A stretch of DNA of 64,000 nucleotides from Escherichia coli (lineage in GTDB: Bacteria; Pseudomonadota; Gammaproteobacteria; Enterobacterales; Enterobacteriaceae), in assembly GCF_002854065.1 (NCBI RefSeq), contig NZ_CP024147.1. One strand, written 5' to 3'. Positions 1-64,000 of this stretch are shown here, piece by piece. Within the stretch, counting starts at the first letter, position 1; each line of letters begins with the position of its first letter. Under the pieces are notes generated by a model. The model ran no database searches. It saw nothing but the letters and a program-made list of their open reading frames with translations, and was not told where the DNA came from. The position numbers were made by a program, and so were the translations under genes.

Positions 1-133
1 GGGTTAATTGCCCTGATGATTTAACTCGCTCATAGTTTTCTTTCGTTTTAAATAAAATATCTAAAACCAGTTCGTAAGGTCCGGCATTTTTCGAACGAAT
101 GACTTGCGCCAGTGAGACAATTGACTGTTTCAT
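1..133 (-). CDS. hypothetical protein, N-terminal fragment only (gene runs off the window start)
   Basis: Minus-strand ATG at 133..131 overlaps the TGA (132..130) of the upstream 456-aa ORF (ATGA coupling). Frame stays open to position 1 (MKQSIVSLAQVIRSKNAGPYELVLDILFKTKENYERVKSSGQLT...). Absent from the ORF track because it is truncated. Confidence 0.5.
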   Translation of the reverse strand, partial: MKQSIVSLAQVIRSKNAGPYELVLDILFKTKENYERVKSSGQLT

Positions 134-1500
134 GCCTGAACTCCTTCTGGCGTCACCTGTTCAATATGGAAATCAAAACGCAGAGCGTCGTTGGCTTCAA
201 TCAGGTGATATATGGAAAATTCGTATACCGGCCCGCCCTGGATATCAGAAGGGGAGAACGGGAACGCCAGGTTGCCTGCGGTAGCGATGCGGTTTTCATA
301 GCCGTAGTGCAGCATGGTAGAGCGCACCAGCGAGCAAACGCTATTGGCAATTTCCTGGGTCGGTGCAACTACATCAAGGACAATCCCCAGCTCATGCCCG
401 GCAGTTTGCATCGGTTCATGGTCGCCCATCACCCCGTTTTTACCGTACAGGTGGAAAATGATGCGAATGCTGTCATCGTCTAACGACAGGTTACGCGAAA
501 CGCTGGTTTTGACTTCATCGATGATTTTATCGATCCCGGCGATCATGATCGGGTCGCGCGTTCCGGCGATGGTCAGACAGCGGAAGCCCACCCGTCGCGC
601 ACCTTCCAGTTTCAGGGCATACGGCGTTTCTTCATGCTTAGAACCGCTGACGTACACTTCGCCGTCATTGACTGCTTTAAATGTGCAGCCTTTCAGGTTC
701 AACACGCCGCCAGGTCCTGGCAGGAAGTAGGGATCGGATTTCTCATACAGTGTGTGTGCAGCTGCTGACGTTTCGGTAAATTTACGCTTCGGATTAAATG
801 TCTTCAGCGTAAAGCCGTTGTCATCAATGATGCCCATCGCACAGTCAGAGCCTGAGCCGGGCGTTGCGGCGATTGCTGCGCACTCAAGGATTTTCCCACA
901 ATGCAGCGCCAGACCTTCATCAAAGCCTTGCATGATCGGTAGCGCAGCAAAGCAGGCCGGGTCGTAAGCGCGCCCACCCAGCACCACTTGCGCGCCTTCT
1001 TTCAGCGCCCGCTGGAAGGGTTCGATGCCCATTTGCGCGACGATATACGTACTTTCGTCAATCGCGTCGTGGGTTAACGGCGGGACAAAATCCAGCGCCG
1101 TGATTTTGCCGTTATCCAGCGCCTGGTGGACGATGGCTTTGTCAACGTCTGCCGGGATCAACGCCATCGAGAACGAGAGGTGCTCTTCCTGGGCAATCTC
1201 ATGAATTATTTCTCGGCACCACTCCAGGTGTGGTGCGGCACCAGAACCGCCAGCCGTTCCGATCACCACCGGTATATTATTTTGCACGCCTGCGGTGATC
1301 ATATAGCGCAGATCGCGCTTGACCCCTGCGCGATCGGTAAACGGTTTGCCTGCCCCGAGGTAGTGGGGGCCTGGATCGGAAGAGCCTGCATCAACGGCGA
1401 TCAGATCGGGCGATTCTGCCATCGCTTTACGGAAGCTCTCTTCCGGGAATCCATACCCGAGGATTGCCGTTGGCGATAAGACTTTAAAAGAACGAGCCAT
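130..1500 (-). CDS. uncharacterised 456-aa soluble protein co-operonic with methylaspartase (tentatively DUF1446/AtuA-like; family recalled, not searched)
   Basis: Long ORF MARSFKVLSPTAILGYGF...; start 4 nt downstream of the mal stop on the same strand; no hydrophobic TM stretch. Confidence 0.75.
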   Translation of the reverse strand: MARSFKVLSPTAILGYGFPEESFRKAMAESPDLIAVDAGSSDPGPHYLGAGKPFTDRAGVKRDLRYMITAGVQNNIPVVIGTAGGSGAAPHLEWCREIIHEIAQEEHLSFSMALIPADVDKAIVHQALDNGKITALDFVPPLTHDAIDESTYIVAQMGIEPFQRALKEGAQVVLGGRAYDPACFAALPIMQGFDEGLALHCGKILECAAIAATPGSGSDCAMGIIDDNGFTLKTFNPKRKFTETSAAAHTLYEKSDPYFLPGPGGVLNLKGCTFKAVNDGEVYVSGSKHEETPYALKLEGARRVGFRCLTIAGTRDPIMIAGIDKIIDEVKTSVSRNLSLDDDSIRIIFHLYGKNGVMGDHEPMQTAGHELGIVLDVVAPTQEIANSVCSLVRSTMLHYGYENRIATAGNLAFPFSPSDIQGGPVYEFSIYHLIEANDALRFDFHIEQVTPEGVQA

Positions 1501-1503
1501 TTG

Positions 1504-2745
1504 TTAATCCTTAGCCTGCAACAGCGCGATAGTACGATTCATTTCGTTGAAGACGATATCGAGGCCTTCGTCAAAACCCATCCCTGGTTTTACCAGCATA
1601 CGCATAGGGCGAGCGGCAAGGGCGACGTGGACACAGGTGCGGGCACTAACATCAGTTTCATTGCAGGTGCCGCCCTGGTACGCTTCCATGCTGTGGCTGT
1701 TGCAGTAAAGAACCGCATCGACGATGTTGTGAATACTTCCAAGATCCGGGGTTTTGATTTGCACCATGTGACAACTGGCGGCATCAGTGAAATCAACAAT
1801 ATCCTGGTAGGTGTTACACCATTCATCGGCCACAATTTTCACGCCGGAACCGAGGCGCGTCAGCTCTTTGGTAATCGCGGTCAGCAGGCGAATTTGGTCG
1901 GGCTTGTTACCGGCATCGACCGGCCCTTCAATGTAGAGCGGCAGGCCTTGCGCTTCTTTTTCCAGGCTGGCGATGTATTGCGCACAGCGAAGCGGATCCA
2001 TATCGAAGATCAGACCGATAGTGCCGTATACATCGATGTGCAGGGTAGGGTGGTAGCGTGCGCTGGTGCGCTTGCTCAGAATGCGATCCGACAGCCAGCG
2101 GACATATTCGCGCAGTTTTTCACCTTTAAAGCCCAGCTTCTCTTCGACGTTATTAATCAGCGCATGGGGCAGCACGTCGATGCCCTTAAGGATCATCTTA
2201 TCGACGGCGATATATCGATCGTCGCCGCTCTGGCCAAATAATGGAATGGATTCCGCCACGTGTGGCAACTGCCATTCATCACAGACCACTTCAGTTTTCA
2301 GACGGCCGGTTGCCAGCGCAGTAGCATCAAGCAGCGCCTGTGATAATCCGTAGCGCACGGCGGTATGCAGCAAGTTGCCGTCAATACGCAGTTTGTCGAA
2401 GAAACGGGCATTCGGCAGGAAAGCATCCACATCGCGGCCTACCAGTAATGGCTTGATATGGTCGTTGAGGAACGGAATAAAGTGCTCTGCGAGGAACAGT
2501 GGATCGCGACCACCTGCCCCGGAATACTGTACGGCAGCACAGTCACCTACAGCGACCGCGCCGTTTTCCAGAATCAACTGTACCGATACGCACTCCCCGG
2601 CCTGACGAACGGCGTTAAACCCCTGTGTTACCGGCTCCCCGGTATAAAAAAAGCCGTCATGACCCGCTCCGTTTTTTATCGCCTGCTGGTCATCGAAATA
2701 GAATGAGGAGTAGCCAGCGGTGAACAGAGCCTGTTTTATTTTCAT
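1504..2745 (-). CDS. mal: 3-methylaspartate ammonia-lyase (methylaspartase)
   Basis: 413 aa; MKIKQALFTAGYSSFYFDDQQAIKNGAGHDGF...CAAVQYSGAGGRDPLFLAEHFIP...VQIKTPDLG closely resembles clostridial methylaspartase as I recall it; start shares one nt with the glmE stop. Confidence 0.9.
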   Translation of the reverse strand: MKIKQALFTAGYSSFYFDDQQAIKNGAGHDGFFYTGEPVTQGFNAVRQAGECVSVQLILENGAVAVGDCAAVQYSGAGGRDPLFLAEHFIPFLNDHIKPLLVGRDVDAFLPNARFFDKLRIDGNLLHTAVRYGLSQALLDATALATGRLKTEVVCDEWQLPHVAESIPLFGQSGDDRYIAVDKMILKGIDVLPHALINNVEEKLGFKGEKLREYVRWLSDRILSKRTSARYHPTLHIDVYGTIGLIFDMDPLRCAQYIASLEKEAQGLPLYIEGPVDAGNKPDQIRLLTAITKELTRLGSGVKIVADEWCNTYQDIVDFTDAASCHMVQIKTPDLGSIHNIVDAVLYCNSHSMEAYQGGTCNETDVSARTCVHVALAARPMRMLVKPGMGFDEGLDIVFNEMNRTIALLQAKD

Positions 2746-4190
2746 TATGGTCTTTCTATTAATTTACTGTGGGATACAGCATTGATGTCATCTACAACCA
2801 TCTGGAATGTCGGTTGGCGTCCTTCAAAGCGTGCGCGTTCCGCGACGTAATCGTGGTGGAGGTCGAGAATATCTTTTGGCAATGGAACGGCTCCGGCTTC
2901 CAGTACGCGTATCGCGCCGGTGTTGTCACGGACCGGAAGAATATTGCCCGCGTTGCAGGCGGCTGGCGCAAACGGCACATCCAGTACGCCCGCTTCAAAT
3001 GCCAGCACCGTACCGCGCGCAATATCACCATTACCCAGTTCGAACACTTTATTCAGTACCGCGCGAACCTCGCTCTTAATCAGTTCAATTTCCAGTTCAA
3101 CCGCAGGGCACGGCGGGAATTTCTGCTCATTGACCATGTTGAGCATCTGGCGGGAGGCTTTCAGCCCCTGAATGTTGGCAGCGGCAGTCGGGATACCCCA
3201 GGCTTCGTGCGGACTTTTGGTGATGACTTTGGTGGCACCAGACATCCCCGCGACGGCTGCGCCCCAGGAGATAATAGCGAACGCTTTCGATTCGTCTTCC
3301 GGAAAGCCGCCCATCCACTGGTGAAACACGGTACTCAATTCATAGTCGGTATAGCCATAGCTCTGAAAGTATTCGTGTGCAAGTTCACGCAGAGACTGGA
3401 TCGCCGCAACATCCTGCGTCAGGCTGCCGACCTGGCCATAACCAACGGTGATAGATTTCACACCCTGTTCCAGTGCCAGCAAGCCTTCGATTATCGCGAT
3501 AGAGTGCGAGATAAACGGCGGGATCAGCGTACCCGTTAGTGGGCCAAACGGTTCGCGGTTGATGCGGATCCCGTGTTCTTCATACATCCCCATTAAACGG
3601 TCGCAGTACTGCCAGTCGCGGATCGATTTTTCCAGCGTTACGCGTTTGGCATACGGAATGTTGTAGGAAATGCCACCGCCTTCATAACTGGTAAAGCCGC
3701 TGGCCATTGAGATTTCAGCCAGCAGACGCGCATCTGGCGTGCCGTGGCGGATCTGTAGCGGTTTTTGCAGGGTTTCGGTGAGGCGACGGCAAGCTGCGAC
3801 ACCATGGTTAACTACCGGTAAACCGTTCAGTTTAGAGGTTCCGGCTTCGATGGATTTTTTAATCCCTACAGCCGCTTCTTCGTACCGATTCAGACGGGTA
3901 TATGCATCGATGGTGCTTGGCAGCAGATCGCACTCTTCTTGTAGTGTTTTCAGCAGTTCGATGTGTTCGTCCATCAGCGCCACACCTGCGCGCGGTTGGC
4001 TAAGGGTTTTACCTTCCTTGTCTGCTTTCAGCAGCGCAAGAGAGAAGCGTTTATGCTCAGGGATGGTTTGTTGGTATTTAACGCCATCTTCAAAGATTTC
4101 AACATCCTTGCCGGTTTCCCAGGTTTTCAGTACCTGTTGCCGCTCGGTCATGAATTCGTCATGGGTTAATTTCTTATTTCGAAGTTCCAT
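2745..4190 (-). CDS. glmE: glutamate mutase E (epsilon, catalytic) subunit
   Basis: 481 aa, MELRNKKLTHDEFMTERQQVLKTWETGKDV...; size and N-terminus match methylaspartate mutase E chain; sits between glmL and mal. Confidence 0.88.
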   Translation of the reverse strand: MELRNKKLTHDEFMTERQQVLKTWETGKDVEIFEDGVKYQQTIPEHKRFSLALLKADKEGKTLSQPRAGVALMDEHIELLKTLQEECDLLPSTIDAYTRLNRYEEAAVGIKKSIEAGTSKLNGLPVVNHGVAACRRLTETLQKPLQIRHGTPDARLLAEISMASGFTSYEGGGISYNIPYAKRVTLEKSIRDWQYCDRLMGMYEEHGIRINREPFGPLTGTLIPPFISHSIAIIEGLLALEQGVKSITVGYGQVGSLTQDVAAIQSLRELAHEYFQSYGYTDYELSTVFHQWMGGFPEDESKAFAIISWGAAVAGMSGATKVITKSPHEAWGIPTAAANIQGLKASRQMLNMVNEQKFPPCPAVELEIELIKSEVRAVLNKVFELGNGDIARGTVLAFEAGVLDVPFAPAACNAGNILPVRDNTGAIRVLEAGAVPLPKDILDLHHDYVAERARFEGRQPTFQMVVDDINAVSHSKLIERP

Positions 4191-4208
4191 TGATTGCAGC
4201 CTTAATTG

Positions 4209-5597
4209 TTATAGGGTTAAGCATTGAATACTGGTGCGCGCGGCGGCCAGCGGATCGACTCTGGCGACGTTTGCCAGCAGTGGTAATAGCCCCCGGGAAT
4301 CGCGGTAATATTCAAATTCGGTCGGTAAGAGAATGCGTTTACCGTCGTCGTTTAACTCGCGGTATTTCAACCAGTGATGCATATCGAACTGACTGGCACG
4401 CGAGAGCCATCCGCCGGATCCGACGACTTTACGCACGGTTGTCAGGTCACGTCCCATCTGTAAATCGACATTGCCGACGCAGGTGCAGACCTCTTTTTTG
4501 GTGCCCGCATGTCTTTCGGTGGCATAACCCACACACAGTCCGGCCAGGACGGTATCGAAATATTTCTCTTCTGCATTTGCGGGTAAGTAGTCGGGATGAG
4601 CGACTAGATGACGGAGGTAATGATAAAAAGCGTCCAGCTGTGCGGGTTGCTGAGCAAAATTCACATTGACTAACTCTTTCGCACTTTCACCAACCACCAC
4701 TGCCGAGACGCGCATTCCCAGATCGCCTTCCACCGTCCGTTTTACGAAGGGTTCCGGTACGCCGTGTAAAACGGTGTCGGGCGAGAGCGTGTTGGCACAG
4801 GCGGAATAAACATCGGTGGTTGCGCCGCCCATGTCGATCAGCATGAACTCTTTCCAGCTGTGATCGACGTTACTGATTGCCTTGACCAGTTCAAAGACCG
4901 TCCATGGTGTCGGCATTGGTTCTTCGCCTGTTTTATCAACAATGACATCCAGCCCTTTCCCTTTAACGATGCGTTTAAGGAATATGTCGCAAATAGCCTG
5001 GCGTGCGGCTAAAGGGTTCGGATGGTCAAGATCGGGCAGAACATTGTCGACGATGGTCAGGTCTTTATGCCCGAGGATCTCCTGCACCTCGTCCTGAATA
5101 TCCCGGTTTCCGGCATAAATAATGGCGCAGTCGAGTTTGGATTCTGCCAGCACACGGGCGTTATTCAGTCCGTAGCTTTCTTCTCCGCCGTCGGTGCCGC
5201 CGGTGAACAAGAGAATATCGGGCTGCGTTTCTTCCAGTGCCTGGATATCACGGCGGTTCAGCTTGTAGGCGTAATATTGCGCAATTTTAGCACCCGCAGA
5301 GTGAGCGGTTACTTTCGCGGTTTCCAGGGTGATAGAAGGCACCAATCCCATTGCGGCAACCGCCAGCCCACCTTTGGCAGAGGAGGAATACTTCAATGCA
5401 ACCTCACCGCTGTTTAACAGGGGGAGGGCATTATCTACGTTTAACACCTGGTTCAGGCTGGAGAAAAACCCCTTCGCCAGATGATGGGTGGTGGTTGGGG
5501 TCAGTACGTGGTTAACCAACGTTAACGCGTCCCCCTCCCGGGTGAAGAGGGCTGCTTTGGTCCACGTCGATCCAATATCGACAGAGACGATTTGCAT
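4209..5597 (-). CDS. glmL: glutamate mutase accessory protein (MutL/GlmL-like, ATPase-fold putative reactivase)
   Basis: 462 aa, [18 protein letters not shown]... (actin/hexokinase-like N-terminal phosphate motif); located between S and E subunit genes as in clostridial mutS-mutL-mutE. Confidence 0.8.
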   Translation of the reverse strand: MQIVSVDIGSTWTKAALFTREGDALTLVNHVLTPTTTHHLAKGFFSSLNQVLNVDNALPLLNSGEVALKYSSSAKGGLAVAAMGLVPSITLETAKVTAHSAGAKIAQYYAYKLNRRDIQALEETQPDILLFTGGTDGGEESYGLNNARVLAESKLDCAIIYAGNRDIQDEVQEILGHKDLTIVDNVLPDLDHPNPLAARQAICDIFLKRIVKGKGLDVIVDKTGEEPMPTPWTVFELVKAISNVDHSWKEFMLIDMGGATTDVYSACANTLSPDTVLHGVPEPFVKRTVEGDLGMRVSAVVVGESAKELVNVNFAQQPAQLDAFYHYLRHLVAHPDYLPANAEEKYFDTVLAGLCVGYATERHAGTKKEVCTCVGNVDLQMGRDLTTVRKVVGSGGWLSRASQFDMHHWLKYRELNDDGKRILLPTEFEYYRDSRGLLPLLANVARVDPLAAARTSIQCLTL

Positions 5598-6046
5598 CAG
5601 ATAGCCTCTTCAAGAATACGAGTATCAACGTCATGACGTTGGTTGATATCGTGGGCCATCAGCTGACAAACATCTTCTAAGTCATGACTTGGGGCAAAGA
5701 CGCGATCAAATCCCATCTCTTTGAATTTGGTTTCCACGTCAGCGAAGTCATGTTTTCCGACCACCAGGTTACCGCCCACATAGAGCAGGATGTCCCCCAG
5801 TCCACGCTCGATGCAGCGTTCGCGCATGCCCAGACAGTCGATATCGCCATGCCCATAGATAGAGGAGACGACAATCGCGTCAGCGCCAGTTTCAATGGCC
5901 GCATCAATATATTCGTCCTGGCTGACCATTACGCCCAGATTAATGACTCTGAAGTCGTGGTTGCTAAAAACGCGGTCCAGAACTTTATTGCCTACTGCAT
6001 GGCAGTCCGCGCCAATAACGCCAATCACAAGTGTTGCTTTCTTCAT
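5597..6046 (-). CDS. glutamate mutase S (sigma, cobalamin-binding) subunit; symbol left blank because glmS/mutS clash with unrelated E. coli genes
   Basis: [23 protein letters not shown]... carries the DxHxxG B12-binding signature; start moved from track ORF 6109 to ATG 6046 with AAGGA RBS 7 nt upstream; stop shares one nt with glmL start. Confidence 0.85.
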
Positions 6047-6592
6047 GGGTAATCCTTTGTAAGACAGAGAGTAAAATAAGTTACACACGTCGTATTTATG
6101 GCCGTTCATAACGGCACAGGTTTAATATCACAGGAGTGTCTTTATCTGACCGTAATGTTGCAATTGATCTATTTTCAAAATGTCTTTCGGGAAATGATTG
6201 TTTAAAGTGTGTTTTTAAATTCCCATGTTAATTCAGTATGTTATGTCAACTAATGTCATGAATGTTAAATTTTTAAAATTAACTTGATTTAATGTATTGA
6301 GATAATTGTGATCTACTTCTAATTTGCATTTTAGTGATATGGGTTTAGCCATGAGTAAATGCATTTCATAAAATTTAAGTCGAATTTCACTGCAATTCAT
6401 CTCTGCTTAATGTAAAAATAATGTTGAAAATAACAAATGGTTAATGATTCATGCGAATTATGACGTTAGTTAGCTCTTTTGATTTTTCGTAAAAAAGAGA
6501 GGTACATGAAGGTGCTACCAGTATGAGTAACGTTAATCAAAGGTTTTATTACGTCTGGCAATAACGCAGGCCATTTTCGCGACTGGGTGGAT

Positions 6593-7015
6593 TTAATCAG
6601 TATAATCCTCATACAATATTTCAGGATTAACTGAACCGTTAACCGGGTTTTGGTGTTGAAATTTAGAAATGGCGGAGTCAATCAATGAAGACAGTATCGA
6701 AAAAATAACTGTGTCAGAACTAATTTCAATTAATCCTTCTCGTTGTTGACCAAAAAAGATATTTATCTTGATTTCATTTGTACTACGGCAATCAATATGT
6801 AGTAATTTTTGATCGCTGAGATTTTCTGTTTCATAAATGTTTTTGGCGATAGTCGGATGTATTGATGCCAGACATCTGCTCAGATAAGCCAGATCCTTTA
6901 GGGAACACCCCGCTGAGTAGAGGATGTCAGAGAATTTTTGTGTGTCAACTGTTGTCTCTGAAGCGTATGTTGCATTGACAGGAAGGGTGTTGAAAGAGAT
7001 TTGAGATGGGATCAT
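6593..7015 (-). CDS. hypothetical acidic 140-aa protein, unknown function
   Basis: Intact ORF in AT-rich DNA; net negative charge (about 17 D/E vs 9 K/R); no TM segment; GGAAAG about 9 nt upstream of ATG; co-directional with the 314-aa ORF 81 bp upstream. Confidence 0.6.
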   Translation of the reverse strand: MIPSQISFNTLPVNATYASETTVDTQKFSDILYSAGCSLKDLAYLSRCLASIHPTIAKNIYETENLSDQKLLHIDCRSTNEIKINIFFGQQREGLIEISSDTVIFSILSSLIDSAISKFQHQNPVNGSVNPEILYEDYTD

Positions 7016-7096
7016 TATTTAAATCTTTCCGTGAGTAATAAAAATTAATCCCCAGGCATTGTTTAACAATATTTGCCATAGGGGATATATAGAAAA

Positions 7097-8041
7097 TTAA
7101 AGTATTTTATTGGCTTCGGTTAACTGATCTATAACCAGTGCCAGATTGGTAAACATTTTGAAAAAGCGATACTGGCTCGGAATATCTCTTTCAAAGACGA
7201 AACATTCAAGGTCATTGTTTGAAAAATAAAGGACTAGTGTTGCTGATTCGTCAGGGAAAACATGGAAATGTATCTGGTTACCAGAAGGAGGATAGTCCAG
7301 AAGAAGGGTATCTTTGCCCGTCACATACCTGTTGTTGTCGTGGACGCTACGCTCACACTTCATCAGAGGTGTCAGGATACTCATGTATTCATCTGATGTT
7401 AATTTATTAAAATCATCATTCATTTTAAAGAAACGATAAAGTAACAGTACATCCTCTTGCGTAACCGGTTCGTTTGTTTTTAGAGGGAAATAAGCGGGAA
7501 CCAGAAGATGAGGTTCTAATCTATTTTGTTGAGCGCTATAACTGAATTTGAACATAAATTCCGGATCGCTCATCAATTGAGCGACATAATTATGCCTGGC
7601 TTCGAAAATTTTAATTTTTATCAGGTTAAATAAGTCTGTTTCGTCATCCTGTATTAAAAGACATTGGCCATAGCAGCCAGGCTTTTTTTCATTATAAGCA
7701 GAAACGGTTATTCTGTCAGAGGTGTCAACGTTATATTCAAAAGCCAGATAGTGACCTTCTTCATCGCGATTTGTTTCCAGGTTATTTAAATTCATCACAT
7801 GAAGTGTTTGCAATGCTGATTCAATGAGCTGTTGACTCTCTGAGGTAAATGTTTCGCGCTGCGTTGTATAAAGTGTATCAATTCCAACGACTATCCGATG
7901 TGGGTCAAGGATGGCGGCAATCATCTTTATTACCTGCACAGTCACGGGTGATGTCATTGATTCTTTATCTGTTTTTAGAGAATCATTAGATGGCCAACCT
8001 GAGAAGCGATTGACAGCCGAACCGATATTATCAGGACTCAT
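7097..8041 (-). CDS. hypothetical 314-aa protein, unknown function
   Basis: Intact ORF in AT-rich DNA; GAGG 8 nt upstream of ATG; Ser/Thr/Asn-rich N-terminus; no TM segment, P-loop or HEXXH motif; not recognisable as any K-12 protein. Confidence 0.7.
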   Translation of the reverse strand: MSPDNIGSAVNRFSGWPSNDSLKTDKESMTSPVTVQVIKMIAAILDPHRIVVGIDTLYTTQRETFTSESQQLIESALQTLHVMNLNNLETNRDEEGHYLAFEYNVDTSDRITVSAYNEKKPGCYGQCLLIQDDETDLFNLIKIKIFEARHNYVAQLMSDPEFMFKFSYSAQQNRLEPHLLVPAYFPLKTNEPVTQEDVLLLYRFFKMNDDFNKLTSDEYMSILTPLMKCERSVHDNNRYVTGKDTLLLDYPPSGNQIHFHVFPDESATLVLYFSNNDLECFVFERDIPSQYRFFKMFTNLALVIDQLTEANKIL

Positions 8042-8495
8042 AGCAGCAACCTCATTGTAATCAAGCGAGGCGCTGAGCGTACTCGGCTATAGAAAAACTA
8101 ACTTGCAAAAATCGCTCATTTTTCATTTATCAGGCGAAAGTGGTCTCTGTACACTCAGAAACAATCACTCCCGCTAAGTCATACCTGTTTCATCGATACA
8201 TTTAAGTGATTATTACTAATGAAACAATAACATAACGGGCTTACGGTCGGTGCTCATAAAGGCAACAATCAATTAACTTTGATAAAAATATGTTATGTAA
8301 AATAGCAACAAATTGGCTACTCTAATCAATTGGTATTATAAAAAGTGGATAAGGCGGTTCTGTTAAATAAAATACTGGTTTTTTATCTATACCTTTTCAT
8401 TGTAATAATTGTGTTGCATAAATATTTCACAATAAATTAACAATAAAATCACCAATGATCTATGGTTTATACATAATTAACATATTTGGTTGGTT

Positions 8496-8509
8496 TTGAT
8501 ATAAATCAA
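8496..8509 (+). promoter_or_regulatory. FNR-type site TTGAT-N4-ATCAA in cydA upstream region
   Basis: Perfect palindrome ttgatataaatcaa; cydAB is known to be FNR/ArcA controlled. Confidence 0.6.
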
Positions 8510-8846
8510 TTTTTAATTCTTGAAAAAAATCTGCAAAACACGATAAATTGTCGTAGATCAAATTGATGAGATCGTGACAATTTCGCTATAAATTGATCAC
8601 TGTCGAAAAATGCAAATTTGCTCAATAAAAACCTGTTTATTGTAAGGATTTTGCGGCGTAATATAATTACGGGATCAATTTGGTTTATTCATTAACATAT
8701 TTGTAACTTTTTTATCATTGTCTTTTCCTCTTTTGATGAAATGGCAACGATAGGGGCGAGCAAATAATTTTGTATTGGGGCATGCGTGTGACCCTTTCTA
8801 ACGGGGTTCACTCTCGGAGTCTTCATGCGATGAGCAAGGAGTCATG

Positions 8847-10415
8847 ATGTTAGATATAGTCGAACTGTCGCGCTTACAGTTTGCCTTGACCGCGATGTAC
8901 CACTTCCTTTTTGTGCCACTGACGCTCGGTATGGCGTTCCTGCTGGCCATTATGGAAACGGTCTACGTCCTTTCCGGCAAACAGATTTATAAAGATATGA
9001 CCAAGTTCTGGGGCAAGTTGTTTGGTATCAACTTCGCTCTGGGTGTGGCTACCGGTCTGACCATGGAGTTCCAGTTCGGGACTAACTGGTCTTACTATTC
9101 CCACTATGTAGGGGATATCTTCGGTGCGCCGCTGGCAATCGAAGGTCTGATGGCCTTCTTCCTCGAATCCACCTTTGTAGGTCTGTTCTTCTTCGGTTGG
9201 GATCGTCTGGGTAAAGTTCAGCATATGTGTGTCACCTGGCTGGTGGCGCTCGGTTCAAACCTGTCCGCGCTGTGGATTCTGGTTGCAAACGGCTGGATGC
9301 AAAACCCAATCGCGTCCGATTTCAACTTTGAAACTATGCGTATGGAGATGGTGAGCTTCTCCGAGCTGGTGCTTAACCCGGTTGCTCAGGTGAAATTCGT
9401 TCACACTGTAGCGTCTGGTTATGTGACTGGCGCGATGTTCATCCTCGGTATCAGCGCATGGTATATGCTGAAAGGTCGTGACTTCGCCTTCGCTAAACGC
9501 TCCTTTGCTATCGCTGCCAGCTTCGGTATGGCTGCCGTTCTGTCTGTTATTGTTCTGGGTGATGAATCCGGCTACGAAATGGGCGACGTGCAGAAAACCA
9601 AACTGGCTGCTATTGAAGCTGAGTGGGAAACGCAACCTGCGCCTGCTGCCTTTACTCTGTTCGGCATTCCTGATCAGGAAGAGGAGACGAACAAATTTGC
9701 GATCCAGATCCCTTACGCGCTGGGCATCATTGCAACGCGTTCCGTGGATACTCCAGTTATCGGCCTGAAAGAACTGATGGTGCAGCATGAAGAACGCATT
9801 CGTAACGGGATGAAGGCGTACTCTCTGCTCGAGCAACTGCGTTCTGGTTCTACCGACCAGGCGGTTCGTGACCAGTTCAACAGCATGAAGAAAGACCTCG
9901 GTTACGGTCTGCTGCTGAAACGCTATACGCCAAACGTGGCTGATGCGACTGAAGCGCAGATTCAACAGGCAACCAAAGACTCCATTCCGCGTGTAGCGCC
10001 GCTGTACTTCGCGTTCCGTATCATGGTGGCGTGTGGCTTCCTGCTGCTGGCAATCATCGCGCTCTCTTTCTGGAGTGTCATCCGCAACCGCATTGGCGAG
10101 AAAAAATGGCTCCTGCGCGCCGCGCTGTACGGTATTCCGCTGCCGTGGATTGCTGTAGAAGCGGGCTGGTTCGTGGCTGAATATGGCCGCCAACCGTGGG
10201 CTATCGGTGAAGTGCTGCCGACAGCTGTGGCGAACTCGTCACTGACCGCAGGCGATCTCATCTTCTCAATGGTGCTGATTTGCGGCCTGTATACCCTGTT
10301 CCTGGTGGCAGAATTGTTCTTAATGTTCAAGTTTGCACGCCTCGGCCCAAGCAGCCTGAAAACCGGTCGCTATCACTTTGAGCAGTCTTCCACGACTACT
10401 CAGCCGGCACGCTAA
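8847..10415 (+). CDS. cydA: cytochrome bd-I ubiquinol oxidase subunit I
   Basis: [28 protein letters not shown]...; 522 aa from second ATG (AAGGA RBS 6 nt upstream). Confidence 0.97.
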
Positions 10416-10430
10416 GACAGGAGTCGTCAA

Positions 10431-11570
10431 ATGATCGATTATGAAGTATTGCGTTTTATCTGGTGGCTGCTGGTTGGCGTTCTGCTGATTGGTTTTGCAG
10501 TCACTGACGGTTTCGACATGGGGGTGGGCATGCTCACCCGTTTCCTCGGTCGTAACGACACCGAGCGTCGAATTATGATTAACTCCATCGCACCACACTG
10601 GGACGGTAACCAGGTTTGGCTGATCACCGCAGGCGGCGCACTGTTTGCTGCCTGGCCGATGGTCTATGCCGCTGCGTTTTCCGGCTTCTATGTGGCGATG
10701 ATCCTCGTGCTGGCGTCTTTGTTCTTCCGTCCGGTCGGTTTTGACTACCGCTCCAAGATTGAAGAAACCCGCTGGCGTAACATGTGGGACTGGGGCATCT
10801 TCATTGGTAGCTTCGTTCCGCCGCTGGTGATTGGTGTAGCGTTCGGTAACCTGTTGCAGGGCGTACCGTTCAACGTTGATGAATATCTGCGTCTGTACTA
10901 CACCGGTAACTTCTTCCAGTTGCTTAACCCGTTCGGCCTGCTGGCAGGCGTGGTGAGCGTAGGGATGATCATTACTCAGGGCGCGACTTATCTGCAGATG
11001 CGTACCGTGGGCGAACTGCACCTGCGTACCCGTGCAACGGCTCAGGTGGCGGCACTGGTGACACTGGTCTGCTTCGCACTAGCTGGCGTATGGGTGATGT
11101 ACGGTATCGATGGTTATGTCGTGAAATCGACAATGGACCATTACGCAGCCTCTAACCCGCTGAATAAAGAAGTGGTTCGTGAAGCTGGCGCATGGCTGGT
11201 TAACTTCAACAACACGCCAATTCTGTGGGCTATTCCGGCACTGGGTGTGGTTCTGCCGCTGCTGACCATCCTGACTGCACGTATGGATAAAGCCGCGTGG
11301 GCGTTTGTGTTCTCCTCCCTGACGCTGGCCTGCATCATCCTGACTGCCGGTATCGCAATGTTCCCGTTTGTGATGCCGTCCAGCACCATGATGAACGCAA
11401 GTCTGACAATGTGGGATGCAACTTCCAGCCAGCTGACACTTAACGTCATGACTTGGGTTGCGGTGGTTCTGGTACCGATCATTCTGCTCTACACCGCCTG
11501 GTGTTACTGGAAAATGTTCGGTCGTATCACCAAAGAAGATATTGAACGTAACACCCACTCTCTGTACTAA
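10431..11570 (+). CDS. cydB: cytochrome bd-I ubiquinol oxidase subunit II
   Basis: 379-aa polytopic membrane ORF immediately after cydA. Confidence 0.97.
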   Translation: MIDYEVLRFIWWLLVGVLLIGFAVTDGFDMGVGMLTRFLGRNDTERRIMINSIAPHWDGNQVWLITAGGALFAAWPMVYAAAFSGFYVAMILVLASLFFRPVGFDYRSKIEETRWRNMWDWGIFIGSFVPPLVIGVAFGNLLQGVPFNVDEYLRLYYTGNFFQLLNPFGLLAGVVSVGMIITQGATYLQMRTVGELHLRTRATAQVAALVTLVCFALAGVWVMYGIDGYVVKSTMDHYAASNPLNKEVVREAGAWLVNFNNTPILWAIPALGVVLPLLTILTARMDKAAWAFVFSSLTLACIILTAGIAMFPFVMPSSTMMNASLTMWDATSSQLTLNVMTWVAVVLVPIILLYTAWCYWKMFGRITKEDIERNTHSLY

Positions 11571-11584
11571 GTAAGGAGCTAAAA

Positions 11585-11698
11585 ATGTGGTATTTCGCAT
11601 GGATTCTGGGAACGCTTCTTGCCTGTTCGTTTGGGGTAATCACCGCGCTGGCGCTTGAGCACGTCGAATCAGGCAAAGCCGGTCAAGAAGACATCTGA
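11585..11698 (+). CDS. cydX: cytochrome bd-I small subunit CydX (37 aa)
   Basis: atg tgg tat ttc gca tgg... = MWYFAWILGTLLACSFGVITALALEHVESGKAGQEDI; too short for the ORF track. Confidence 0.9.
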   Translation: MWYFAWILGTLLACSFGVITALALEHVESGKAGQEDI

Positions 11699-11991
11699 TG
11701 AGTAAGATTATCGCAACCTTGTATGCGGTAATGGACAAGCGCCCCCTGCGGGCGCTTTCCTTCGTGATGGCGCTTCTGTTAGCAGGATGTATGTTTTGGG
11801 ACCCATCTCGTTTTGCCGCGAAGACCAGTGAACTGGAAATCTGGCATGGTTTATTGCTGATGTGGGCCGTCTGTGCTGGTGTGATTCACGGCGTGGGCTT
11901 TCGTCCGCAGAAGGTTCTTTGGCAAGGGATTTTTTGCCCATTGCTTGCCGATATTGTTCTCATTGTCGGGCTGATTTTCTTCTTCTTTTAA
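11698..11991 (+). CDS. ybgE: cyd operon inner membrane protein YbgE
   Basis: 97 aa, MSKIIATLYAVMDKRPLRALSFVMALLLAGC...; start overlaps cydX stop. Confidence 0.9.
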   Translation: MSKIIATLYAVMDKRPLRALSFVMALLLAGCMFWDPSRFAAKTSELEIWHGLLLMWAVCAGVIHGVGFRPQKVLWQGIFCPLLADIVLIVGLIFFFF

Positions 11992-12012
11992 ATCAGAATT
12001 CTCTTTAAAAAA

Positions 12013-12042
12013 TTATGGGCCGCTCCAGGCCCATAAATTTTT
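12013..12042 (+). terminator. rho-independent terminator after ybgE
   Basis: Hairpin ttatgggcc-gctcca-ggcccataa followed by a T-run. Confidence 0.6.
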
Positions 12043-12140
12043 ACGCTCCCTTAACTTGCCCTCATTCCCAAACCTCAATCGCGCGCGTATAGTAGCAGCG
12101 TTTAAAAGCTCTAACTTTTGTTGCATTACCGGGATGTAAA

Positions 12141-13234
<1,094 letters not shown>

Positions 13235-13237
13235 GCC

Positions 13238-13666
13238 ATGGCCAGAGCGCGTGGACGAGGTCGTCGCGATCTCAAGTCCGAAATCAACATTGTACCGTTG
13301 CTGGACGTACTGCTGGTGCTGTTGCTGATCTTTATGGCGACAGCGCCCATCATCACCCAGAGCGTGGAGGTCGATCTGCCAGACGCTACTGAATCACAGG
13401 CGGTGAGCAGTAACGATAATCCGCCAGTGATTGTTGAAGTGTCTGGTATTGGTCAGTACACCGTGGTGGTTGAGAAAGATCGCCTGGAGCGTTTACCACC
13501 AGAGCAGGTGGTGGCGGAAGTGTCCAGCCGTTTCAAGGCCAACCCGAAAACGGTCTTTCTGATCGGTGGCGCAAAAGATGTGCCTTACGATGAAATAATT
13601 AAAGCACTGAACTTGTTACATAGTGCGGGTGTGAAATCGGTTGGTTTAATGACGCAGCCTATCTAA
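13238..13666 (+). CDS. tolR: Tol-Pal system protein TolR
   Basis: 142 aa, MARARGRGRRDLKSEINIVPLLDVLLVLLLIF... Confidence 0.97.
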   Translation: MARARGRGRRDLKSEINIVPLLDVLLVLLLIFMATAPIITQSVEVDLPDATESQAVSSNDNPPVIVEVSGIGQYTVVVEKDRLERLPPEQVVAEVSSRFKANPKTVFLIGGAKDVPYDEIIKALNLLHSAGVKSVGLMTQPI

Positions 13667-13730
13667 ACATCTGCGTTTCCCTTGCTTGAAAGAGAGCGGG
13701 TAACAGGCGAACAGTTTTTGGAAACCGAGA

Positions 13731-15026
13731 GTGTCAAAGGCAACCGAACAAAACGACAAGCTCAAGCGGGCGATAATTATTTCAGCAGTGCTGCATGTCA
13801 TCTTATTTGCGGCGCTGATCTGGAGTTCGTTCGATGAGAATATAGAAGCTTCAGCTGGAGGCGGCGGTGGTTCGTCCATCGACGCTGTCATGGTTGATTC
13901 AGGTGCGGTAGTTGAGCAGTACAAACGCATGCAAAGCCAGGAATCAAGCGCGAAGCGTTCTGATGAGCAGCGCAAGATGAAGGAACAGCAGGCTGCTGAA
14001 GAACTGCGTGAGAAACAAGCGGCTGAACAGGAACGCCTGAAGCAACTTGAGAAAGAGCGGTTAGCTGCTCAGGAACAGAAAAAGCAGGCTGAAGAAGCCG
14101 CAAAACAGGCCGAGTTAAAGCAGAAGCAAGCGGAAGAGGCGGCAGCGAAAGCGGCGGCAGATGCTAAAGCGAAGGCCGAAGCGGATGCTAAAGCTGCGGA
14201 AGATGCAGCGAAGAAAGCGGCTGCAGATGCGAAGAAAAAAGCAGAAGCAGAAGCCGCCAAAGCCGCAGCCGAAGCGCAGAAAAAAACCGAGGCAGCAGCT
14301 GCGGCGCTGAAGAAGAAAGCGGAAGCGGCAGAAGCAGCTGCAGCTGAAGCAAGAAAGAAAGCGGCAACTGAAGCTGCTGAAAAAGCCAAGGCAGAAGCTG
14401 AGAAGAAAGCGGCTGCTGAAAAGGCTGCAGCTGATAAGAAAGCGGCAGCAGAGAAAGCTGCAGCCGACAAAAAAGCAGCAGAAAAAGCGGCTGCAGAAAA
14501 GGCAGCAGCTGATAAGAAAGCAGCGGCAGAAAAAGCCGCCGCAGACAAAAAAGCGGCAGCTGCAAAAGCAGCAGCTGCAAAAGCAGCAGCTGCAAAAGCA
14601 GCAGCTGAAAAAGCCGCTGCAGCAAAAGCTGCCGCAGAGGCAGATGATATTTTCGGTGAGCTAAGCTCTGGTAAGAATGCACCGAAAACGGGGGGAGGGG
14701 CGAAAGGGAACAATGCTTCGCCTGCCGGGAGTGGTAATACTAAAAACAATGGCGCATCAGGGGCCGATATCAATAACTATGCCGGGCAGATTAAATCTGC
14801 TATCGAAAGTAAGTTCTATGACGCATCGTCCTATGCAGGCAAAACCTGTACGCTGCGCATAAAACTGGCACCCGATGGTATGTTACTGGATATCAAACCT
14901 GAAGGTGGCGATCCCGCACTTTGTCAGGCTGCGTTGGCAGCAGCTAAACTTGCGAAGATCCCGAAACCACCAAGCCAGGCAGTATATGAAGTGTTCAAAA
15001 ACGCGCCATTGGACTTCAAACCGTAA
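13731..15026 (+). CDS. tolA: Tol-Pal system protein TolA (431 aa)
   Basis: GTG start, MSKATEQNDKLKRAIIISAVLHVILFAALIW...; long Ala/Lys-rich domain II encoded by tandem repeats; C-terminal domain III intact. Confidence 0.95.
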   Translation: MSKATEQNDKLKRAIIISAVLHVILFAALIWSSFDENIEASAGGGGGSSIDAVMVDSGAVVEQYKRMQSQESSAKRSDEQRKMKEQQAAEELREKQAAEQERLKQLEKERLAAQEQKKQAEEAAKQAELKQKQAEEAAAKAAADAKAKAEADAKAAEDAAKKAAADAKKKAEAEAAKAAAEAQKKTEAAAAALKKKAEAAEAAAAEARKKAATEAAEKAKAEAEKKAAAEKAAADKKAAAEKAAADKKAAEKAAAEKAAADKKAAAEKAAADKKAAAAKAAAAKAAAAKAAAEKAAAAKAAAEADDIFGELSSGKNAPKTGGGAKGNNASPAGSGNTKNNGASGADINNYAGQIKSAIESKFYDASSYAGKTCTLRIKLAPDGMLLDIKPEGGDPALCQAALAAAKLAKIPKPPSQAVYEVFKNAPLDFKP

Positions 15027-15158
15027 TCGCGATGCTGACTGTTCCGACGGTCAACATCAGGCACCGGTTGCCACGGGGTTCTGGTAGTTTTGTGTATTTT
15101 AGTTTGTTAACATTCTGCTAAATTATCGTGGGCCATCGGTCCAGATAAGGGAGATATG

Positions 15159-16451
15159 ATGAAGCAGGCATTACGAGTAGCATTTGGTTTTCTCATATTG
15201 TGGGCATCAGTTCTTCATGCTGAAGTCCGCATTGTGATCGACAGCGGTGTAGATTCCGGTCGTCCTATTGGAGTTGTTCCTTTCCAGTGGGCGGGCCCTG
15301 GTGCGGCACCTGAAGATATTGGCGGCATCGTTGCTGCCGACTTGCGTAACAGCGGTAAATTTAATCCGTTAGATCGCGCTCGTCTGCCACAGCAGCCGGG
15401 TAGTGCGCAGGAAGTACAACCAGCTGCATGGTCCGCGCTGGGTATTGACGCTGTAGTTGTCGGTCAGGTCACTCCGAATCCGGATGGTTCTTACAATGTT
15501 GCTTATCAACTTGTTGACACTGGCGGCGCACCGGGTACTGTACTTGCTCAGAACTCGTACAAAGTGAACAAGCAGTGGCTGCGTTATGCTGGTCATACCG
15601 CCAGTGATGAAGTGTTTGAAAAACTGACCGGTATTAAAGGTGCGTTCCGTACCCGTATTGCCTACGTTGTTCAGACCAACGGCGGTCAGTTCCCGTATGA
15701 ACTGCGCGTATCTGACTATGACGGTTACAACCAGTTTGTCGTTCACCGTTCACCACAGCCGCTGATGTCCCCGGCGTGGTCACCAGACGGTTCTAAACTG
15801 GCTTATGTGACCTTCGAAAGCGGTCGTTCCGCGCTGGTTATCCAAACGCTGGCAAACGGCGCTGTACGTCAGGTGGCTTCATTCCCGCGTCACAACGGTG
15901 CGCCTGCATTCTCGCCAGACGGCAGCAAACTGGCATTCGCCTTGTCGAAAACCGGTAGCCTGAACCTGTACGTAATGGATTTGGCTTCTGGTCAGATCCG
16001 CCAGGTGACTGATGGTCGCAGTAACAATACCGAACCGACCTGGTTCCCGGACAGCCAGAACCTGGCATTTACTTCTGACCAGGCCGGTCGTCCACAGGTT
16101 TATAAAGTGAATATCAACGGCGGTGCGCCACAACGTATTACCTGGGAAGGTTCGCAGAACCAGGATGCGGATGTCAGCAGCGACGGTAAATTTATGGTAA
16201 TGGTCAGCTCCAACGGTGGGCAGCAGCACATTGCCAAACAAGATCTGGCAACGGGAGGCGTACAAGTTCTGTCGTCCACGTTCCTGGATGAAACGCCAAG
16301 TCTGGCACCTAACGGCACTATGGTAATCTACAGCTCTTCTCAGGGGATGGGATCCGTGCTGAATTTGGTTTCTACAGATGGGCGTTTCAAAGCGCGTCTT
16401 CCGGCAACTGATGGACAGGTCAAATTCCCTGCCTGGTCGCCGTATCTGTGA
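15159..16451 (+). CDS. tolB: Tol-Pal system periplasmic protein TolB
   Basis: 430 aa from second [33 protein letters not shown]... Confidence 0.97.
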
Positions 16452-16461
16452 TAATAATTAA

Positions 16462-17007
<546 letters not shown>

Positions 17008-17016
17008 GAGAATTGC

Positions 17017-17808
17017 ATGAGCAGTAACTTCAGACATCAACTATTGAGTCTGTCGTTACTGGTTGGTATAGCGGCCCCCTGGGCCGCTTTTGCTCAGGCA
17101 CCAATCAGTAGTGTCGGCTCAGGCTCGGTCGAAGACCGCGTCACTCAACTTGAGCGTATTTCTAATGCTCACAGCCAGCTTTTAACCCAACTCCAGCAAC
17201 AACTCTCTGATAATCAATCCGATATTGATTCCCTGCGTGGTCAGATTCAGGAAAATCAGTATCAACTGAATCAGGTCGTGGAGCGGCAAAAGCAGATCCT
17301 GTTGCAGATCGACAGCCTCAGCAGCGGTGGTGCAGCGGCGCAATCAACCAGCGGTGATCAAAGCGGTGCGGCGGCATCAACGACGCCGACAGCTGATGCT
17401 GGTACTGCGAATGCTGGCGCGCCGGTGAAAAGCGGTGATGCAAACACGGATTACAATGCAGCTATTGCGCTGGTGCAGGATAAATCCCGCCAGGATGACG
17501 CAATGGTGGCATTTCAGAATTTCATCAAAAATTACCCTGATTCAACTTACCTGCCAAACGCCAATTATTGGCTGGGTCAGTTAAACTACAACAAGGGTAA
17601 AAAAGATGATGCGGCGTACTATTTTGCTTCGGTAGTGAAAAACTATCCGAAGTCACCAAAGGCTGCAGATGCGATGTTTAAAGTCGGTGTCATCATGCAG
17701 GACAAAGGTGACACCGCAAAAGCGAAAGCCGTATACCAGCAGGTTATCAGTAAATACCCTGGTACTGATGGCGCTAAACAGGCACAAAAACGTCTGAACG
17801 CGATGTAA
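17017..17808 (+). CDS. cpoB: cell division coordinator CpoB (YbgF)
   Basis: 263 aa, signal peptide, coiled-coil, TPR-like C-terminus. Confidence 0.95.
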   Translation: MSSNFRHQLLSLSLLVGIAAPWAAFAQAPISSVGSGSVEDRVTQLERISNAHSQLLTQLQQQLSDNQSDIDSLRGQIQENQYQLNQVVERQKQILLQIDSLSSGGAAAQSTSGDQSGAAASTTPTADAGTANAGAPVKSGDANTDYNAAIALVQDKSRQDDAMVAFQNFIKNYPDSTYLPNANYWLGQLNYNKGKKDDAAYYFASVVKNYPKSPKAADAMFKVGVIMQDKGDTAKAKAVYQQVISKYPGTDGAKQAQKRLNAM

Positions 17809-17817
17809 TGCATAACA

Positions 17818-17849
17818 CACGACCAGAAGTCGCATTATTTCTGGTCGTG
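17818..17849 (+). other. stable hairpin between cpoB and lysT (possible attenuator or processing site)
   Basis: 11-bp inverted repeat cacgaccagaa / ttctggtcgtg with 10-nt loop; no clear U-run. Confidence 0.35.
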
Positions 17850-17972
17850 TCGTGCGAATCATAAGCAGTTGAGTGATCTACATCGAAATTTTTGTTGCGC
17901 TCAAGTCTGAAATCAGTAATATATGCCGCCGTTGCCACGGGATATCAAACAAACCGAAAGCAACGAAAAAGT

Positions 17973-18048
17973 GGGTCGTTAGCTCAGTTGGTAGAGCAGT
18001 TGACTTTTAATCAATTGGTCGCAGGTTCGAATCCTGCACGACCCACCA
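17973..18048 (+). tRNA. lysT: tRNA-Lys (anticodon UUU)
   Basis: 76-nt gggtcgttagctcagttggtagagcagttgacttttaatcaattggtcgcaggttcgaatcctgcacgacccacca with encoded CCA. Confidence 0.97.
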
Positions 18049-18083
18049 CTAACCTAGTTAGTTGTAGTATCCAGCGTAGTATC

Positions 18084-18159
18084 GGGTGATTAGCTCAGCT
18101 GGGAGAGCACCTCCCTTACAAGGAGGGGGTCGGCGGTTCGATCCCGTCATCACCCACCA
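18084..18159 (+). tRNA. valT: tRNA-Val (anticodon UAC)
   Basis: 76-nt gggtgattagctcagctgggagagcacctcccttacaaggagggggtcggcggttcgatcccgtcatcacccacca. Confidence 0.97.
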
Positions 18160-18161
18160 CC

Positions 18162-18237
18162 GGGTCGTTAGCTCAGTTGGTAGAGCAGTTGACTTTTAAT
18201 CAATTGGTCGCAGGTTCGAATCCTGCACGACCCACCA
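18162..18237 (+). tRNA. lysW: tRNA-Lys (UUU)
   Basis: Identical copy of the lysT sequence. Confidence 0.97.
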
Positions 18238-18288
18238 CTAATTACGGTGGGTTCGGTGGAAGTAGTTTGTAGTATCCAGCGCAGTATC

Positions 18289-18364
18289 GGGTGATTAGCT
18301 CAGCTGGGAGAGCACCTCCCTTACAAGGAGGGGGTCGGCGGTTCGAACCCGTCATCACCCACCA
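18289..18364 (+). tRNA. valZ: tRNA-Val (UAC), T-loop variant
   Basis: Same as valT except gttcgaaccc instead of gttcgatccc in the T-loop. Confidence 0.95.
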
Positions 18365-18367
18365 CTC

Positions 18368-18443
18368 GGGTCGTTAGCTCAGTTGGTAGAGCAGTTGACT
18401 TTTAATCAATTGGTCGCAGGTTCGAATCCTGCACGACCCACCA
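18368..18443 (+). tRNA. lysY: tRNA-Lys (UUU)
   Basis: Identical copy. Confidence 0.97.
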
Positions 18444-18495
18444 GTTTTAACATCAAACTCAGATGTTAAGCGTGAAGGATAACGTTGCGCCAGCA

Positions 18496-18541
18496 ACGGC
18501 CCGTAGGGCGAGCGAAGCGAGTCATCCTGCACGACCCACCA
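18496..18541 (+). repeat. tRNA-Lys 3'-end remnant repeat, copy 1
   Basis: acggcccgtagggcgagcgaagcgagtc followed by atcctgcacgacccacca, the exact last 18 nt of tRNA-Lys; no 5' half. Confidence 0.7.
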
Positions 18542-18589
18542 ATCTTAAAGATTGGCCCCGAGTAAAAATCTTTCAGGTAACACCCGTAT

Positions 18590-18665
18590 GGGTCGTTAGC
18601 TCAGTTGGTAGAGCAGTTGACTTTTAATCAATTGGTCGCAGGTTCGAATCCTGCACGACCCACCA
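18590..18665 (+). tRNA. lysZ: tRNA-Lys (UUU)
   Basis: Identical copy. Confidence 0.97.
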
Positions 18666-18698
18666 TCCTGAATGATTAAAGCAGCATAATCCCGCAAG

Positions 18699-18774
18699 GG
18701 GTCGTTAGCTCAGTTGGTAGAGCAGTTGACTTTTAATCAATTGGTCGCAGGTTCGAATCCTGCACGACCCACCA
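18699..18774 (+). tRNA. lysQ: tRNA-Lys (UUU)
   Basis: Identical copy; last gene of the array. Confidence 0.97.
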
Positions 18775-18778
18775 ATGT

Positions 18779-18805
18779 AAAAAAGCGCCCTAAAGGCGCT
18801 TTTTT
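18779..18805 (+). terminator. rho-independent terminator of the tRNA operon
   Basis: aaaagcgcc-ctaa-aggcgc hairpin followed by tttttt. Confidence 0.75.
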
Positions 18806-18884
18806 GCTATCTGCGATACTCAAAGATTCGAACCTGCAGCAGGTTTGAGTTGAGCGTAGCGAAACAACGGAGCCGCTCGCGGCG

Positions 18885-18930
18885 ACGGCCCGAAGGGCGA
18901 GCGAAGCGAGTCATCCTGCACGACCCACCA
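18885..18930 (+). repeat. tRNA-Lys 3'-end remnant repeat, copy 2
   Basis: acggcccgaagggcgagcgaagcgagtc plus atcctgcacgacccacca; differs from copy 1 by one nt. Confidence 0.7.
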
Positions 18931-18934
18931 ATGT

Positions 18935-18961
18935 AAAAAAGCGCCCTAAAGGCGCTTTTTT
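18935..18961 (+). terminator. second copy of the tRNA-operon terminator hairpin
   Basis: Same aaaaaagcgccctaaaggcgcttttttgctat sequence as at 18779..18805. Confidence 0.6.
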
Positions 18962-19117
18962 GCTATTCAGGCATCTCTCAATTTCAATTCTTGACCCTGA
19001 TGACATACTTCGCGCTTGCTGCGTAAACAACTTTACGTCGGAGGAATAAGACGCAAAGTGTGGCATTCGGCATCTCATACGTAATTCGAGTGACTTTTCC
19101 CCACCATTCGACTATCT

Positions 19118-19135
19118 TGTTTAGCATATAAAACA
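19118..19135 (+). promoter_or_regulatory. candidate NadR operator upstream of nadA
   Basis: tgtttagcatataaaaca fits the TGTTTA-N6-TAAACA type palindrome about 70 bp upstream of nadA. Confidence 0.5.
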
Positions 19136-19207
19136 AATTACACCGATAACAGCGAATATCACGCTAATGTCGGTTTTAACGTTAAGCTTGTAAAACGAGA
19201 TGGTAAG

Positions 19208-20251
19208 ATGAGCGTGATGTTTGATCCAGACACGGCGATTTATCCTTTCCCCCCGAAGCCGACGCCGTTAAGCATTGATGAAAAAGCGTATTACCGCGAG
19301 AAGATAAAACGTCTGCTAAAAGAACGTAATGCGGTGATGGTTGCCCACTACTATACCGATCCCGAAATTCAACAACTGGCAGAAGAAACCGGTGGTTGTA
19401 TTTCTGATTCTCTGGAAATGGCGCGCTTCGGTGCAAAGCATCCCGCTTCTACGTTGTTAGTCGCTGGGGTGAGATTTATGGGAGAAACCGCCAAAATTCT
19501 CAGTCCGGAAAAAACAATTCTGATGCCGACACTTCAGGCTGAGTGTTCACTGGATCTCGGCTGCCCTGTTGAAGAATTTAACGCATTTTGCGATGCCCAT
19601 CCCGATCGTACTGTCGTCGTCTACGCCAACACTTCTGCTGCGGTAAAAGCGCGCGCAGATTGGGTGGTAACTTCAAGCGTTGCCGTCGAACTTATTGATC
19701 ATCTTGATAGTTTGGGTGAAAAAATCATCTGGGCACCCGACAAACATCTGGGGCGTTACGTGCAAAAACAGACGGGCGCAGACATTTTATGCTGGCAGGG
19801 TGCTTGCATTGTGCATGATGAATTTAAGACTCAGGCGTTAACCCGCTTGCAAGAAGAATACCCGGATGCTGCCATACTGGTGCATCCAGAATCACCACAA
19901 GCTATTGTAGATATGGCTGATGCGGTCGGTTCCACCAGTCAACTGATCGCTGCTGCAAAAACATTGCCACATCAGCGGCTTATCGTGGCAACCGATCGGG
20001 GCATTTTCTACAAAATGCAGCAGGCGGTGCCAGATAAAGAGTTACTGGAAGCACCAACCGCGGGTGAGGGCGCAACCTGCCGCAGCTGCGCGCATTGTCC
20101 GTGGATGGCCATGAATGGCCTTCAGGCTATCGCTGAGGCATTAGAACAGGAAGGAAGTAATCACGAGGTTCATGTTGATGAGAGGCTGCGAGAGAGGGCG
20201 CTGGTGCCGCTCAATCGTATGCTGGATTTTGCGGCTACACTACGTGGATAA
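19208..20251 (+). CDS. nadA: quinolinate synthase
   Basis: 347 aa, [55 protein letters not shown]... Confidence 0.97.
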
Positions 20252-20288
20252 CGAATAATAAGGCGTAACGTTACGCTTTGGGGGAAAG

Positions 20289-21008
20289 ATGGATTTTTTT
20301 AGTGTGCAGAATATCCTGGTACATATACCAATAGGGGCAGGCGGTTATGATCTCTCATGGATCGAAGCGGTAGGCACGATCGCCGGGTTGCTGTGTATTG
20401 GCCTTGCCAGTCTGGAGAAGATCAGCAACTACTTCTTTGGCCTGATCAACGTCACCTTGTTTGGCATTATTTTCTTTCAGATTCAGCTGTATGCCAGCCT
20501 GCTATTACAGGTGTTTTTCTTTGCCGCGAATATTTACGGTTGGTATGCGTGGTCGCGACAAACCAGTCAGAACGAGGCGGAGTTGAAAATTCGCTGGTTA
20601 CCATTGCCGAAGGCATTAACCTGGCTGGCGGTTTGTGTCATTGCTATTGGTCTGATGACGGTATTTATCAATCCGGTGTTTGCATTTTTGACCCGCGTGG
20701 CAGTCATCATCATGCAAGCATTAGGATTACAGGTTGCGATGCCTGAACTACAACCGGACGCTTTCCCGTTCTGGGATTCTTGCATGATGGTGTTATCTAT
20801 CGTGGCAATGATTCTGATGACGCGTAAATATGTGGAAAACTGGCTGTTGTGGGTGATTATTAACGTGATTAGCGTCGTTATTTTTGCACTTCAGGGCGTT
20901 TACGCCATGTCTCTGGAGTACATCATCCTGACCTTTATTGCGCTCAACGGCAGCCGGATGTGGATCAACAGCGCACGCGAAAGAGGCTCACGCGCGCTGT
21001 CCCATTAA
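20289..21008 (+). CDS. pnuC: nicotinamide riboside transporter PnuC
   Basis: 239-aa membrane protein downstream of nadA. Confidence 0.95.
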
Positions 21009-21946
21009 TGGTGATGATGTGAATGGCCAGACACCCCTTCATTCAGGTGGCAGTCTGGCCCATGACAAGGTTGATATTCCATCTGAATGGTGGCGTGCTC
21101 AATCTGATAGTGATCCATCAGGTAGTGTTGGATCTGATCCAACAAGGCATCGTGATCGTGTGGCGGGATCACCTGCACATGCAACGTCATCACCGGCTTC
21201 TCGCCTACCATCCATACATGCACATGGTGCACATTGCGGACTTCCGGGATTTCCCGGCACATACGACGCTTCAGTTCAGCGATATCCAGCGATACCGGTG
21301 CACCTTCAAGTAATTCATTCACGCTATCTTTCAACAGTCGCCACGCGCTACGCAGAACCAGAAGCGACACCAGTATCGAGAGAATGGGGTCAGCAGGTGT
21401 CCAGCCGGTCCAGATAATAATCAACGCGGCAATAATAGCCCCAACCGAACCCAGCAGGTCCCCGAGCACATGCAGTGCCGCTGCTCGTACGTTGAGGTTT
21501 TTCTCTTCGCTGCCGTGATGAAGTAACCAGAAAGAAAGTATATTTGCCAGCAACCCAGCCACGGCAATTGCCATCATCATGCCGCCCTCGACCGGACGCG
21601 GCGTGCGGAAGCGTTCTATCGCCTCCCAGACAATCAAAATGGTAATTACCACCAGGGCGATGGCATTCACAAACGCCGCGAGCGTGGTCAGTCTTAGCCA
21701 ACCGAAAGTGTGGCGAATGGTGGGAGGACGACGTGAAAATTGCACGGCGAGTAGGGCGAAAAGCAGGGCGGCAGTATCGGTCAACATATGACCCGCATCG
21801 GCCAGCAAAGCCAGAGAACCAGAAAGAAAACCACCAACGACTTCTACCAGCATAAACCCGGCAGTCACGCCGAAAGCATACAACAAGCGACGAGCATTAT
21901 TATCTTCTGGCAGGTGTGAGGACGTGTGTGAGTGTGAGTGCGCCAT
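21005..21946 (-). CDS. zitB: zinc efflux transporter (cation diffusion facilitator) ZitB
   Basis: 313 aa, [27 protein letters not shown]..., His-rich termini; 4-nt convergent overlap with pnuC. Confidence 0.95.
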
Positions 21947-22059
21947 GACGAGTCATCCCTTAATTATTCTCACTTAACTTTATGACATCATACTGCTTTT
22001 AGAAGTGAAAAATTAAAAGGGAGAGACTCCGCTCTCCCATTATTGGCTATTTTGCAGGG

Positions 22060-22440
22060 TTACTGCGTGGTACCGTCGGTTTTGGTATCGACATCATTAT
22101 TGATGCCATCACCGGTTTGTACCTTTTTATTGATATCCGGACAGCGACCATCTTTGCACATGGTGTTCTTGTGCTCTTCATCTTTAGTCATTCCGTCATT
22201 GTTCATTGAAGAACCATCCGGATGCAGCATTGTGCCGCCAGAACCGTTATTTACCCCGTTATTGTCGACGTTATTTGGCGCGACATTTTCACGGGCGTCA
22301 GGGGCTACCTGGCCCGCATCAGCTGCGGCGTTTGCCTGGCCGTTATTAGTTTGCGCTCCGCTATCGGCAGCCAGTGCGGCACCGCTGGCAAGGCTTAGAG
22401 TGGCAGTCAGAAATAGTGTGGCCAGTTTTGTCATTTTCAT
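22060..22440 (-). CDS. ybgS: secreted low-complexity protein YbgS
   Basis: 126 aa, signal peptide [27 protein letters not shown]-rich. Confidence 0.9.
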
Positions 22441-22667
22441 AGGATGCTCCTGTTATGGTCGTTATGTCGGATAACCTCTTCCAACAGTGCATTTGCAGGT
22501 GAATATAAGACATTGGTTTAAGATTTCAGCCAGGCAAAGAAATCCAGCAGAGAATCTTGAAATAATTAACAAACAAAGGAGTTACAGTTAGAAATTGTAG
22601 GAGAGATCTCGTTTTTCGCGACAATCTGGCGTTTTTCTTGCTAATTCCAGGATTAATCCGTTCATAG

Positions 22668-22685
22668 TGTAAAACCCCGTTTACA
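22668..22685 (+). promoter_or_regulatory. TyrR box in aroG promoter
   Basis: tgtaaa-accccg-tttaca matches TGTAAA-N6-TTTACA exactly. Confidence 0.7.
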
Positions 22686-22755
22686 CATTCTGACGGAAGA
22701 TATAGATTGGAAGTATTGCATTCACTAAGATAAGTATGGCAACACTGGAACAGAC

Positions 22756-23808
22756 ATGAATTATCAGAACGACGATTTACGCATCAAAGAAATCAAAGAG
22801 TTACTTCCTCCTGTCGCATTGCTGGAAAAATTCCCCGCTACTGAAAATGCCGCTAATACGGTTGCCCATGCCCGAAAAGCGATCCATAAAATCCTGAAAG
22901 GGAATGATGATCGCCTGTTAGTGGTGATTGGTCCGTGCTCAATTCATGATCCTGTAGCGGCTAAAGAGTACGCAACTCGCTTGTTGGCGCTGCGTGAAGA
23001 GCTGAAAGATGAGCTGGAAATCGTAATGCGCGTCTATTTTGAAAAGCCGCGCACCACGGTGGGCTGGAAAGGGCTGATTAACGATCCGCATATGGACAAT
23101 AGCTTCCAGATCAACGACGGTTTGCGTATTGCCCGTAAATTGCTGCTTGATATTAACGACAGCGGTCTGCCAGCGGCGGGTGAGTTTCTCGATATGATCA
23201 CCCCACAATATCTCGCTGACCTGATGAGCTGGGGCGCAATTGGCGCACGTACCACCGAATCGCAGGTGCACCGCGAACTGGCATCAGGGCTTTCTTGTCC
23301 GGTCGGCTTCAAAAATGGCACCGACGGTACGATTAAAGTGGCTATCGATGCCATTAATGCCGCCGGTGCGCCGCACTGCTTCCTGTCCGTAACGAAATGG
23401 GGGCATTCGGCGATTGTGAATACCAGCGGTAACGGTGATTGCCATATCATTCTGCGCGGCGGTAAAGAGCCTAACTACAGCGCGAAGCACGTTGCTGAAG
23501 TGAAAGAAGGGCTGAACAAAGCAGGCCTGCCAGCACAGATGATGATCGATTTCAGCCATGCTAACTCGTCAAAACAATTCAAAAAGCAGATGGATGTTTG
23601 TGCTGACGTTTGCCAGCAGATTGCCGGTGGCGAAAAGGCCATTATCGGTGTGATGGTGGAAAGTCATCTGGTTGAAGGCAATCAGAGCCTGGAGAGCGGG
23701 GAGCCGCTGGCCTATGGTAAGAGCATCACCGATGCCTGCATTGGCTGGGAAGATACCGATGCTCTGTTACGTCAACTGGCGAATGCAGTAAAAGCGCGTC
23801 GCGGGTAA
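22756..23808 (+). CDS. aroG: DAHP synthase, Phe-sensitive
   Basis: 350 aa, MNYQNDDLRIKEIKELLPPVALLEKFPATENAANTVAHARKAIHKILKGNDDRLLVVIGPCSIHD... Confidence 0.97.
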   Translation: MNYQNDDLRIKEIKELLPPVALLEKFPATENAANTVAHARKAIHKILKGNDDRLLVVIGPCSIHDPVAAKEYATRLLALREELKDELEIVMRVYFEKPRTTVGWKGLINDPHMDNSFQINDGLRIARKLLLDINDSGLPAAGEFLDMITPQYLADLMSWGAIGARTTESQVHRELASGLSCPVGFKNGTDGTIKVAIDAINAAGAPHCFLSVTKWGHSAIVNTSGNGDCHIILRGGKEPNYSAKHVAEVKEGLNKAGLPAQMMIDFSHANSSKQFKKQMDVCADVCQQIAGGEKAIIGVMVESHLVEGNQSLESGEPLAYGKSITDACIGWEDTDALLRQLANAVKARRG

Positions 23809-23839
23809 TTTATAGTCGAATCGCCATGACTGTACGTTT

Positions 23840-23876
23840 GTAGCCCTGATAAGACGCGCAGCGTCGCATCAGGCAA
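23840..23876. repeat. REP (repetitive extragenic palindrome)
   Basis: gccctgataagacgcgcagcgtcgcatcaggc palindromic unit between aroG and gpmA. Confidence 0.7.
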
Positions 23877-23903
23877 TGTGCTCCATTGGTAGCAACGACA
23901 AAC

Positions 23904-23940
23904 AAAAAAGCCGACTCACTTGCAGTCGGCTTTCTCATTT
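23904..23940. terminator. bidirectional rho-independent terminator (aroG / gpmA)
   Basis: gccgact-cacttgca-agtcggc hairpin flanked by A-run and T-run. Confidence 0.65.
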
Positions 23941-23955
23941 TTAAACGAATAACGT

Positions 23956-24708
23956 TTACTTCGCTTTACCCTGATTAGCAACCGCCGCTGCTTTCGCCGC
24001 GATCTCGTCAGCATTACCCAGATAATAGCGTTTCAGCGGTTTGAAATTCTCGTCGAACTCATACACCAGCGGCACGCCTGTCGGGATATTCAGCTCAAGA
24101 ATCTCTTCTTCGCTCATATTATCGAGATATTTCACCAACGCACGCAGAGAGTTACCGTGTGCAGCGATGATCACGCGCTCACCGCTCTTCATACGCGGCA
24201 GAATGGTTTCATTCCAGTAAGGGATCACGCGGTCAATGGTCAGCGCCAGGCTTTCCGTCAGCGGCAGCTCTTTCTCGCTCAGTTTCGCGTAACGCGGATC
24301 GTGACCCGGATAACGCTCATCATCTTTAGTCAGTTCCGGCGGAGTCACTGCAAAACCACGACGCCACTGTTTCACCTGCTCGTCGCCATACTTTTCAGCA
24401 GTTTCCGCTTTGTTCAGACCCTGCAACGCACCGTAGTGACGTTCGTTCAGTTTCCAGGATTTCTCTACGGGCAGCCATGCCTGATCCAGTTCGTCCAGCA
24501 CATTCCACAGGGTATGGATAGCGCGTTTCAGCACAGAGGTGTAAGCAAAGTCAAAGCTGTAACCTTCCTCTTTCAGCAGCTTACCTGCTGCTTTTGCTTC
24601 GCTTACGCCTTTCTCAGACAGATCCACGTCGTACCAACCGGTGAAACGGTTTTCTTTGTTCCACTGACTTTCGCCATGACGAACCAGAACCAGCTTAGTT
24701 ACAGCCAT
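23956..24708 (-). CDS. gpmA: 2,3-bisphosphoglycerate-dependent phosphoglycerate mutase
   Basis: 250 aa from [25 protein letters not shown]...; track ORF trimmed by 5 codons. Confidence 0.97.
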
Positions 24709-24733
24709 ATACTTACTCCTCAAATCATCTTTT

Positions 24734-24754
24734 AATGATAATAATTCTCATTAT
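24734..24754 (-). promoter_or_regulatory. Fur-box-like sequence in gpmA promoter
   Basis: aatgataataattctcattat resembles GATAATGATAATCATTATC. Confidence 0.5.
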
Positions 24755-24909
24755 ATTGCCGTGACGAAGCAACAGCAATGCTTACGCATAACCATAGCGA
24801 AAATAGTGGCGCAGTGTAAGGTTGTTGTGAATATTGAGTTGCAAATATGTCGGCGTTTGCTGGTGATTTGAACAATATGAGATAAAGCCCTCATGACGAG
24901 GGCTTAACA

Positions 24910-25950
24910 TTACTCAGCAATAAACTGATATTCCGTCAGGCTGGAATACTCTTCGCCAGGACGCAGGAAGCAGTCCGGTTGCGGCCATTCAGGGTGGTTC
25001 GGGCTGTCCGGCAGAAACTCGCTTTCCAACGCCAGCCCTTGCCAGTCGGCGTAAGGTTCGGTTCCCCGCGACGGTGTGCCGCCGAGGAAGTTGCCGGAGT
25101 AGAATTGCAGAGCCGGAGCGGTGGTGTAGACCTTCAGCTGCAATTTTTCATCTGCTGACCAGACATGCGCCGCCACTTTCTTGCCATCGCCTTTGGCCTG
25201 TAACAAGAACGCGTGATCGTAACCTTTCACTTTGCGCTGATCGTCGTCGGCAAGAAACTCACTGGCGATGATTTTGGCGCTGCGGAAATCAAAAGACGTT
25301 CCGGCGACAGATTTCAGGCCGTCGTGCGGAATGCCGCCTTCATCAACCGGCAGATATTCGTCCGCCAGAATCTGCAACTTGTGATTGCGCACGTCAGACT
25401 GCTCGCCGTCAAGATTGAAATAGACGTGATTAGTCATATTCACCGGGCAAGGTTTATCAACTGTGGCGCGATAAGTAATGGAGATACGGTTATCGTCGGT
25501 CAGACGATATTGCACCGTCGCGCCGAGATTACCCGGGAAGCCCTGATCGCCATCATCTGAACTCAGGGCAAACAGCACCTGACGATCGTTCTGGTTCACA
25601 ATCTGCCAGCGACGTTTGTCGAACCCTTCCGGGCCGCCGTGCAGCTGGTTAACGCCCTGACTTGGCGAAAGCGTCACGGTTTCACCGTCAAAGGTATAAC
25701 GGCTATTGGCGATGCGGTTGGCATAACGACCAATAGAGGCCCCCAGAAACGCGGCCTGATCCTGATAGCATTCCGGGCTGGCACAGCCGAGCAGCGCCTC
25801 GCGGACGCTGCCATCGGAAAGCGGAATACGGGCTGAAAGTAAAGTCGCACCCCAGTCCATCAGCGTGACTACCATCCCTGCGTTGTTACGCAAAGTTAAC
25901 AGTCGGTACGGCTGACCATCGGGTGCCAGTGCGGGAGTTTCGTTCAGCAC
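24910..25950 (-). CDS. galM: galactose mutarotase (aldose 1-epimerase)
   Basis: 346 aa; last gene of the gal operon. Confidence 0.97.
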
Positions 25951-27092
25951 TGTCCTGCTCCTTGTGATGGTTTACAAACGTAAAAAGTCTCTTTAATACC
26001 TGTTTTTGCTTCATATTGTTCAGCGACAGCTTGCTGTACGGCAGGCACCAGCTCTTCCGGAATAAGCGCGACGATACAGCCGCCAAATCCGCCGCCGGTC
26101 ATGCGTACGCCACCTTTGTCGCCAATCACAGCTTTGACGATTTCTACCAGAGTGTCAATTTGCGGCACGGTGATTTCGAAATCATCGCGCATAGAGGCAT
26201 GAGACTCCGCCATCAACTCGCCCATACGTTTCAGGTCGCCTTGCTCCAGCGCGCTGGCAGCTTCAACGGTGCGGGCGTTTTCAGTCAGGATATGACGCAC
26301 GCGTTTCGCCACGATTGGGTCCAGCTCATGTGCAACAGCGTTGAACTCTTCAATGGTGACATCGCGCAGAGCTGGCTGCTGGAAGAAACGCGCACCGGTT
26401 TCGCACTGTTCACGACGGGTGTTGTATTCGCTGCCAACCAGGGTACGTTTGAAGTTACTGTTGATGATGACGACAGCCACACCTTTCGGCATGGAAACTG
26501 CTTTGGTCCCCAGTGAGCGACAGTCAATCAGCAAGGCATGATCTTTCTTGCCGAGTGCGGAAATTAGCTGATCCATGATCCCGCAGTTACAGCCAACAAA
26601 CTGGTTTTCTGCTTCCTGACCGTTAAGCGCGATTTGTGCGCCGTCCAGCGGCAGATGATAAAGCTGCTGCAATACGGTTCCGACCGCGACTTCCAGTGAA
26701 GCGGAAGAACTTAACCCGGCACCCTGCGGCACATTGCCGCTGATCACCATGTCCACACCGCCGAAGCTGTTGTTACGCAGTTGCAGATGTTTCACCACGC
26801 CACGAACGTAGTTCGCCCATTGATAGTTTTCATGCGCGACAATGGGCGCATCGAGGGAAAACTCGTCGAGCTGATTTTCATAATCGGCTGCCATTACGCG
26901 AACTTTACGGTCATCGCGTGGCGCACAACTGATCACGGTTTGATAATCAATCGCGCAGGGCAGAACGAAACCGTCGTTGTAGTCGGTGTGTTCACCAATC
27001 AAATTCACGCGGCCAGGCGCCTGAATGGTGTGAGTGGCAGGGTAGCCAAATGCGTTGGCAAACAGAGATTGCGTTTTTTCTTTCAGACTCAT
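25944..27092 (-). CDS. galK: galactokinase
   Basis: 382 aa, [45 protein letters not shown]... Confidence 0.97.
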
Positions 27093-27095
27093 TTC

Positions 27096-28142
27096 TTACA
27101 CTCCGGATTCGCGAAAATGGATATCGCTGACTGCGCGCAAACGCTCTGCTGCCTGTTCTGCGGTCAGGTCTCGCTGGGTCTCTGCCAGCATTTCATAACC
27201 AACCATAAATTTACGTACGGTGGCGGAGCGCAACAGAGGCGGATAAAAGTGCGCGTGCAGCTGCCAGTGTTGATTCTCTTCGCCATTAAATGGCGCGCCG
27301 TGCCAGCCCATAGAGTAGGGGAAGGAGCACTGGAAGAGGTTGTCATAACGACTGGTCAGCTTTTTCAACGCCAGCGCCAGATCGCTGCGCTGGGCGTCGG
27401 TCAAATCGGTGATCCGTAAAACGTGGGCTTTGGGCATAAGTAGCGTTTCGAACGGCCAGGCAGCCCAGTAAGGCACAACTGCTAACCAGTGTTCGGTTTC
27501 GACAACGGTACGGCTACCGTCTGCCAGCTCGCGCTGAACATAATCCACCAGCATTGGTGATTTCTGCTCGGCAAAAAATTCTTTTTGCAGGCGGTCTTCG
27601 CGCTCAGCTTCGTTAGGCAGGAAGCTATTTGCCCAAACCTGTCCGTGCGGATGCGGGTTAGAGCAGCCCATCGCCGCGCCTTTGTTTTCAAAGACCTGCA
27701 CCCATGGGTACGTTTTCCCCAGTTCTGCGGTTTGCTCCTGCCAGGTTTTGACGATTTCCGTCAATGCCGCAACACTGAGCTCTGGCAGCGTTTTACTGTG
27801 ATCCGGTGAAAAGCAGATCACCCGGCTGGTACCGCGCGCGCTCTGGCAACGCATCAGCGGATCGTTGCTTTCTGGCGCATCTGGCGTGTCAGACATCAAG
27901 GCCGCAAAGTCATTAGTGAAAACGTAAGTCCCGGTGTAATCGGGGTTTTTATCGCCTGTCACCCGCACATTACCTGCGCAGAGGAAGCAATCTGGATCGT
28001 GCGCAGGTAACACCTGTTTGGCTGGCGTTTCCTGCGCCCCCTGCCAGGGGCGCTTAGCGCGGTGCGGTGAAACCAGAATCCATTGCCCGGTGAGCGGGTT
28101 GTAGCGGCGATGTGGATGATCAACGGGATTAAATTGCGTCAT
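27096..28142 (-). CDS. galT: galactose-1-phosphate uridylyltransferase
   Basis: 348 aa, [35 protein letters not shown]... Confidence 0.97.
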
Positions 28143-28151
28143 GGTTGTTCC

Positions 28152-29168
28152 TTAATCGGGATATCCCTGTGGATGGCGTGACTGCCAGTGCCAGGTGTCC
28201 TGCGCCATTTCATCGAGTGTGCGCGTTACGCGCCAGTTCAGTTCACGGTCAGCTTTGCTGGCGTCCGCCCAGTAGGCCGGAAGGTCGCCCTCGCGACGCG
28301 GTGCAAAATGATAGTTAACCGGTTTGCCGCAGGCTTTGCTGAAGGCATTAACCACGTCCAGCACGCTGCTGCCTACGCCAGCACCGAGGTTGTAGATGTG
28401 TACGCCTGGCTTGTTCGCCAGTTTTTCCATCGCCACGACGTGACCGTCCGCCAGATCCATTACGTGGATGTAATCGCGTACGCCAGTACCGTCTTCGGTC
28501 GGATAATCGTTACCAAAAATCGCCAGCGAGTCGCGACGGCCTACAGCAACCTGGGCGATGTATGGCATCAGGTTATTCGGAATGCCTTGCGGATCTTCGC
28601 CCATATCGCCCGACGGATGCGCGCCAACCGGGTTGAAGTAGCGCAGCAGGGCAATGCTCCAGTCCGGCTGGGCTTTTTGCAGATCGGTGAGGATCTGTTC
28701 CACCATCAGCTTGCTTTTGCCGTAAGGGCTTTGCGGTGTGCCGGTCGGGAAGCTTTCAACGTATGGAATTTTGGGCTGATCGCCATAAACGGTGGCGGAG
28801 GAGCTAAAAATAAAGTTTTTGACGTTAGCGGCGCGCATGGCGCTAATCAGGCGCAGAGTACCGTTGACATTGTTGTCGTAATATTCCAGCGGTTTTTGTA
28901 CCGATTCGCCAACGGCTTTCAGCCCGGCGAAGTGGATCACGGTGTCGATAGCGTGATCGTGCAGGATCTCGGTCATCAACGCTTCGTTACGGATATCGCC
29001 TTCAACAAACGTTGGATGTTTGCCGCCTAAACGCTCGATAACAGGCAGTACGCTGCGCTTACTGTTACAGAGGTTATCAAGAATGATGACATCATGACCG
29101 TTTTGCAGTAATTGCACACAGGTATGACTTCCAATGTAACCGCTACCACCGGTGACCAGAACTCTCAT
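28152..29168 (-). CDS. galE: UDP-glucose 4-epimerase
   Basis: 338 aa from MRVLVTGGSGYIGSHTCVQLL...; track ORF trimmed by 14 codons. Confidence 0.97.
   Translation of the reverse strand: MRVLVTGGSGYIGSHTCVQLLQNGHDVIILDNLCNSKRSVLPVIERLGGKHPTFVEGDIRNEALMTEILHDHAIDTVIHFAGLKAVGESVQKPLEYYDNNVNGTLRLISAMRAANVKNFIFSSSATVYGDQPKIPYVESFPTGTPQSPYGKSKLMVEQILTDLQKAQPDWSIALLRYFNPVGAHPSGDMGEDPQGIPNNLMPYIAQVAVGRRDSLAIFGNDYPTEDGTGVRDYIHVMDLADGHVVAMEKLANKPGVHIYNLGAGVGSSVLDVVNAFSKACGKPVNYHFAPRREGDLPAYWADASKADRELNWRVTRTLDEMAQDTWHWQSRHPQGYPD
29134..29149 (-). promoter_or_regulatory. gal internal operator OI (GalR/GalS)
   Basis: Plus-strand atgtaaccgctaccac is the reverse complement of GTGGTAGCGGTTACAT, inside the galE 5' coding region. 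Confidence 0.8.
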
Positions 29169-29225
29169 AATTCGCTCCATTAGGCTTATGGTATGAAATA
29201 ACCATAGCATAACAAAGATGCGAAA

Positions 29226-29247
29226 AGTGTGACATGGAATAAATTAG
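29226..29247 (-). promoter_or_regulatory. CRP site of gal promoter
   Basis: agtgtgacatggaataaattag contains the TGTGA half-site at the expected position upstream of galE. Confidence 0.6.
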
Positions 29248-29262
29248 TGGAATCGTTTACAC
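29247..29262 (-). promoter_or_regulatory. gal external operator OE (GalR/GalS)
   Basis: gtggaatcgtttacac is the reverse complement of GTGTAAACGATTCCAC. Confidence 0.8.
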
Positions 29263-29429
29263 AAGAGTTTTGCCATTTTTTATGTGCGATTAAGTGATTA
29301 TAAAACAGAGGGTTTATGAATGATTGCGCTTTTTATCTGAAAAAAAGACGCGGTTTCATGCCTGCATGTGTCGAACCGTTGGCCGGAGAGGGCGCTTAGG
29401 CCGCCTCCGGCAAGGTCAGCACTACCGAC

Positions 29430-30902
29430 TCAATATATTTTTGTCAGCACATAGCGATAGAGTCCACCGTCCGGCACGAACTCAAGACGATGGGTAATAC
29501 AGGCAGGCGCATCTTCAGCGTGGTGCGAAACAAACAACAATTGCGTTTCACCTTCGCTAATCAGCACATCAACAAAACGGCGGATAAGCTGGCGATTCAG
29601 CGGATCAAGCCCCTGTAGTGGTTCATCGAGAATAAGCAACGTCGGATGTTTCACCAGTGCGCGGACAATCAGCGCCAGACGCTGCTGTCCCCAGGAAAGA
29701 CTATGGAACGGAGCGTCAGCCGTGCGTTTATCAATGCCGAGAATATCCAGCCACTGCTGCACCAGTTTTTGCTGGCGATCCGAAACGGCCTGATAAATGC
29801 CAATCGAATCGAAATAGCCAGAAAGAATCACATTACGCACCGTGGTGCTGACCCGGTAATCCAGATGCAAACTACTGCTGACGTAACCGATATGCTTTTT
29901 GATGTCCCAGATGGTTTCGCCGCTGCCGCGACGTCGGCCGAAAAGCGTCAAATCGTTGCTGTAACCTTGCGGATGATCGCCAGTAATCAGGCTTAATAAC
30001 GTCGATTTTCCCGCACCATTTGGCCCGACAATTTGCCAGTGCTCGCCAGGATTCACCTGCCAGCTAAGGTTATTAAGAATGGGGCGATCATTATAAGAAA
30101 CCACGCCATTATTCAGCACAATGCGCGGTTCGTTGGTGGGTAAGGCGTGACGTGCTGAAGGTTCATCCGGCTCCGGCAGTTGCACACCTACAAGCTGTTC
30201 GCTATGCGCCAGTTGCGCGACGAGTGCTTGCTGGAGCAGTTCCTCTTTAGCGCCAGTTTCCGCTAAAGTACAATCCGCCAGCACGCCAGCAAACTGGACA
30301 AATTCCGGGATCTCATCGAAGCGATTGAGCACCAGTACCAGAGTAATACCGGACTGATGTAACGAGGCGAGTCGCTCAGCCAGCTGCTGACGTGAGGCAA
30401 CATCAAGGCCATCGAACGGCTCATCAAGAATCAACAAGTCAGGCTCCGACATCAGAGCCTGACACAGCAGGGTTTTTCGCGTCTCGCCAGTGGAAAGGTA
30501 TTTAAAGCGTCGGTCGAGGAGGGCGGTAATACCGAACTGCTGTGCCAGTTGCATGCAGCGCGGTGCATCCTTTACTTCATCCTGAATAATCTCAGCCGTA
30601 GAGCGTCCGGTGTCATCTTCGCCAGGGCCGAGCATATCGGTGTTATTCCGCTGCCATTCGTCGCTGACGAGCTTTTGCAATTGCTCGAAGGAGAGACGAG
30701 TGATGTGGGAAAACTGGCTTTGCCGTTCACCTTTCAAAAGCGGAAGTTCCCCCGCCAGCGCGCGGGCCAGGGCCGATTTCCCGCTTCCATTCGAACCGAC
30801 AAACGCCCAACTATCCCCCGCGTTTAACGTTAGCTGAGGCAATTGCAGCGTTTTTGTGTCGCCAAGACGAAACGTGCCTTGCAAGATTTGCAATGATGAC
30901 AT
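29430..30902 (-). CDS. modF: ABC-family ATPase ModF (two ATP-binding cassettes)
   Basis: 490 aa from MSSLQILQGTF...; two Walker A motifs (GSNGSGKS, GPNGAGKS); track ORF trimmed by 4 codons. Confidence 0.95.
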   Translation of the reverse strand: MSSLQILQGTFRLGDTKTLQLPQLTLNAGDSWAFVGSNGSGKSALARALAGELPLLKGERQSQFSHITRLSFEQLQKLVSDEWQRNNTDMLGPGEDDTGRSTAEIIQDEVKDAPRCMQLAQQFGITALLDRRFKYLSTGETRKTLLCQALMSEPDLLILDEPFDGLDVASRQQLAERLASLHQSGITLVLVLNRFDEIPEFVQFAGVLADCTLAETGAKEELLQQALVAQLAHSEQLVGVQLPEPDEPSARHALPTNEPRIVLNNGVVSYNDRPILNNLSWQVNPGEHWQIVGPNGAGKSTLLSLITGDHPQGYSNDLTLFGRRRGSGETIWDIKKHIGYVSSSLHLDYRVSTTVRNVILSGYFDSIGIYQAVSDRQQKLVQQWLDILGIDKRTADAPFHSLSWGQQRLALIVRALVKHPTLLILDEPLQGLDPLNRQLIRRFVDVLISEGETQLLFVSHHAEDAPACITHRLEFVPDGGLYRYVLTKIY

Positions 30903-30969
30903 TTTATATCCCATTTTGTGCAGCGATTACTGACAGGGATACGTGTTTCATAACAAATTGTCAACACGC

Positions 30970-31758
30970 TTAGCACAGCGTGGCGATAATCACGCTGTCG
31001 GCATTAAAGTAGGCCGTGACATTCTGTCCTTGCTGAAGAGAAGTCGCTTCATTTACCGGCACTGTGGCGCACAGTGTTTGCCCGTCCGGTAGCGCCATTA
31101 ATACTTCGCACTGCTCTGCGCCGCGCTCAATATGACTAATAATACCCGGTAATTGGTTGTCAGCGTTTTGCGCGACCGCTTCGTCCTGAGTAATGCCTAC
31201 CCACGGCGCTTTTAGCAATATCAACACTTCTTTGCCTTCATCCAGCCCCAGACGCGCGCCGCTTTGTGCGGTAATTGCGACTTTCAGGCGTGTTTTTCCA
31301 TCAGCCAGTAAGACATCAACATGCTGTTGAACGTCATCATGATCGCGGGCGGTGATGGTACCGAACCACTGGTTACGGGCGCTGGTTTGCAGTGAAAAAC
31401 GTGAGATCGCGGCCAGCAGGCTGTTCAGCGGCAGGGCGTCATCGTCACTTAACACATCAAAGGCTTTTTGCTGGATTTGCGCCAGTAAGTCATAGAGCTG
31501 AATCAGTCGCTGACCATAGCGGGTCAGTACTGCGCCGCCGCCACCTTTACCGCCTGTTGCACGCTCGACCAGAATATGCTCACTTAACTGATTCATCTCG
31601 TTAATGGCATCCCAGGCGCTTTTATAGCTGATACCGGCATCTTTCGCTCCCTGGCTAATGGAACCGGAAAGCGCAATGTGTTTTAGTAGCGAAATGCGGC
31701 GCGGGTCGGCGAATAATTTTTGTTGGAGCTTAAGGGTGAGAAGGATTTCGGCCTGCAT
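30970..31758 (-). CDS. modE: molybdate-responsive transcriptional regulator ModE
   Basis: 262 aa, MQAEILLTLKLQQKLFADPRRISLLKHIALSGSISQGAKDAGISYKSAW... Confidence 0.97.
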   Translation of the reverse strand: MQAEILLTLKLQQKLFADPRRISLLKHIALSGSISQGAKDAGISYKSAWDAINEMNQLSEHILVERATGGKGGGGAVLTRYGQRLIQLYDLLAQIQQKAFDVLSDDDALPLNSLLAAISRFSLQTSARNQWFGTITARDHDDVQQHVDVLLADGKTRLKVAITAQSGARLGLDEGKEVLILLKAPWVGITQDEAVAQNADNQLPGIISHIERGAEQCEVLMALPDGQTLCATVPVNEATSLQQGQNVTAYFNADSVIIATLC

Positions 31759-31868
31759 AACAATGTCCTGGCAAAAGTCTTATTGTGACGGAAAACGAAC
31801 GCCACGCAAAGCTGACCGCACAAAAGGGGAGTGCTTTTCTGTGCTTAGCGGTTAGAATAGTCTCATGA

Positions 31869-32036
<168 letters not shown>

Positions 32037-32159
32037 TTCCCTGAATGCCCGCTTAGTCGGGCATTTTCTTTTTCTCAACTTCCTGCTTTTCCTGCCGATA
32101 TTTTTTCTTATCTACCTCACAAAGGTTAGCAATAACTGCTGGGAAAATTCCGAGTTAGT

Positions 32160-32183
32160 CGTTATATTGTCGCCTACATAACG
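32160..32183 (+). promoter_or_regulatory. ModE operator at the modA promoter
   Basis: Palindrome cgttatat-tgtcgcc-tacataacg directly upstream of modA. Confidence 0.75.
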
Positions 32184-32202
32184 TTACATTAAGGGGTTAC
32201 CA

Positions 32203-32976
32203 ATGGCTCGTAAATGGTTGAACTTGTTTGCCGGGGCGGCACTCTCTTTCGCTGTTGCTGGCAATGCACTGGCAGATGAAGGGAAAATCACGGTGTTCGC
32301 CGCCGCATCACTGACTAACGCAATGCAGGACATTGCTACGCAGTATAAAAAAGAGAAAGGCGTGGATGTGGTTTCTTCTTTCGCTTCGTCATCTACTCTC
32401 GCCCGTCAGATTGAAGCGGGTGCGCCTGCGGATCTGTTTATTTCTGCCGATCAGAAATGGATGGATTATGCGGTTGATAAAAAAGCGATCGATACAGCTA
32501 CGCGTCAGACACTGCTCGGCAATAGCCTGGTCGTTGTAGCACCGAAAGCCAGCGAGCAGAAAGATTTCATCATCGACAGCAAAACTAACTGGACTTCGCT
32601 GCTGAATGGCGGTCGCCTCGCGGTTGGCGATCCGGAACATGTCCCTGCTGGCATTTATGCAAAAGAAGCACTGCAAAAACTGGGCGCATGGGATACGCTC
32701 TCCCCGAAACTGGCTCCGGCGGAAGATGTTCGTGGCGCGCTGGCGTTGGTCGAACGCAATGAAGCGCCGTTGGGCATTGTTTACGGTTCTGACGCAGTTG
32801 CCAGCAAAGGGGTAAAAGTGGTTGCCACCTTCCCGGAAGATTCACATAAAAAAGTGGAATATCCGGTTGCTGTTGTGGAAGGGCATAACAATGCGACAGT
32901 GAAAGCATTTTATGATTATCTGAAGGGACCGCAGGCAGCGGAAATCTTTAAACGTTACGGATTTACAACCAAGTAA
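32203..32976 (+). CDS. modA: molybdate ABC transporter periplasmic binding protein
   Basis: 257 aa with signal peptide. Confidence 0.97.
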   Translation: MARKWLNLFAGAALSFAVAGNALADEGKITVFAAASLTNAMQDIATQYKKEKGVDVVSSFASSSTLARQIEAGAPADLFISADQKWMDYAVDKKAIDTATRQTLLGNSLVVVAPKASEQKDFIIDSKTNWTSLLNGGRLAVGDPEHVPAGIYAKEALQKLGAWDTLSPKLAPAEDVRGALALVERNEAPLGIVYGSDAVASKGVKVVATFPEDSHKKVEYPVAVVEGHNNATVKAFYDYLKGPQAAEIFKRYGFTTK

Positions 32977-33665
32977 TGATACTGACCGATCCAGAATGGC
33001 AGGCAGTTTTATTAAGCCTGAAAGTTTCTTCCCTGGCTGTGCTGTTTAGCCTGCCGTTTGGGATCTTTTTTGCCTGGTTACTGGTGCGTTGCACGTTTCC
33101 GGGCAAATCTCTGCTCGACAGCGTACTGCATCTACCGCTGGTGTTACCGCCCGTGGTCGTCGGTTACTTATTATTAGTTTCGATGGGGCGGCGCGGATTT
33201 ATCGGTGAACGTCTGTATGACTGGTTTGGTATAACCTTCGCCTTTAGCTGGCGCGGCGCGGTTCTCGCTGCCGCCGTCATGTCGTTTCCGCTGATGGTGC
33301 GGGCAATTCGTCTGGCGCTGGAAGGGGTTGATGTCAAACTGGAACAGGCCGCAAGAACACTGGGGGCCGGGCGCTGGCGCGTTTTCTTTACTATCACGTT
33401 ACCGCTGACCTTACCGGGAATTATTGTTGGTACGGTACTGGCTTTTGCTCGTTCTCTCGGTGAATTTGGCGCAACCATCACCTTTGTGTCGAACATTCCT
33501 GGTGAAACGCGAACCATTCCTTCTGCCATGTATACCCTGATTCAGACCCCCGGCGGGGAAAGTGGCGCAGCGAGACTGTGCATTATTTCTATTGCGCTGG
33601 CGATGATCTCCCTGTTGATTTCAGAATGGCTGGCCAGAATCAGCCGTGAACGGGCGGGGCGCTAA
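32976..33665 (+). CDS. modB: molybdate ABC transporter permease
   Basis: 229-aa membrane protein; start overlaps modA stop. Confidence 0.97.
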
Positions 33666-33667
33666 TC

Positions 33668-34726
33668 ATGCTGGAACTGAATTTTTCCCAGACGTTGGGC
33701 AACCATTGCCTGACTATTAATGAAACGCTGCCCGCCAATGGCATCACTGCTATCTTTGGCGTCTCCGGTGCCGGAAAAACTTCGCTGATTAACGCCATCA
33801 GTGGACTGACGCGCCCGCAAAAAGGGAGGATTGTCCTCAATGGTCGGGTACTAAATGATGCCGAAAAAGGTATCTGCCTGACGCCAGAAAAGCGTCGCGT
33901 TGGCTATGTTTTTCAGGATGCGCGGCTGTTTCCGCATTACAAAGTGCGTGGCAATCTGCGCTACGGCATGGCGAAAAGCATGGTCGATCAGTTCGATAAG
34001 CTGGTGGCGCTTTTAGGCATTGAACCGTTGCTTGACCGTTTACCAGGCAGCCTGTCCGGAGGCGAAAAACAGCGCGTAGCGATTGGGCGGGCTTTGCTGA
34101 CGGCACCAGAATTGCTGTTGCTGGATGAACCGCTGGCGTCACTGGATATTCCGCGTAAACGCGAACTGTTGCCTTATCTGCAACGTCTGACGCGGGAAAT
34201 CAACATCCCGATGTTGTATGTCAGCCATTCGCTGGATGAGATCCTCCATCTGGCAGACAGAGTGATGGTACTGGAAAACGGTCAGGTGAAAGCCTTTGGC
34301 GCGCTGGAAGAAGTCTGGGGTAGTAGCGTGATGAATCCGTGGCTGCCGAAAGAGCAACAAAGTAGCATTCTGAAAGTGACGGTACTTGAGCATCATCCGC
34401 ATTACGCGATGACTGCGCTGGCGCTGGGCGATCAGCATTTGTGGGTCAATAAGCTGGACGAACCGCTGCAAGCTGCGCTACGTATCCGCATTCAGGCTTC
34501 CGATGTTTCTCTGGTTTTACAACCGCCGCAGCAAACCAGCATTCGTAACGTATTGCGGGCAAAAGTTGTTAATAGTTATGACGACAACGGCCAGGTAGAA
34601 GTGGAGCTGGAAGTCGGCGGTAAAACGCTGTGGGCGCGTATCAGCCCGTGGGCCAGGGATGAACTGGCGATCAAACCTGGCCTGTGGCTGTACGCGCAAA
34701 TTAAAAGTGTGTCGATAACCGCCTGA
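33668..34726 (+). CDS. modC: molybdate ABC transporter ATPase
   Basis: 352 aa, Walker [10 protein letters not shown], signature LSGGEKQR. Confidence 0.97.
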
Positions 34727-35545
34727 TTAAATCAGGTGGCTATAAATGAACTGGGCAATGCTGTCGGTGGTGTTATCACCAATCACAATGTTGGCGCGCG
34801 CTTTTACCGCGTCATCGGCGTTGCCCATCGCCACGCCTGTACCAGCGGCCTCCAGCATACTGATATCATTAAAGTTATCGCCGAACGCCACGACGTTCTC
34901 CATCGACCAGCCTTGCGCCTCAACCCATTTCGTCAAACGTTTACCTTTGCTGTTGCCGCCGCGTGCAATATCAACCTGATCGTGCCAGGACCATTCACAC
35001 TCCAGTCCCAGTTCATGTTCGACATGCTTACCAAAATGCTGCAATTGCGGCAGGTCATCGTGCGTCAGGGCGAACTTCCATACGGCGTTAACTTGTTGCG
35101 CCGTTTCAGCCAGAGAAGCGACTTGTGTGAAAGTCGGACGCTGTTCCGGCGGCAGGGTTTGCGCCCAGTTAGACGTGCGAATGACATGCCCGGTCGGGTG
35201 CTCATAGACCATTGCATCATCCACATACATCAGACCGTGAATGTGGTGTTCATTCAGCATCTCAATGAGTTGCAGGGCTTTATTAACGGGCATTGGGTCC
35301 GCTTCCAGCACGGTTTTTGCATGATAATCATACAAATAGGTGCCATTACAGCAAATAGCAGGTGTATCCAGCGCCAGCGCCTGATAAAAAGGATGAATAG
35401 CGACGTGATGGCGACCTGTGACGATGATTAATTGATAGCCTGCTTCGCGAGCGCGGGCCAGGGCTTCTATCGATGAAGGAAGCAGGGTCTTTTTCGGGGT
35501 CAATAAGGTGCCGTCTAAGTCGAGAGCAATCACGCGTGTGGTCAT
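34727..35545 (-). CDS. ybhA: HAD-family sugar/pyridoxal phosphatase YbhA
   Basis: 272 aa from MTTRVIALDLDGTLL... (HAD DxD motif); track ORF trimmed by 34 codons. Confidence 0.93.
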   Translation of the reverse strand: MTTRVIALDLDGTLLTPKKTLLPSSIEALARAREAGYQLIIVTGRHHVAIHPFYQALALDTPAICCNGTYLYDYHAKTVLEADPMPVNKALQLIEMLNEHHIHGLMYVDDAMVYEHPTGHVIRTSNWAQTLPPEQRPTFTQVASLAETAQQVNAVWKFALTHDDLPQLQHFGKHVEHELGLECEWSWHDQVDIARGGNSKGKRLTKWVEAQGWSMENVVAFGDNFNDISMLEAAGTGVAMGNADDAVKARANIVIGDNTTDSIAQFIYSHLI

Positions 35546-35663
35546 GGCGTATTCCAGATTAAGGTTAAGAATTTTCGTCTGCGCGAATGGTACACCGATA
35601 CCACTATCGGACAAAATTCTGCGTTTTAATTCAGCATTCACCGCCAAAAGCGACTAATTTTAG

Positions 35664-36695
<1,032 letters not shown>

Positions 36696-36735
36696 CCGCT
36701 GATTTACCCGGCGCAGTCTCTCCTGCGCCGGTGTA

Positions 36736-37689
36736 TTAACCTATCTCCTGTAACGCATGTCTCTGGCGTTCGACGATATTGGTCCACAAATTGTCTTTAT
36801 CGTCAGTCCACAAATTAATCAGCAAGGCAAAAAAGCGTTCAGCTGCCGGAGAAAGCACGGCATCTTTGCGGCGAATAATCCCCAATGTCCGACGTATAAC
36901 GGGTTCCACCAGTGGGATACCAATAATCGAAGAATAGGGCGCATGGGGCATTGCCAGACCAGGAAGCGCTGAAATCCCCAGTCCTGCCTCCACCAGTCCT
37001 AATGACGTCGAAAGATGACGCACTTCGTAAAACCAGTCCAGCTTCCAGGGCTTGTCGGCTAGCTGTTGTTCTATCAACAGTCGGTTGCCGCTGGAGGAGC
37101 GTACGCCAATCATTTTGTAACCCACTAACTCCTGCCATTCTACAAGCTGCTTTTTGGCCAATGGATGGTCACGCCGACAGGCCAGCACGAACGGCTCGTT
37201 GACCAGTGGGCTAAAATCAATGGATGAATTTGTGACGTTGTTCATGTTTATGCCAAAGTCTGATTCGTTACATAGCACCGATTCCATGCAATTATTCGTG
37301 CCTTGTTCCAGAATCCGCACTTTAATATTGGGATACAGCTCATTAAATTTACCGATTGCCAGCGGTAAAAAATAAAATACTGCGGTCGGAATACACGCTA
37401 ACGTCACCATACCACGATGATAAGCATTCATATCACGAATATTAAAAAGCGTTTCATCGAATTTCTTTATTAATTCCCGCGCCTCCGGGAGCAACCTTTT
37501 TCCTGCTTTTGTTAACGTAACCTTGCGAGTTGTACGCTCAAATAGTTGAATATGTAAATCTTCCTCCATCTTTTTTATTCTTCGCGTTAATGCAGGTTGC
37601 GTAATGTTGAGTAATTTAGCGGCATTGTTAAATGAACTGGACTCTGCCAGTATGACAAATGCCTTCATACTTGATAATTCATGCTTCAT
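36736..37689 (-). CDS. ybhD: LysR-family transcriptional regulator YbhD
   Basis: 317 aa from MKHELSSMKAFVILAESSSFNNAAKLLNITQPALTRRIKKMEEDL... (HTH); track ORF trimmed by 21 codons. Confidence 0.93.
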   Translation of the reverse strand: MKHELSSMKAFVILAESSSFNNAAKLLNITQPALTRRIKKMEEDLHIQLFERTTRKVTLTKAGKRLLPEARELIKKFDETLFNIRDMNAYHRGMVTLACIPTAVFYFLPLAIGKFNELYPNIKVRILEQGTNNCMESVLCNESDFGINMNNVTNSSIDFSPLVNEPFVLACRRDHPLAKKQLVEWQELVGYKMIGVRSSSGNRLLIEQQLADKPWKLDWFYEVRHLSTSLGLVEAGLGISALPGLAMPHAPYSSIIGIPLVEPVIRRTLGIIRRKDAVLSPAAERFFALLINLWTDDKDNLWTNIVERQRHALQEIG

Positions 37690-37872
37690 TATTACTCCGG
37701 AAAATGGAAGCGTTGATTTTGGGTGGCTGGCCGTTAAAAATTTTAACTGCATTTAGCCAACTTAAATTAATGAAAAAATGTTATTAATCGTTGAGCTAAA
37801 GTCATTAGAGATGCTTTGCCCTTAATGTAACCATATCGCAATAAGTTATATTTTTAAATTGAGGGCATTATT

Positions 37873-38925
37873 ATGAAAAAAATACCCTGCGTGATGATGC
37901 GAGGTGGAACCTCGAGGGGCGCGTTCCTGTTAGCGGAACATTTACCCGAAGATCAAACGCAGCGCGATAAAATATTGATGGCAATTATGGGTTCCGGTAA
38001 CGATCTGGAAATTGACGGTATTGGCGGCGGTAATCCGCTGACCAGTAAAGTCGCCATTATTAGCCGTTCCAGCGATCCGCGTGCTGATGTCGATTATCTG
38101 TTTGCTCAAGTTATCGTCCATGAGCAACGTGTCGATACCACGCCTAACTGCGGCAATATGCTGTCTGGCGTTGGGGCATTCGCCATTGAAAATGGTTTGA
38201 TTGCAGCGACTTCGCCAGTTACCCGCGTACGTATCCGCAACGTCAATACGGGTACGTTTATCGAAGCTGATGTGCAAACACCAAATGGTGTTGTCGAGTA
38301 CGAGGGTAGCGCCAGAATTGACGGCGTACCGGGTACTGCCGCACCGGTTGCGCTCACTTTCCTGAATGCCGCTGGAACGAAAACCGGAAAAGTTTTCCCG
38401 ACTGATAATCAGATTGATTATTTTGACGATGTCCCGGTGACCTGTATCGATATGGCGATGCCAGTCGTCATTATTCCGGCTGAATATCTGGGAAAAACAG
38501 GCTATGAATTACCGGCGGAACTGGATGCCGACAAAGCATTATTAGCCCGCATTGAATCTATCCGTCTACAAGCGGGTAAAGCAATGGGCTTAGGTGATGT
38601 CAGTAATATGGTTATCCCTAAACCTGTGCTTATTTCTCCAGCGCAGAAAGGCGGGGCAATTAATGTGCGTTATTTTATGCCGCATTCTTGCCATCGCGCG
38701 TTGGCGATAACCGGTGCTATTGCTATTTCCAGTAGTTGTGCATTGGAAGGCACCGTCACCCGACAAATCATCCCTTCTGTAGGATATGGCAATATCAATA
38801 TTGAACCCCCCAGTGGTGCGCTCGACGTTCATTTAAGTAATGAAGGTCAGGATGCCACGACGTTACGCTCATCTGTTATTCGGACGACCAGAAAAATATT
38901 TTCCGGTGAAGTTTATCTTCCCTGA
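37873..38925 (+). CDS. ybhH: PrpF/AcnD-accessory family isomerase-like protein YbhH
   Basis: 350 aa, MKKIPCVMMRGGTSRGAFLL... Confidence 0.93.
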   Translation: MKKIPCVMMRGGTSRGAFLLAEHLPEDQTQRDKILMAIMGSGNDLEIDGIGGGNPLTSKVAIISRSSDPRADVDYLFAQVIVHEQRVDTTPNCGNMLSGVGAFAIENGLIAATSPVTRVRIRNVNTGTFIEADVQTPNGVVEYEGSARIDGVPGTAAPVALTFLNAAGTKTGKVFPTDNQIDYFDDVPVTCIDMAMPVVIIPAEYLGKTGYELPAELDADKALLARIESIRLQAGKAMGLGDVSNMVIPKPVLISPAQKGGAINVRYFMPHSCHRALAITGAIAISSSCALEGTVTRQIIPSVGYGNINIEPPSGALDVHLSNEGQDATTLRSSVIRTTRKIFSGEVYLP

Positions 38926-39000
38926 AAAGATTCGTTGTCAGGATAAGGACAATCAATAAAGGACTTCTGTATGAGTCATACAGAAAGAACAGGATTTTAA

Positions 39001-40434
39001 ATGAATAAGAAATCGTTATGGAAGCTAATTCTGATATTAGCGATCCCATGTATTATTGGCTTTATGCCAGCTCCGGCAGGATTAAGCGAACTGGCGTGGG
39101 TGCTTTTTGGTATTTACCTGGCGGCCATTGTGGGGCTGGTTATCAAGCCTTTCCCGGAACCTGTCGTACTGTTAATTGCCGTTGCTGCCTCCATGGTGGT
39201 GGTCGGTAACTTATCCGACGGTGCGTTTAAAACCACCGCCGTATTAAGCGGTTACTCTTCAGGTACTACCTGGCTGGTGTTCTCGGCGTTTACCTTAAGC
39301 GCCGCATTTGTGACCACCGGTTTAGGTAAACGTATTGCCTATCTGCTGATTGGTAAAATCGGTAACACCACGCTGGGTCTGGGTTACGTTACGGTATTCC
39401 TCGATCTGGTACTGGCTCCGGCAACACCGTCTAACACCGCGCGTGCGGGCGGCATTGTGTTACCGATCATCAACAGCGTGGCGGTAGCTTTGGGGTCCGA
39501 ACCGGAAAAAAGTCCGCGTCGTGTCGGACATTACCTGATGATGTCCATTTACATGGTCACCAAAACCACCAGCTATATGTTCTTTACCGCAATGGCGGGG
39601 AACATTCTGGCGCTGAAAATGATCAACGACATTCTGCACCTGCAAATTAGCTGGGGTGGATGGGCGCTGGCCGCCGGATTGCCGGGCATCATTATGCTGC
39701 TGGTCACCCCGCTGGTGATTTACACCATGTATCCACCAGAAATTAAGAAGGTGGATAACAAAACCATCGCTAAAGCGGGCCTTGCCGAACTGGGACCGAT
39801 GAAAATCCGCGAAAAAATGCTGCTCGGTGTCTTTGTGCTGGCGCTGCTGGGCTGGATTTTCAGTAAGTCTCTGGGGGTTGATGAATCCACCGTGGCAATC
39901 GTTGTTATGGCGACCATGCTGCTGCTGGGTATCGTTACCTGGGAAGACGTGGTTAAAAATAAAGGCGGCTGGAATACCTTAATCTGGTACGGCGGTATTA
40001 TCGGCTTAAGCTCCTTATTATCGAAAGTTAAATTTTTCGAATGGTTAGCTGAAGTCTTTAAAAATAACCTGGCATTTGATGGTCACGGTAACGTTGCTTT
40101 CTTCGTTATTATTTTCCTCAGCATCATCGTGCGTTATTTCTTCGCTTCCGGTAGTGCCTATATCGTTGCTATGTTACCTGTATTTGCCATGCTGGCGAAC
40201 GTCTCCGGCGCACCGTTAATGTTAACCGCGCTGGCACTGTTGTTCTCCAACTCCTATGGCGGCATGGTTACTCACTATGGCGGCGCGGCAGGTCCGGTCA
40301 TCTTTGGCGTGGGTTACAACGATATTAAATCCTGGTGGTTGGTCGGTGCGGTACTGACGATATTAACCTTCCTGGTGCATATCACCCTCGGCGTATGGTG
40401 GTGGAATATGCTGATCGGCTGGAACATGCTGTAA
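39001..40434 (+). CDS. ybhI: DASS-family anion transporter YbhI
   Basis: 477-aa polytopic membrane protein. Confidence 0.93.
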   Translation: MNKKSLWKLILILAIPCIIGFMPAPAGLSELAWVLFGIYLAAIVGLVIKPFPEPVVLLIAVAASMVVVGNLSDGAFKTTAVLSGYSSGTTWLVFSAFTLSAAFVTTGLGKRIAYLLIGKIGNTTLGLGYVTVFLDLVLAPATPSNTARAGGIVLPIINSVAVALGSEPEKSPRRVGHYLMMSIYMVTKTTSYMFFTAMAGNILALKMINDILHLQISWGGWALAAGLPGIIMLLVTPLVIYTMYPPEIKKVDNKTIAKAGLAELGPMKIREKMLLGVFVLALLGWIFSKSLGVDESTVAIVVMATMLLLGIVTWEDVVKNKGGWNTLIWYGGIIGLSSLLSKVKFFEWLAEVFKNNLAFDGHGNVAFFVIIFLSIIVRYFFASGSAYIVAMLPVFAMLANVSGAPLMLTALALLFSNSYGGMVTHYGGAAGPVIFGVGYNDIKSWWLVGAVLTILTFLVHITLGVWWWNMLIGWNML

Positions 40435-40616
40435 ATATACTCGTCATACTTCAAGTTGCATGTGCTGCGTCTGCGTTCGCTCACCCCAGTCACTTACTTA
40501 TGTAAGCTCCTGGGGATTCACTCGCTTGTCGCCTTCCTGCAACTCGAATTATTTAGAGTATATCCATTTATTATCTTTCTGCGCACTTCACGGTGCGCAG
40601 ATATCTGGAGCATTTA

Positions 40617-42878
40617 ATGATCAAGTTATCTGAAAAAGGCGTGTTTCTCGCCAGTAATAACGAAATAATTGCCGAAGAACATTTCACCGGCGAAATTAAA
40701 AAAGAAGAAGCCAAAAAAGGCACTATTGCCTGGTCTATTCTCTCTTCTCATAATACGTCCGGAAATATGGATAAACTTAAAATTAAGTTTGATTCATTAG
40801 CCTCTCACGATATTACCTTTGTTGGTATTGTACAGACCGCTAAAGCGTCCGGTATGGAACGTTTCCCGCTGCCGTATGTGCTGACCAACTGCCATAACTC
40901 ACTTTGCGCCATCGGCGGCACCATTAACGGTGATGACCATGTTTTTGGTTTATCGGCGGCTCAGCGTTATGGCGGTATTTTTGTGCCTCCGCATATTGCG
41001 GTCATCCATCAATATATGCGTGAGATGATGGCAGGTGGCGGCAAAATGATCCTCGGGTCAGACAGTCACACCCGTTACGGTGCATTAGGGACAATGGCAG
41101 TCGGTGAGGGCGGCGGCGAGTTGGTAAAACAATTGCTTAATGACACCTGGGATATCGACTATCCGGGAGTTGTTGCGGTGCATCTGACCGGAAAACCAGC
41201 GCCGTATGTGGGGCCGCAGGATGTGGCGCTGGCTATCATCGGTGCCGTGTTCAAAAACGGCTACGTCAAAAACAAAGTGATGGAATTCGTAGGTCCCGGT
41301 GTTGCTGCGCTCTCTACCGATTTCCGTAACAGCGTTGACGTTATGACCACTGAAACGACCTGTTTAAGTTCTGTCTGGCAAACCGATGAAGAAGTCCATA
41401 ACTGGCTGGCGCTGCACGGTCGCGGCCAGGATTACTGCCAGCTTAACCCTCAACCGATGGCGTACTACGATGGCTGCATCAGCGTTGATTTAAGCGCCAT
41501 CAAACCAATGATTGCGCTGCCGTTCCACCCGAGCAACGTGTATGAAATCGACACACTGAACCAGAACCTGACCGACATTCTGCGTGAGATTGAAATTGAG
41601 TCCGAACGCGTGGCGCACGGTAAAGCCAAACTCTCGCTGCTGGACAAAGTGGAAAATGGTCGCCTGAAAGTGCAGCAGGGGATTATCGCGGGCTGTTCTG
41701 GCGGTAACTACGAAAACGTCATCGCGGCGGCGAATGCACTGCGCGGTCAATCCTGTGGCAATGACACCTTCTCGCTGGCGGTTTACCCGTCATCACAGCC
41801 GGTGTTTATGGATTTAGCCAAAAAAGGTGTGGTAGCAGATTTGATTGGCGCAGGCGCAATTATCAGAACCGCGTTCTGCGGCCCATGCTTTGGCGCGGGC
41901 GATACGCCAATCAACAACGGTTTGAGTATTCGCCACACCACGCGTAACTTCCCGAACCGCGAAGGCTCTAAGCCAGCTAATGGGCAGATGTCAGCGGTGG
42001 CGTTGATGGACGCTCGTTCTATCGCTGCGACTGCGGCAAACGGTGGCTATTTAACCTCTGCCAGCGAACTCGATTGCTGGGACAACGTGTCGGAGTACGC
42101 CTTCGATGTAACGCCGTATAAAAATCGCGTCTATCAAGGCTTTGTGAAAGGGGCGACCCAGCAACCGCTGATTTACGGACCGAACATTAAAGACTGGCCG
42201 GAATTGGGTGCGCTGACTGACAATATCGTCCTCAAAGTGTGCTCGAAGATCCTCGACGAAGTGACCACCACCGACGAATTGATTCCTTCCGGTGAAACCT
42301 CTTCTTATCGTTCAAATCCGATTGGTCTGGCGGAGTTTACCCTGTCACGCCGCGATCCAGGTTATGTTGGCAGAAGTAAAGCGACTGCTGAGCTGGAAAA
42401 TCAGCGTCTGGCGGGGAATGTCAGCGAGCTGACAGAGGTGTTTGCGCGCATTAAGCAGATTGCTGGTCAGGAGCATATTGATCCGCTGCAAACTGAAATT
42501 GGCAGCATGGTCTATGCGGTGAAACCAGGCGATGGTTCTGCGCGTGAACAGGCGGCGAGCTGCCAGCGTGTGATTGGCGGTCTGGCGAATATTGCCGAGG
42601 AGTACGCGACTAAACGCTACCGTTCTAACGTCATCAACTGGGGGATGTTACCTTTGCAGATGGCGGAAGTGCCAACCTTTGAAGTGGGGGATTACATTTA
42701 CATCCCTGGCATTAAAGCGGCGCTGGATAATCCGGGTACGACGTTTAAAGGTTATGTGATCCATGAAGATGCGCCGGTAACGGAAATTACGCTCTATATG
42801 GAAAGTCTGACTGCTGAAGAGCGCGAGATTATCAAGGCGGGTAGTTTGATTAACTTCAATAAAAACCGTCAGATGTAA
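40617..42878 (+). CDS. ybhJ: aconitase-family protein YbhJ
   Basis: 753 aa from [18 protein letters not shown]... (GGAG RBS 7 nt upstream); track ORF trimmed by 8 codons. Confidence 0.93.
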
Positions 42879-42895
42879 AAAGCACCATGTGAATG

Positions 42896-43003
42896 TAGGT
42901 CGCATTCGGCACTTATTGTCGGATGCGATGCTGGCGCATCTTATCCGACCTACAAATCGCATCGAACCGTAGGCCGGATAAGGCGTTTACGCCGCATCCA
43001 GCA
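42896..43003. repeat. BIME-like cluster of REP elements
   Basis: gtaggtcgcattcggc...gtcggatgcgatgctggcgcatcttatccgacctac and gtaggccggataaggcgtttacgccgcatccagc between convergent ybhJ and ybhC. Confidence 0.75.
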
Positions 43004-43018
43004 AATAGTTAATAGCTC

Positions 43019-44302
43019 TTACTTCTTCGCCTCTGCAACCACTTTGCTACCCACGCCGCGGTTATTGTATTCCCACATGCGGTTGTAGTTAGTGTCATTC
43101 AGATTGCGCTGTATTTCGTCGCTATCGTCAACGCTGCCGGTATTACCCGCAAACGGACGATTAGAGATCACCGCATCGCCCCACGGTTTAACCGTGTTAA
43201 AACCTTCGTTGATGGCGCTATCACGGATCACCACCTGACCGTTGGTATTGGCATCAACATCCAGCGAGCGGCCCAGTTGCGCCACGCCATCACCGGAAGC
43301 ATTGAAACGGCTGTTTACGGCGAGGAAACCGTAATAGATGTTGGACAGCGTAGCCGGTGCAAACACATACGCTTCTTGCTGAGTACGTGAGTTCACCACG
43401 CGGAATTCGGTGTTATCGAACACCACTGCACCGCGACCAGAAACGATATCCACATCCCCTTCAATATAGCTGTTGGTCACCAGCGTACGCGGCTGACGAT
43501 TCGTTTCCAGACGGTTCTGCACACCGCTGTTGGTGACAAAGAAGGTGTTCTGACGACCGAGAATGTTAACGTTGTTAATCTGTACCTGGTCACCGTCAGT
43601 ACGCAGTGCCACCGCCGGATGGTTACCCGCATCTACGCTATCACCCAGCGTGTTTTCGATGGTCAGGTTTTGCAGTTGCAGGCCATTATTTTGTGACCAG
43701 AAGACCGCAGAACACAGAACACCGATACTGTCGCTGCGTTTGCTCTGGCAGCTATCGTACATATACCACGCTGGTTTACCTGGCATATATTTGCCGCGCG
43801 GGTTGACGTCGTGACGCCAGTCGGCAGGGCTCATGCCCCCATCAAGGGAAAGCCCAATCTTCACATCAATCGGTTTTTCACCTGTACCGTACAGAGTAAT
43901 TCCACCTGGAGCAGCAGGGACATACACCGTTCCCTGATACTCACCAGGCATCACGGCAATATACTGGCGCTTGTTAGTGCGCTTGATAATTGCCGCATCT
44001 ACCGCCGCCTGAATCGTGGTATGCGTTACACCTTGAGTACCCGCCGGGCCGACAACAAAGTCAGGTTGCGCAGGCAGGGTTATCGGGGACGGATTCCACG
44101 CTGCAGCACCTGGTGTCAGGGATGCAAAATAGTGTTGAGCATCGAAATTCTGCGCTTCTTTTGCCGACAGAATCGGGCGAGAAGAGGTACCAGGCGCAGT
44201 TTGATCAGAAGGACGTTGATCGGGTGGTGTTGAGCTACAGGCGGTCAGCGTCACGCCAAAAGCCAATGCCAGCGCCAGACGGGAAACTGAAAATGTGTTC
44301 AC
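43019..44302 (-). CDS. ybhC: outer-membrane lipoprotein YbhC (pectinesterase-like acyl-CoA thioesterase)
   Basis: 427 aa, lipoprotein signal MNTFSVSRLALALAFGVTLTACSS. Confidence 0.93.
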   Translation of the reverse strand: MNTFSVSRLALALAFGVTLTACSSTPPDQRPSDQTAPGTSSRPILSAKEAQNFDAQHYFASLTPGAAAWNPSPITLPAQPDFVVGPAGTQGVTHTTIQAAVDAAIIKRTNKRQYIAVMPGEYQGTVYVPAAPGGITLYGTGEKPIDVKIGLSLDGGMSPADWRHDVNPRGKYMPGKPAWYMYDSCQSKRSDSIGVLCSAVFWSQNNGLQLQNLTIENTLGDSVDAGNHPAVALRTDGDQVQINNVNILGRQNTFFVTNSGVQNRLETNRQPRTLVTNSYIEGDVDIVSGRGAVVFDNTEFRVVNSRTQQEAYVFAPATLSNIYYGFLAVNSRFNASGDGVAQLGRSLDVDANTNGQVVIRDSAINEGFNTVKPWGDAVISNRPFAGNTGSVDDSDEIQRNLNDTNYNRMWEYNNRGVGSKVVAEAKK

Positions 44303-44348
44303 AGGTTGCTCCGGGCTATGAAATAGAAAAATGAATCCGTTGAAGCCT

Positions 44349-44363
44349 GCTTTTTTATACTAA
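44349..44363. other. phage lambda attachment site attB core, unoccupied
   Basis: cctgcttttttatactaacttgagcg contains the 15-bp core GCTTTTTTATACTAA with recalled flanks; ybhC and ybhB are 151 bp apart with nothing inserted. Confidence 0.85.
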
Positions 44364-44453
44364 CTTGAGCGAAACGGGAAGGTAAAAAGACAAAAAGTTG
44401 TTTTTAATACCTTTAAGTGATACCAGATAGCATTGCGCCATCTGGCAGAGTGA

Positions 44454-44930
44454 TTAACTAAACATCGCGGTAATCGATGCGCTTGCCAGAGAGTGGAAAT
44501 GAACGTTAAACCCGACCATCGCGCCGCTGGCTCCTTTATCGACATCAATACGCTCTACATCCAGCGCGTGAACGGTAAAAATGTAGCGATGGGTTTCGCC
44601 TTTCGGCGGCGCTGCGCCATCGTATCCGGTTTTACCAAAATCGGTACGCGTCTGCAAAACGCCGTCTGGCATTGCTACCAGACCAGAGCCAAACCCTTGC
44701 GGTAATACGCGGGTATCAGCGGGTAAATTAACAACTACCCAGTGCCACCAGCCGGAGCCGGTTGGCGCATCCGGGTCGTAGCAGGTGACAACAAAACTTT
44801 TCGTTCCCGCAGGAACATCATCCCACGCCAGATGCGGTGAAATATTATCGCCATCGTAACCCATGCCGTTAAAGACATGACGATGCGGCAACTTATCGCC
44901 ATCGCGCAGATCGTTACTGATGAGTTTCAT
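44454..44930 (-). CDS. ybhB: PEBP-family protein YbhB
   Basis: 158 aa, MKLISNDLRDGDKLPHRHVFNGMGYDGDNISPHLAWDDVPAGTKSFVVTCYDPDAPTGSGWWHW... Confidence 0.95.
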   Translation of the reverse strand: MKLISNDLRDGDKLPHRHVFNGMGYDGDNISPHLAWDDVPAGTKSFVVTCYDPDAPTGSGWWHWVVVNLPADTRVLPQGFGSGLVAMPDGVLQTRTDFGKTGYDGAAPPKGETHRYIFTVHALDVERIDVDKGASGAMVGFNVHFHSLASASITAMFS

Positions 44931-44988
44931 GAACCCTCCTTTCTAGTTTGCAGAAAGTGTAGCCAGAAACCCTCACGCTGACTTCCCG

Positions 44989-46278
44989 TTATTGGCAAAA
45001 AAATGTTTCATCCTGTACCGCGCGGTTAACCGCTGCGGTCAGACGCTGCAACTGTTGCGGGAGAATAATATAGGGCGGCATCAGGTAAATCAGTTTGCCA
45101 AAAGGCCGGATCCAGACACCCTGTTCGACAAAGAATTTTTGCAGCGCCGCCATATTCACCGGACGAGTGGTTTCGACCACACCGATTGCCCCCAGTACGC
45201 GCACATCGGCAACCATTTCGGCATCACGGGCTGGTGCCAGTTGCTCGCGCAGCTGTACTTCAATAGCCGCCACCTGCTGCTGCCAGTCGCCAGATTCGAG
45301 AATCGCCAGGCTGGCGTTTGCTGCCGCGCAGGCCAGCGGATTACCCATAAAAGTTGGCCCATGCATAAAGCAGCCGGCTTCGCCGTTACTGATGGTTTCC
45401 GCAACCTCGCGCGTGGTGAGCGTGGCGGAAAGGGTCATTGTGCCGCCGGTTAAGGCTTTACCGAGGCACAAAATGTCCGGCGCGATTTCTGCATATTCAC
45501 AGGCAAACAGTTTGCCGGTACGACCAAATCCGGTGGCGATCTCGTCGGCAATCAGCAAGATACCTTCGCGATCGCACATTTTGCGGATTCGTTTTAACCA
45601 TTCCGGATGGTACATGCGCATCCCGCCTGCGCCCTGGACAATCGGTTCAATGATCACCGCCGCGATTTCATGACGATGCGCCGCCATCAGGCGGGCAAAG
45701 CCCACCATATCGCGCTCATCCCATTCACCATCCATGCGGCTTTGCGGGGCGGGAGCAAACAAGTTTTCTGGCAGATAGCCTTTCCACAGGCTGTGCATTG
45801 AGTTGTCCGGATCGCACACCGACATCGCGCCAAAGGTATCGCCATGATAACCATTGCGGAAGGTCAGAAAACGCTGGCGCGCTTCGCCTTTGGCCTGCCA
45901 GTACTGCAACGCCATTTTCATCGCCACTTCCACCGCTACGGAGCCGGAGTCCGCGAGAAAAACGCATTCCAGCGGTTGCGGCGTCATCGCCACCAGTTTG
46001 CGGCACAGCTCAATGGCTGGCGCATGGGTGATACCGCCAAACATCACATGCGACATGGCATCAATTTGCGACTTCATCGCCGCATTAAGCTGCGGGTGAT
46101 TGTAACCGTGGATCGCCGCCCACCAGGACGACATACCGTCAACCAGGCGTCTGCCGTCAGACAAAATTAGCTCGCAACCTTCGGCGCTCGCCACCGGATA
46201 AACCGGTAGCGGGGAGGTCATGGATGTGTATGGGTGCCAGATATGGCGTTGGTCAAAGGCAAGATCGTCCGTTGTCAT
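44989..46278 (-). CDS. bioA: adenosylmethionine-8-amino-7-oxononanoate aminotransferase
   Basis: 429 aa from [20 protein letters not shown]...; track ORF trimmed by 37 codons. Confidence 0.97.
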
Positions 46279-46285
46279 AATTGAC

Positions 46286-46320
46286 TTGTAAACCAAATTG
46301 AAAAGATTTAGGTTTACGAG
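46286..46320. promoter_or_regulatory. bio operator (BirA binding site) with divergent bioA / bioBFCD promoters
   Basis: cttgtaaaccaaattgaaaagatttaggtttacgag imperfect palindrome between bioA and bioB. Confidence 0.8.
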
Positions 46321-46364
46321 TCTACACCGAATTAACAACAAAAAACACGTTTTGGAGAAGCCCC

Positions 46365-47405
46365 ATGGCTCACCGCCCACGCTGGACATTGTCGCAAGTC
46401 ACAGAATTATTTGAAAAATCGTTGCTGGATCTGCTGTTTGAAGCGCAGCAGGTGCATCGTCAGCATTTCGATCCTCGTCAGGTACAGGTCAGCACTTTGC
46501 TGTCGATTAAAACCGGAGCTTGTCCGGAAGATTGCAAATACTGCCCGCAAAGCTCGCGCTACAAAACCGGGCTGGAAGCCGAGCGGTTGATGGAAGTTGA
46601 ACAGGTGCTGGAGTCGGCGCGCAAAGCGAAAGCGGCAGGATCGACGCGCTTCTGTATGGGCGCGGCGTGGAAGAATCCCCACGAACGCGATATGCCGTAC
46701 CTGGAACAAATGGTGCAGGGGGTAAAAGCGATGGGGCTGGAGGCGTGTATGACGCTGGGCACGTTGAGTGAATCTCAGGCGCAGCGCCTCGCGAACGCCG
46801 GGCTGGATTACTACAACCACAACCTGGACACCTCGCCGGAGTTTTACGGCAATATCATCACCACCCGCACTTATCAGGAACGCCTCGATACGCTGGAAAA
46901 AGTGCGCGATGCCGGGATCAAAGTCTGTTCTGGCGGCATTGTGGGCTTAGGCGAAACGGTAAAAGATCGCGCCGGATTATTGCTGCAACTGGCAAACCTG
47001 CCGACGCCGCCGGAAAGCGTGCCAATCAATATGCTGGTGAAGGTGAAAGGCACCCCCCTTGCCGATAACGATGATGTCGATGCCTTTGATTTTATTCGCA
47101 CCATTGCCGTAGCGCGGATCATGATGCCGACCTCTTACGTGCGCCTTTCTGCCGGACGCGAGCAGATGAATGAACAGACTCAGGCAATGTGCTTTATGGC
47201 TGGCGCAAACTCGATTTTCTACGGTTGCAAACTACTAACCACGCCGAATCCGGAAGAAGATAAAGACCTGCAACTGTTTCGCAAACTGGGGCTAAATCCG
47301 CAGCAAACTGCCGTGCTGGCAGGGGATAACGAACAACAGCAGCGTCTGGAGCAGGCACTGATGACCCCGGACACTGACGAATATTACAACGCGGCAGCAC
47401 TATGA
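46365..47405 (+). CDS. bioB: biotin synthase
   Basis: 346 aa, radical-SAM motif CPEDCKYC. Confidence 0.97.
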
Positions 47406-48556
47406 GCTGGCAGGAGAAAATCAACGCGGCGCTCGATGCGCGGCGTGCTGCCGATGCCCTGCGTCGCCGTTATCCAGTGGCGCAAGGAGCCGGACGCTGG
47501 CTGGTGGCGGATGATCGCCAGTATCTGAACTTTTCCAGTAACGATTATTTAGGTTTAAGCCATCATCCGCAAATTATCCGTGCCTGGAAGCAGGGGGCGG
47601 AGCAATTTGGCGTCGGTAGCGGCGGTTCCGGTCACGTCAGCGGTTATAGCGTGGCGCATCAGGCGCTGGAAGAAGAACTGGCCGAGTGGCTGGGCTATTC
47701 GCGGGCACTGCTGTTTATCTCTGGTTTTGCCGCTAATCAGGCGGTCATTGCCGCGATGATGGCAAAAGAGGACCGCATTGTCGCTGACCGGCTAAGCCAT
47801 GCCTCATTGCTGGAGGCTGCCAGTTTAAGCCCGTCGCAGCTTCGCCGTTTTGTTCATAACGATGTCACTCATCTGGCGCGACTGCTTGCTTCCCCCTGTC
47901 CGGGGCAGCAACTGGTGGTGACAGAAGGCGTGTTCAGCATGGACGGCGATAGTGCGCCACTGGGGGAAATCCAGCAGGTAACGCAACAGCACAATGGCTG
48001 GTTGATGGTCGATGATGCCCACGGCACGGGCGTTATCGGGGAGCAGGGGCGCGGCAGCTGCTGGCTGCAAAAGGTAAAACCAGAATTGCTGGTAGTGACT
48101 TTTGGCAAAGGATTTGGCGTCAGCGGGGCAGCGGTGCTTTGCTCCAGTACGGTGGCGGATTATCTGCTGCAATTCGCCCGCCATCTTATCTACAGCACCA
48201 GTATGCCGCCCGCTCAGGCGCAGGCATTACGTGCGTCACTGGCGGTCATTTGCAGTGATGAGGGTGATGCACGGCGCGAAAAACTGGCGGCACTCATTAC
48301 GCGTTTTCGTGCCGGAGTACAGGATTTGCCGTTTACGCTTGCTGATTCATGCAGCGCCATCCAGCCATTGATCGTCGGTGATAACAGCCGTGCGTTACAA
48401 CTGGCAGAAAAACTGCGCCAGCAAGGCTGCTGGGTCACGGCGATTCGCCCGCCAACCGTACCCGCTGGTACTGCGCGACTGCGCTTAACACTAACCTCCG
48501 CGCATGAAATGCAGGATATCGACCGTCTGCTGGAGGTGCTGCATGGCAACGGTTAA
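47402..48556 (+). CDS. bioF: 8-amino-7-oxononanoate synthase
   Basis: 384 aa; 4-nt overlap with bioB. Confidence 0.97.
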
Positions 48557-49298
48557 TAAACAAGCCATTGCAGCGGCATTTGGTCGGGCAGCCGCGCACT
48601 ATGAGCAACACGCAGAGTTACAGCGCCAGAGTGCTGACGTCTTACTGGCAATGCTCCCACTGCGTAAATACACCCACGTACTGGACGCGGGGTGTGGGCC
48701 AGGCTGGATGAGCCGCCACTGGCGAGAGCGTCACGCGCAGGTGACGGCGTTAGATCTCTCGCCGCCAATGCTTGCGCAAGCCCGCCATAAAGATGCCGCA
48801 GATCATTATCTGGCGGGAGATATCGAATCCCTGCCGTTAGCGACTGCGACGTTCGATCTTGCATGGAGCAATCTCGCGGTGCAGTGGTGCGGTAATTTAT
48901 CCACGGCACTCCGCGAGCTGTATCGGGTGGTGCACCCCGGAGGCGTGGTCGCGTTTACCACGCTGGTGCAGGGATCGTTACCCGAACTGCATCAGGCGTG
49001 GCAGGCGGTGGACGAGCGCCCGCATGCTAATCGCTTTTTATCGCCAGATGAAATCGAACAGTCACTGAACGGCGTGCATTATCGACATCATATTCAGCCC
49101 ATCACGCTGTGGTTTGATGATGCGCTCAGTGCCATGCGTTCGCTGAAAGGCATCGGTGCCACGCATCTTCATGAAGGGCGCGACCAGCGAATATTAACGC
49201 GTTCACAGTTGCAGCGATTGCAACTGGCCTGGCCGCAACAACAGGGGCGATATCCTCTGACGTATTATCTTTTTTTGGGAGTGATTGTTCGTGAGTAA
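48543..49298 (+). CDS. bioC: malonyl-ACP O-methyltransferase
   Basis: 251 aa from [24 protein letters not shown]...; overlaps bioF 3' end by 14 nt. Confidence 0.95.
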
Positions 49299-49968
49299 AC
49301 GTTATTTTGTCACCGGAACGGATACCGAAGTGGGGAAAACTGTCGCCAGTTGTGCACTTTTACAAGCCGCAAAGGCAGCAGGCTATCGGACGGCAGGTTA
49401 TAAACCGGTCGCCTCTGGCAGCGAAAAGACCCCGGAGGGTTTACGTAATAGTGACGCGCTGGCGTTACAGCGCAACAGCAGCCTTCAGCTGGATTATGCA
49501 ACGGTAAATCCTTACACCTTCGCAGAACCCACCTCACCGCACATCATCAGCGCGCAAGAGGGCAGGCCGATAGAATCATCGGTAATGAGCTCCGGATTAC
49601 GCGCGCTTGAACAACAGGCTGACTGGGTGTTAGTGGAAGGCGCTGGCGGCTGGTTTACGCCCCTTTCTGACACTTTCACTTTTGCGGATTGGGTAACACA
49701 GGAACAACTGCCGGTAATACTGGTGGTTGGCGTGAAACTTGGCTGCATTAATCACGCGATGTTGACGGCACAGGCGATACAACACGCCGGGCTGACTCTG
49801 GCGGGTTGGGTGGCGAACGATGTCACGCCTCCGGGAAAACGTCACGCTGAATATATGACCACGCTCACCCGCATGATTCCCGCGCCGCTGCTGGGAGAGA
49901 TCCCCTGGCTTGCAGAAAATCCAGAAAATGCGGCAACCGGAAAGTACATAAACCTTGCCTTGTTGTAG
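49291..49968 (+). CDS. bioD: dethiobiotin synthetase
   Basis: 225 aa, GTG start, [20 protein letters not shown]... (P-loop). Confidence 0.95.
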
Positions 49969-50127
49969 CCATCCTGTATTTGGTTAAATTGCGAGCGAGA
50001 TCGCGTCTTCGATTGACTGCAATTTAACCAATTAAATTCTAAAATAATCACGAAAAAAATTTTACTTCCGCATCATGCGGCGAATGTGGGAATTGCCCAA
50101 GCGGCGGGGGATAGGGGCTGCAGACAG

Positions 50128-50150
50128 TTATCCACTATTCCTGTGGATAA
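50128..50150. promoter_or_regulatory. inverted pair of DnaA boxes upstream of uvrB
   Basis: ttatccact ... tgtggataa; the second is the reverse complement of consensus TTATCCACA. Confidence 0.6.
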
Positions 50151-50454
50151 CCATGTGTATTAGAGTTAGAAAACACGAGGCAAGCGAGAGAATACGCGGC
50201 TTGCACGCGAATTGGCGTTAAAGACGGCTCAAAGAAATATCTTTTATTTTTTAACTGGTTAGATAATTGCAATGGCAGTCACTGAACAGGCATCTCTTGC
50301 CATAAAACTGACATCACTCATCTTGACAAATGTTAAAAAAGCCGTTGCTTTGGGGATAACCCGGTAAGGTCCGAGTTTTATCTCGCCACAGAGTAAATTT
50401 TGCTCATGATTGACAGCGGAGTTTACGCTGTATCAGAAATATTATGGTGATGAA

Positions 50455-50470
50455 CTGTTTTTTTATCCAG
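50455..50470 (+). promoter_or_regulatory. LexA (SOS) box of uvrB
   Basis: ctgtttttttatccag = CTG-N10-CAG, about 75 bp upstream of uvrB. Confidence 0.8.
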
Positions 50471-50546
50471 TATAATTTGTTGGCATAATTAAGTACGACG
50501 AGTAAAATTACATACCTGCCCGCCCAACTCCTTCAGGTAGCGACTC

Positions 50547-52568
50547 ATGAGTAAACCGTTCAAACTGAATTCCGCTTTTAAACCTTCTGGCGATCAGCCA
50601 GAGGCGATTCGACGTCTCGAAGAGGGGCTGGAAGATGGCCTGGCGCACCAGACGTTACTTGGTGTGACTGGTTCCGGGAAAACCTTCACCATTGCCAATG
50701 TCATTGCTGACCTTCAGCGCCCTACCATGGTACTTGCGCCCAACAAAACGCTGGCGGCCCAGCTGTATGGCGAAATGAAAGAGTTCTTCCCGGAAAACGC
50801 GGTGGAATATTTCGTCTCCTACTACGACTACTATCAGCCAGAAGCCTATGTACCGAGTTCCGACACCTTCATTGAGAAAGATGCCTCGGTAAACGAACAT
50901 ATCGAACAGATGCGTTTGTCCGCCACCAAAGCGATGCTGGAGCGGCGTGATGTGGTTGTGGTCGCGTCTGTTTCCGCGATTTATGGTCTGGGCGATCCTG
51001 ATTTATATCTCAAGATGATGCTCCATCTCACGGTCGGTATGATTATCGATCAGCGCGCGATTCTGCGCCGACTGGCGGAGCTACAATACGCTCGTAATGA
51101 TCAAGCATTCCAGCGTGGTACTTTCCGTGTTCGTGGCGAGGTGATTGATATCTTCCCGGCAGAATCGGATGACATTGCACTTCGCGTGGAACTGTTTGAC
51201 GAGGAAGTGGAACGATTGTCGTTATTTGACCCGCTAACCGGGCAGATTGTTTCCACCATTCCACGTTTTACCATCTACCCGAAAACGCACTACGTCACAC
51301 CGCGCGAGCGCATCGTACAGGCGATGGAGGAGATCAAAGAAGAGCTGGCCGCCAGACGCAAAGTGCTATTGGAAAACAACAAACTGCTGGAAGAGCAGCG
51401 GCTGACCCAGCGTACCCAGTTTGATCTGGAGATGATGAACGAGCTGGGCTACTGTTCGGGGATTGAAAACTACTCGCGCTTCCTCTCCGGTCGTGGACCG
51501 GGTGAGCCACCGCCGACGCTGTTTGATTACCTGCCTGCCGATGGGCTGCTGGTGGTCGATGAATCTCACGTCACCATTCCACAAATTGGCGGCATGTATC
51601 GCGGTGACCGGGCGCGTAAAGAGACACTGGTGGAGTACGGCTTCCGCCTGCCATCAGCGCTGGATAACCGTCCGCTGAAATTTGAAGAGTTCGAAGCATT
51701 AGCGCCGCAAACCATCTATGTTTCGGCGACGCCAGGTAATTATGAGCTGGAAAAATCCGGCGGCGATGTGGTGGATCAGGTGGTGCGTCCAACCGGATTG
51801 CTTGATCCGATTATCGAAGTGCGGCCAGTGGCGACACAGGTTGATGATCTTCTTTCGGAGATTCGTCAGCGAGCGGCAATTAACGAACGCGTACTGGTCA
51901 CCACACTGACCAAGCGAATGGCGGAAGATCTTACCGAATATCTCGAAGAACACGGTGAGCGCGTGCGTTATCTTCACTCAGATATCGACACCGTCGAGCG
52001 TATGGAGATTATCCGCGACTTGCGTCTGGGTGAGTTCGACGTGCTGGTGGGGATCAACTTACTGCGCGAAGGTCTGGATATGCCGGAAGTTTCGCTGGTG
52101 GCGATCCTCGACGCTGACAAAGAAGGCTTCCTGCGTTCTGAACGTTCGTTGATCCAGACCATTGGTCGTGCGGCACGTAACGTTAACGGTAAAGCGATTC
52201 TCTACGGCGATAAGATCACCCCATCAATGGCGAAAGCGATTGGCGAAACCGAACGTCGCCGCGAGAAACAGCAGAAGTACAACGAGGAACACGGCATTAC
52301 GCCGCAAGGCTTGAACAAGAAAGTGGTCGATATCCTGGCGTTGGGGCAGAACATTGCTAAAACCAAAGCGAAGGGCAGAGGAAAATCGCGCCCGATTGTT
52401 GAGCCGGATAATGTGCCGATGGATATGTCGCCTAAAGCGTTGCAGCAGAAGATCCATGAACTGGAAGGGTTGATGATGCAACACGCGCAAAATCTGGAGT
52501 TCGAAGAAGCGGCACAAATTCGTGACCAGTTGCATCAGTTGCGTGAATTGTTTATCGCGGCTTCGTGA
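50547..52568 (+). CDS. uvrB: excinuclease ABC subunit B
   Basis: 673 aa, [48 protein letters not shown]... Confidence 0.98.
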
Positions 52569-52605
52569 CAGGATAACGAAGAAGACAGATGACAAAAGCA
52601 AAATT

Positions 52606-52701
52606 GCCTGATGTGCTACGCTTATCAGGCCTACATGATTCTGCAATACATTGAATTAGCGCGGTTTGTAGGCCGGATAAGGCGTTCACGCCGCATCCGG
52701 C
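52606..52701. repeat. REP elements (two units)
   Basis: gcctgatgtgctacgcttatcaggcctac and gtaggccggataaggcgttcacgccgcatccggc between uvrB and ybhK. Confidence 0.75.
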
Positions 52702-52758
52702 ATAAACAACGCGCACTTTGTCTTCAATAGGAAGCCGGAATTTTCCTTCGGATTTCCG

Positions 52759-53727
<969 letters not shown>

Positions 53728-53864
53728 TTAACCTGCCAATATTGAGGATACAAACTATTTTCTTCTACCTCTAAAGGACGATGTGCGCTATGCCTCCCTG
53801 ATGATGTATATCAAAGTAAAACCGCCATTTTCCCTTATTCTGTAGCGAAATAGCACGATCATGA

Positions 53865-53888
53865 CGCTATATACATGATTACATAGCG
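53865..53888 (+). promoter_or_regulatory. ModE-type operator in moaA promoter region
   Basis: cgctatat-acatgat-tacatagcg has the same half-sites as the modA operator at 32160..32183. Confidence 0.55.
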
Positions 53889-53919
53889 AAAGTGTGGATG
53901 GTAAAAATCTCGTTTACAC

Positions 53920-54060
53920 GCTAGTATCGGCTTAACCACTAAACACTCTAGCCTCTGCACCTGGGTCAACTGATACGGTGCTTTGGCCGTGACAATGCTC
54001 GTAAAGATTGCCACCAGGGCGAAGGAAGAAATGACTTCGCCTCCCGTATCTGGAAAGGTG
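53920..54060 (+). promoter_or_regulatory. moaA 5' leader, presumed molybdenum-cofactor (Moco) riboswitch
   Basis: About 140-nt structured leader before moaA; the E. coli moaA leader is known to carry the Moco RNA motif; boundaries approximate. Confidence 0.5.
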
Positions 54061-54063
54061 TAC

Positions 54064-55053
54064 ATGGCTTCACAACTGACTGATGCATTTGCGCGTAAGT
54101 TTTACTACTTGCGCCTGTCGATTACCGATGTGTGTAACTTTCGTTGCACCTACTGCCTGCCGGATGGCTACAAACCGAGCGGCGTCACCAATAAAGGCTT
54201 TCTGACCGTCGATGAAATTCGCCGGGTTACGCGCGCCTTCGCCAGTCTGGGCACCGAAAAAGTCCGTCTGACAGGTGGTGAGCCGTCTTTACGCCGCGAC
54301 TTTACCGATATCATCGCCGCTGTGCGAGAAAATGACGCTATCCGCCAGATTGCGGTCACCACCAATGGTTACCGTCTGGAACGCGATGTGGCGAACTGGC
54401 GCGATGCTGGACTTACTGGCATCAACGTCAGCGTTGATAGTCTGGACGCCCGCCAGTTTCACGCTATTACCGGGCAGGATAAATTCAACCAGGTGATGGC
54501 AGGGATTGATGCTGCATTTGAGGCTGGTTTTGAGAAGGTCAAAGTCAATACCGTGCTGATGCGTGATGTGAATCATCACCAGCTCGACACCTTTCTGAAC
54601 TGGATCCAGCATCGCCCTATCCAGCTGCGTTTCATCGAACTGATGGAAACGGGCGAGGGCAGCGAGCTCTTCCGTAAGCATCACATCTCTGGTCAGGTTC
54701 TGCGTGACGAGCTACTGCGTCGCGGCTGGATCCACCAATTACGTCAACGCAGCGACGGTCCCGCGCAAGTCTTTTGTCATCCGGATTACGCCGGAGAGAT
54801 TGGCCTTATCATGCCGTATGAAAAAGACTTCTGCGCCACTTGCAACCGTCTGCGCGTTTCCTCCATTGGTAAACTCCATCTCTGCCTGTTTGGTGAAGGC
54901 GGCGTTAACCTGCGCGATCTGCTGGAAGACGATACCCAGCAACAGGCGCTGGAAGCGCGTATTTCAGCGGCGCTGCGGGAGAAGAAACAGACCCATTTCC
55001 TGCATCAAAACAACACCGGTATTACGCAAAACTTATCGTACATTGGCGGCTAA
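54064..55053 (+). CDS. moaA: GTP 3',8-cyclase (radical SAM)
   Basis: 329 aa from [31 protein letters not shown]...; track ORF trimmed by 27 codons. Confidence 0.97.
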
Positions 55054-55074
55054 AACGTCAAAAGGAGAGATCAG

Positions 55075-55587
55075 ATGAGTCAGGTAAGCACTGAATTTAT
55101 CCCGACCCGTATTGCTATTCTTACGGTTTCTAATCGTCGCGGTGAAGAAGACGATACCTCCGGTCACTATTTGCGCGATTCGGCGCAAGAAGCGGGCCAT
55201 CACGTTGTCGATAAAGCCATTGTGAAAGAAAACCGCTACGCTATTCGCGCTCAGGTATCTGCGTGGATCGCCAGCGACGATGTACAAGTGGTGTTGATTA
55301 CGGGGGGGACTGGCCTGACGGAAGGTGATCAGGCTCCCGAAGCATTGCTGCCGTTGTTCGACCGTGAAGTTGAAGGTTTTGGTGAAGTGTTCCGTATGTT
55401 GTCGTTTGAAGAGATTGGCACTTCCACGTTGCAATCTCGTGCGGTAGCGGGCGTCGCTAACAAAACGCTGATTTTCGCCATGCCGGGTTCGACCAAAGCG
55501 TGCCGTACCGCATGGGAAAATATCATCGCGCCGCAGCTGGATGCCCGTACGCGTCCGTGTAATTTCCATCCACATTTGAAGAAATAA
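55075..55587 (+). CDS. moaB: molybdenum cofactor biosynthesis protein B
   Basis: 170 aa, [33 protein letters not shown]... Confidence 0.97.
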
Positions 55588-55589
55588 GT

Positions 55590-56075
55590 ATGTCGCAACT
55601 GACCCATATCAACGCCGCTGGCGAAGCGCACATGGTGGATGTCTCCGCCAAAGCGGAAACCGTGCGTGAAGCGCGGGCGGAAGCCTTTGTCACCATGCGC
55701 AGCGAGACGCTGGCGATGATTATTGATGGTCGCCACCACAAAGGCGACGTATTTGCCACTGCGCGTATTGCCGGTATTCAGGCGGCAAAACGCACCTGGG
55801 ATCTGATCCCGCTGTGTCATCCGCTGATGCTCAGCAAAGTTGAAGTCAATTTACAGGCCGAGCCGGAGCACAATCGGGTGCGTATAGAAACCTTATGCCG
55901 CCTGACCGGGAAAACCGGTGTCGAAATGGAAGCGTTAACCGCGGCCTCCGTGGCGGCGCTGACCATTTATGACATGTGCAAAGCGGTGCAAAAAGATATG
56001 GTGATTGGTCCGGTACGTTTGTTGGCAAAGAGCGGCGGCAAGTCAGGTGACTTTAAGGTGGAAGCGGATGATTAA
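55590..56075 (+). CDS. moaC: cyclic pyranopterin monophosphate synthase
   Basis: 161 aa, [21 protein letters not shown]... Confidence 0.97.
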
Positions 56076-56313
56076 AGTTCTTTTTTTCGCCCAGGTGCGC
56101 GAGTTGGTGGGAACAGATGCAACCGAAGTGGCTGCGGATTTCCCAACCGTTGAAGCGTTACGCCAGCACCTGGCTGCGCAGAGTGATCGCTGGGCGCTGG
56201 CGCTGGAAGATGGCAAATTACTGGCTGCCGTCAACCAGACGCTGGTGAGTTTTGACCATCCGCTGACTGACGGCGACGAAGTAGCTTTCTTCCCGCCGGT
56301 AACCGGAGGTTAA
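56068..56313 (+). CDS. moaD: molybdopterin synthase sulfur-carrier subunit
   Basis: 81 aa from [17 protein letters not shown]... ending in GG; overlaps moaC 3' end. Confidence 0.95.
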
Positions 56314-56314
56314 G

Positions 56315-56767
56315 ATGGCAGAAACCAAAATTGTTGTCGGTCCGCAGCCGTTCAGCGTAGGAGAAGAGTACCCGTGGCTGGCGGAGCGTGACGAAGACGG
56401 TGCGGTAGTCACCTTTACCGGTAAGGTGCGCAACCATAACCTGGGCGACAGCGTCAAAGCATTAACCCTCGAACACTATCCGGGGATGACTGAAAAAGCA
56501 CTGGCAGAAATTGTCGATGAAGCGCGTAACCGCTGGCCGCTTGGGCGCGTCACGGTGATTCACCGCATCGGGGAATTATGGCCGGGCGATGAAATTGTTT
56601 TTGTCGGTGTCACCAGTGCGCATCGCAGCAGTGCGTTTGAAGCCGGGCAGTTTATTATGGATTATCTCAAAACCCGCGCACCGTTCTGGAAGCGCGAAGC
56701 CACGCCTGAAGGCGACCGCTGGGTCGAAGCTCGGGAGAGCGATCAGCAGGCAGCAAAACGCTGGTAG
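56315..56767 (+). CDS. moaE: molybdopterin synthase catalytic subunit
   Basis: 150 aa, MAETKIVVGPQPFSVGEEYPWLAERDEDGAVVTFTGKVRNHN... Confidence 0.97.
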   Translation: MAETKIVVGPQPFSVGEEYPWLAERDEDGAVVTFTGKVRNHNLGDSVKALTLEHYPGMTEKALAEIVDEARNRWPLGRVTVIHRIGELWPGDEIVFVGVTSAHRSSAFEAGQFIMDYLKTRAPFWKREATPEGDRWVEARESDQQAAKRW

Positions 56768-56777
56768 TTTTTTGTTA

Positions 56778-56804
56778 GCCGGATAAGGCACCGCTGCATC
56801 CGGC
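56778..56804. repeat. REP element
   Basis: gccggataaggcaccgctgcatccggc just after moaE. Confidence 0.7.
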
Positions 56805-56903
56805 AATTTTGCCGCTCAGTACATGCGTTTACGCTGCGTCGATGCACAGCCTCATCATTTTGCAGTATCCTTAAGATATTCCTTATATCTTCAGGAGATC
56901 GTC

Positions 56904-57608
56904 ATGGACAGATTCCCACGTTCTGATTCAATTGTACAACCCCGGGCTGGCTTGCAAACTTATATGGCGCAAGTCTATGGCTGTATGACTGTTGGCTTGT
57001 TGCTGACCGCATTTGTTGCCTGGTATGCGGCTAATTCTGCGGCAGTGACGGAGCTGTTATTCACTAACCGTGTCTTTTTAATCGGTCTGATCATCGCGCA
57101 ATTAGCATTGGTTATTGTGTTATCAGCGATGATTCAAAAGCTGAGCGCAGGTGTAACGACGATGCTCTTTATGCTTTATTCGGCGCTGACGGGTCTTACG
57201 CTTTCCAGTATTTTCATTGTTTATACCGCTGCTTCTATCGCCAGTACTTTCGTCGTTACTGCTGGGATGTTCGGCGCAATGAGCCTGTATGGTTACACCA
57301 CGAAGCGCGATCTAAGCGGCTTTGGCAATATGCTGTTTATGGCGTTAATCGGCATTGTGCTGGCATCGCTGGTCAACTTCTGGCTGAAAAGCGAAGCGTT
57401 GATGTGGGCGGTTACCTACATCGGCGTGATTGTCTTTGTCGGATTGACGGCGTATGACACGCAGAAACTGAAAAATATGGGTGAGCAGATTGATACCCGC
57501 GACACGTCGAACCTGCGCAAATATTCCATTCTTGGCGCGCTAACCTTGTATCTGGACTTCATCAACCTGTTCCTGATGTTGTTGCGGATCTTCGGCAACC
57601 GCCGTTAA
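56904..57608 (+). CDS. ybhL: BAX-inhibitor-1-family inner membrane protein YbhL
   Basis: 234 aa from MDRFPRSDSIVQPRAGLQTYMAQVYG... (AGGAG RBS); track ORF trimmed by 27 codons. Confidence 0.93.
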   Translation: MDRFPRSDSIVQPRAGLQTYMAQVYGCMTVGLLLTAFVAWYAANSAAVTELLFTNRVFLIGLIIAQLALVIVLSAMIQKLSAGVTTMLFMLYSALTGLTLSSIFIVYTAASIASTFVVTAGMFGAMSLYGYTTKRDLSGFGNMLFMALIGIVLASLVNFWLKSEALMWAVTYIGVIVFVGLTAYDTQKLKNMGEQIDTRDTSNLRKYSILGALTLYLDFINLFLMLLRIFGNRR

Positions 57609-57626
57609 TTCTTTTTCACCATCAAT

Positions 57627-57653
57627 ATCCCGGCCATGTGTCGGGATTTTTTC
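57627..57653 (+). terminator. rho-independent terminator after ybhL
   Basis: atcccg-gccatgtgt-cgggat hairpin followed by tttttt. Confidence 0.6.
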
Positions 57654-57811
57654 TTACTAAAAACGACACTTAACAAGTACCAGGTATAAAATATGCCTTA
57701 TGAGCGAGCGGAATCGTTTTCCGTATCCATAAATACAAAAGTATTTTGTATGCGTGGTTTTAAATTTATTGATGGTGAATATTAATATTTTCTCTAAGGA
57801 CAACTAAAAGA

Positions 57812-58525
57812 ATGGAATCATACTCACAAAACAGCAATAAATTAGATTTTCAGCACGAGGCCAGGATATTAAATGGTATATGGCTCATTACCGCTTTAGG
57901 TTTGGTGGCAACCGCAGGACTGGCTTGGGGAGCTAAGTATCTCGAAATTACGGCAACCAAATATGATTCACCAACAATGTATGTCGCTATAGGGTTATTA
58001 TTACTTTGTATGTATAGCTTAAGTAAGGATATCAACAAGATAAATGCCGCCATCGCAGGCGTAATATATCTGTTTTTACTCTCTTTGGTGGCGATTGTCG
58101 TTGCTAGTTTAGCTCCTGTACCTGCCATTATCGTCGTGTTCAGCACTGCGGGCGCGATGTTTTTAATCAGTATGCTGGCCGGTTTATTATTTAATATTGA
58201 TTCTGGTTCTCACCGTTTTATGATTATGATGACGTTGACAGGGTTGGCCCTGGTGATCATCGTGAATGCCGCATTAATGAGTGAACGGCCCATTTGGGTA
58301 ATAAGTTGCTTAATGATTGTGTTATGGTCAGGCATTATCTCGCATGGACGAAATAAGCTCCTTGAATTGGCGGGGAAATGCCATAGTGAAGAGTTGTGGA
58401 GTCCGGTTCGTTGCGCTGTTACAGGTGCATTAACACTCTATTACTATTTTATCGGCTTCTTTGGGATTTTTGCAGCAATAGCGATAACGCTTGTCTGGCA
58501 AAGGCATACGCGTTTTTTTCATTAG
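57812..58525 (+). CDS. ybhM: inner membrane protein YbhM (BI-1-like)
   Basis: 237-aa polytopic membrane ORF. Confidence 0.9.
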   Translation: MESYSQNSNKLDFQHEARILNGIWLITALGLVATAGLAWGAKYLEITATKYDSPTMYVAIGLLLLCMYSLSKDINKINAAIAGVIYLFLLSLVAIVVASLAPVPAIIVVFSTAGAMFLISMLAGLLFNIDSGSHRFMIMMTLTGLALVIIVNAALMSERPIWVISCLMIVLWSGIISHGRNKLLELAGKCHSEELWSPVRCAVTGALTLYYYFIGFFGIFAAIAITLVWQRHTRFFH

Positions 58526-58560
58526 TCGTAAATGCACATACTAAAGAACTTAACTAAACT

Positions 58561-59517
58561 TCACATCGCCGCTTCATTTTTCGCCCGTAGCTTCTTCGCC
58601 TGGCTTTCCAGCAACAGGTAACAGATCAGCGCCAGCAGCAGCGGGATAAAGTAATACAGCACACGGTAAGCGAGCAGGGCGGCGATAATTGTGCCTTTGG
58701 ATGTATGCTCCCCTGCCAGTAATGCGATAAATACCGCTTCCAGCACACCAATCCCCGCCGGAATATGCACGATGACGCCTGCAATACTACTAACCAGCAA
58801 CACGCCCAGTACAAAGAAATAGTTAACGCTTTGACCAAGTAACAGCCAGATTATCGCTCCCATTACCATCCAGTTAACGCTGGAAATCAGCATCTGGGCG
58901 AGGGCGAATTTCCACGAAGGCAGCACCAGCTTTTGCCCTTTAATGGTCATATGGCGGTGTTTCGCAAAAGCGCAAAACCACAAATAAACCGCGATAATCA
59001 TCAGTAAGCCAATGCCGAGAATGCGCAGCGTGGTTTGATCGACATACCAGTGATCCGGTAGCTCCACCACGCCTGCGGTAAAGATAATCCCCGCCAGCAA
59101 AATATAGCCCAGCCAGTTGGTGGTAATACTGAGCGAGAAAATCCGCGTAATAGTGCTACCGGGCAACCCCAGACGAGAGTACAAACGATAGCGCATACCA
59201 ATGCCGCCGACCCAGGTACTGAGTGTCAGGTTGAAGGCGTAGCAGATAAACGACACCAGCATCACCTGGCGCTTCGCCAGTTTGTGACCGCAGTAGAAAC
59301 GGGCGAGCAGGTCATAGCAGCCGTAAATCAGATAGCTGACGACCACCAGCCCGACCGCACTAAGCAGCGCAACGCGATTGTAGTCGCGGATGACCTTCCA
59401 GACCTCTTCCCAGTCCACTTTTTTGGCGTAGACCACCAGCAACACAATCACCGCGATAAAAAACAGCCAGGTGAGGATCTTCTTTGCTAAGCGCCAGCGC
59501 GGGTGTGATTTACTCAT
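58561..59517 (-). CDS. ybhN: inner membrane protein YbhN
   Basis: 318-aa polytopic membrane ORF; first gene of ybhN-clsB-ybhP read in the minus direction. Confidence 0.92.
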   Translation of the reverse strand: MSKSHPRWRLAKKILTWLFFIAVIVLLVVYAKKVDWEEVWKVIRDYNRVALLSAVGLVVVSYLIYGCYDLLARFYCGHKLAKRQVMLVSFICYAFNLTLSTWVGGIGMRYRLYSRLGLPGSTITRIFSLSITTNWLGYILLAGIIFTAGVVELPDHWYVDQTTLRILGIGLLMIIAVYLWFCAFAKHRHMTIKGQKLVLPSWKFALAQMLISSVNWMVMGAIIWLLLGQSVNYFFVLGVLLVSSIAGVIVHIPAGIGVLEAVFIALLAGEHTSKGTIIAALLAYRVLYYFIPLLLALICYLLLESQAKKLRAKNEAAM

Positions 59518-60758
59518 CAGGGTTTTACCCCCGTGTTTTCAGTTTCTACCCGATCCTGCGTTTCCATTGTCGGTTGTGCGGGGGGATCAACCTGCGCCAG
59601 ACGTGGCGTGTGTGCCGGAAGCCAGCCAACCAGCGCCGGGAAGTGGCGTAAAAAGTGGAACGCCAGCACGCTTTTGGTCAGGTTCCACCAGGTGCGTTTC
59701 GGCAGCATGGTCTCATCGACCTGCTGACAATCTGCGGCAATAATGCCGTTCAGATTATCGCGCAGCGTCTGGTTAAAATGACGATCGTGGATGATGACAT
59801 TAGCTTCGAGATTCAGTGACAAACTGAGCGGATCGAGATTACTGGACCCTACTGTCGCCCAGTGATCGTCCATCAATGCCACTTTGCCGTGGAGCGGGCG
59901 GCGGCGGTACTCAAATACCTGAACGCCGCCTTTAACCAGATAGTTATACAGCAAGCGCGCACCGACTCTGACAATCGGCATATCCGGTTCGCCCTGAATT
60001 ATCAGTTTGATCCGCACCCCGCGCCGTGCCGCTTTACGCAAGGCGTGTAAAAATCGATAGCCGGGGAAGAAGTAGGCGTTGGCGATAATGACTTCTCGCC
60101 GCGCCTGAGTGAGCATTTTCAGATAGTGACGTTCAATATCATCGCGATGTTCTTCGTTATCGCGCCAGACCAGCAATACCTGCGCTTCTCCCGGCTGGCG
60201 GTTCTCTTCCGCTTTGTGATGACGTCGCCACCAGCGTCGTGCCGCGCTCTGTCCAGGCAGGTTTTCCAGCTCAAACTGGAGAATATCTTCGACAATCGGC
60301 CCTTCAAGGCGTACCGCGTAATCCTGTTTAGCCTCTGGACCGTAGCTGGACATATGCTCGGCGGAGTAATTCAGCCCGCCAATAAAGGCTATACGCGCGT
60401 CGATCACCACAATTTTGCGATGCATCCGGCGAAACACATTGGTGCGCATACCAAAAAGGCGAGGGCGGGGATCGTAGTAGCGGAACACTACGCCAGCTGC
60501 CGTCAGTTCATTGACAAACTCATCGCTGAGATCCGGCGAACCGTAGCCATCCAGCAAGACTTCCGCTTTAACCCCGCGTTGCGCTGCTGCCAGTAGTGCC
60601 GCATGCAGTTGTTTGCCGACGTCATCCTCAAACCAGATAAACGTTTCAAGAATGATGCGTTCTTGTGCCTCGCCAATCGCCTTAAACACCGCGGGATAAT
60701 ATTGCTCGCCGTTTTCCAGCAACTGGATCTTATTGCCTTCGCGCCAGCTACATTTCAT
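59517..60758 (-). CDS. clsB: cardiolipin synthase B (phospholipase D family)
   Basis: 413 aa with two HxK(x4)D motifs ([17 protein letters not shown]). Confidence 0.95.
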
Positions 60759-61516
60759 AAATGAATCTCCGCACTTAAAGGGGCATGATCAGAAAGGTGT
60801 CGCCATGTCCGCAGCGGCAACGCGGTTGGCGCGCTGGCGCTGGCATTTTTGACGTAGATCCTGTCCAGTCGTAGTAGAGGAAATTGCACCGGAAACGTGC
60901 GCGCCGGGCGTCCGTGGGCGCGGGTAAAAATCTCATCCAGTCCGGCCTGCACTTTTAACGGATGATTAGCTTTTTGCCGCCAGTCATTGAAATCACCCGC
61001 CACCAATACCGGTTCGCCGTCCGGTAGCTCATTCACCCATTCGGCGAGCATCGCAAGCTGCGCCTGACGGTGCGCCTCACGCAGGCCCAGATGTACGCAC
61101 ATCACATGAATCGCTTTTCCGGTCATCGGCGGCACAATGCGGCAGTAGAGCACGCCGCGCTTTTCCGCACCATCGACCGAAACATCGCGATTCTCATAAT
61201 GTTCAATGGGATAACGCGACAGTACGGCGTTGCCGTGATGCCCTTCCGGGTATACGGCATTGCGACCGTAGGCAAAATCGCTCCACATAGTGTCGGCGAG
61301 AAACTCGTAGTGCGAGGTATCGGGCCAGTTTTCCACATGCAGCGGATGAACTTCGTGTGCGCCCATCACTTCCTGCAGGCAAACAATATCGGCGCTGACG
61401 GTACGCACGGCATCGCGAAGTTCCGGCAAAATGAAGCGTCGGTTAAACGCGGTAAAGCCTTTGTGAATATTGATGGTGAGCACCTTGAACGAAAATTGTT
61501 GTGTTTGATCGGGCAT
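60755..61516 (-). CDS. ybhP: endonuclease/exonuclease/phosphatase-family protein YbhP
   Basis: 253 aa, [21 protein letters not shown]...; overlaps clsB start by 4 nt. Confidence 0.93.
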
Positions 61517-61648
61517 AATTTTCCTGTCTTTGCCTCTTATCTCATTGAAATAGTGTAGTCGGCGTCACAAAAAGGTGCGGTCTTACGGAATTTTCCGTAA
61601 AGTTCGGTACTCTGAGTAAGTAGAGATAAATTCTTCAGGAGAGAAGCC

Positions 61649-62059
61649 ATGAAGTGGCAACAACGTGTTCGTGTCGCAACGGGTCTAAGTTGCTGGCAGA
61701 TTATGTTGCATTTACTGGTAGTGGCGCTGCTGGTGGTGGGCTGGATGAGTAAGACTCTGGTTCACGTCGGCGTGGGATTATGCGCACTGTATTGTGTCAC
61801 GGTAGTGATGATGCTGGTGTTTCAGCGCCACCCCGAGCAACGCTGGCGTGAGGTGGCAGACGTGCTGGAAGAGCTGACCACGACCTGGTATTTTGGCGCA
61901 GCGCTGATTGTGCTGTGGCTGTTGTCCCGCGTACTGGAAAACAACTTTTTGCTGGCAATTGCAGGGCTGGCAATCCTTGCCGGCCCGGCGGTAGTGTCTT
62001 TGCTGGCGAAAGATAAGAAGTTACATCACCTTACGTCTAAACATCGCGTACGCCGCTGA
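61649..62059 (+). CDS. ybhQ: inner membrane protein YbhQ
   Basis: 136 aa, [33 protein letters not shown]... Confidence 0.9.
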
Positions 62060-63127
62060 CCCTGTCGTGGCCGTTATCACCAGTAGCGGCCACAAACTAT
62101 TCCACACAATATCCAGACTCGCATCCTTCAAATAAATCTGCTTGGTAATGTCCGTAAAGTGGCGAATAGGATTAATCCACGTCAGGTTTTGCAGCCATAC
62201 TGGCATGTTTTCCACCGGCGAAACGTAACCGGAAAGGAGAATGGCGGGCATCATAAAGACAAACACGCCGATAAACGCCTGCTGTTGTGTTGAACAGAGT
62301 GATGAAATCAACAGACCGAATCCCACCAGCGATAAACCATAAATCACCATCGTAAAGTAGAACAGCGCCAGCGATCCGGCGAAGGGGATTTGATACGCCC
62401 AGATACCAATCGCCAGCACAATGGTGGCCTGGAAGGTGGCGACAATTAACGCCGGTACGGCTTTGCCGATGAAGATCTGCCAGGTGGTGAGCGGCGAAAC
62501 CAGTAGCTGATCGAGCGTACCTTGTTCACGTTCGCGGGCGACGGAAAGTGAAGTGACGATCATTACGCCAATAGTGGTGATCATGGCGATCAGCGACGGC
62601 ACCACAAACCATTTGTAGTCGAGATTCGGGTTATACCAGTTGCGTACCACCAGCTCGCTGTTGTTAGGTTTCGGTTTTCCTTCCAGCAGCTCCTGCTGAT
62701 AATTTTTGACGATCTGTTGCAGGTAGTTGGCGGCAATTTGCGCACTGTTGGAGTTACGCCCGTCGAGGATCAACTGCAACGGCGCGGTCTGGAAGGTATC
62801 CAGTTTGCGCGAGAAGTCAGCCGGGAAACGCATCAGGAGTAACGCCTTTTGTGTGTCGATGGTTGGGCGGATCTCCTGTGGGCTTTTCAGCAGCAGCACA
62901 TGGGTAAAGGCGCTGGCGCGGGCAAAACGTTGGGTCAGCTCCACCGAATGCTCGCCGTTATCTTCATCGTAGATGGCGATGGTGGCGTTGGTCACTTCCA
63001 GCGTGGCGGCGAACGGGAACAGGATCACCTGAATCAGCACGGGTAAAATCAGAATCGCGCGGGTTTGTGGTTCGCGCAGCAACGACTGCAACTCTTTGCG
63101 AATTAACGTCCATAAGCGATGAAACAT
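62021..63127 (-). CDS. ybhR: ABC-2-type transporter permease YbhR
   Basis: 368 aa, [33 protein letters not shown]... Confidence 0.95.
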
Positions 63128-63137
63128 GCTCTTCTCC

Positions 63138-64000
63138 CTAATCCAGCCGACGTTTGGTTTTCAGCCACGTCAGGCCGATAAACATCACCGCCGAAGCGAT
63201 CAAAAACAGTACGTTCACCACCAGCACCACTGGAATATTCCCGGCGAGGAACAGGCTTTGCAGGGTGCTGACGAAATAACGTGCGGGAATAATGTACGTC
63301 ACCGCGCGGATCACCGCGGGCATACTGTCGATCTGAAAAATAAAGCCGGAAAGCATAATCGACGGCAGAAAAGCCGCGTTCAGAGCGACCTGAGCGGCAT
63401 TGAACTGGTTGCGGGTAATCGTGGAAATCAGCAGCCCCATCCCCAGGGTACTGAGTAAAAACAGGCTGGAGATAAAAAACAGAATCAGCAGCGACCCGCG
63501 ATACGGCACGCCGAGAATAAACACTGACACCAGCATACACAGCAGCATCGCCAGCATCCCGAGAAAGTAATAGGGGATCAGCTTACACAGCAGCAGTTCC
63601 AGACGGGTGATTTCCGTGGAGAGCAGGGCTTCCATGGTGCCGCGCTCCCACTCCCGCGCCACCACCAGCGAGGTGAGGATCGCGCCGATAACCGTCATGA
63701 TAATGGTCACCGCACCGGGGATAATAAAGTGCTGGCTAATCGCCGCCGGGTTAAACCAGTAACGGGTCTGGACGTCGATAAGCGGTTCAAACGACTGCCC
63801 GTTGTCCTCCGCCCGCTGCATTTGCCAAATCTGCCAGATCCCTTCGACATACCCCTGCACAAAGTTAGCGGTATTAGGCTCACTGCCGTCGGTGATCACC
63901 TGAATCGGTGCGGTGGCGTTGGCGCGCTCCATCTGTTCGGCGAAATCCACGGGAATCACCACCAGACCGCGAATTTTCCCCGCCTGCATTTTGGCGATCA
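63138..64000 (-). CDS. ybhS: ABC-2-type transporter permease YbhS, C-terminal part (5' end beyond window)
   Basis: Frame open from stop at 63138 to the window end; paralogous to ybhR; track ORF 63138..63989 begins at an internal Met. Confidence 0.9.

Follow-up and report, generated by a model that had tools for sequence, protein, structure and literature searches.

Two tRNA-linked repeats of the RtT family in an Escherichia coli lysT operon: fold, distribution and copy-number change

Egan and Landy were the first to describe the tRNA-linked repeats (TLRs) of Escherichia coli, in 1978, and the census by Rudd in 1999 counted 22 of them at ten loci in K-12, with one to five per locus (both as summarised in PMC8144298). 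They are defined by their last 18-19 nucleotides, which equal the 3' end of the upstream tRNA (PMC8144298). A TLR of the tyrT operon is reported in the literature to yield a stable processed RNA, rtT. The TLRs of tRNA operons have no established function: the sole phenotype reported, in the stringent response, was once ascribed to the tyrT copy (rtT RNA) and was retracted in 1994. The 19 TLRs of tRNA operons have CsrA-binding scores below 0.01 (PMC8144298).

One of the K-12 operons with such repeats, lysT, has been studied at the level of its transcript. The primary transcript is about 1,100 nt long and ends at a terminator right after lysQ (Agrawal et al. 2014, PMC4176162); the long spacers hybridise to probes, and the transcript of that size is detected by probes against the lysY-lysZ spacer. 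An identical terminator follows both lysQ and lysV. RNase P removes the lysT terminator and proceeds from 3' to 5', RNase E can cut the long spacers, and exonucleases trim long 3' trailers. The homology of the spacers with TLRs goes unmentioned in that paper (PMC4176162).

Two repeats in the lysT operon

The operon considered here lies in a window of 64,000 nucleotides, the whole stretch of DNA that was analysed, from another strain of E. coli. It is flanked directly by cpoB (17017-17808) and nadA (19208-20251). Both ARAGORN and Rfam find seven intact tRNA genes at 17973-18774, as had been counted in the initial annotation; their order is Lys-Val-Lys-Val-Lys-Lys-Lys, with five tRNA-Lys and two tRNA-Val genes and Rfam tRNA scores of 65.9-79.2 bits. 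That annotation had also described two repeat copies ending in the last 18 nt of tRNA-Lys including CCA, and these are confirmed. The 18-mer ATCCTGCACGACCCACCA forms the end of all five tRNA-Lys genes and is present at two further sites in the window, 18524-18541 and 18913-18930; chance alone would give about 2e-6 occurrences, against the seven found. Around these two sites, 18493-18549 and 18882-18938 form a common 57-nt unit with 93% identity, and the core ACGRCCCGWAGGGYGAG is present in the 64 kb only at 18496 and 18885, against an expectation of 0.07. The copies had been described as a unit of about 46 bp. The repeats and their coordinates are real, but the homologous units are longer: the internal copy measures approximately 75-98 nt and the terminal one 120 nt (Table 1).

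What are these two 'tRNA 3'-end remnants'? Both are TLRs, members of the RtT RNA family of Rfam, which was already known; its elements measure about 75-125 nt and occupy spacers and trailers within tRNA operons. In a scan against all Rfam families, the internal copy matches RF00391 (RtT RNA) at 18375-18541 with 54.4 bits and the terminal copy at 18805-18930 with 47.1 bits, relative to a curated gathering score of 45 bits; both scores were reproduced in three separate scans. The score of the internal copy comes partly from outside the TLR, because the Rfam alignment takes in the T-arm of lysY and a 44-nt insertion. Sub-threshold Rfam matches (among them Plastid-ycf2 and YrlA, the latter with 44 bits for a gathering score of 69) reflect resemblance to tRNA and were discarded. 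A tRNA gene or pseudogene was likewise rejected, as ARAGORN and the Rfam model RF00005 detect only the seven intact genes and the TLRs keep only the strands that resemble the acceptor and T-stem.

The position of the two copies is that of TLRs elsewhere. One follows lysY and the other follows lysQ and the terminator T1, all on the + strand, and this layout is repeated in 24 further mapped loci. In the near-identical strain 100416, PGAP labels the terminal copy 'RtT sRNA, processed from tyrT transcript', and it places the RtT sRNA label on the terminal-type element in thousands of genomes; the short internal TLR is never annotated by PGAP/RefSeq. The orthologous positions of K-12 also match RF00391, with five matches in the lysT operon (one per tRNA-Lys), one after lysV and four in tyrT-tyrV, and five in lysT fits the published range for a single locus. 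Because of these K-12 matches and the TLR literature, the locus amounts to the rediscovery of a known family. Such features should be labelled TLR/RtT elements in annotation, and neither tRNA pseudogenes nor attachment sites.

Table 1. Features of the lysT operon and its TLRs in the window (positions within the 64,000 nucleotides)
Feature	Position	Strand	Evidence or remark
Empty TLR slot, lysT-valT spacer (after lysT)	18049-18083	+	K-12 has a 100-bp TLR unit there; also filled in W13-16, VTB96959v, 20A24 and YPE3
Empty TLR slot, lysW-valZ spacer (after lysW)	18238-18288	+	K-12 and STEC1589 have a 98-bp TLR unit there
lysY, tRNA-Lys(UUU)	18368-18443	+	ARAGORN; Rfam tRNA, 79.2 bits
Last 18 nt of lysY	18426-18443	+	Reappears as the last 18 nt of the internal TLR
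Internal short-form TLR (RtT-like), fills lysY-lysZ spacer	18444-18541	+	RF00391, alignments A1/A2, fold
Spacer hairpin TTTAACATC...GATGTTAAG, 5' of TLR core	18446-18470	+	Fold; not conserved in other slots (alignment A2)
Closing helix, 5' strand CGTGAAGGAT	18471-18480	+	Pairs with 18524-18533 (fold; type-specific covariation)
Hairpin 1, CGTTGC-GCCA-GCAACG	18483-18498	+	Centroid fold, pair counts
Hairpin 2, GCCC-GTA-GGGC	18499-18509	+	Fold, pair counts
Hairpin 3, GCGAAGC	18512-18518	+	Most compensatory variation among homologues (pair counts)
tRNA-Lys 3'-end copy, 18 nt, T-loop A59 to CCA	18524-18541	+	
Empty TLR slot, lysZ-lysQ spacer (after lysZ)	18666-18698	+	K-12, 20A24 and YPE3 have a 99-bp TLR unit there
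lysQ, tRNA-Lys, last gene of the operon	18699-18774	+	ARAGORN, Rfam
54-nt direct repeat, copy 1 (tRNA 3' 18 nt + ATGT + terminator + GCTAT)	18757-18810	+	
156-bp tandem unit	18757-18912	+	Begins with copy 1 of the 54-nt direct repeat
Terminator T1, Rho-independent terminator of the operon	18779-18805	+	Fold -19.1 kcal/mol, z = -6.2; PMC4176162
Terminal long-form TLR, RefSeq 'RtT sRNA'	18811-18930	+	RF00391, PGAP in strain 100416, alignment A3
5' hairpin of long TLR	18825-18851	+	Antisense T-arm copy 18825-18837, loop A18838, sense T-arm-like arm 18839-18851
Hairpin 1 of long TLR, GCCGC..GCGGC	18872-18883	+	Compensated version of CGTTGC..GCAACG
Hairpin 2 of long TLR, GCCC-GAA-GGGC	18888-18898	+	
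Hairpin 3 of long TLR, GCGAAGC	18901-18907	+	
54-nt direct repeat, copy 2	18913-18966	+	18913-18930 is the tRNA-Lys 3'-end copy closing the terminal TLR
Terminator T2	18935-18961	+	Identical to T1; fold -19.1 kcal/mol, z about -6

The internal copy is predicted to fold with a minimum free energy (MFE) of -32.7 kcal/mol and z = -3.5 (RNAfold), and its closing helix is formed in the MFE fold. Within the copied tRNA end, 18524-18533 supply the 3' strand of this helix and 18534-18541 a single-stranded ACCCACCA tail. The 5' strand looks as if the T-stem 5' strand of tRNA-Lys had been fused directly to the end of its acceptor 5' strand. Because this strand mimics acceptor and T-stem, the internal TLR can be likened to an acceptor/T-arm helix in which the 'T-loop' has been expanded to three hairpins. 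The internal copy has both the closing helix and the hairpins of RF00391 (fold and pair counts); the terminal copy keeps the hairpins, and four of the seven pairs of its closing helix are lost (alignment A3). The decayed helix may fit a weaker constraint on a copy that lies behind T1.

The long form differs from the short form by an extra 5' T-arm hairpin and a further small hairpin. The fragment GATTCGAACCTGC at 18825-18837, when reverse-complemented, matches the tRNA-Lys T-arm exactly, and the hairpin that it forms has a fold z-score of -3.5. A T-arm fragment on the opposite strand had been noticed here in the initial annotation; it is accounted for by the long form itself, which carries an antisense and a sense T-arm in one hairpin. 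The homologous 5' hairpin co-varies with the tRNA type, and its pair 21-30 in alignment A3 is GC in 10 units, UA in 10 and CG in one.

The terminal TLR sits between two identical terminators of the operon, as part of the 156-bp tandem unit. The terminator hairpin had been described as duplicated, and the duplication is exact: both hairpins lie inside a 54-nt perfect direct repeat with a spacing of 156. A rule-based promoter/terminator scan called neither a promoter nor, at T1 or T2, a terminator on the + strand. The terminators were missed by the rule because their A-run/T-run pairs lengthen the stem and no free T tail is left; by folding and by the literature (PMC4176162), T1 and T2 are the operon terminator.

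Homologues and covariation of the core

Homologues were collected in a genome scan with one genome per species, using a pattern composed of hairpin 2 and a generic TCC-N10-11-ACCA end. The scan yielded at least 158 units in at least 120 loci, a sample into which the conservation of hairpin 2 and of the TCC...ACCA end is built, since the pattern required both. Three matches without tRNA context (L041 from an archaeon, L072 from Chloroflexi and L118 from Pectobacterium) were treated as chance. The hosts among the matches listed comprise many genera of Enterobacterales, Alteromonas, a Cellvibrionaceae MAG, Thiodiazotropha and Sedimenticola. Copies linked to Pro, Tyr and Lys tRNAs were confirmed by Rfam: RF00391 scores 98 bits for a Pro-linked unit of Kluyvera, 82 for Gilliamella, 64 for a Tyr-linked unit of Cellvibrionaceae, 48.7 for Thiodiazotropha and 47.9 for Alteromonas.

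The 3' 18 nt of the units match a tRNA gene in their own locus, which among the matches listed is mostly Lys or Tyr and otherwise Arg (ATCCTCCCGGATGCACCA) or Pro. In nearly every listed tRNA-linked unit, the tRNA-identical part starts at one T-loop position, immediately before ATCC. The listed units always lie 3' of the cognate tRNA on the same strand, either alone or with two or three of them in tandem.

Integrase attachment sites are classically recognised by direct repeats of a tRNA 3' end whose start lies in the T-loop, and the initial annotation had raised this idea. The repeats could then be scars of site-specific integration, in which a phage or island that has since decayed duplicated a tRNA 3' end in the manner of attL/attR. 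The repeats here are 18-54 nt long, which counts in favour of this reading, and the start in the T-loop is common to both. However, merely 80-102 nt separate the repeats, and this interval is the conserved, structured TLR core. The window locus contains no integrase, foreign gene or other foreign DNA, as cpoB and nadA flank it directly, and tRNAs for Tyr, Arg and Pro show the identical architecture, as do tandem arrays. A blastn search of both units against 50,697 phage records returned no genuine phage match; the matches were short and fell in tiny records without annotation or in chromosomal contigs of Salmonella that belong to the collection. With the elements essentially absent from phage records, the attachment-site idea lacks support, and an origin of the repeats in integration is exceedingly improbable.

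In the closing helix, each tRNA type has its own 5' strand: CGTGAAGGAT for Lys, GGGGAAGGAT for Tyr, CAGGGAGGAT for Arg and AGAGGAT for Pro. In an anchored helix search, the 5' strand of each unit pairs best with the 3' strand of its own tRNA type. Among the 31 short forms of alignment A1, the proposed structure has 94.3% of cells paired, compared with 50% or less when slid; six pairs change on both sides, and none of 500 shuffles reaches the covariation score. For the 26 long forms of alignment A3, RNAalifold independently arrives at the closing helix together with the 5' hairpin and hairpins 1-3, and 11 of the 26 pairs are compensated. These counts come from phylogenetically related sequences in a sample of at least 120 scanned loci. 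Hairpin 3 varies freely in sequence and length with its pairing kept, and the loops include GNRA and UUCG tetraloops; pair 49-56 in A1 is GC in 14 units, CG in 10, AU in five, and UA and UG in one each.

Could the repeats instead encode small basic peptides? The 'protamine-like protein' Tpr is annotated inside the tyrT repeat (tpr, b1229, within the K-12 tyrT TLR), and the present locus has ORFs of 26 aa (18485-18565) and 28 aa (18850-18936), which read ...RPEGRAKRVILHDPP. Both ORFs start with TTG, however, and 1-2-nt indels in hairpin 3 of the homologues break the frame (A1 columns 50-52; A3). Moreover, the variation is compensatory at the level of RNA and not synonymous. A Tpr-like coding function is very unlikely.

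The comparison across Gammaproteobacteria indicates that TLRs are conserved, folded and compensated, and are not inert relics. A speculative reading, less likely than not, is that they are selected mimics of the tRNA acceptor/T-arm: stems from at least four tRNA families carry one and the same three-hairpin core, and the 5' strand follows the cognate tRNA. The covariation of the closing helix could also arise without selection, from quasi-palindrome (inverted-repeat) correction during replication. If the mimicry were real, TLR RNA would engage enzymes that act on tRNA 3' ends, such as the nucleases of tRNA processing, the CCA-repair enzyme and perhaps synthetases or toxins; alternatively, the TLR would buffer the 3' maturation of the upstream tRNA. 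Either might account for this repeat family, known since 1978.

Gain and loss of units among E. coli strains

The initial annotation had proposed a comparison with other E. coli genomes, and copy-number variation is indeed found at the TLR slots. The interval from cpoB to nadA was mapped directly in nine E. coli strains. K-12 has five TLRs in the lysT operon and the present strain has two. Each indel between K-12 and the window is exactly one unit of spacer plus TLR, bounded by the 18-nt repeat and with unchanged flanks. The slot after lysY is filled in all nine strains as judged by spacer length, although the 146-nt lysY spacer of STEC1589, 20A24 and YPE3, which has the filled length, does not match the core pattern. 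The terminal 156-bp unit of TLR and terminator is present once in this strain and in K-12, twice in VTB96959v, and is missing from RIVM_C039205, STEC1589, 20A24 and YPE3.

Similar variation is seen across the species. The unique part of the long type was found in 3242 of 5426 complete E. coli genomes, at 1-5 places each, and the short type seen here in 4125 of them, at 1-4 places each; at the sensitivity of megablast, 24-40% of the genomes are without each TLR type. The exact arrangement was matched in only 416 of the 5426 genomes (at least 80% of a 1.8-kb query). An assembly artefact, which had been named as a possible refutation, is excluded because an independent assembly, that of strain 100416, is 99.9% identical across the locus; the elements also occur in thousands of complete genomes.

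How does the copy number change? It shifts by the gain or loss of exactly one unit between direct repeats, which are either the 18-nt tRNA end or the 54-nt repeat that includes the terminator. This process also gave rise to the second terminator, which is simply part of the repeat unit. The locus shows clearly how the copy number in a highly expressed tRNA operon can be polymorphic unit by unit, and the mapped natural strains, with one to five TLRs, could be used as a deletion series for effects on tRNA-Lys maturation. The initial annotation had regarded the copies as relics of unequal recombination. The nine strains bear out the part of this that concerns recombination, as copy number does change by recombination between direct repeats. 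The repeats are not random relics: they belong to a conserved TLR/RtT family with compensatory base changes, whose members follow tRNAs for Lys, Tyr, Arg and Pro in many gammaproteobacterial genera.

Individual TLR copies are evidently dispensable, because three of the five slots are empty here and each type is lacking from a sizeable share of genomes. Does it follow that they are functionless repeat DNA, a by-product of unequal crossing-over or slippage between tRNA 3' ends that is kept and spread only by recombination in the array? The unit-precise presence or absence at every slot, with 0-2 copies of the terminal unit, the many E. coli genomes without each type, the decay of the closing helix in the terminal copy and the lack of a known role for TLRs (PMC8144298) all speak for it. 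So does the finding that TLR 3' ends track species-specific tRNA variants even beyond the TLR helix, a sign of concerted evolution through recombination. By contrast, conservation of the core extends from Enterobacterales to Alteromonas, Cellvibrionaceae and Thiodiazotropha, three or four helices are maintained by compensatory changes, and the loops are classical loops of stable RNAs. In addition, one core is found on four tRNA families with a matching 5' strand, for which simple unequal exchange within one array is insufficient. On balance, functionless DNA is an unlikely account of the family. For individual copies it is possible that they are pure junk, given their dispensability, but this is hard to square with conservation and compensation across orders.

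Expression and comparison with known systems

In rRNA operons, TLR RNAs located between T1 and T2 arise when transcription reads through T1 (Stenum et al. 2021, PMC8144298). Their 3' end lies 3 nt past the copied 18-mer and has been ascribed to RNase E recognising the copied end (PMC8144298). The TLR RNAs of the lysT operon may be processed at their CCA ends by the tRNA maturation machinery. The internal TLR would be transcribed together with lysY-lysZ. Its tRNA-like helix and CCA, followed by AU-rich sequence (ACCA/AUCUUAAAG), might then be handled as a tRNA 3' end: RNase E would cut in the AU-rich stretch right after the CCA, and exonuclease trimming would leave a defined CCA 3' end. The terminal TLR RNA would presumably be made only upon read-through of T1.

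The locus as a whole is very probably best explained by conserved, folded TLR/RtT elements that change in copy number unit by unit and whose CCA ends would mature as those of tRNAs do. The finding adds nothing new on TLRs, with the covariation of the stem across tRNA families as the one possible exception.

The TLRs of K-12, like the two copies here, lie directly 3' of a tRNA in a tRNA operon, with the last 18 nt identical to the tRNA end. There is no categorical difference between them and the copies described here; the present strain carries two of the five copies of the lysT operon. With RtT RNA (RF00391), both window copies have the core hairpins in common, as well as the tRNA-like CCA end. 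They differ in that their 3' end and closing helix are of the Lys and not the Tyr type; the tyrT copies score 133-137 bits compared with 47-54 bits in the window, and the internal window copy is a short form without the 5' T-arm hairpin.

The arrangement of the terminal copy is shared with rrA, rrB and rrF of rrnA, rrnB and rrnD, in which the 3' end of a gene is likewise followed by T1, a TLR with an 18-nt end copy, and T2 (PMC8144298). Those RNAs copy the 3' end of 5S rRNA and bind Hfq and CsrA (PMC8144298), whereas the window copies copy tRNA-Lys. Unlike the layout of rrA, rrB and rrF, T1 and T2 in the present operon are identical, because the terminator is part of the repeat unit.

Possible co-evolution of the repeats with their tRNA genes

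Do tRNA-linked repeats (TLRs; Rfam RF00391, RtT RNA), whose last 18 nt copy an upstream tRNA 3' end, evolve together with the tRNA genes they follow? The T-arm core AGGTTCGAATCCT is common to all four TLR-bearing tRNA families among the matches listed (loci L011-L130). At the same loci, species-specific tRNA variants are mirrored in the TLR 3' ends, at positions outside the helix of the TLR itself; for example, Citrobacter and Budvicia carry ...GCACGCCCCACCA. Because the core is shared and the 3' ends track the tRNA variants, the sequences suggest concerted evolution of TLRs and tRNA genes, and transfer of TLRs between tRNA families through microhomology at AGGTTCGAATCCT is possible. Within the window, the T-loop of valZ in this strain differs at one position (GGTTCGAACCCG versus GGTTCGATCCCG in valT and in K-12 valZ), and the variant scores as a normal tRNA (66.7 versus 65.9 bits).

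Features of the window
Feature	Position	Remarks
valT	18084-18159	compared with valZ
valZ	18289-18364	compared with valT
Hairpin 3, internal TLR	18512-18518	GCGAAGC
Hairpin 3, terminal TLR	18901-18907	GCGAAGC
Small basic ORF, 26 aa	18485-18565	overlaps internal TLR; reads ...RPEGRAKRVILHDPP
Small basic ORF, 28 aa	18850-18936	overlaps terminal TLR; reads ...RPEGRAKRVILHDPP
CpoB/ybgF RNA thermometer	16908-17046	pal-cpoB junction; Rfam, 142 bits
Molybdenum-cofactor riboswitch	53932-54076	Rfam, 103 bits

Structure and annotation

The third internal hairpin is GCGAAGC in both window TLRs, a sequence known to form a mini-hairpin of unusual stability in single-stranded DNA. At three loci (L121, L129, and L051, the serV-arg tRNA operon of E. 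coli SCPM-O-B-8794), short-form TLRs lie downstream of tRNA-Arg(ACG) genes as well, and none of these TLRs has an RF00391 match at the Rfam gathering threshold. The closing helix of the Arg-linked TLRs, formed with the copied tRNA 3' end, would cover the whole 14-nt T-stem and acceptor 3' strand with 12 of 14 pairs, and ACCA would be the sole unpaired part of the TLR 3' end.

In E. coli RefSeq genomes, the long terminal TLRs carry the PGAP label 'RtT sRNA'; for the short internal TLRs the annotation is 'none' for every match listed. The K-12 reference record has no annotated TLR in the lysT and valU operons. Besides the TLRs, the window holds two further Rfam matches at gathering level (see table).

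Likeness to the tyrT repeats

Both small ORFs over the window TLRs are similar to Tpr, a 'protamine-like' ORF that the K-12 annotation places within a tyrT repeat. Frame-breaking indels in homologous sequences argue against a coding role for the window ORFs. Two or three TLR units lie in tandem 3' of the last tRNA of the operon at five loci, in Klebsiella (L026), Pantoea (L032), Superficieibacter (L017), Enterobacter cloacae (L022), and E. coli VTB96959v (L007); in the E. cloacae and E. coli arrays, every unit has a terminator copy of its own. The arrays at these five loci are comparable to the classic tyrT repeats (3.14 x 178-bp).

Follow-up and report, generated by a model that had tools for sequence, protein, structure and literature searches.

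The 151-bp gap between ybhC and ybhB in an Escherichia coli chromosome raises the question of whether it houses the primary attachment site of phage lambda and, if so, whether that site is presently empty or occupied. The whole stretch of DNA analyzed here, 64,000 nucleotides of contig NZ_CP024147.1 (RefSeq assembly GCF_002854065.1), is referred to below as the window. A pattern search of the 64-kb window located the 15-bp lambda common core, GCTTTTTTATACTAA, on the plus strand with 0 mismatches, and this was the single match even when up to 2 mismatches were allowed. The minimal 21-bp attB, CTGCTTTTTTATACTAACTTG, was also matched exactly and only once, and it was found in 0 of 100 dinucleotide-preserving shuffles. 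Reading of window positions 44100-44640 gave ...gttgaagcctGCTTTTTTATACTAActtgagcgaaacggg... around the core.

The original prediction, made from the letters of this stretch, had placed an intact core between known flanking letters in this gap. The core is indeed exact, at 44349-44363, and the flanks had been given correctly: the letters read cctGC...AActtgagcg. The predicted flank string, cctgc...cttgagcg, is thus right, but it spans 44346-44371, and the end assigned to it, 44370, was one base short. The 151-bp spacing also proved correct: the ORF list leaves 44303-44453 between the two genes, and their K-12 counterparts b0772 and b0773 are spaced identically. The ORFs follow one another in the order 427 amino acids (ybhC), 158 amino acids (ybhB), bioA-like (minus strand) and bioB-like (plus strand). 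As judged from the ORFs, colinearity with K-12 and the literature, the site occupies the ybhC-ybhB intergenic region, with gal on one side and bio on the other. In lysogens, ybhC, on the gal side, corresponds to the attL side and ybhB, on the bio side, to the attR side. Two published sources also locate lambda attB in the ybhC/ybhB gap (PMC9580842, PMC3467070).

Table 1. Features of the ybhC-ybhB intergenic region and its flanking genes (window coordinates)
Feature	Position	Strand	Basis or remark
Minimal attB (B-O-B'), CTGCTTTTTTATACTAACTTG	44347..44367	+	Exact match; same as K-12 and as the attB part of primer attB-petF (PMC2831311)
Common core, GCTTTTTTATACTAA, shared with lambda attP	44349..44363	+	Equals misc_recomb feature 27724-27738 of NC_001416
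Overlap region O, TTTATAC, 7 bp, bounded by the cleavage points of the top and bottom strands (presumed placement)	44354..44360	+	Letters read directly
B core-type Int binding site (predicted), CTGCTTTTT	44347..44355	+	Letters read directly
B' core-type Int binding site (predicted), CAAGTTAGT	44359..44367	-	Letters read directly
ybhC, outer-membrane lipoprotein / putative acyl-CoA thioesterase	43019..44302	-	ORF; syntenic with K-12 b0772
ybhB, putative kinase inhibitor, PEBP family	44454..44930	-	ORF; K-12 b0773
Two stable stem-loops	44421-44447 and 44379-44413	- (ybhB/ybhC sense)	Between the ybhB stop codon and attB; RNA fold

As can be seen from Table 1, the exact 21-mer contains two predicted core-type sites, B and B', in inverted orientation, which together would form the minimal site. 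We assigned B on the basis of the established core-type consensus, CAACTTNNT, and B' likewise from established knowledge; the placement of O inside the core follows our understanding of lambda Int (Landy).

We compared the site with its partner on the phage. Lambda attP is about 240 bp long and carries arm-type Int, IHF, Xis and Fis sites. In the lambda genome (NC_001416), the recombination core is annotated at 27724-27738, with Int binding sites on either side and with int and xis a short distance downstream; the letters of this region are tcgttcaGCTTTTTTATACTAAgttggcatta. A three-way alignment showed that all 15 core bases of lambda attP, including the 7-bp overlap TTTATAC, are identical in the window, while the window flanks are unrelated to the P and P' arms of attP, as expected when an attB is compared with an attP. 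Right after the core, the window has C where lambda attP has G. Thus, both the shared core and the identical TTTATAC that would mark a lambda attB are present in the window. According to the legend of Figure 1 in PMC1807965, O represents the 7 bp of identity that are required between partner sites.

Published att reagents allowed a further comparison. The attB primer attB-petF of PMC2831311 opens with the same 21-mer as the window. In Table 1 of PMC1807965, the top strand of wild-type attL reads AATGAATCCGTTGAAGCCTGCTTTTTTATACTAA followed by GTTGG..., and its bacterial arm equals window 44331-44363; the bottom strand of wild-type attR reads CCCGTTTCGCTCAAGTTAGTATAAAAAAGC followed by TGAACG..., and its bacterial arm equals window 44349-44378. 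Alignment with canonical attB, which the original prediction had named as its check, therefore revealed identity both to K-12 attB and to the published attB, attL and attR substrates.

The state of the locus in other strains was surveyed with a 701-bp query centered on the site, which was searched against 5,426 complete RefSeq E. coli genomes and matched in 5,424 of them. The site was scored as intact when a single place covered at least 80% of the query, the remaining matches being split. A chimeric query composed of the ybhC end, the core, the P' arm and the int end, also counted at a coverage of at least 80%, was used for attL. An intact (empty) site, as in the window, was present in 3,491 of the 5,426 genomes (~64%) and a lambda-type attL junction (ybhC-B-O-P'-int) in 1,912 (~35%), both percentages being affected by the biased sampling of RefSeq, which holds, for example, many O157:H7 and laboratory strains. 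The 1,912 genomes with attL nearly account for the 1,933 that matched without an intact site (5,424 minus 3,491). These proportions provide a useful baseline and agree with the known status of the locus as an island hotspot (PMC9580842).

The split matches showed where the locus is interrupted. In all 13 of the two-place split matches listed, the ybhC-side piece ended immediately beyond the core, at query position 368 (window 44367), and the sole ybhB-side piece among the matches listed, a single-place match, began with query position 350 (window 44349); the two breakpoints fall at the core. Two of the genomes, O157:H7 OK1 and A14, were inspected: genes for a tyrosine integrase and an excisionase were located directly beyond the ybhC-side junction, which aligned as B-O-P'. 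The comparison thus revealed prophages with a lambda-type int inserted exactly at the core, with B-O-P' and P-O-B' junctions.

The attL query also retrieved 15 matching places on plasmids. One of them, positions 3035-3180 of the 103-kb ECONIH4 plasmid NZ_CP026403.1, comprises 146 bp that are 99% identical to the part of the query made of the core, the P' arm and the int end; there is no annotated feature at this position.

The occupied form was analyzed in O157:H7 OK1 (NZ_CP038313.1), where a lambdoid prophage lies between ybhB and ybhC. An exact copy of the core stands at each end of this prophage, the two copies forming a direct repeat and being 38,586 bp apart, and alignment showed the attL and attR of the prophage to be exact B-O-P' and P-O-B' hybrids. 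The prophage carries terminase, portal, tail, Q, exo/bet and int/xis genes as well as effector genes nleB2, nleC, nleH1-1 and nleD; we take it to be Sp3 / CP-933K. The type III effector genes nleD, nleH1-1, nleC and nleB2 adjoin attR (10646-15317 of the examined OK1 stretch), and the integrase of this prophage is annotated as frameshifted.

One can ask whether the sequence is kept mainly for a host function, serving as the promoter or 5' leader of ybhC or as a 3'-end element of ybhB, with the phage merely exploiting it. The location of attB, which precedes the ybhC start codon by 45-61 bp and comes right after the two stable hairpins that follow ybhB (Table 1), would fit such a role, and so would the divergence from K-12, which is 0.66% in the gap (1/151) and 2.4-2.5% in the flanking genes (43/1761, mostly synonymous; 31 nucleotide and 4 amino acid differences in ybhC, 12 and 2 in ybhB). 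However, with 1 difference seen and about 3.7 expected, the conservation of the gap is not significant (Poisson probability of about 0.12), and about a third of genomes tolerate a prophage that interrupts the site. Scanning of positions 44200-44560 on both strands for promoter and terminator consensus elements identified no σ70-like promoter and no intrinsic (T-tract) terminator; an overlap of attB with a ybhC promoter is accordingly not proposed here. A scan of positions 43900-45000 against Rfam (E ≤ 1) also produced no match to any family. We consider it unlikely that host function is the main reason for the presence of this sequence; moreover, this reading is compatible with the lambda attB explanation and does not compete with it.

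The hairpin region itself (44379-44447, minus strand) has a predicted folding energy of -23.8 kcal/mol (z = -5.4), and the same fold is present in K-12. The only intergenic difference from K-12, at 44429, converts a G-C pair of the first stem to G-U, preserving the pairing. Judging from the modeled fold, the hairpins are probably 3'-end structures of ybhB that are separate from attB. That attB and the hairpins also make up a constrained host element, such as the promoter or leader of ybhC or a signal in ybhB 3'-end processing, the near-invariance of the 151 bp being due to host selection and not to small numbers, seems slightly less likely still; if this were the case, lysogeny at attB would rewire expression of ybhC.

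The next alternative is that the locus is held by a remnant, the site being an attL, an attR or another trace left by a degraded prophage. E. coli genomes often harbor cryptic lambdoid remnants, but we found no support for such a reading here. Both arms of the site are bacterial B and B' rather than P or P', the window contains one copy of the core, and ybhC and ybhB are as far apart as in K-12. When the whole window was compared by BLAST with K-12 positions 758,000-832,000, window 8471-64000 proved colinear with K-12 771,085-826,981, with small indels only, and this part of the window has no insert and no int or xis. Gene order is likewise the same as in K-12: gal-modF/E-acrZ-modABC-ybhA-pgl-ybhD-ybhH/I/J-ybhC-[attB]-ybhB-bioA-bioBFCD-uvrB. 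A prophage remnant at the site is thus extremely improbable. The statement of the original prediction that no lambdoid prophage occupies this hotspot is borne out by the same colinearity and lack of inserted DNA; "unoccupied" describes the present state of this one site, other att sites outside the 64-kb window being a separate matter.

Finally, a chance AT-rich intergenic 15-mer unrelated to lambda can be dismissed, for although one or more matches to the core turned up in 16 of 100 shuffles when 2 mismatches were allowed, and a look-alike with 3 mismatches (itself within chance expectation) occurs in the window at 32340-32354, the match at the site is exact and extends to a 21-mer that none of the 100 shuffles contained, the core is at the syntenic position within 191 bp that differ from K-12 only outside attB, and the same core is the observed prophage breakpoint in about 1,900 genomes. 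The look-alike, TCTTTTTTATACTGC, on the minus strand at the position of modA, was rejected as a chance match: with 3 mismatches, 2 matches were found and 1.7 were expected.

We conclude, with a probability of roughly 0.97, that the feature is the primary phage lambda attB (att-lambda, BOB') in its empty state in a non-K-12 E. coli chromosome. Its B and B' arms are contiguous, and ybhC and ybhB are not separated by any foreign DNA. Nothing in the sequence speaks against this conclusion. The site is a canonical unoccupied att-lambda, already known and ordinary. Binding of Int, the positions of cleavage and the competence of the site for recombination would be expected from established knowledge of lambda, competence in particular from identity to the site used experimentally.

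The steps of integration and excision are those of the established lambda mechanism. At this locus, a lambda-type tyrosine integrase and IHF would assemble on the ~240-bp attP, with IHF bending the arm-bound Int complex, and the core-binding domains of Int would then capture the bare 21-bp attB at B and B'. The top strand would be cut at the left edge of TTTATAC and the bottom strand at its right edge, 7 bp apart, and the strands would be exchanged one after the other by way of a Holliday junction. This would leave the phage between ybhC and ybhB, with attL (B-O-P') at one end and attR (P-O-B') at the other. Int together with Xis, IHF and Fis would reverse the reaction, restoring the exact sequence of the window. 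Since excision regenerates attB exactly, an empty site is the same whether it was never occupied or was precisely vacated.

Judging from the sequence of the site, the strain should be open to lysogeny by lambda or by phages with a lambda-type int, and it should accept lambda-att vectors at the standard site (CRIM, DE3 lysogenisation kits and attB-based single-copy integration). Its lineage is without the effector-bearing prophage that fills the site in O157:H7. Beyond its value as a landmark for annotation and strain engineering, the site matters little.

Several other parts of the window were compared with K-12. Segment 1-8470 has no counterpart in K-12 758,000-832,000; just before cydA, K-12 instead has sucABCD, mngR and mngAB. 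The segment is a methylaspartate-pathway accessory cluster: it carries genes for methylaspartate ammonia-lyase and glutamate (methylaspartate) mutase (glmS/glmL/glmE) along with AtuA-family and DUF4387 genes, and 1,120 of the 5,426 complete E. coli genomes contain it over its full length. At 17973-18774, there is an array of seven Lys(UUU)/Val(UAC) tRNA genes that has the gene order of K-12 lysT-valT-lysW-valZ-lysY-lysZ-lysQ, with spacers that are in total ~300 bp shorter than those of K-12. The gap between ybhJ and ybhC (42879-43018) is 140 bp in the window and 233 bp in K-12; overlap of the BLAST matches indicates that a unit of ~92 bp is present once in the window and as two adjacent copies in K-12, possibly a difference in REP/BIME copy number.

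The complete genomes closest to the window are those of E. coli strains 100416 and CUWW06. CUWW06 is 100% identical to the window over the sampled segments; however, it has an IS1B with an associated deletion that removes ybhH entirely and ybhD and ybhI in part, and the window (~36500-39100) is without this deletion. The comparison thus points to a close relative as the origin of the window rather than to CUWW06 itself.

The site itself can be set against two known systems, one occupied and one empty. In O157:H7 OK1, the bacterial arms match the window except for one SNP at 44346; unlike that genome, the window has no insert. In K-12 MG1655 (NC_000913.3), attB is located at about 807,326-807,346, between ybhC (b0772) and ybhB (b0773), and bioA and bioBFCD likewise lie beyond ybhB. 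The flanking genes of the window, diverged from those of K-12 by ~2.4%, point to a different E. coli lineage. In the gap, 150 of the 151 bases are identical to K-12, the lone SNP (44429, A in the window and G in K-12) being outside attB, and the 191 bp centered on the gap contain only one further difference, at 44469, also outside attB. The window and K-12 MG1655 thus have in common an identical 21-bp B-O-B', the 151-bp gap, the flanking genes, their orientation and the gal...bio neighborhood.

Follow-up and report, generated by a model that had tools for sequence, protein, structure and literature searches.

Which signals precede the moaA gene of Escherichia coli, and at which codon does the gene itself begin? 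The original prediction for positions 53728..54063 was a composite control region, in which a ModE-type palindrome is followed by a long structured leader that an open reading frame appears to translate in part. We analysed these positions within a 64 000 nt stretch of E. coli DNA, referred to here as the window. The answer is a familiar one: 53728..54063 is almost certainly the well-known region through which several inputs control the E. coli moaABCDE operon. The region is real and has been described before in E. coli K-12, which has an essentially identical sequence, and no sequence evidence contradicting this reading was found. Start sites, protein binding and regulatory outcomes are taken from the literature; motif and covariance-model matches, conservation, covariation and sequence identity were computed here. 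The features are listed in Table 1.

The window is part of the E. coli chromosome (uvrB, yvcK/ybhK, moaABCDE). A genome search matched 53600..54200 in 5424 of 5426 complete E. coli genomes; among the matches listed, three records were 100% identical. Two genomes had no match, and two matches were on records typed as plasmids. In one identical genome the RefSeq order is uvrB, yvcK (minus strand), molybdenum cofactor riboswitch, moaA, moaB, moaC, moaD, moaE and ybhL. The yvcK start at ATG 53667 is backed by RefSeq and by the YvcK family profile, whereas the longest open reading frame begins at TTG 53727 and adds 20 surplus codons (53668..53727, minus strand). The true yvcK–moaA intergenic region is therefore 53668..54063, and the interval had its left edge at 53728 rather than 53668 because the longest-ORF start over-extends yvcK.

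Locus and gene order (yvcK/ybhK, moaABCDE) are identical to those of the K-12 moaABCDE promoter and leader, which differ from the window by four SNPs only. Pairwise comparison with K-12 MG1655 located these within the 423 nt of 53668..54090: TG for CA at 53784-5, G for A at 53912 and T for A at 53932. The last one sits 2 nt upstream of the proximal start S1. None of the four falls in the FNR site, the ModE site, a −10 hexamer or a paired base of the aptamer, and we do not expect them to alter function. For conservation, the yvcK–moaA spacer was aligned from nine sequences (E. coli, Escherichia albertii, four Citrobacter, two Kluyvera and Pseudocitrobacter). In the clinical E. coli strain 774 (NZ_CP183138.1) this spacer carries an insertion of an IS4-like ISVsa5 transposase (L123, 1280..2488), at the equivalent of about 53785 in the window and about 16 nt upstream of the FNR site. 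The riboswitch of that strain is intact, as are its FNR and ModE sites.

Table 1. Features of the moaA control region and related features of the window. Mean identities refer to the alignment of nine enteric sequences.
Feature	Position	Strand	Mean identity	Remarks
modE	30970..31758	-		trans-acting regulator of both operators; NCBIfam NF007957, 509.8 bits (cutoff 369)
modA operator CGTTATATTGTCGCCTACATAACG	32160..32183	.		reference ModE site; 20 nt upstream of modA ATG 32203
modA	32203..32976			NCBIfam NF007958, 508.6 bits
yvcK	52759..53667	-		RefSeq annotation transferred; NCBIfam confirms YvcK
Flanking spacer DNA			57-68%	
FNR-type site aTGAT-GTAT-ATCAA	53801..53814	+		9/10 to TTGAT-N4-ATCAA; serves distal promoter
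Distal −10 region	53835..53852		90%	contains TATTCTGTAG
Distal S2 promoter	53836..53847	+		−10 TATTCT 53836..53841; start near 53847 (plus or minus 2)
ModE-type operator, palindrome CGCTATATA-CATGAT-TACATAGCG	53865..53888	.		centred about −57.5 from S1
ModE left arm			93%	
ModE right arm			85%	
ModE 6-nt spacer			65%	
Proximal promoter core	53913..53933		88%	contains TAGTAT 53923..53928
Proximal S1 promoter	53923..53934	+		−10 TAGTAT 53923..53928; start 53934 (plus or minus 1)
Moco riboswitch	53932..54076	+		Rfam RF01055; aptamer core 53942..54062
Aptamer			88%	
P1 5' strand (AACAC-u-C)	53942..53948	+		pairs with 54057..54062; cmscan structure line
P2	53951..53987	+		3x3 internal loop, tetraloop-receptor-like bulge CCUGGG / AUACGG, short distal stem-loop
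P3 stem-loop	53989..54014	+		11-nt insertion relative to RF01055 model
P3 loop			58%	
P4	54017..54042	+		GAAA tetraloop 54028..54031
P5 mini-hairpin (CC-CGUAUCU-GG)	54043..54053	+		in invariant core
Shine-Dalgarno region AGGUGUA	54056..54062	+		P1 3' strand, expression platform
Spurious 27-codon TTG extension of moaA ORF	53983..54063	+		spans aptamer P2 3' strand to P1 3' strand
moaA (329 aa)	54064..55053	+		RefSeq ATG; NCBIfam TIGR02666, 369.7 bits

A cmscan search matched the leader to the Moco RNA model RF01055 over its full length (model positions 1-135 of 135), scoring 103.4 bits (gathering score 36; E-value 1.2e-24). In the identical genome, the PGAP annotation has a ‘molybdenum cofactor riboswitch’ at precisely this position. 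The leader thus has the significant covariance-model hit whose lack had been named as the argument against a Moco motif. The prediction had put the leader at about 140 nt; the motif was borne out, while the length should read about 130 nt from the proximal start. The assignment of the leader as a Moco riboswitch is supported.

The element is placed directly upstream of the Moco biosynthesis gene moaA, and the RF01055 match runs 13 nt into that gene. Within P1, U53947 is bulged and A53942–A54062 is a non-standard pair; an outer extension pairs 53934, 53935 and 53937 with 54070, 54069 and 54067, in codons 2 and 3. Reading the sequence, the Shine–Dalgarno motif AGGUG is at 54056..54060 and the AUG at 54064 follows after 4 nt. 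The ribosome binding site has been placed inside P1 of the E. coli moaA riboswitch (Regulski et al., 2008; PMC2408646). A scan of the leader for intrinsic terminators found none, which fits translational control.

With the RF01055 consensus the element shares P1 to P5, the GAAA loop of P4, the Shine–Dalgarno sequence in P1 and the invariant core CGCCUCCC...GGAAAGG. It differs in the bulged U and in an A-U pair replacing U-A, both in the enteric P1, and in its receptor bulge, the 3x3 internal loop of P2 and the 11-nt insertion in P3. The putative receptor position reads CCUGGG / AUACGG where CCUAAG / UAUGG is canonical; Kluyvera and Pseudocitrobacter carry CCUAAG at this position. P3, the hallmark of the Moco rather than the putative tungsten-cofactor subclass, is present.

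Covariation was used to assess the fold. Homologues were collected by a pattern scan with CGCCTCCCGTNNNTGGAAAGGNG in one genome per species, which gave at least 120 loci from many phyla. In 14 gammaproteobacterial sequences, with the Rfam pairs mapped from the row of the window, 82.4% of the cells were paired, compared with 32-47% in a control in which the pairing partners were slid by 1-3 columns. Changes on both sides were found in 20 of 38 pairs (4-10 in the slid controls), and none of 500 shuffles was as high. A covariance model built from these 14 sequences was then used to align 112 homologues from many phyla. Because it is fitted to the model, this alignment favours pairing; 89.7% of its cells were paired against 32-51% when slid, with 841 doubly changed cells against 132-220 and a covariation score of 0.461 against at most 0.089. 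Covariation of P4 was also visible in a plain MAFFT alignment, as it was in the 14-sequence and 112-homologue alignments, and both this result and the slid controls point in the same direction as the model-fitted alignment.

The individual helices contribute to different degrees. Among the 112 homologues, both-side changes occurred in all five pairs of P1, in 10 of 11 proximal pairs of P2 and in its three distal pairs. The outer pairs of P3 covary within enterics (for example GUGAC/GCCAC versus GCGGC/GUCGC), and P3 differs in length between genera by −7 to +3 nt, the changes in its loop not being multiples of 3. Only about one-fourth of the 112 homologues possess P3, in line with the published division into forms with P3 (Moco) and without it (proposed tungsten cofactor) (PMC2408646). 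P5 is uninformative on pairing, as it is invariant and the homologues were partly selected by its sequence. Run on a plain MAFFT alignment of 118 diverse homologues, RNAalifold returned P4, a spurious helix in the invariant core and nothing else. This poor result is due to misalignment of P2 and P3, and the covariance-model alignment was used instead.

Structure prediction for the single sequence, which had been proposed as a second check, gave a fold not significantly better than shuffles and is not decisive alone. The minimum free energy fold of 53932..54076 (−42 kcal/mol, z −1.57; 14 of 200 shuffles fold equally well) recovers P3 and P4 and does not reproduce P1 and P2. It pairs the Shine–Dalgarno region with UGCACCU at 53956..53962, on the 5' strand of P2, instead of with P1. 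As a conserved feature this alternative helix was rejected: it is possible in Enterobacteriaceae and broken in Vibrio and Shewanella, with no compensatory change. For the predicted riboswitch fold, the comparative evidence is decisive and thermodynamic folding is not.

A conserved structure might also serve as a platform for proteins such as CsrA, Rho or an unknown Moco-binding factor and not itself sense the cofactor. Moco is unstable, and for this reason a direct contact between it and the RNA has yet to be demonstrated (PMC2408646; PMC10845959); the term ‘riboswitch’ therefore rests on genetics, namely on evidence for ligand-dependent repression obtained with the K-12 sequence (PMC2408646). 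CsrA activates moaA translation and has two binding sites in the aptamer (PMC7652899). Rho-dependent 3' ends have been found at moaA, where reporter expression is also sensitive to Rho, with premature termination in the untranslated leader or early in the open reading frame (PMC7815308). Against these points, disruption and restoration of P3 and mutants of the Moco pathway behave as for a direct sensor, and a protein factor was not found (PMC2408646). Further, the aptamer-like core has been kept in many phyla, with heavy covariation. To our knowledge, the phyla with a Moco aptamer include lineages in which CsrA is not expected. CsrA and Rho add to ligand sensing and do not replace it. We consider it very unlikely that the leader is only a protein platform, and retain the Moco riboswitch. 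By in vitro DMS ensemble mapping, the moaA riboswitch is among the regions that adopt at least two conformations (PMC13271884).

Two Moco-type aptamers occur on one strand in several metagenome-assembled genomes, separated by about 20 to about 290 nt. An example is the tandem at 5563..5685 and 5708..5826 of locus L020; further cases are L085, L088, L111 and L064. Regulski et al. (2008; PMC2408646) had already described tandem Moco aptamers. Other RNA elements were found elsewhere in the window, on the plus strand. A full-length match to the CpoB/ybgF intergenic RNA thermometer (Rfam RF02782; 142.2 bits, E 2e-28) is located at 16908..17046. A cluster of seven tRNAs at 17973..18930 consists of five identical ones (79.2 bits) and two others, and is interleaved with two RtT elements (RF00391; 18375..18541 and 18805..18930). 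Three of the five identical tRNAs were aligned; their anticodon loop CUUUUAA contains the anticodon UUU, for Lys.

The second component is the palindrome upstream of S1, which the prediction had described as closely resembling the ModE operator of modA. The ModE consensus is reportedly TATAT-N7-TAYAT with flanking CG, and is said to go back to Grunden et al. in 1999 and Anderson et al. in 2000. The consensus was used here in this form, together with a comparison with the modA operator of the window. Positions 53865..53888 read CGCTATATACATGATTACATAGCG, identical to K-12. A repeat search found this as the sole inverted repeat of the intergenic region, with 9-nt arms that are 89% complementary and 6 nt apart. 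The pattern TATAT-N7-TAYAT occurs twice in the 64 kb (0.12 expected), and both sites adjoin molybdenum-related operons. Exact matches to the longer pattern CGNTATAT-N7-TACATANCG occur within the 64 kb only at the moaA site and at the modA operator. With up to two mismatches allowed, 0.08 occurrences are expected, and the observed count was reached in none of 100 shuffles.

The two sites have 16 of 24 bases in common, including every arm position of CGNTATAT-N7-TACATANCG; all common bases are in the arms except one in the spacer. The moaA and modABC operators thus have this architecture and their regulator in common, and their spacers are unrelated. The window also contains modE and the modA operator, some 22 kb upstream of the moaA site. 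Across Escherichia, Citrobacter, Kluyvera and Pseudocitrobacter the arms are kept while the spacer drifts. Fixed half-sites with a free spacer are the mark of a dimeric DNA-binding protein, and the variation in the arms is non-compensatory, which argues against a role as RNA hairpin. With the shared pattern, the conserved arms and the presence of modE, the resemblance to the modA operator is upheld, and the designation of 53865..53888 as a putative ModE-type operator is supported.

The palindrome is short and AT-rich, and might be a chance repeat or the site of another regulator. It also lies inside the S2 transcript (+19 to +42), where a hairpin is predicted, and could act as RNA. These readings are extremely improbable in view of the restriction of the exact pattern to the moaA and modA operators and of the way in which arms and spacer vary. 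Further, the fold of the long S2 leader is no better than shuffles (z −1.43); its S2-specific 87 nt are predicted to fold alone and to leave the aptamer untouched. ModE-dependent activation has been published for the identical sequence, molybdate–ModE activating the S1 promoter according to Anderson (2000) as quoted in PMC2408646. We therefore keep ModE as the probable ligand of the palindrome. The two operators differ in position: that of modA covers the promoter and start region, 20 nt ahead of the ATG, and represses, whereas that of moaA lies upstream of the −35 region of S1 and activates. The sign of the effect is taken from the literature in both cases, and the positional logic is our own interpretation. 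Anderson et al. are said to have reported, in 2000, a ModE footprint on K-12 moaA DNA.

The S1 promoter was placed by means of published reporter primers spanning nt 1-145 from S1 (Regulski et al., 2008; PMC2408646). Mapped onto the window these are 53934..54078, which gives S1 = 53934. A scan of 53650..54120 for consensus sigma-70 promoters found none, and the promoters were therefore placed from literature and conservation. S1 is without a good −35 hexamer, and the lack of a sigma-70 consensus match fits a dependence of S1 on an activator. The block CGCTAGTATCGGC of the S1 promoter is conserved in the enteric alignment. Between S1 and P1, at the equivalent of 53940/53941, lineage-specific insertions were observed in Citrobacter (about 24 nt in L013, L034 and L048), Kluyvera (36 nt in L045 and L114) and Pseudocitrobacter (24 nt in L072); a fourth Citrobacter (L118) has only about two extra bases. 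Each of the larger insertions is an inverted repeat, for example ACTCG...CGAGT or TTCAG...CTGAA. From their sequence, these insertions may be 5'-proximal mRNA hairpins.

Of the control region as first described, the ModE site and the leader stood; a conserved FNR-type site and a distal promoter had been missed. The site matches the FNR pattern with one mismatch; the window holds five matches against 2.8 expected, which is not significant by itself, and the case for this site thus rests on conservation and literature. Its mean identity across the nine enteric sequences is 95%, compared with 57-68% in the flanking spacer. Regulski et al. (2008; PMC2408646) describe an FNR site upstream of S2, the FNR-dependent start, which lies at −87 relative to S1 (Fig. 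2A legend of the same paper). The coordinate of S2 was obtained by counting this distance from S1 = 53934. The block TATTCTGTAG (53836..53845) is invariant in all enteric sequences aligned. TATTCT ends 6 nt upstream of S2, just as TAGTAT ends 6 nt upstream of S1. The centre of the FNR site is at −39.5 from this S2 compared with the textbook −41.5 of FNR-activated class II promoters; S2 may therefore be about 2 nt further downstream, or the spacing may be atypical.

A mechanical open reading frame, 53983..55053, begins at a TTG within the leader. That this TTG is a genuine start, which would give MoaA a 27-residue extension or would make the leader a coding upstream frame, can practically be dismissed: the frame is unbroken into moaA and has 30 open codons in Escherichia, one Citrobacter and Pseudocitrobacter, but a stop closes it after 19-24 codons in Kluyvera and in three Citrobacter, the start at −81 is missing in these and in Klebsiella, P3 varies in length between genera by non-multiples of 3, substitutions track base pairing and not codons, and a Shine–Dalgarno sequence is found 4 nt before the ATG and not before the TTG. 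RefSeq puts the start of moaA at 54064, and the MoaA equivalog profile TIGR02666 begins at residue 5 of the protein starting there (residues 5-329 aligned to profile positions 1-336). The extension from TTG 53983 is spurious, as the prediction had suspected and as the overlap with the aptamer and the poor conservation of the start also indicate, and moaA starts at ATG 54064.

The arrangement suggests how the operon would be controlled. Under anaerobiosis, FNR bound to its site would switch on the distal promoter S2. Molybdate-loaded ModE, bound just upstream of the −35 region, would switch on the proximal promoter S1; at modABC it represses, probably because the operator there adjoins the modA start. 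The transcripts from S2 and from S1 would both carry the roughly 130-nt Moco riboswitch. If the cofactor or a close intermediate is abundant, P1 to P5 of the aptamer would be stabilised and, since the Shine–Dalgarno sequence is part of the P1 3' strand close to the AUG, ribosome loading on moaA would be blocked. The published data agree that S2 is FNR dependent, that S1 is activated by molybdate–ModE, and that in cells able to make Moco a 131-nt leader brings about repression (PMC2408646; PMC10845959). A predicted site for CueR has also been described downstream of the riboswitch (PMC2408646).

As the operator lies within the S2 transcription unit, molybdate–ModE bound there could impede S2 while activating S1, and the mRNA isoforms could then respond differently. 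We regard this as an unlikely refinement, of which the predicted fold of the long S2 leader shows no sign. If true, isoforms with leaders of about 217 nt and about 130 nt may differ in their response to Moco, CsrA or Rho.

The ModE operator, the riboswitch leader and the over-extended open reading frame were recognised from the raw sequence, and the locus serves as a positive control in this respect. It adds no new biology of the moaA control region; the additions are the FNR site, the distal promoter and corrections of coordinates. The moaA region is a textbook case of layered control, in which oxygen acts through FNR, the metal through ModE, the end product through the riboswitch and the global carbon state through CsrA, with Rho as a further input.

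Follow-up and report, generated by a model that had tools for sequence, protein, structure and literature searches.

A conserved 39-bp tail-to-tail overlap of ybhQ and ybhR and the abutting stop codons of modC and ybhA: compact convergent gene junctions in Escherichia coli

Two convergent gene junctions found in a 64,000-nucleotide stretch of Escherichia coli DNA (contig NZ_CP024147.1, assembly GCF_002854065.1; the whole of this stretch is referred to here as the window), those of ybhQ with ybhR and of modC with ybhA, are most likely compact arrangements in which each transcription unit ends inside the coding sequence of its neighbor. A probability of roughly 75% may be given to the reading that they represent a stable and tolerated form of packing, which would involve at most weak mutual interference and probably no dedicated switch. 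Both the overlap and the abutment are real, conserved, and mechanistically understandable, and they are already known, having been annotated and catalogued, with their RNA ends mapped.

The sequence-only reading of the window had described a tail-to-tail overlap of 39 bp between ybhQ and ybhR, which is borne out by the listing of open reading frames, the raw sequence, and the RefSeq annotation, and had stated that the stop codons of modC and ybhA abut, which is also what their positions (Table 1) and RefSeq indicate. All four of these coding sequence ends are the same in the RefSeq annotation of a 100%-identical chromosome (E. coli CUWW06, NZ_CP182139.1), and the ybhQ/ybhR locus is found in 5423 of the 5426 complete E. 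coli genomes. The ybhR gene is the last of the operon ybiH(cecR)-ybhGFSR, and its codons lie in register with those of ybhQ on the opposite strand, with position 1 facing position 3 and position 2 facing position 2, while the TGA stop of ybhQ is the antisense of the TCA codon of Ser357 in ybhR. When convergent overlapping protein-coding genes are defined by shared 3' nucleotides, ybhQ and ybhR belong to this class, whereas modC and ybhA, which have neither intergenic nor shared bases, form an abutting pair and do not.

A third spacer-less convergent junction of the window is that of pnuC (+, 20289..21008) and zitB (-, 21005..21946), the coding sequences of which overlap by 4 bp (21005-21008), and this pair is likewise included in the published list of excludons (PMC12288877). 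Intergenic DNA is lacking in three of the eight convergent junctions of the window (pnuC/zitB, modC/ybhA, and ybhQ/ybhR). In the region between modC and ybhQ, at ~36700-40000, the otherwise identical NZ_CP182139.1 is 903 bp shorter and carries IS1 with a truncated ybhD-like gene and a truncated ybhI gene on its sides, a rearrangement that is not present in the window, which thus belongs to another strain.

Table 1. Genes, RNA ends, and structural features of the two convergent junctions, in window coordinates.
Feature	Position	Strand	Description
modC CDS	33668..34726	+	TGA stop 34724-34726
ybhA 3' UTR	34626..34726	-	~101 nt, antisense within the last 33 modC codons; 3' end at MG1655 797512-797513 by TRS (PMC10687069)
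Palindromic hairpin CCGCCTGAT-TAA-ATCAGGTGG	34719..34739	both	Spans both stop codons; z = -3.3 on +, -3.5 on -; no U tract
ybhA CDS	34727..35545	-	272 aa as annotated; TAA stop read 34729 to 34727 (TTA on +)
ybhQ CDS	61649..62059	+	136-aa inner-membrane protein, Pfam PF11076; TGA stop 62057-62059
Rho termination region, ybhR strand	~61948	-	MG1655 824929, Rho score 3.9; ~73 nt past the ybhR stop, inside ybhQ (PMC7815308)
ybhR CDS	62021..63127	-	368-aa ABC-2 permease; TAA stop read 62023 to 62021
ybhQ/ybhR dual-coding stretch	62021..62059	both	39 bp, from the ORF listing and the raw sequence
GC-rich hairpin in the ybhQ 3' UTR	62067..62093	+	Consensus GTGGCCGC-N11-GCGGCCAC; inside ybhR codons 345-354
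ybhQ mRNA 3' end	62099..62100	+	MG1655 825079-825081; ~7 nt past the hairpin 62067-62093
Rho termination region, ybhQ strand	~62201	+	MG1655 825182, Rho score 3.9; antisense to ybhR (PMC7815308)

Convergent overlaps of coding sequences form a minority class that has been described before, E. coli having 75 such pairs (Huvet & Stumpf 2014, PMC4161906), and long overlaps have been judged to be real in the convergent orientation only (Palleja et al. 2008, PMC2478687). As in the conserved convergent overlapping genes of these studies (Rogozin et al. 2002, cited in PMC2478687; PMC2478687; PMC4161906), ybhQ and ybhR are arranged tail-to-tail, with the position of a stop codon setting the overlap. 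The 39 bp fall below the 60-bp class inspected in the convergent-overlap studies (PMC2478687, PMC4161906), and conservation was followed here across a whole family, whereas most of the long convergent overlaps of PMC2478687 are confined to close relatives.

Stops in the ybhQ frame, which runs in register and antisense to ybhR, are possible only opposite TTA, CTA, and TCA codons, and these represent 13 of the 368 codons of ybhR, which gives a probability of ~0.65 for a run of 12 open codons. Given this, the length of the overlap is unsurprising, and ybhQ ends at the first stop-capable codon upstream of the ybhR stop (the TCA of Ser357). The remarkable feature of the overlap is its exact conservation, rather than its length.

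This conservation was followed through a scan for YbhQ, using one genome per species, which provided 80 enterobacterial loci, in each of which both stops were located. The identical 39-bp overlap was present in 65 loci and, on inspection, in L023, L038, and L049, i.e., in ~68 of the 80 Enterobacteriaceae species and in roughly 25 genera, including Escherichia, Salmonella, Citrobacter, Enterobacter, Leclercia, Kluyvera, Phytobacter, Atlantibacter, Siccibacter, Mangrovibacter, Buttiauxella, and Cedecea. The three loci that were added on inspection had been candidates for the loss of the overlap, and were rejected as such, being no more than split ybhR alignments with an intact junction. The sequence-only reading had suggested that the choice of the stop be checked against orthologues, in which an earlier conserved stop in ybhQ would remove the overlap; none was found among the 80 enterobacterial loci, and the stop retains the same position in the ~68 species. 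Both stops are conserved in these orthologues, as is expected of genuine stops, and the fourfold site of ybhR that faces the ybhQ stop does not vary.

The overlap is lacking in 11 loci, in which gaps of 2-206 bp separate the two genes (Raoultella, some Kosakonia, and a few others). Each of the 11 has an intact YbhR C-terminus and a YbhQ tail that has been swapped for ...FGLHQGGNAANPxKHR (stop), and in the gap of Raoultella, 34-35 of 42 bases match the ERIC core as defined by the standard ERIC1R/ERIC2 primers. Given the intact YbhR and the ERIC-like sequence in the gap, the non-overlapping state looks derived, by way of the insertion of a repeat element, and these comparisons of sequences indicate that the overlap is ancestral to the Enterobacteriaceae and base-exact.

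The ERIC/IRU-like repeat itself lies between ybhQ and ybhR in Raoultella, with remnants elsewhere (L073:3435-3619 and L078:3438-3645, and also L081, L079, L067, L028, L030, and L032). The element abolishes the overlap and provides the new C-terminal tail of YbhQ (...AANPxKHR, stop), and in L078, the segment composed of the tail plus the element is duplicated. In the loci that carry the element, both the C-terminus of YbhR and the hairpin internal to its gene remain intact.

Variants of YbhQ with 161-165 aa were also considered as a possible stop-loss lineage, and this was rejected: the variants are frameshifts of scattered occurrence, each of them having 1-5 members in comparison with the 1122 of the normal form, and are probably assembly errors or sporadic mutations. 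Single-base frameshifts in ybhQ enter a + strand frame (+1 relative to ybhQ, at 62060-62135), and the frameshift variants in the database are all 161-165 aa in length because this frame is open to 62135.

The distribution of variation within the overlap provides a view of the constraint on each of the two reading frames. The C-terminus of YbhR is conserved there as S[AV]AY[AMWL]MFRR[KN][VI][MA], and the variation in the tail of YbhQ is found mainly at the third positions of ybhR. The ybhR third positions that face the last ybhQ codons are frozen, with an entropy of 0.33 bit at 62051 and 0 bit at both 62054 and 62057, the last of which faces the ybhQ stop and is invariant in 66 of 66 taxa, in contrast with the third positions just beyond the stop (62060, 62063, and 62066), which reach 1.5-2.0 bits. 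Only four of the 153 fourfold sites of ybhR are invariant, and these include S357, which faces the TGA of ybhQ, and A353, which is part of the stem of the hairpin. Low-entropy fourfold sites, in turn, account for 5 of the 11 in the last 23 codons of ybhR versus 8 of the 142 elsewhere (p = 7e-4).

As the S357 site is invariant while its neighbors vary freely, the stop of ybhQ is under selection, and at the level of the alignments, selection is visible on the ybhQ frame together with the stop and the basic residues at the end of the protein. This constraint on the last ybhQ codons indirectly favors the view that both of the overlapping tails may be translated. The C-terminus of YbhR dictates most of the sequence of the overlap, whereas the tail of YbhQ drifts by way of the synonymous positions of ybhR, apart from the final two basic residues and the stop, which remain fixed. 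The ybhQ frame crosses the last 12 codons of ybhR in antisense, in register, until it ends at a TGA provided by the reverse complement of the Ser357 codon.

The RNA ends at this junction are available from published datasets, in which the MG1655 coordinates of 3' ends were converted to window positions by sequence identity. The primary terminus of ybhQ was placed by TRS at MG1655 825079-825081, right after the hairpin (PMC10687069), and Term-seq recovered position 825080 in at least two conditions, classified as "primary ybhQ, antisense ybhR" (PMC7815308), so that the 3' UTR of ybhQ has 41 nt and is antisense to ybhR. The Rho regions were derived from a bicyclomycin experiment (PMC7815308) with 800-nt windows, and their positions are coarse as a result; that of the + strand lies ~100 nt beyond the 3' end of ybhQ. 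The RNA past each stop is rich in C (a C:G ratio of 2.0 at 62060-62109 on the + strand, and 58:38 on the - strand, downstream of ybhR), a composition that suits Rho. A further 3' end, published from Term-seq at MG1655 824690 (~61709, +), is located 60 nt inside the ybhQ open reading frame, with a Rho score of 0.6 and an intrinsic-terminator score of 4.9, and could mark either a 5' fragment of ybhQ or transcription that terminates prematurely.

Two of the features by which convergent excludons are recognized can be read from these data. Overlapping transcripts occur in vivo according to the published maps, in which the 3' end of ybhQ falls in ybhR, the - strand Rho region in ybhQ, and the 3' end of ybhA in modC, and the terminator lies within the other unit, given that both the hairpin 62067-62093 and the end at 62099-62100 are in the coding sequence of ybhR. 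The sequence-only reading had held that the ends of modC and ybhA leave no room for terminators, and this stands in part, as there is no intergenic space at either junction, but the determinants of the 3' ends (the hairpin and the Rho regions) sit inside the coding sequences of the partners. It had also seen transcriptional interference or antisense effects as implied by such arrangements. The overlap of sense and antisense RNA is indeed present in the published maps, but a regulatory effect can only be suggested from it, and the literature consulted yielded no experiment in which expression was cross-dependent.

The hairpin at 62067-62093 starts eight bases past the stop of ybhQ, and the 3' UTR has a folding energy of -18.5 kcal/mol, the z value being -5.25 for the + strand and -2.2 for the - strand. 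Of the cells of the hairpin, 92.7% are paired on the + strand over 66 taxa, and the core stem was recovered by RNAalifold. Compensatory changes include GC>AU, observed six times, in which a Thr>Ile replacement is paired with a synonymous Leu change (TTG>TTA), and CG>UA, observed three times. In the eight core pairs, single changes produce G-U pairs 19 times and mismatches 10 times when read on the + strand, but 8 and 21 times, respectively, on the - strand, an asymmetry (G-U versus A.C) that favors an RNA structure on the + strand, in a suggestive rather than decisive manner, as the counts refer to related sequences and not to independent events.

In part, this hairpin is conserved because the WPL and Ala/Thr codons are themselves conserved. 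Three distant homologues of YbhR that have no ybhQ keep the WPL..I.A motif and form no hairpin. The hairpin is still present in the taxa in which the inserted element shifts the ybhQ stop 35-200 nt away, and a position right after the stop is therefore inessential. It fails as a canonical intrinsic terminator, given that it has a stem but no U tract, the E. coli tail being AAACUAUUCC and that of the consensus AAACUUCCCCAG. A scan for canonical intrinsic terminators at both junctions produced only weak matches, which lie within coding sequence, while the mapped ends had none, and the Rfam covariance models had no matches at E <= 1 over 61000-63200. A second hairpin of 10 bp, also GC-rich, at 61964-61986, inside ybhQ and downstream of the ybhR stop, was considered as an element and rejected, as it is paired in only 77% (+) or 60% (-) across taxa. 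It is perfect only in Escherichia, follows the amino-acid sequence, and looks like a by-product of the GLAILAGP codons.

In the case of modC and ybhA, the zero gap is found in all eight of the other genera sampled. A hairpin comparable to that at 34719-34739 (-11.5 kcal/mol or stronger) is found at the junction in eight of nine genera, and has been lost in Kosakonia. No claim is made for this palindrome as a terminator, since the mRNA of ybhA ends elsewhere and the palindrome is missing in Kosakonia. No 3' end has been reported for modC in the two 3'-end datasets (PMC10687069 and PMC7815308). A published Term-seq 3' end on the + strand at ~35495 (MG1655 798381) is antisense to the 5' part of ybhA, and could belong either to a separate antisense RNA or to modABC transcripts that read through all of ybhA.

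The preferred reading, that of a tolerated packing, can be put together from these elements. The mRNA of ybhQ ends ~7 nt past a conserved hairpin that is written into codons 345-354 of ybhR, and the untranslated C-rich RNA past the ybhQ stop would be a substrate for Rho, with the hairpin fixing or protecting the 3' end. The end itself may arise through hairpin-dependent termination, through Rho termination followed by exonuclease trimming, or through the collision of polymerases. On the other strand, the ybiH-ybhGFSR transcript would extend ~70 nt beyond the ybhR stop, into ybhQ, until it is halted by Rho, and when both units are transcribed, their RNAs would be complementary over ~150 nt (about 61948-62100). 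At the second junction, where the stops of modC and ybhA abut within a small palindrome, the mRNA of ybhA reaches ~100 nt into modC in antisense.

These features are close to the general model of Rho termination of untranslated or antisense RNA with trimming back to a stem-loop (Dar & Sorek 2018, Peters et al. 2012, summarized in PMC7815308), given that ybhQ and ybhR likewise have Rho regions past both of their stops and C-rich RNA, and that the ybhQ end likewise lies a few nucleotides past a stable hairpin with no U tract (PMC7815308). Unlike the general model, however, the candidate protecting hairpin of ybhQ sits inside the coding sequence of another gene, and covaries.

A different reading is that both pairs are dedicated excludon switches, in which ybhQ, which responds to envelope stress, and the YbhFSR efflux operon, which is under the control of CecR, exclude each other by way of the ~150-nt duplex (through RNase III) and/or head-on polymerases, while ybhA damps modABC. 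The catalogue of ExcludonFinder (Sanmartin et al., NAR 2025, PMC12288877), which forms the E. coli excludome, includes modC-ybhA and ybhQ-ybhR in its Table 1 among 165 convergent excludons, both seen in at least 50% of 58 RNA-seq samples, and most of the convergent pairs in this catalogue have the terminator inside the transcription unit of the neighbor (PMC12288877). However, the listing documents the overlap of RNAs, and is no evidence of regulation, because any expressed pair with overlapping coding sequences must score as an excludon by construction. A switch is also favored by the higher synteny of excludon pairs in comparison with other pairs, by the conservation of the overlap, the stop codon, and the hairpin across the family, and by the ~5-fold induction of ybhQ upon sigmaE induction. 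Against this, the dual-coding constraint accounts for most of the conservation of the 39 bp, because indels would damage both proteins, the ERIC-like insertion that separates the two genes is tolerated in several genera, and a search of the literature found no reciprocal expression data for either ybhQ/ybhR or modC/ybhA.

Antisense regulation has been demonstrated in a comparable convergent pair, mscL-arfA (PMC10070815), which, like ybhQ/ybhR, is an enterobacterial tail-to-tail pair in which a 3' UTR is complementary to the 3' coding sequence of the partner. In mscL-arfA, however, the regulation was shown by deletion and complementation (PMC10070815), whereas ybhQ/ybhR and modC/ybhA are likened to it by their arrangement only. 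On balance, dedicated switches at these junctions are considered unlikely. It is more doubtful still that the frozen stop, the covarying hairpin, and the family-wide 39-bp overlap amount to a selected cis-antisense module which couples ybhQ to the YbhFSR efflux pump; if this were true, the induction of ybhQ would lower the output of ybhR (or the reverse), by duplex formation or head-on transcription, in a manner conserved across the Enterobacteriaceae.

The hairpin 62067-62093 may also be read as an overlapping bidirectional terminator of the collision type, which pauses the polymerases in both directions and has them released by head-on and trailing collisions, with no need for either a U tract or Rho. 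As in the overlapping bidirectional terminators already described (Ju et al. 2019; Wang et al., bioRxiv 10.1101/2022.10.23.513370), the element lies at a convergent junction and forms a palindromic, GC-rich hairpin that lacks a U tract, with a sharp ybhQ 3' end a few nucleotides past the stem, and the model of Wang et al. describes exactly such an element. The model nevertheless fits poorly, because the hairpin lies inside ybhR, 44-72 nt upstream of its stop, where termination would truncate ybhR, and because there are Rho regions nearby on both strands, whereas the collision class is described as Rho-independent. In the published datasets (PMC10687069, PMC7815308), moreover, the hairpin has a + strand end only, no - strand 3' end being reported there; the signal of the - strand is located 120 nt from it, and each of the two signals is a Rho region. 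The model requires dense traffic, whereas the expression of both genes is weak, and a terminator of this type is rather improbable here.

Finally, that the overlap reflects an artefact of annotation or an accident of a neutral kind, with the tail of YbhQ as non-functional read-through and the hairpin as a by-product of the YbhR codons, is very improbable, as the conservation data largely refute it already: although a 12-codon open antisense run is expected by chance, the tail of YbhQ is poorly conserved as protein (and wholly replaced in the ERIC-bearing taxa), and the left-hand hairpin is not conserved, ~68 species have the ybhQ stop at an identical base, the fourfold sites of ybhR that face the last ybhQ codons are frozen while the adjacent ones are saturated, the compensatory changes in the hairpin match a non-synonymous substitution to a synonymous one, no hairpin is formed in the distant YbhR genes that share the peptide motif, and the mapped ybhQ 3' end is directly past the hairpin.

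The ExcludonFinder catalogue (PMC12288877) is based on RNA-seq coverage, and does not deal with the overlap of the coding sequences, its conservation, the constraint on the stop, or the hairpin. What is added here to the known junctions is an overlap that is ancestral and base-exact, the visible selection on the ybhQ stop and on a hairpin located in the synonymous sites of ybhR, and the observation that the overlap may be lost through an ERIC-like insertion, which can remove it with no harm to ybhR. The significance of this beyond bookkeeping is small. The absence of intergenic space does not equal the absence of a terminator, and ybhQ/ybhR provide a clean, small example of convergent genes that have no spacer, and a convenient site at which regulation by overlap may be tested.
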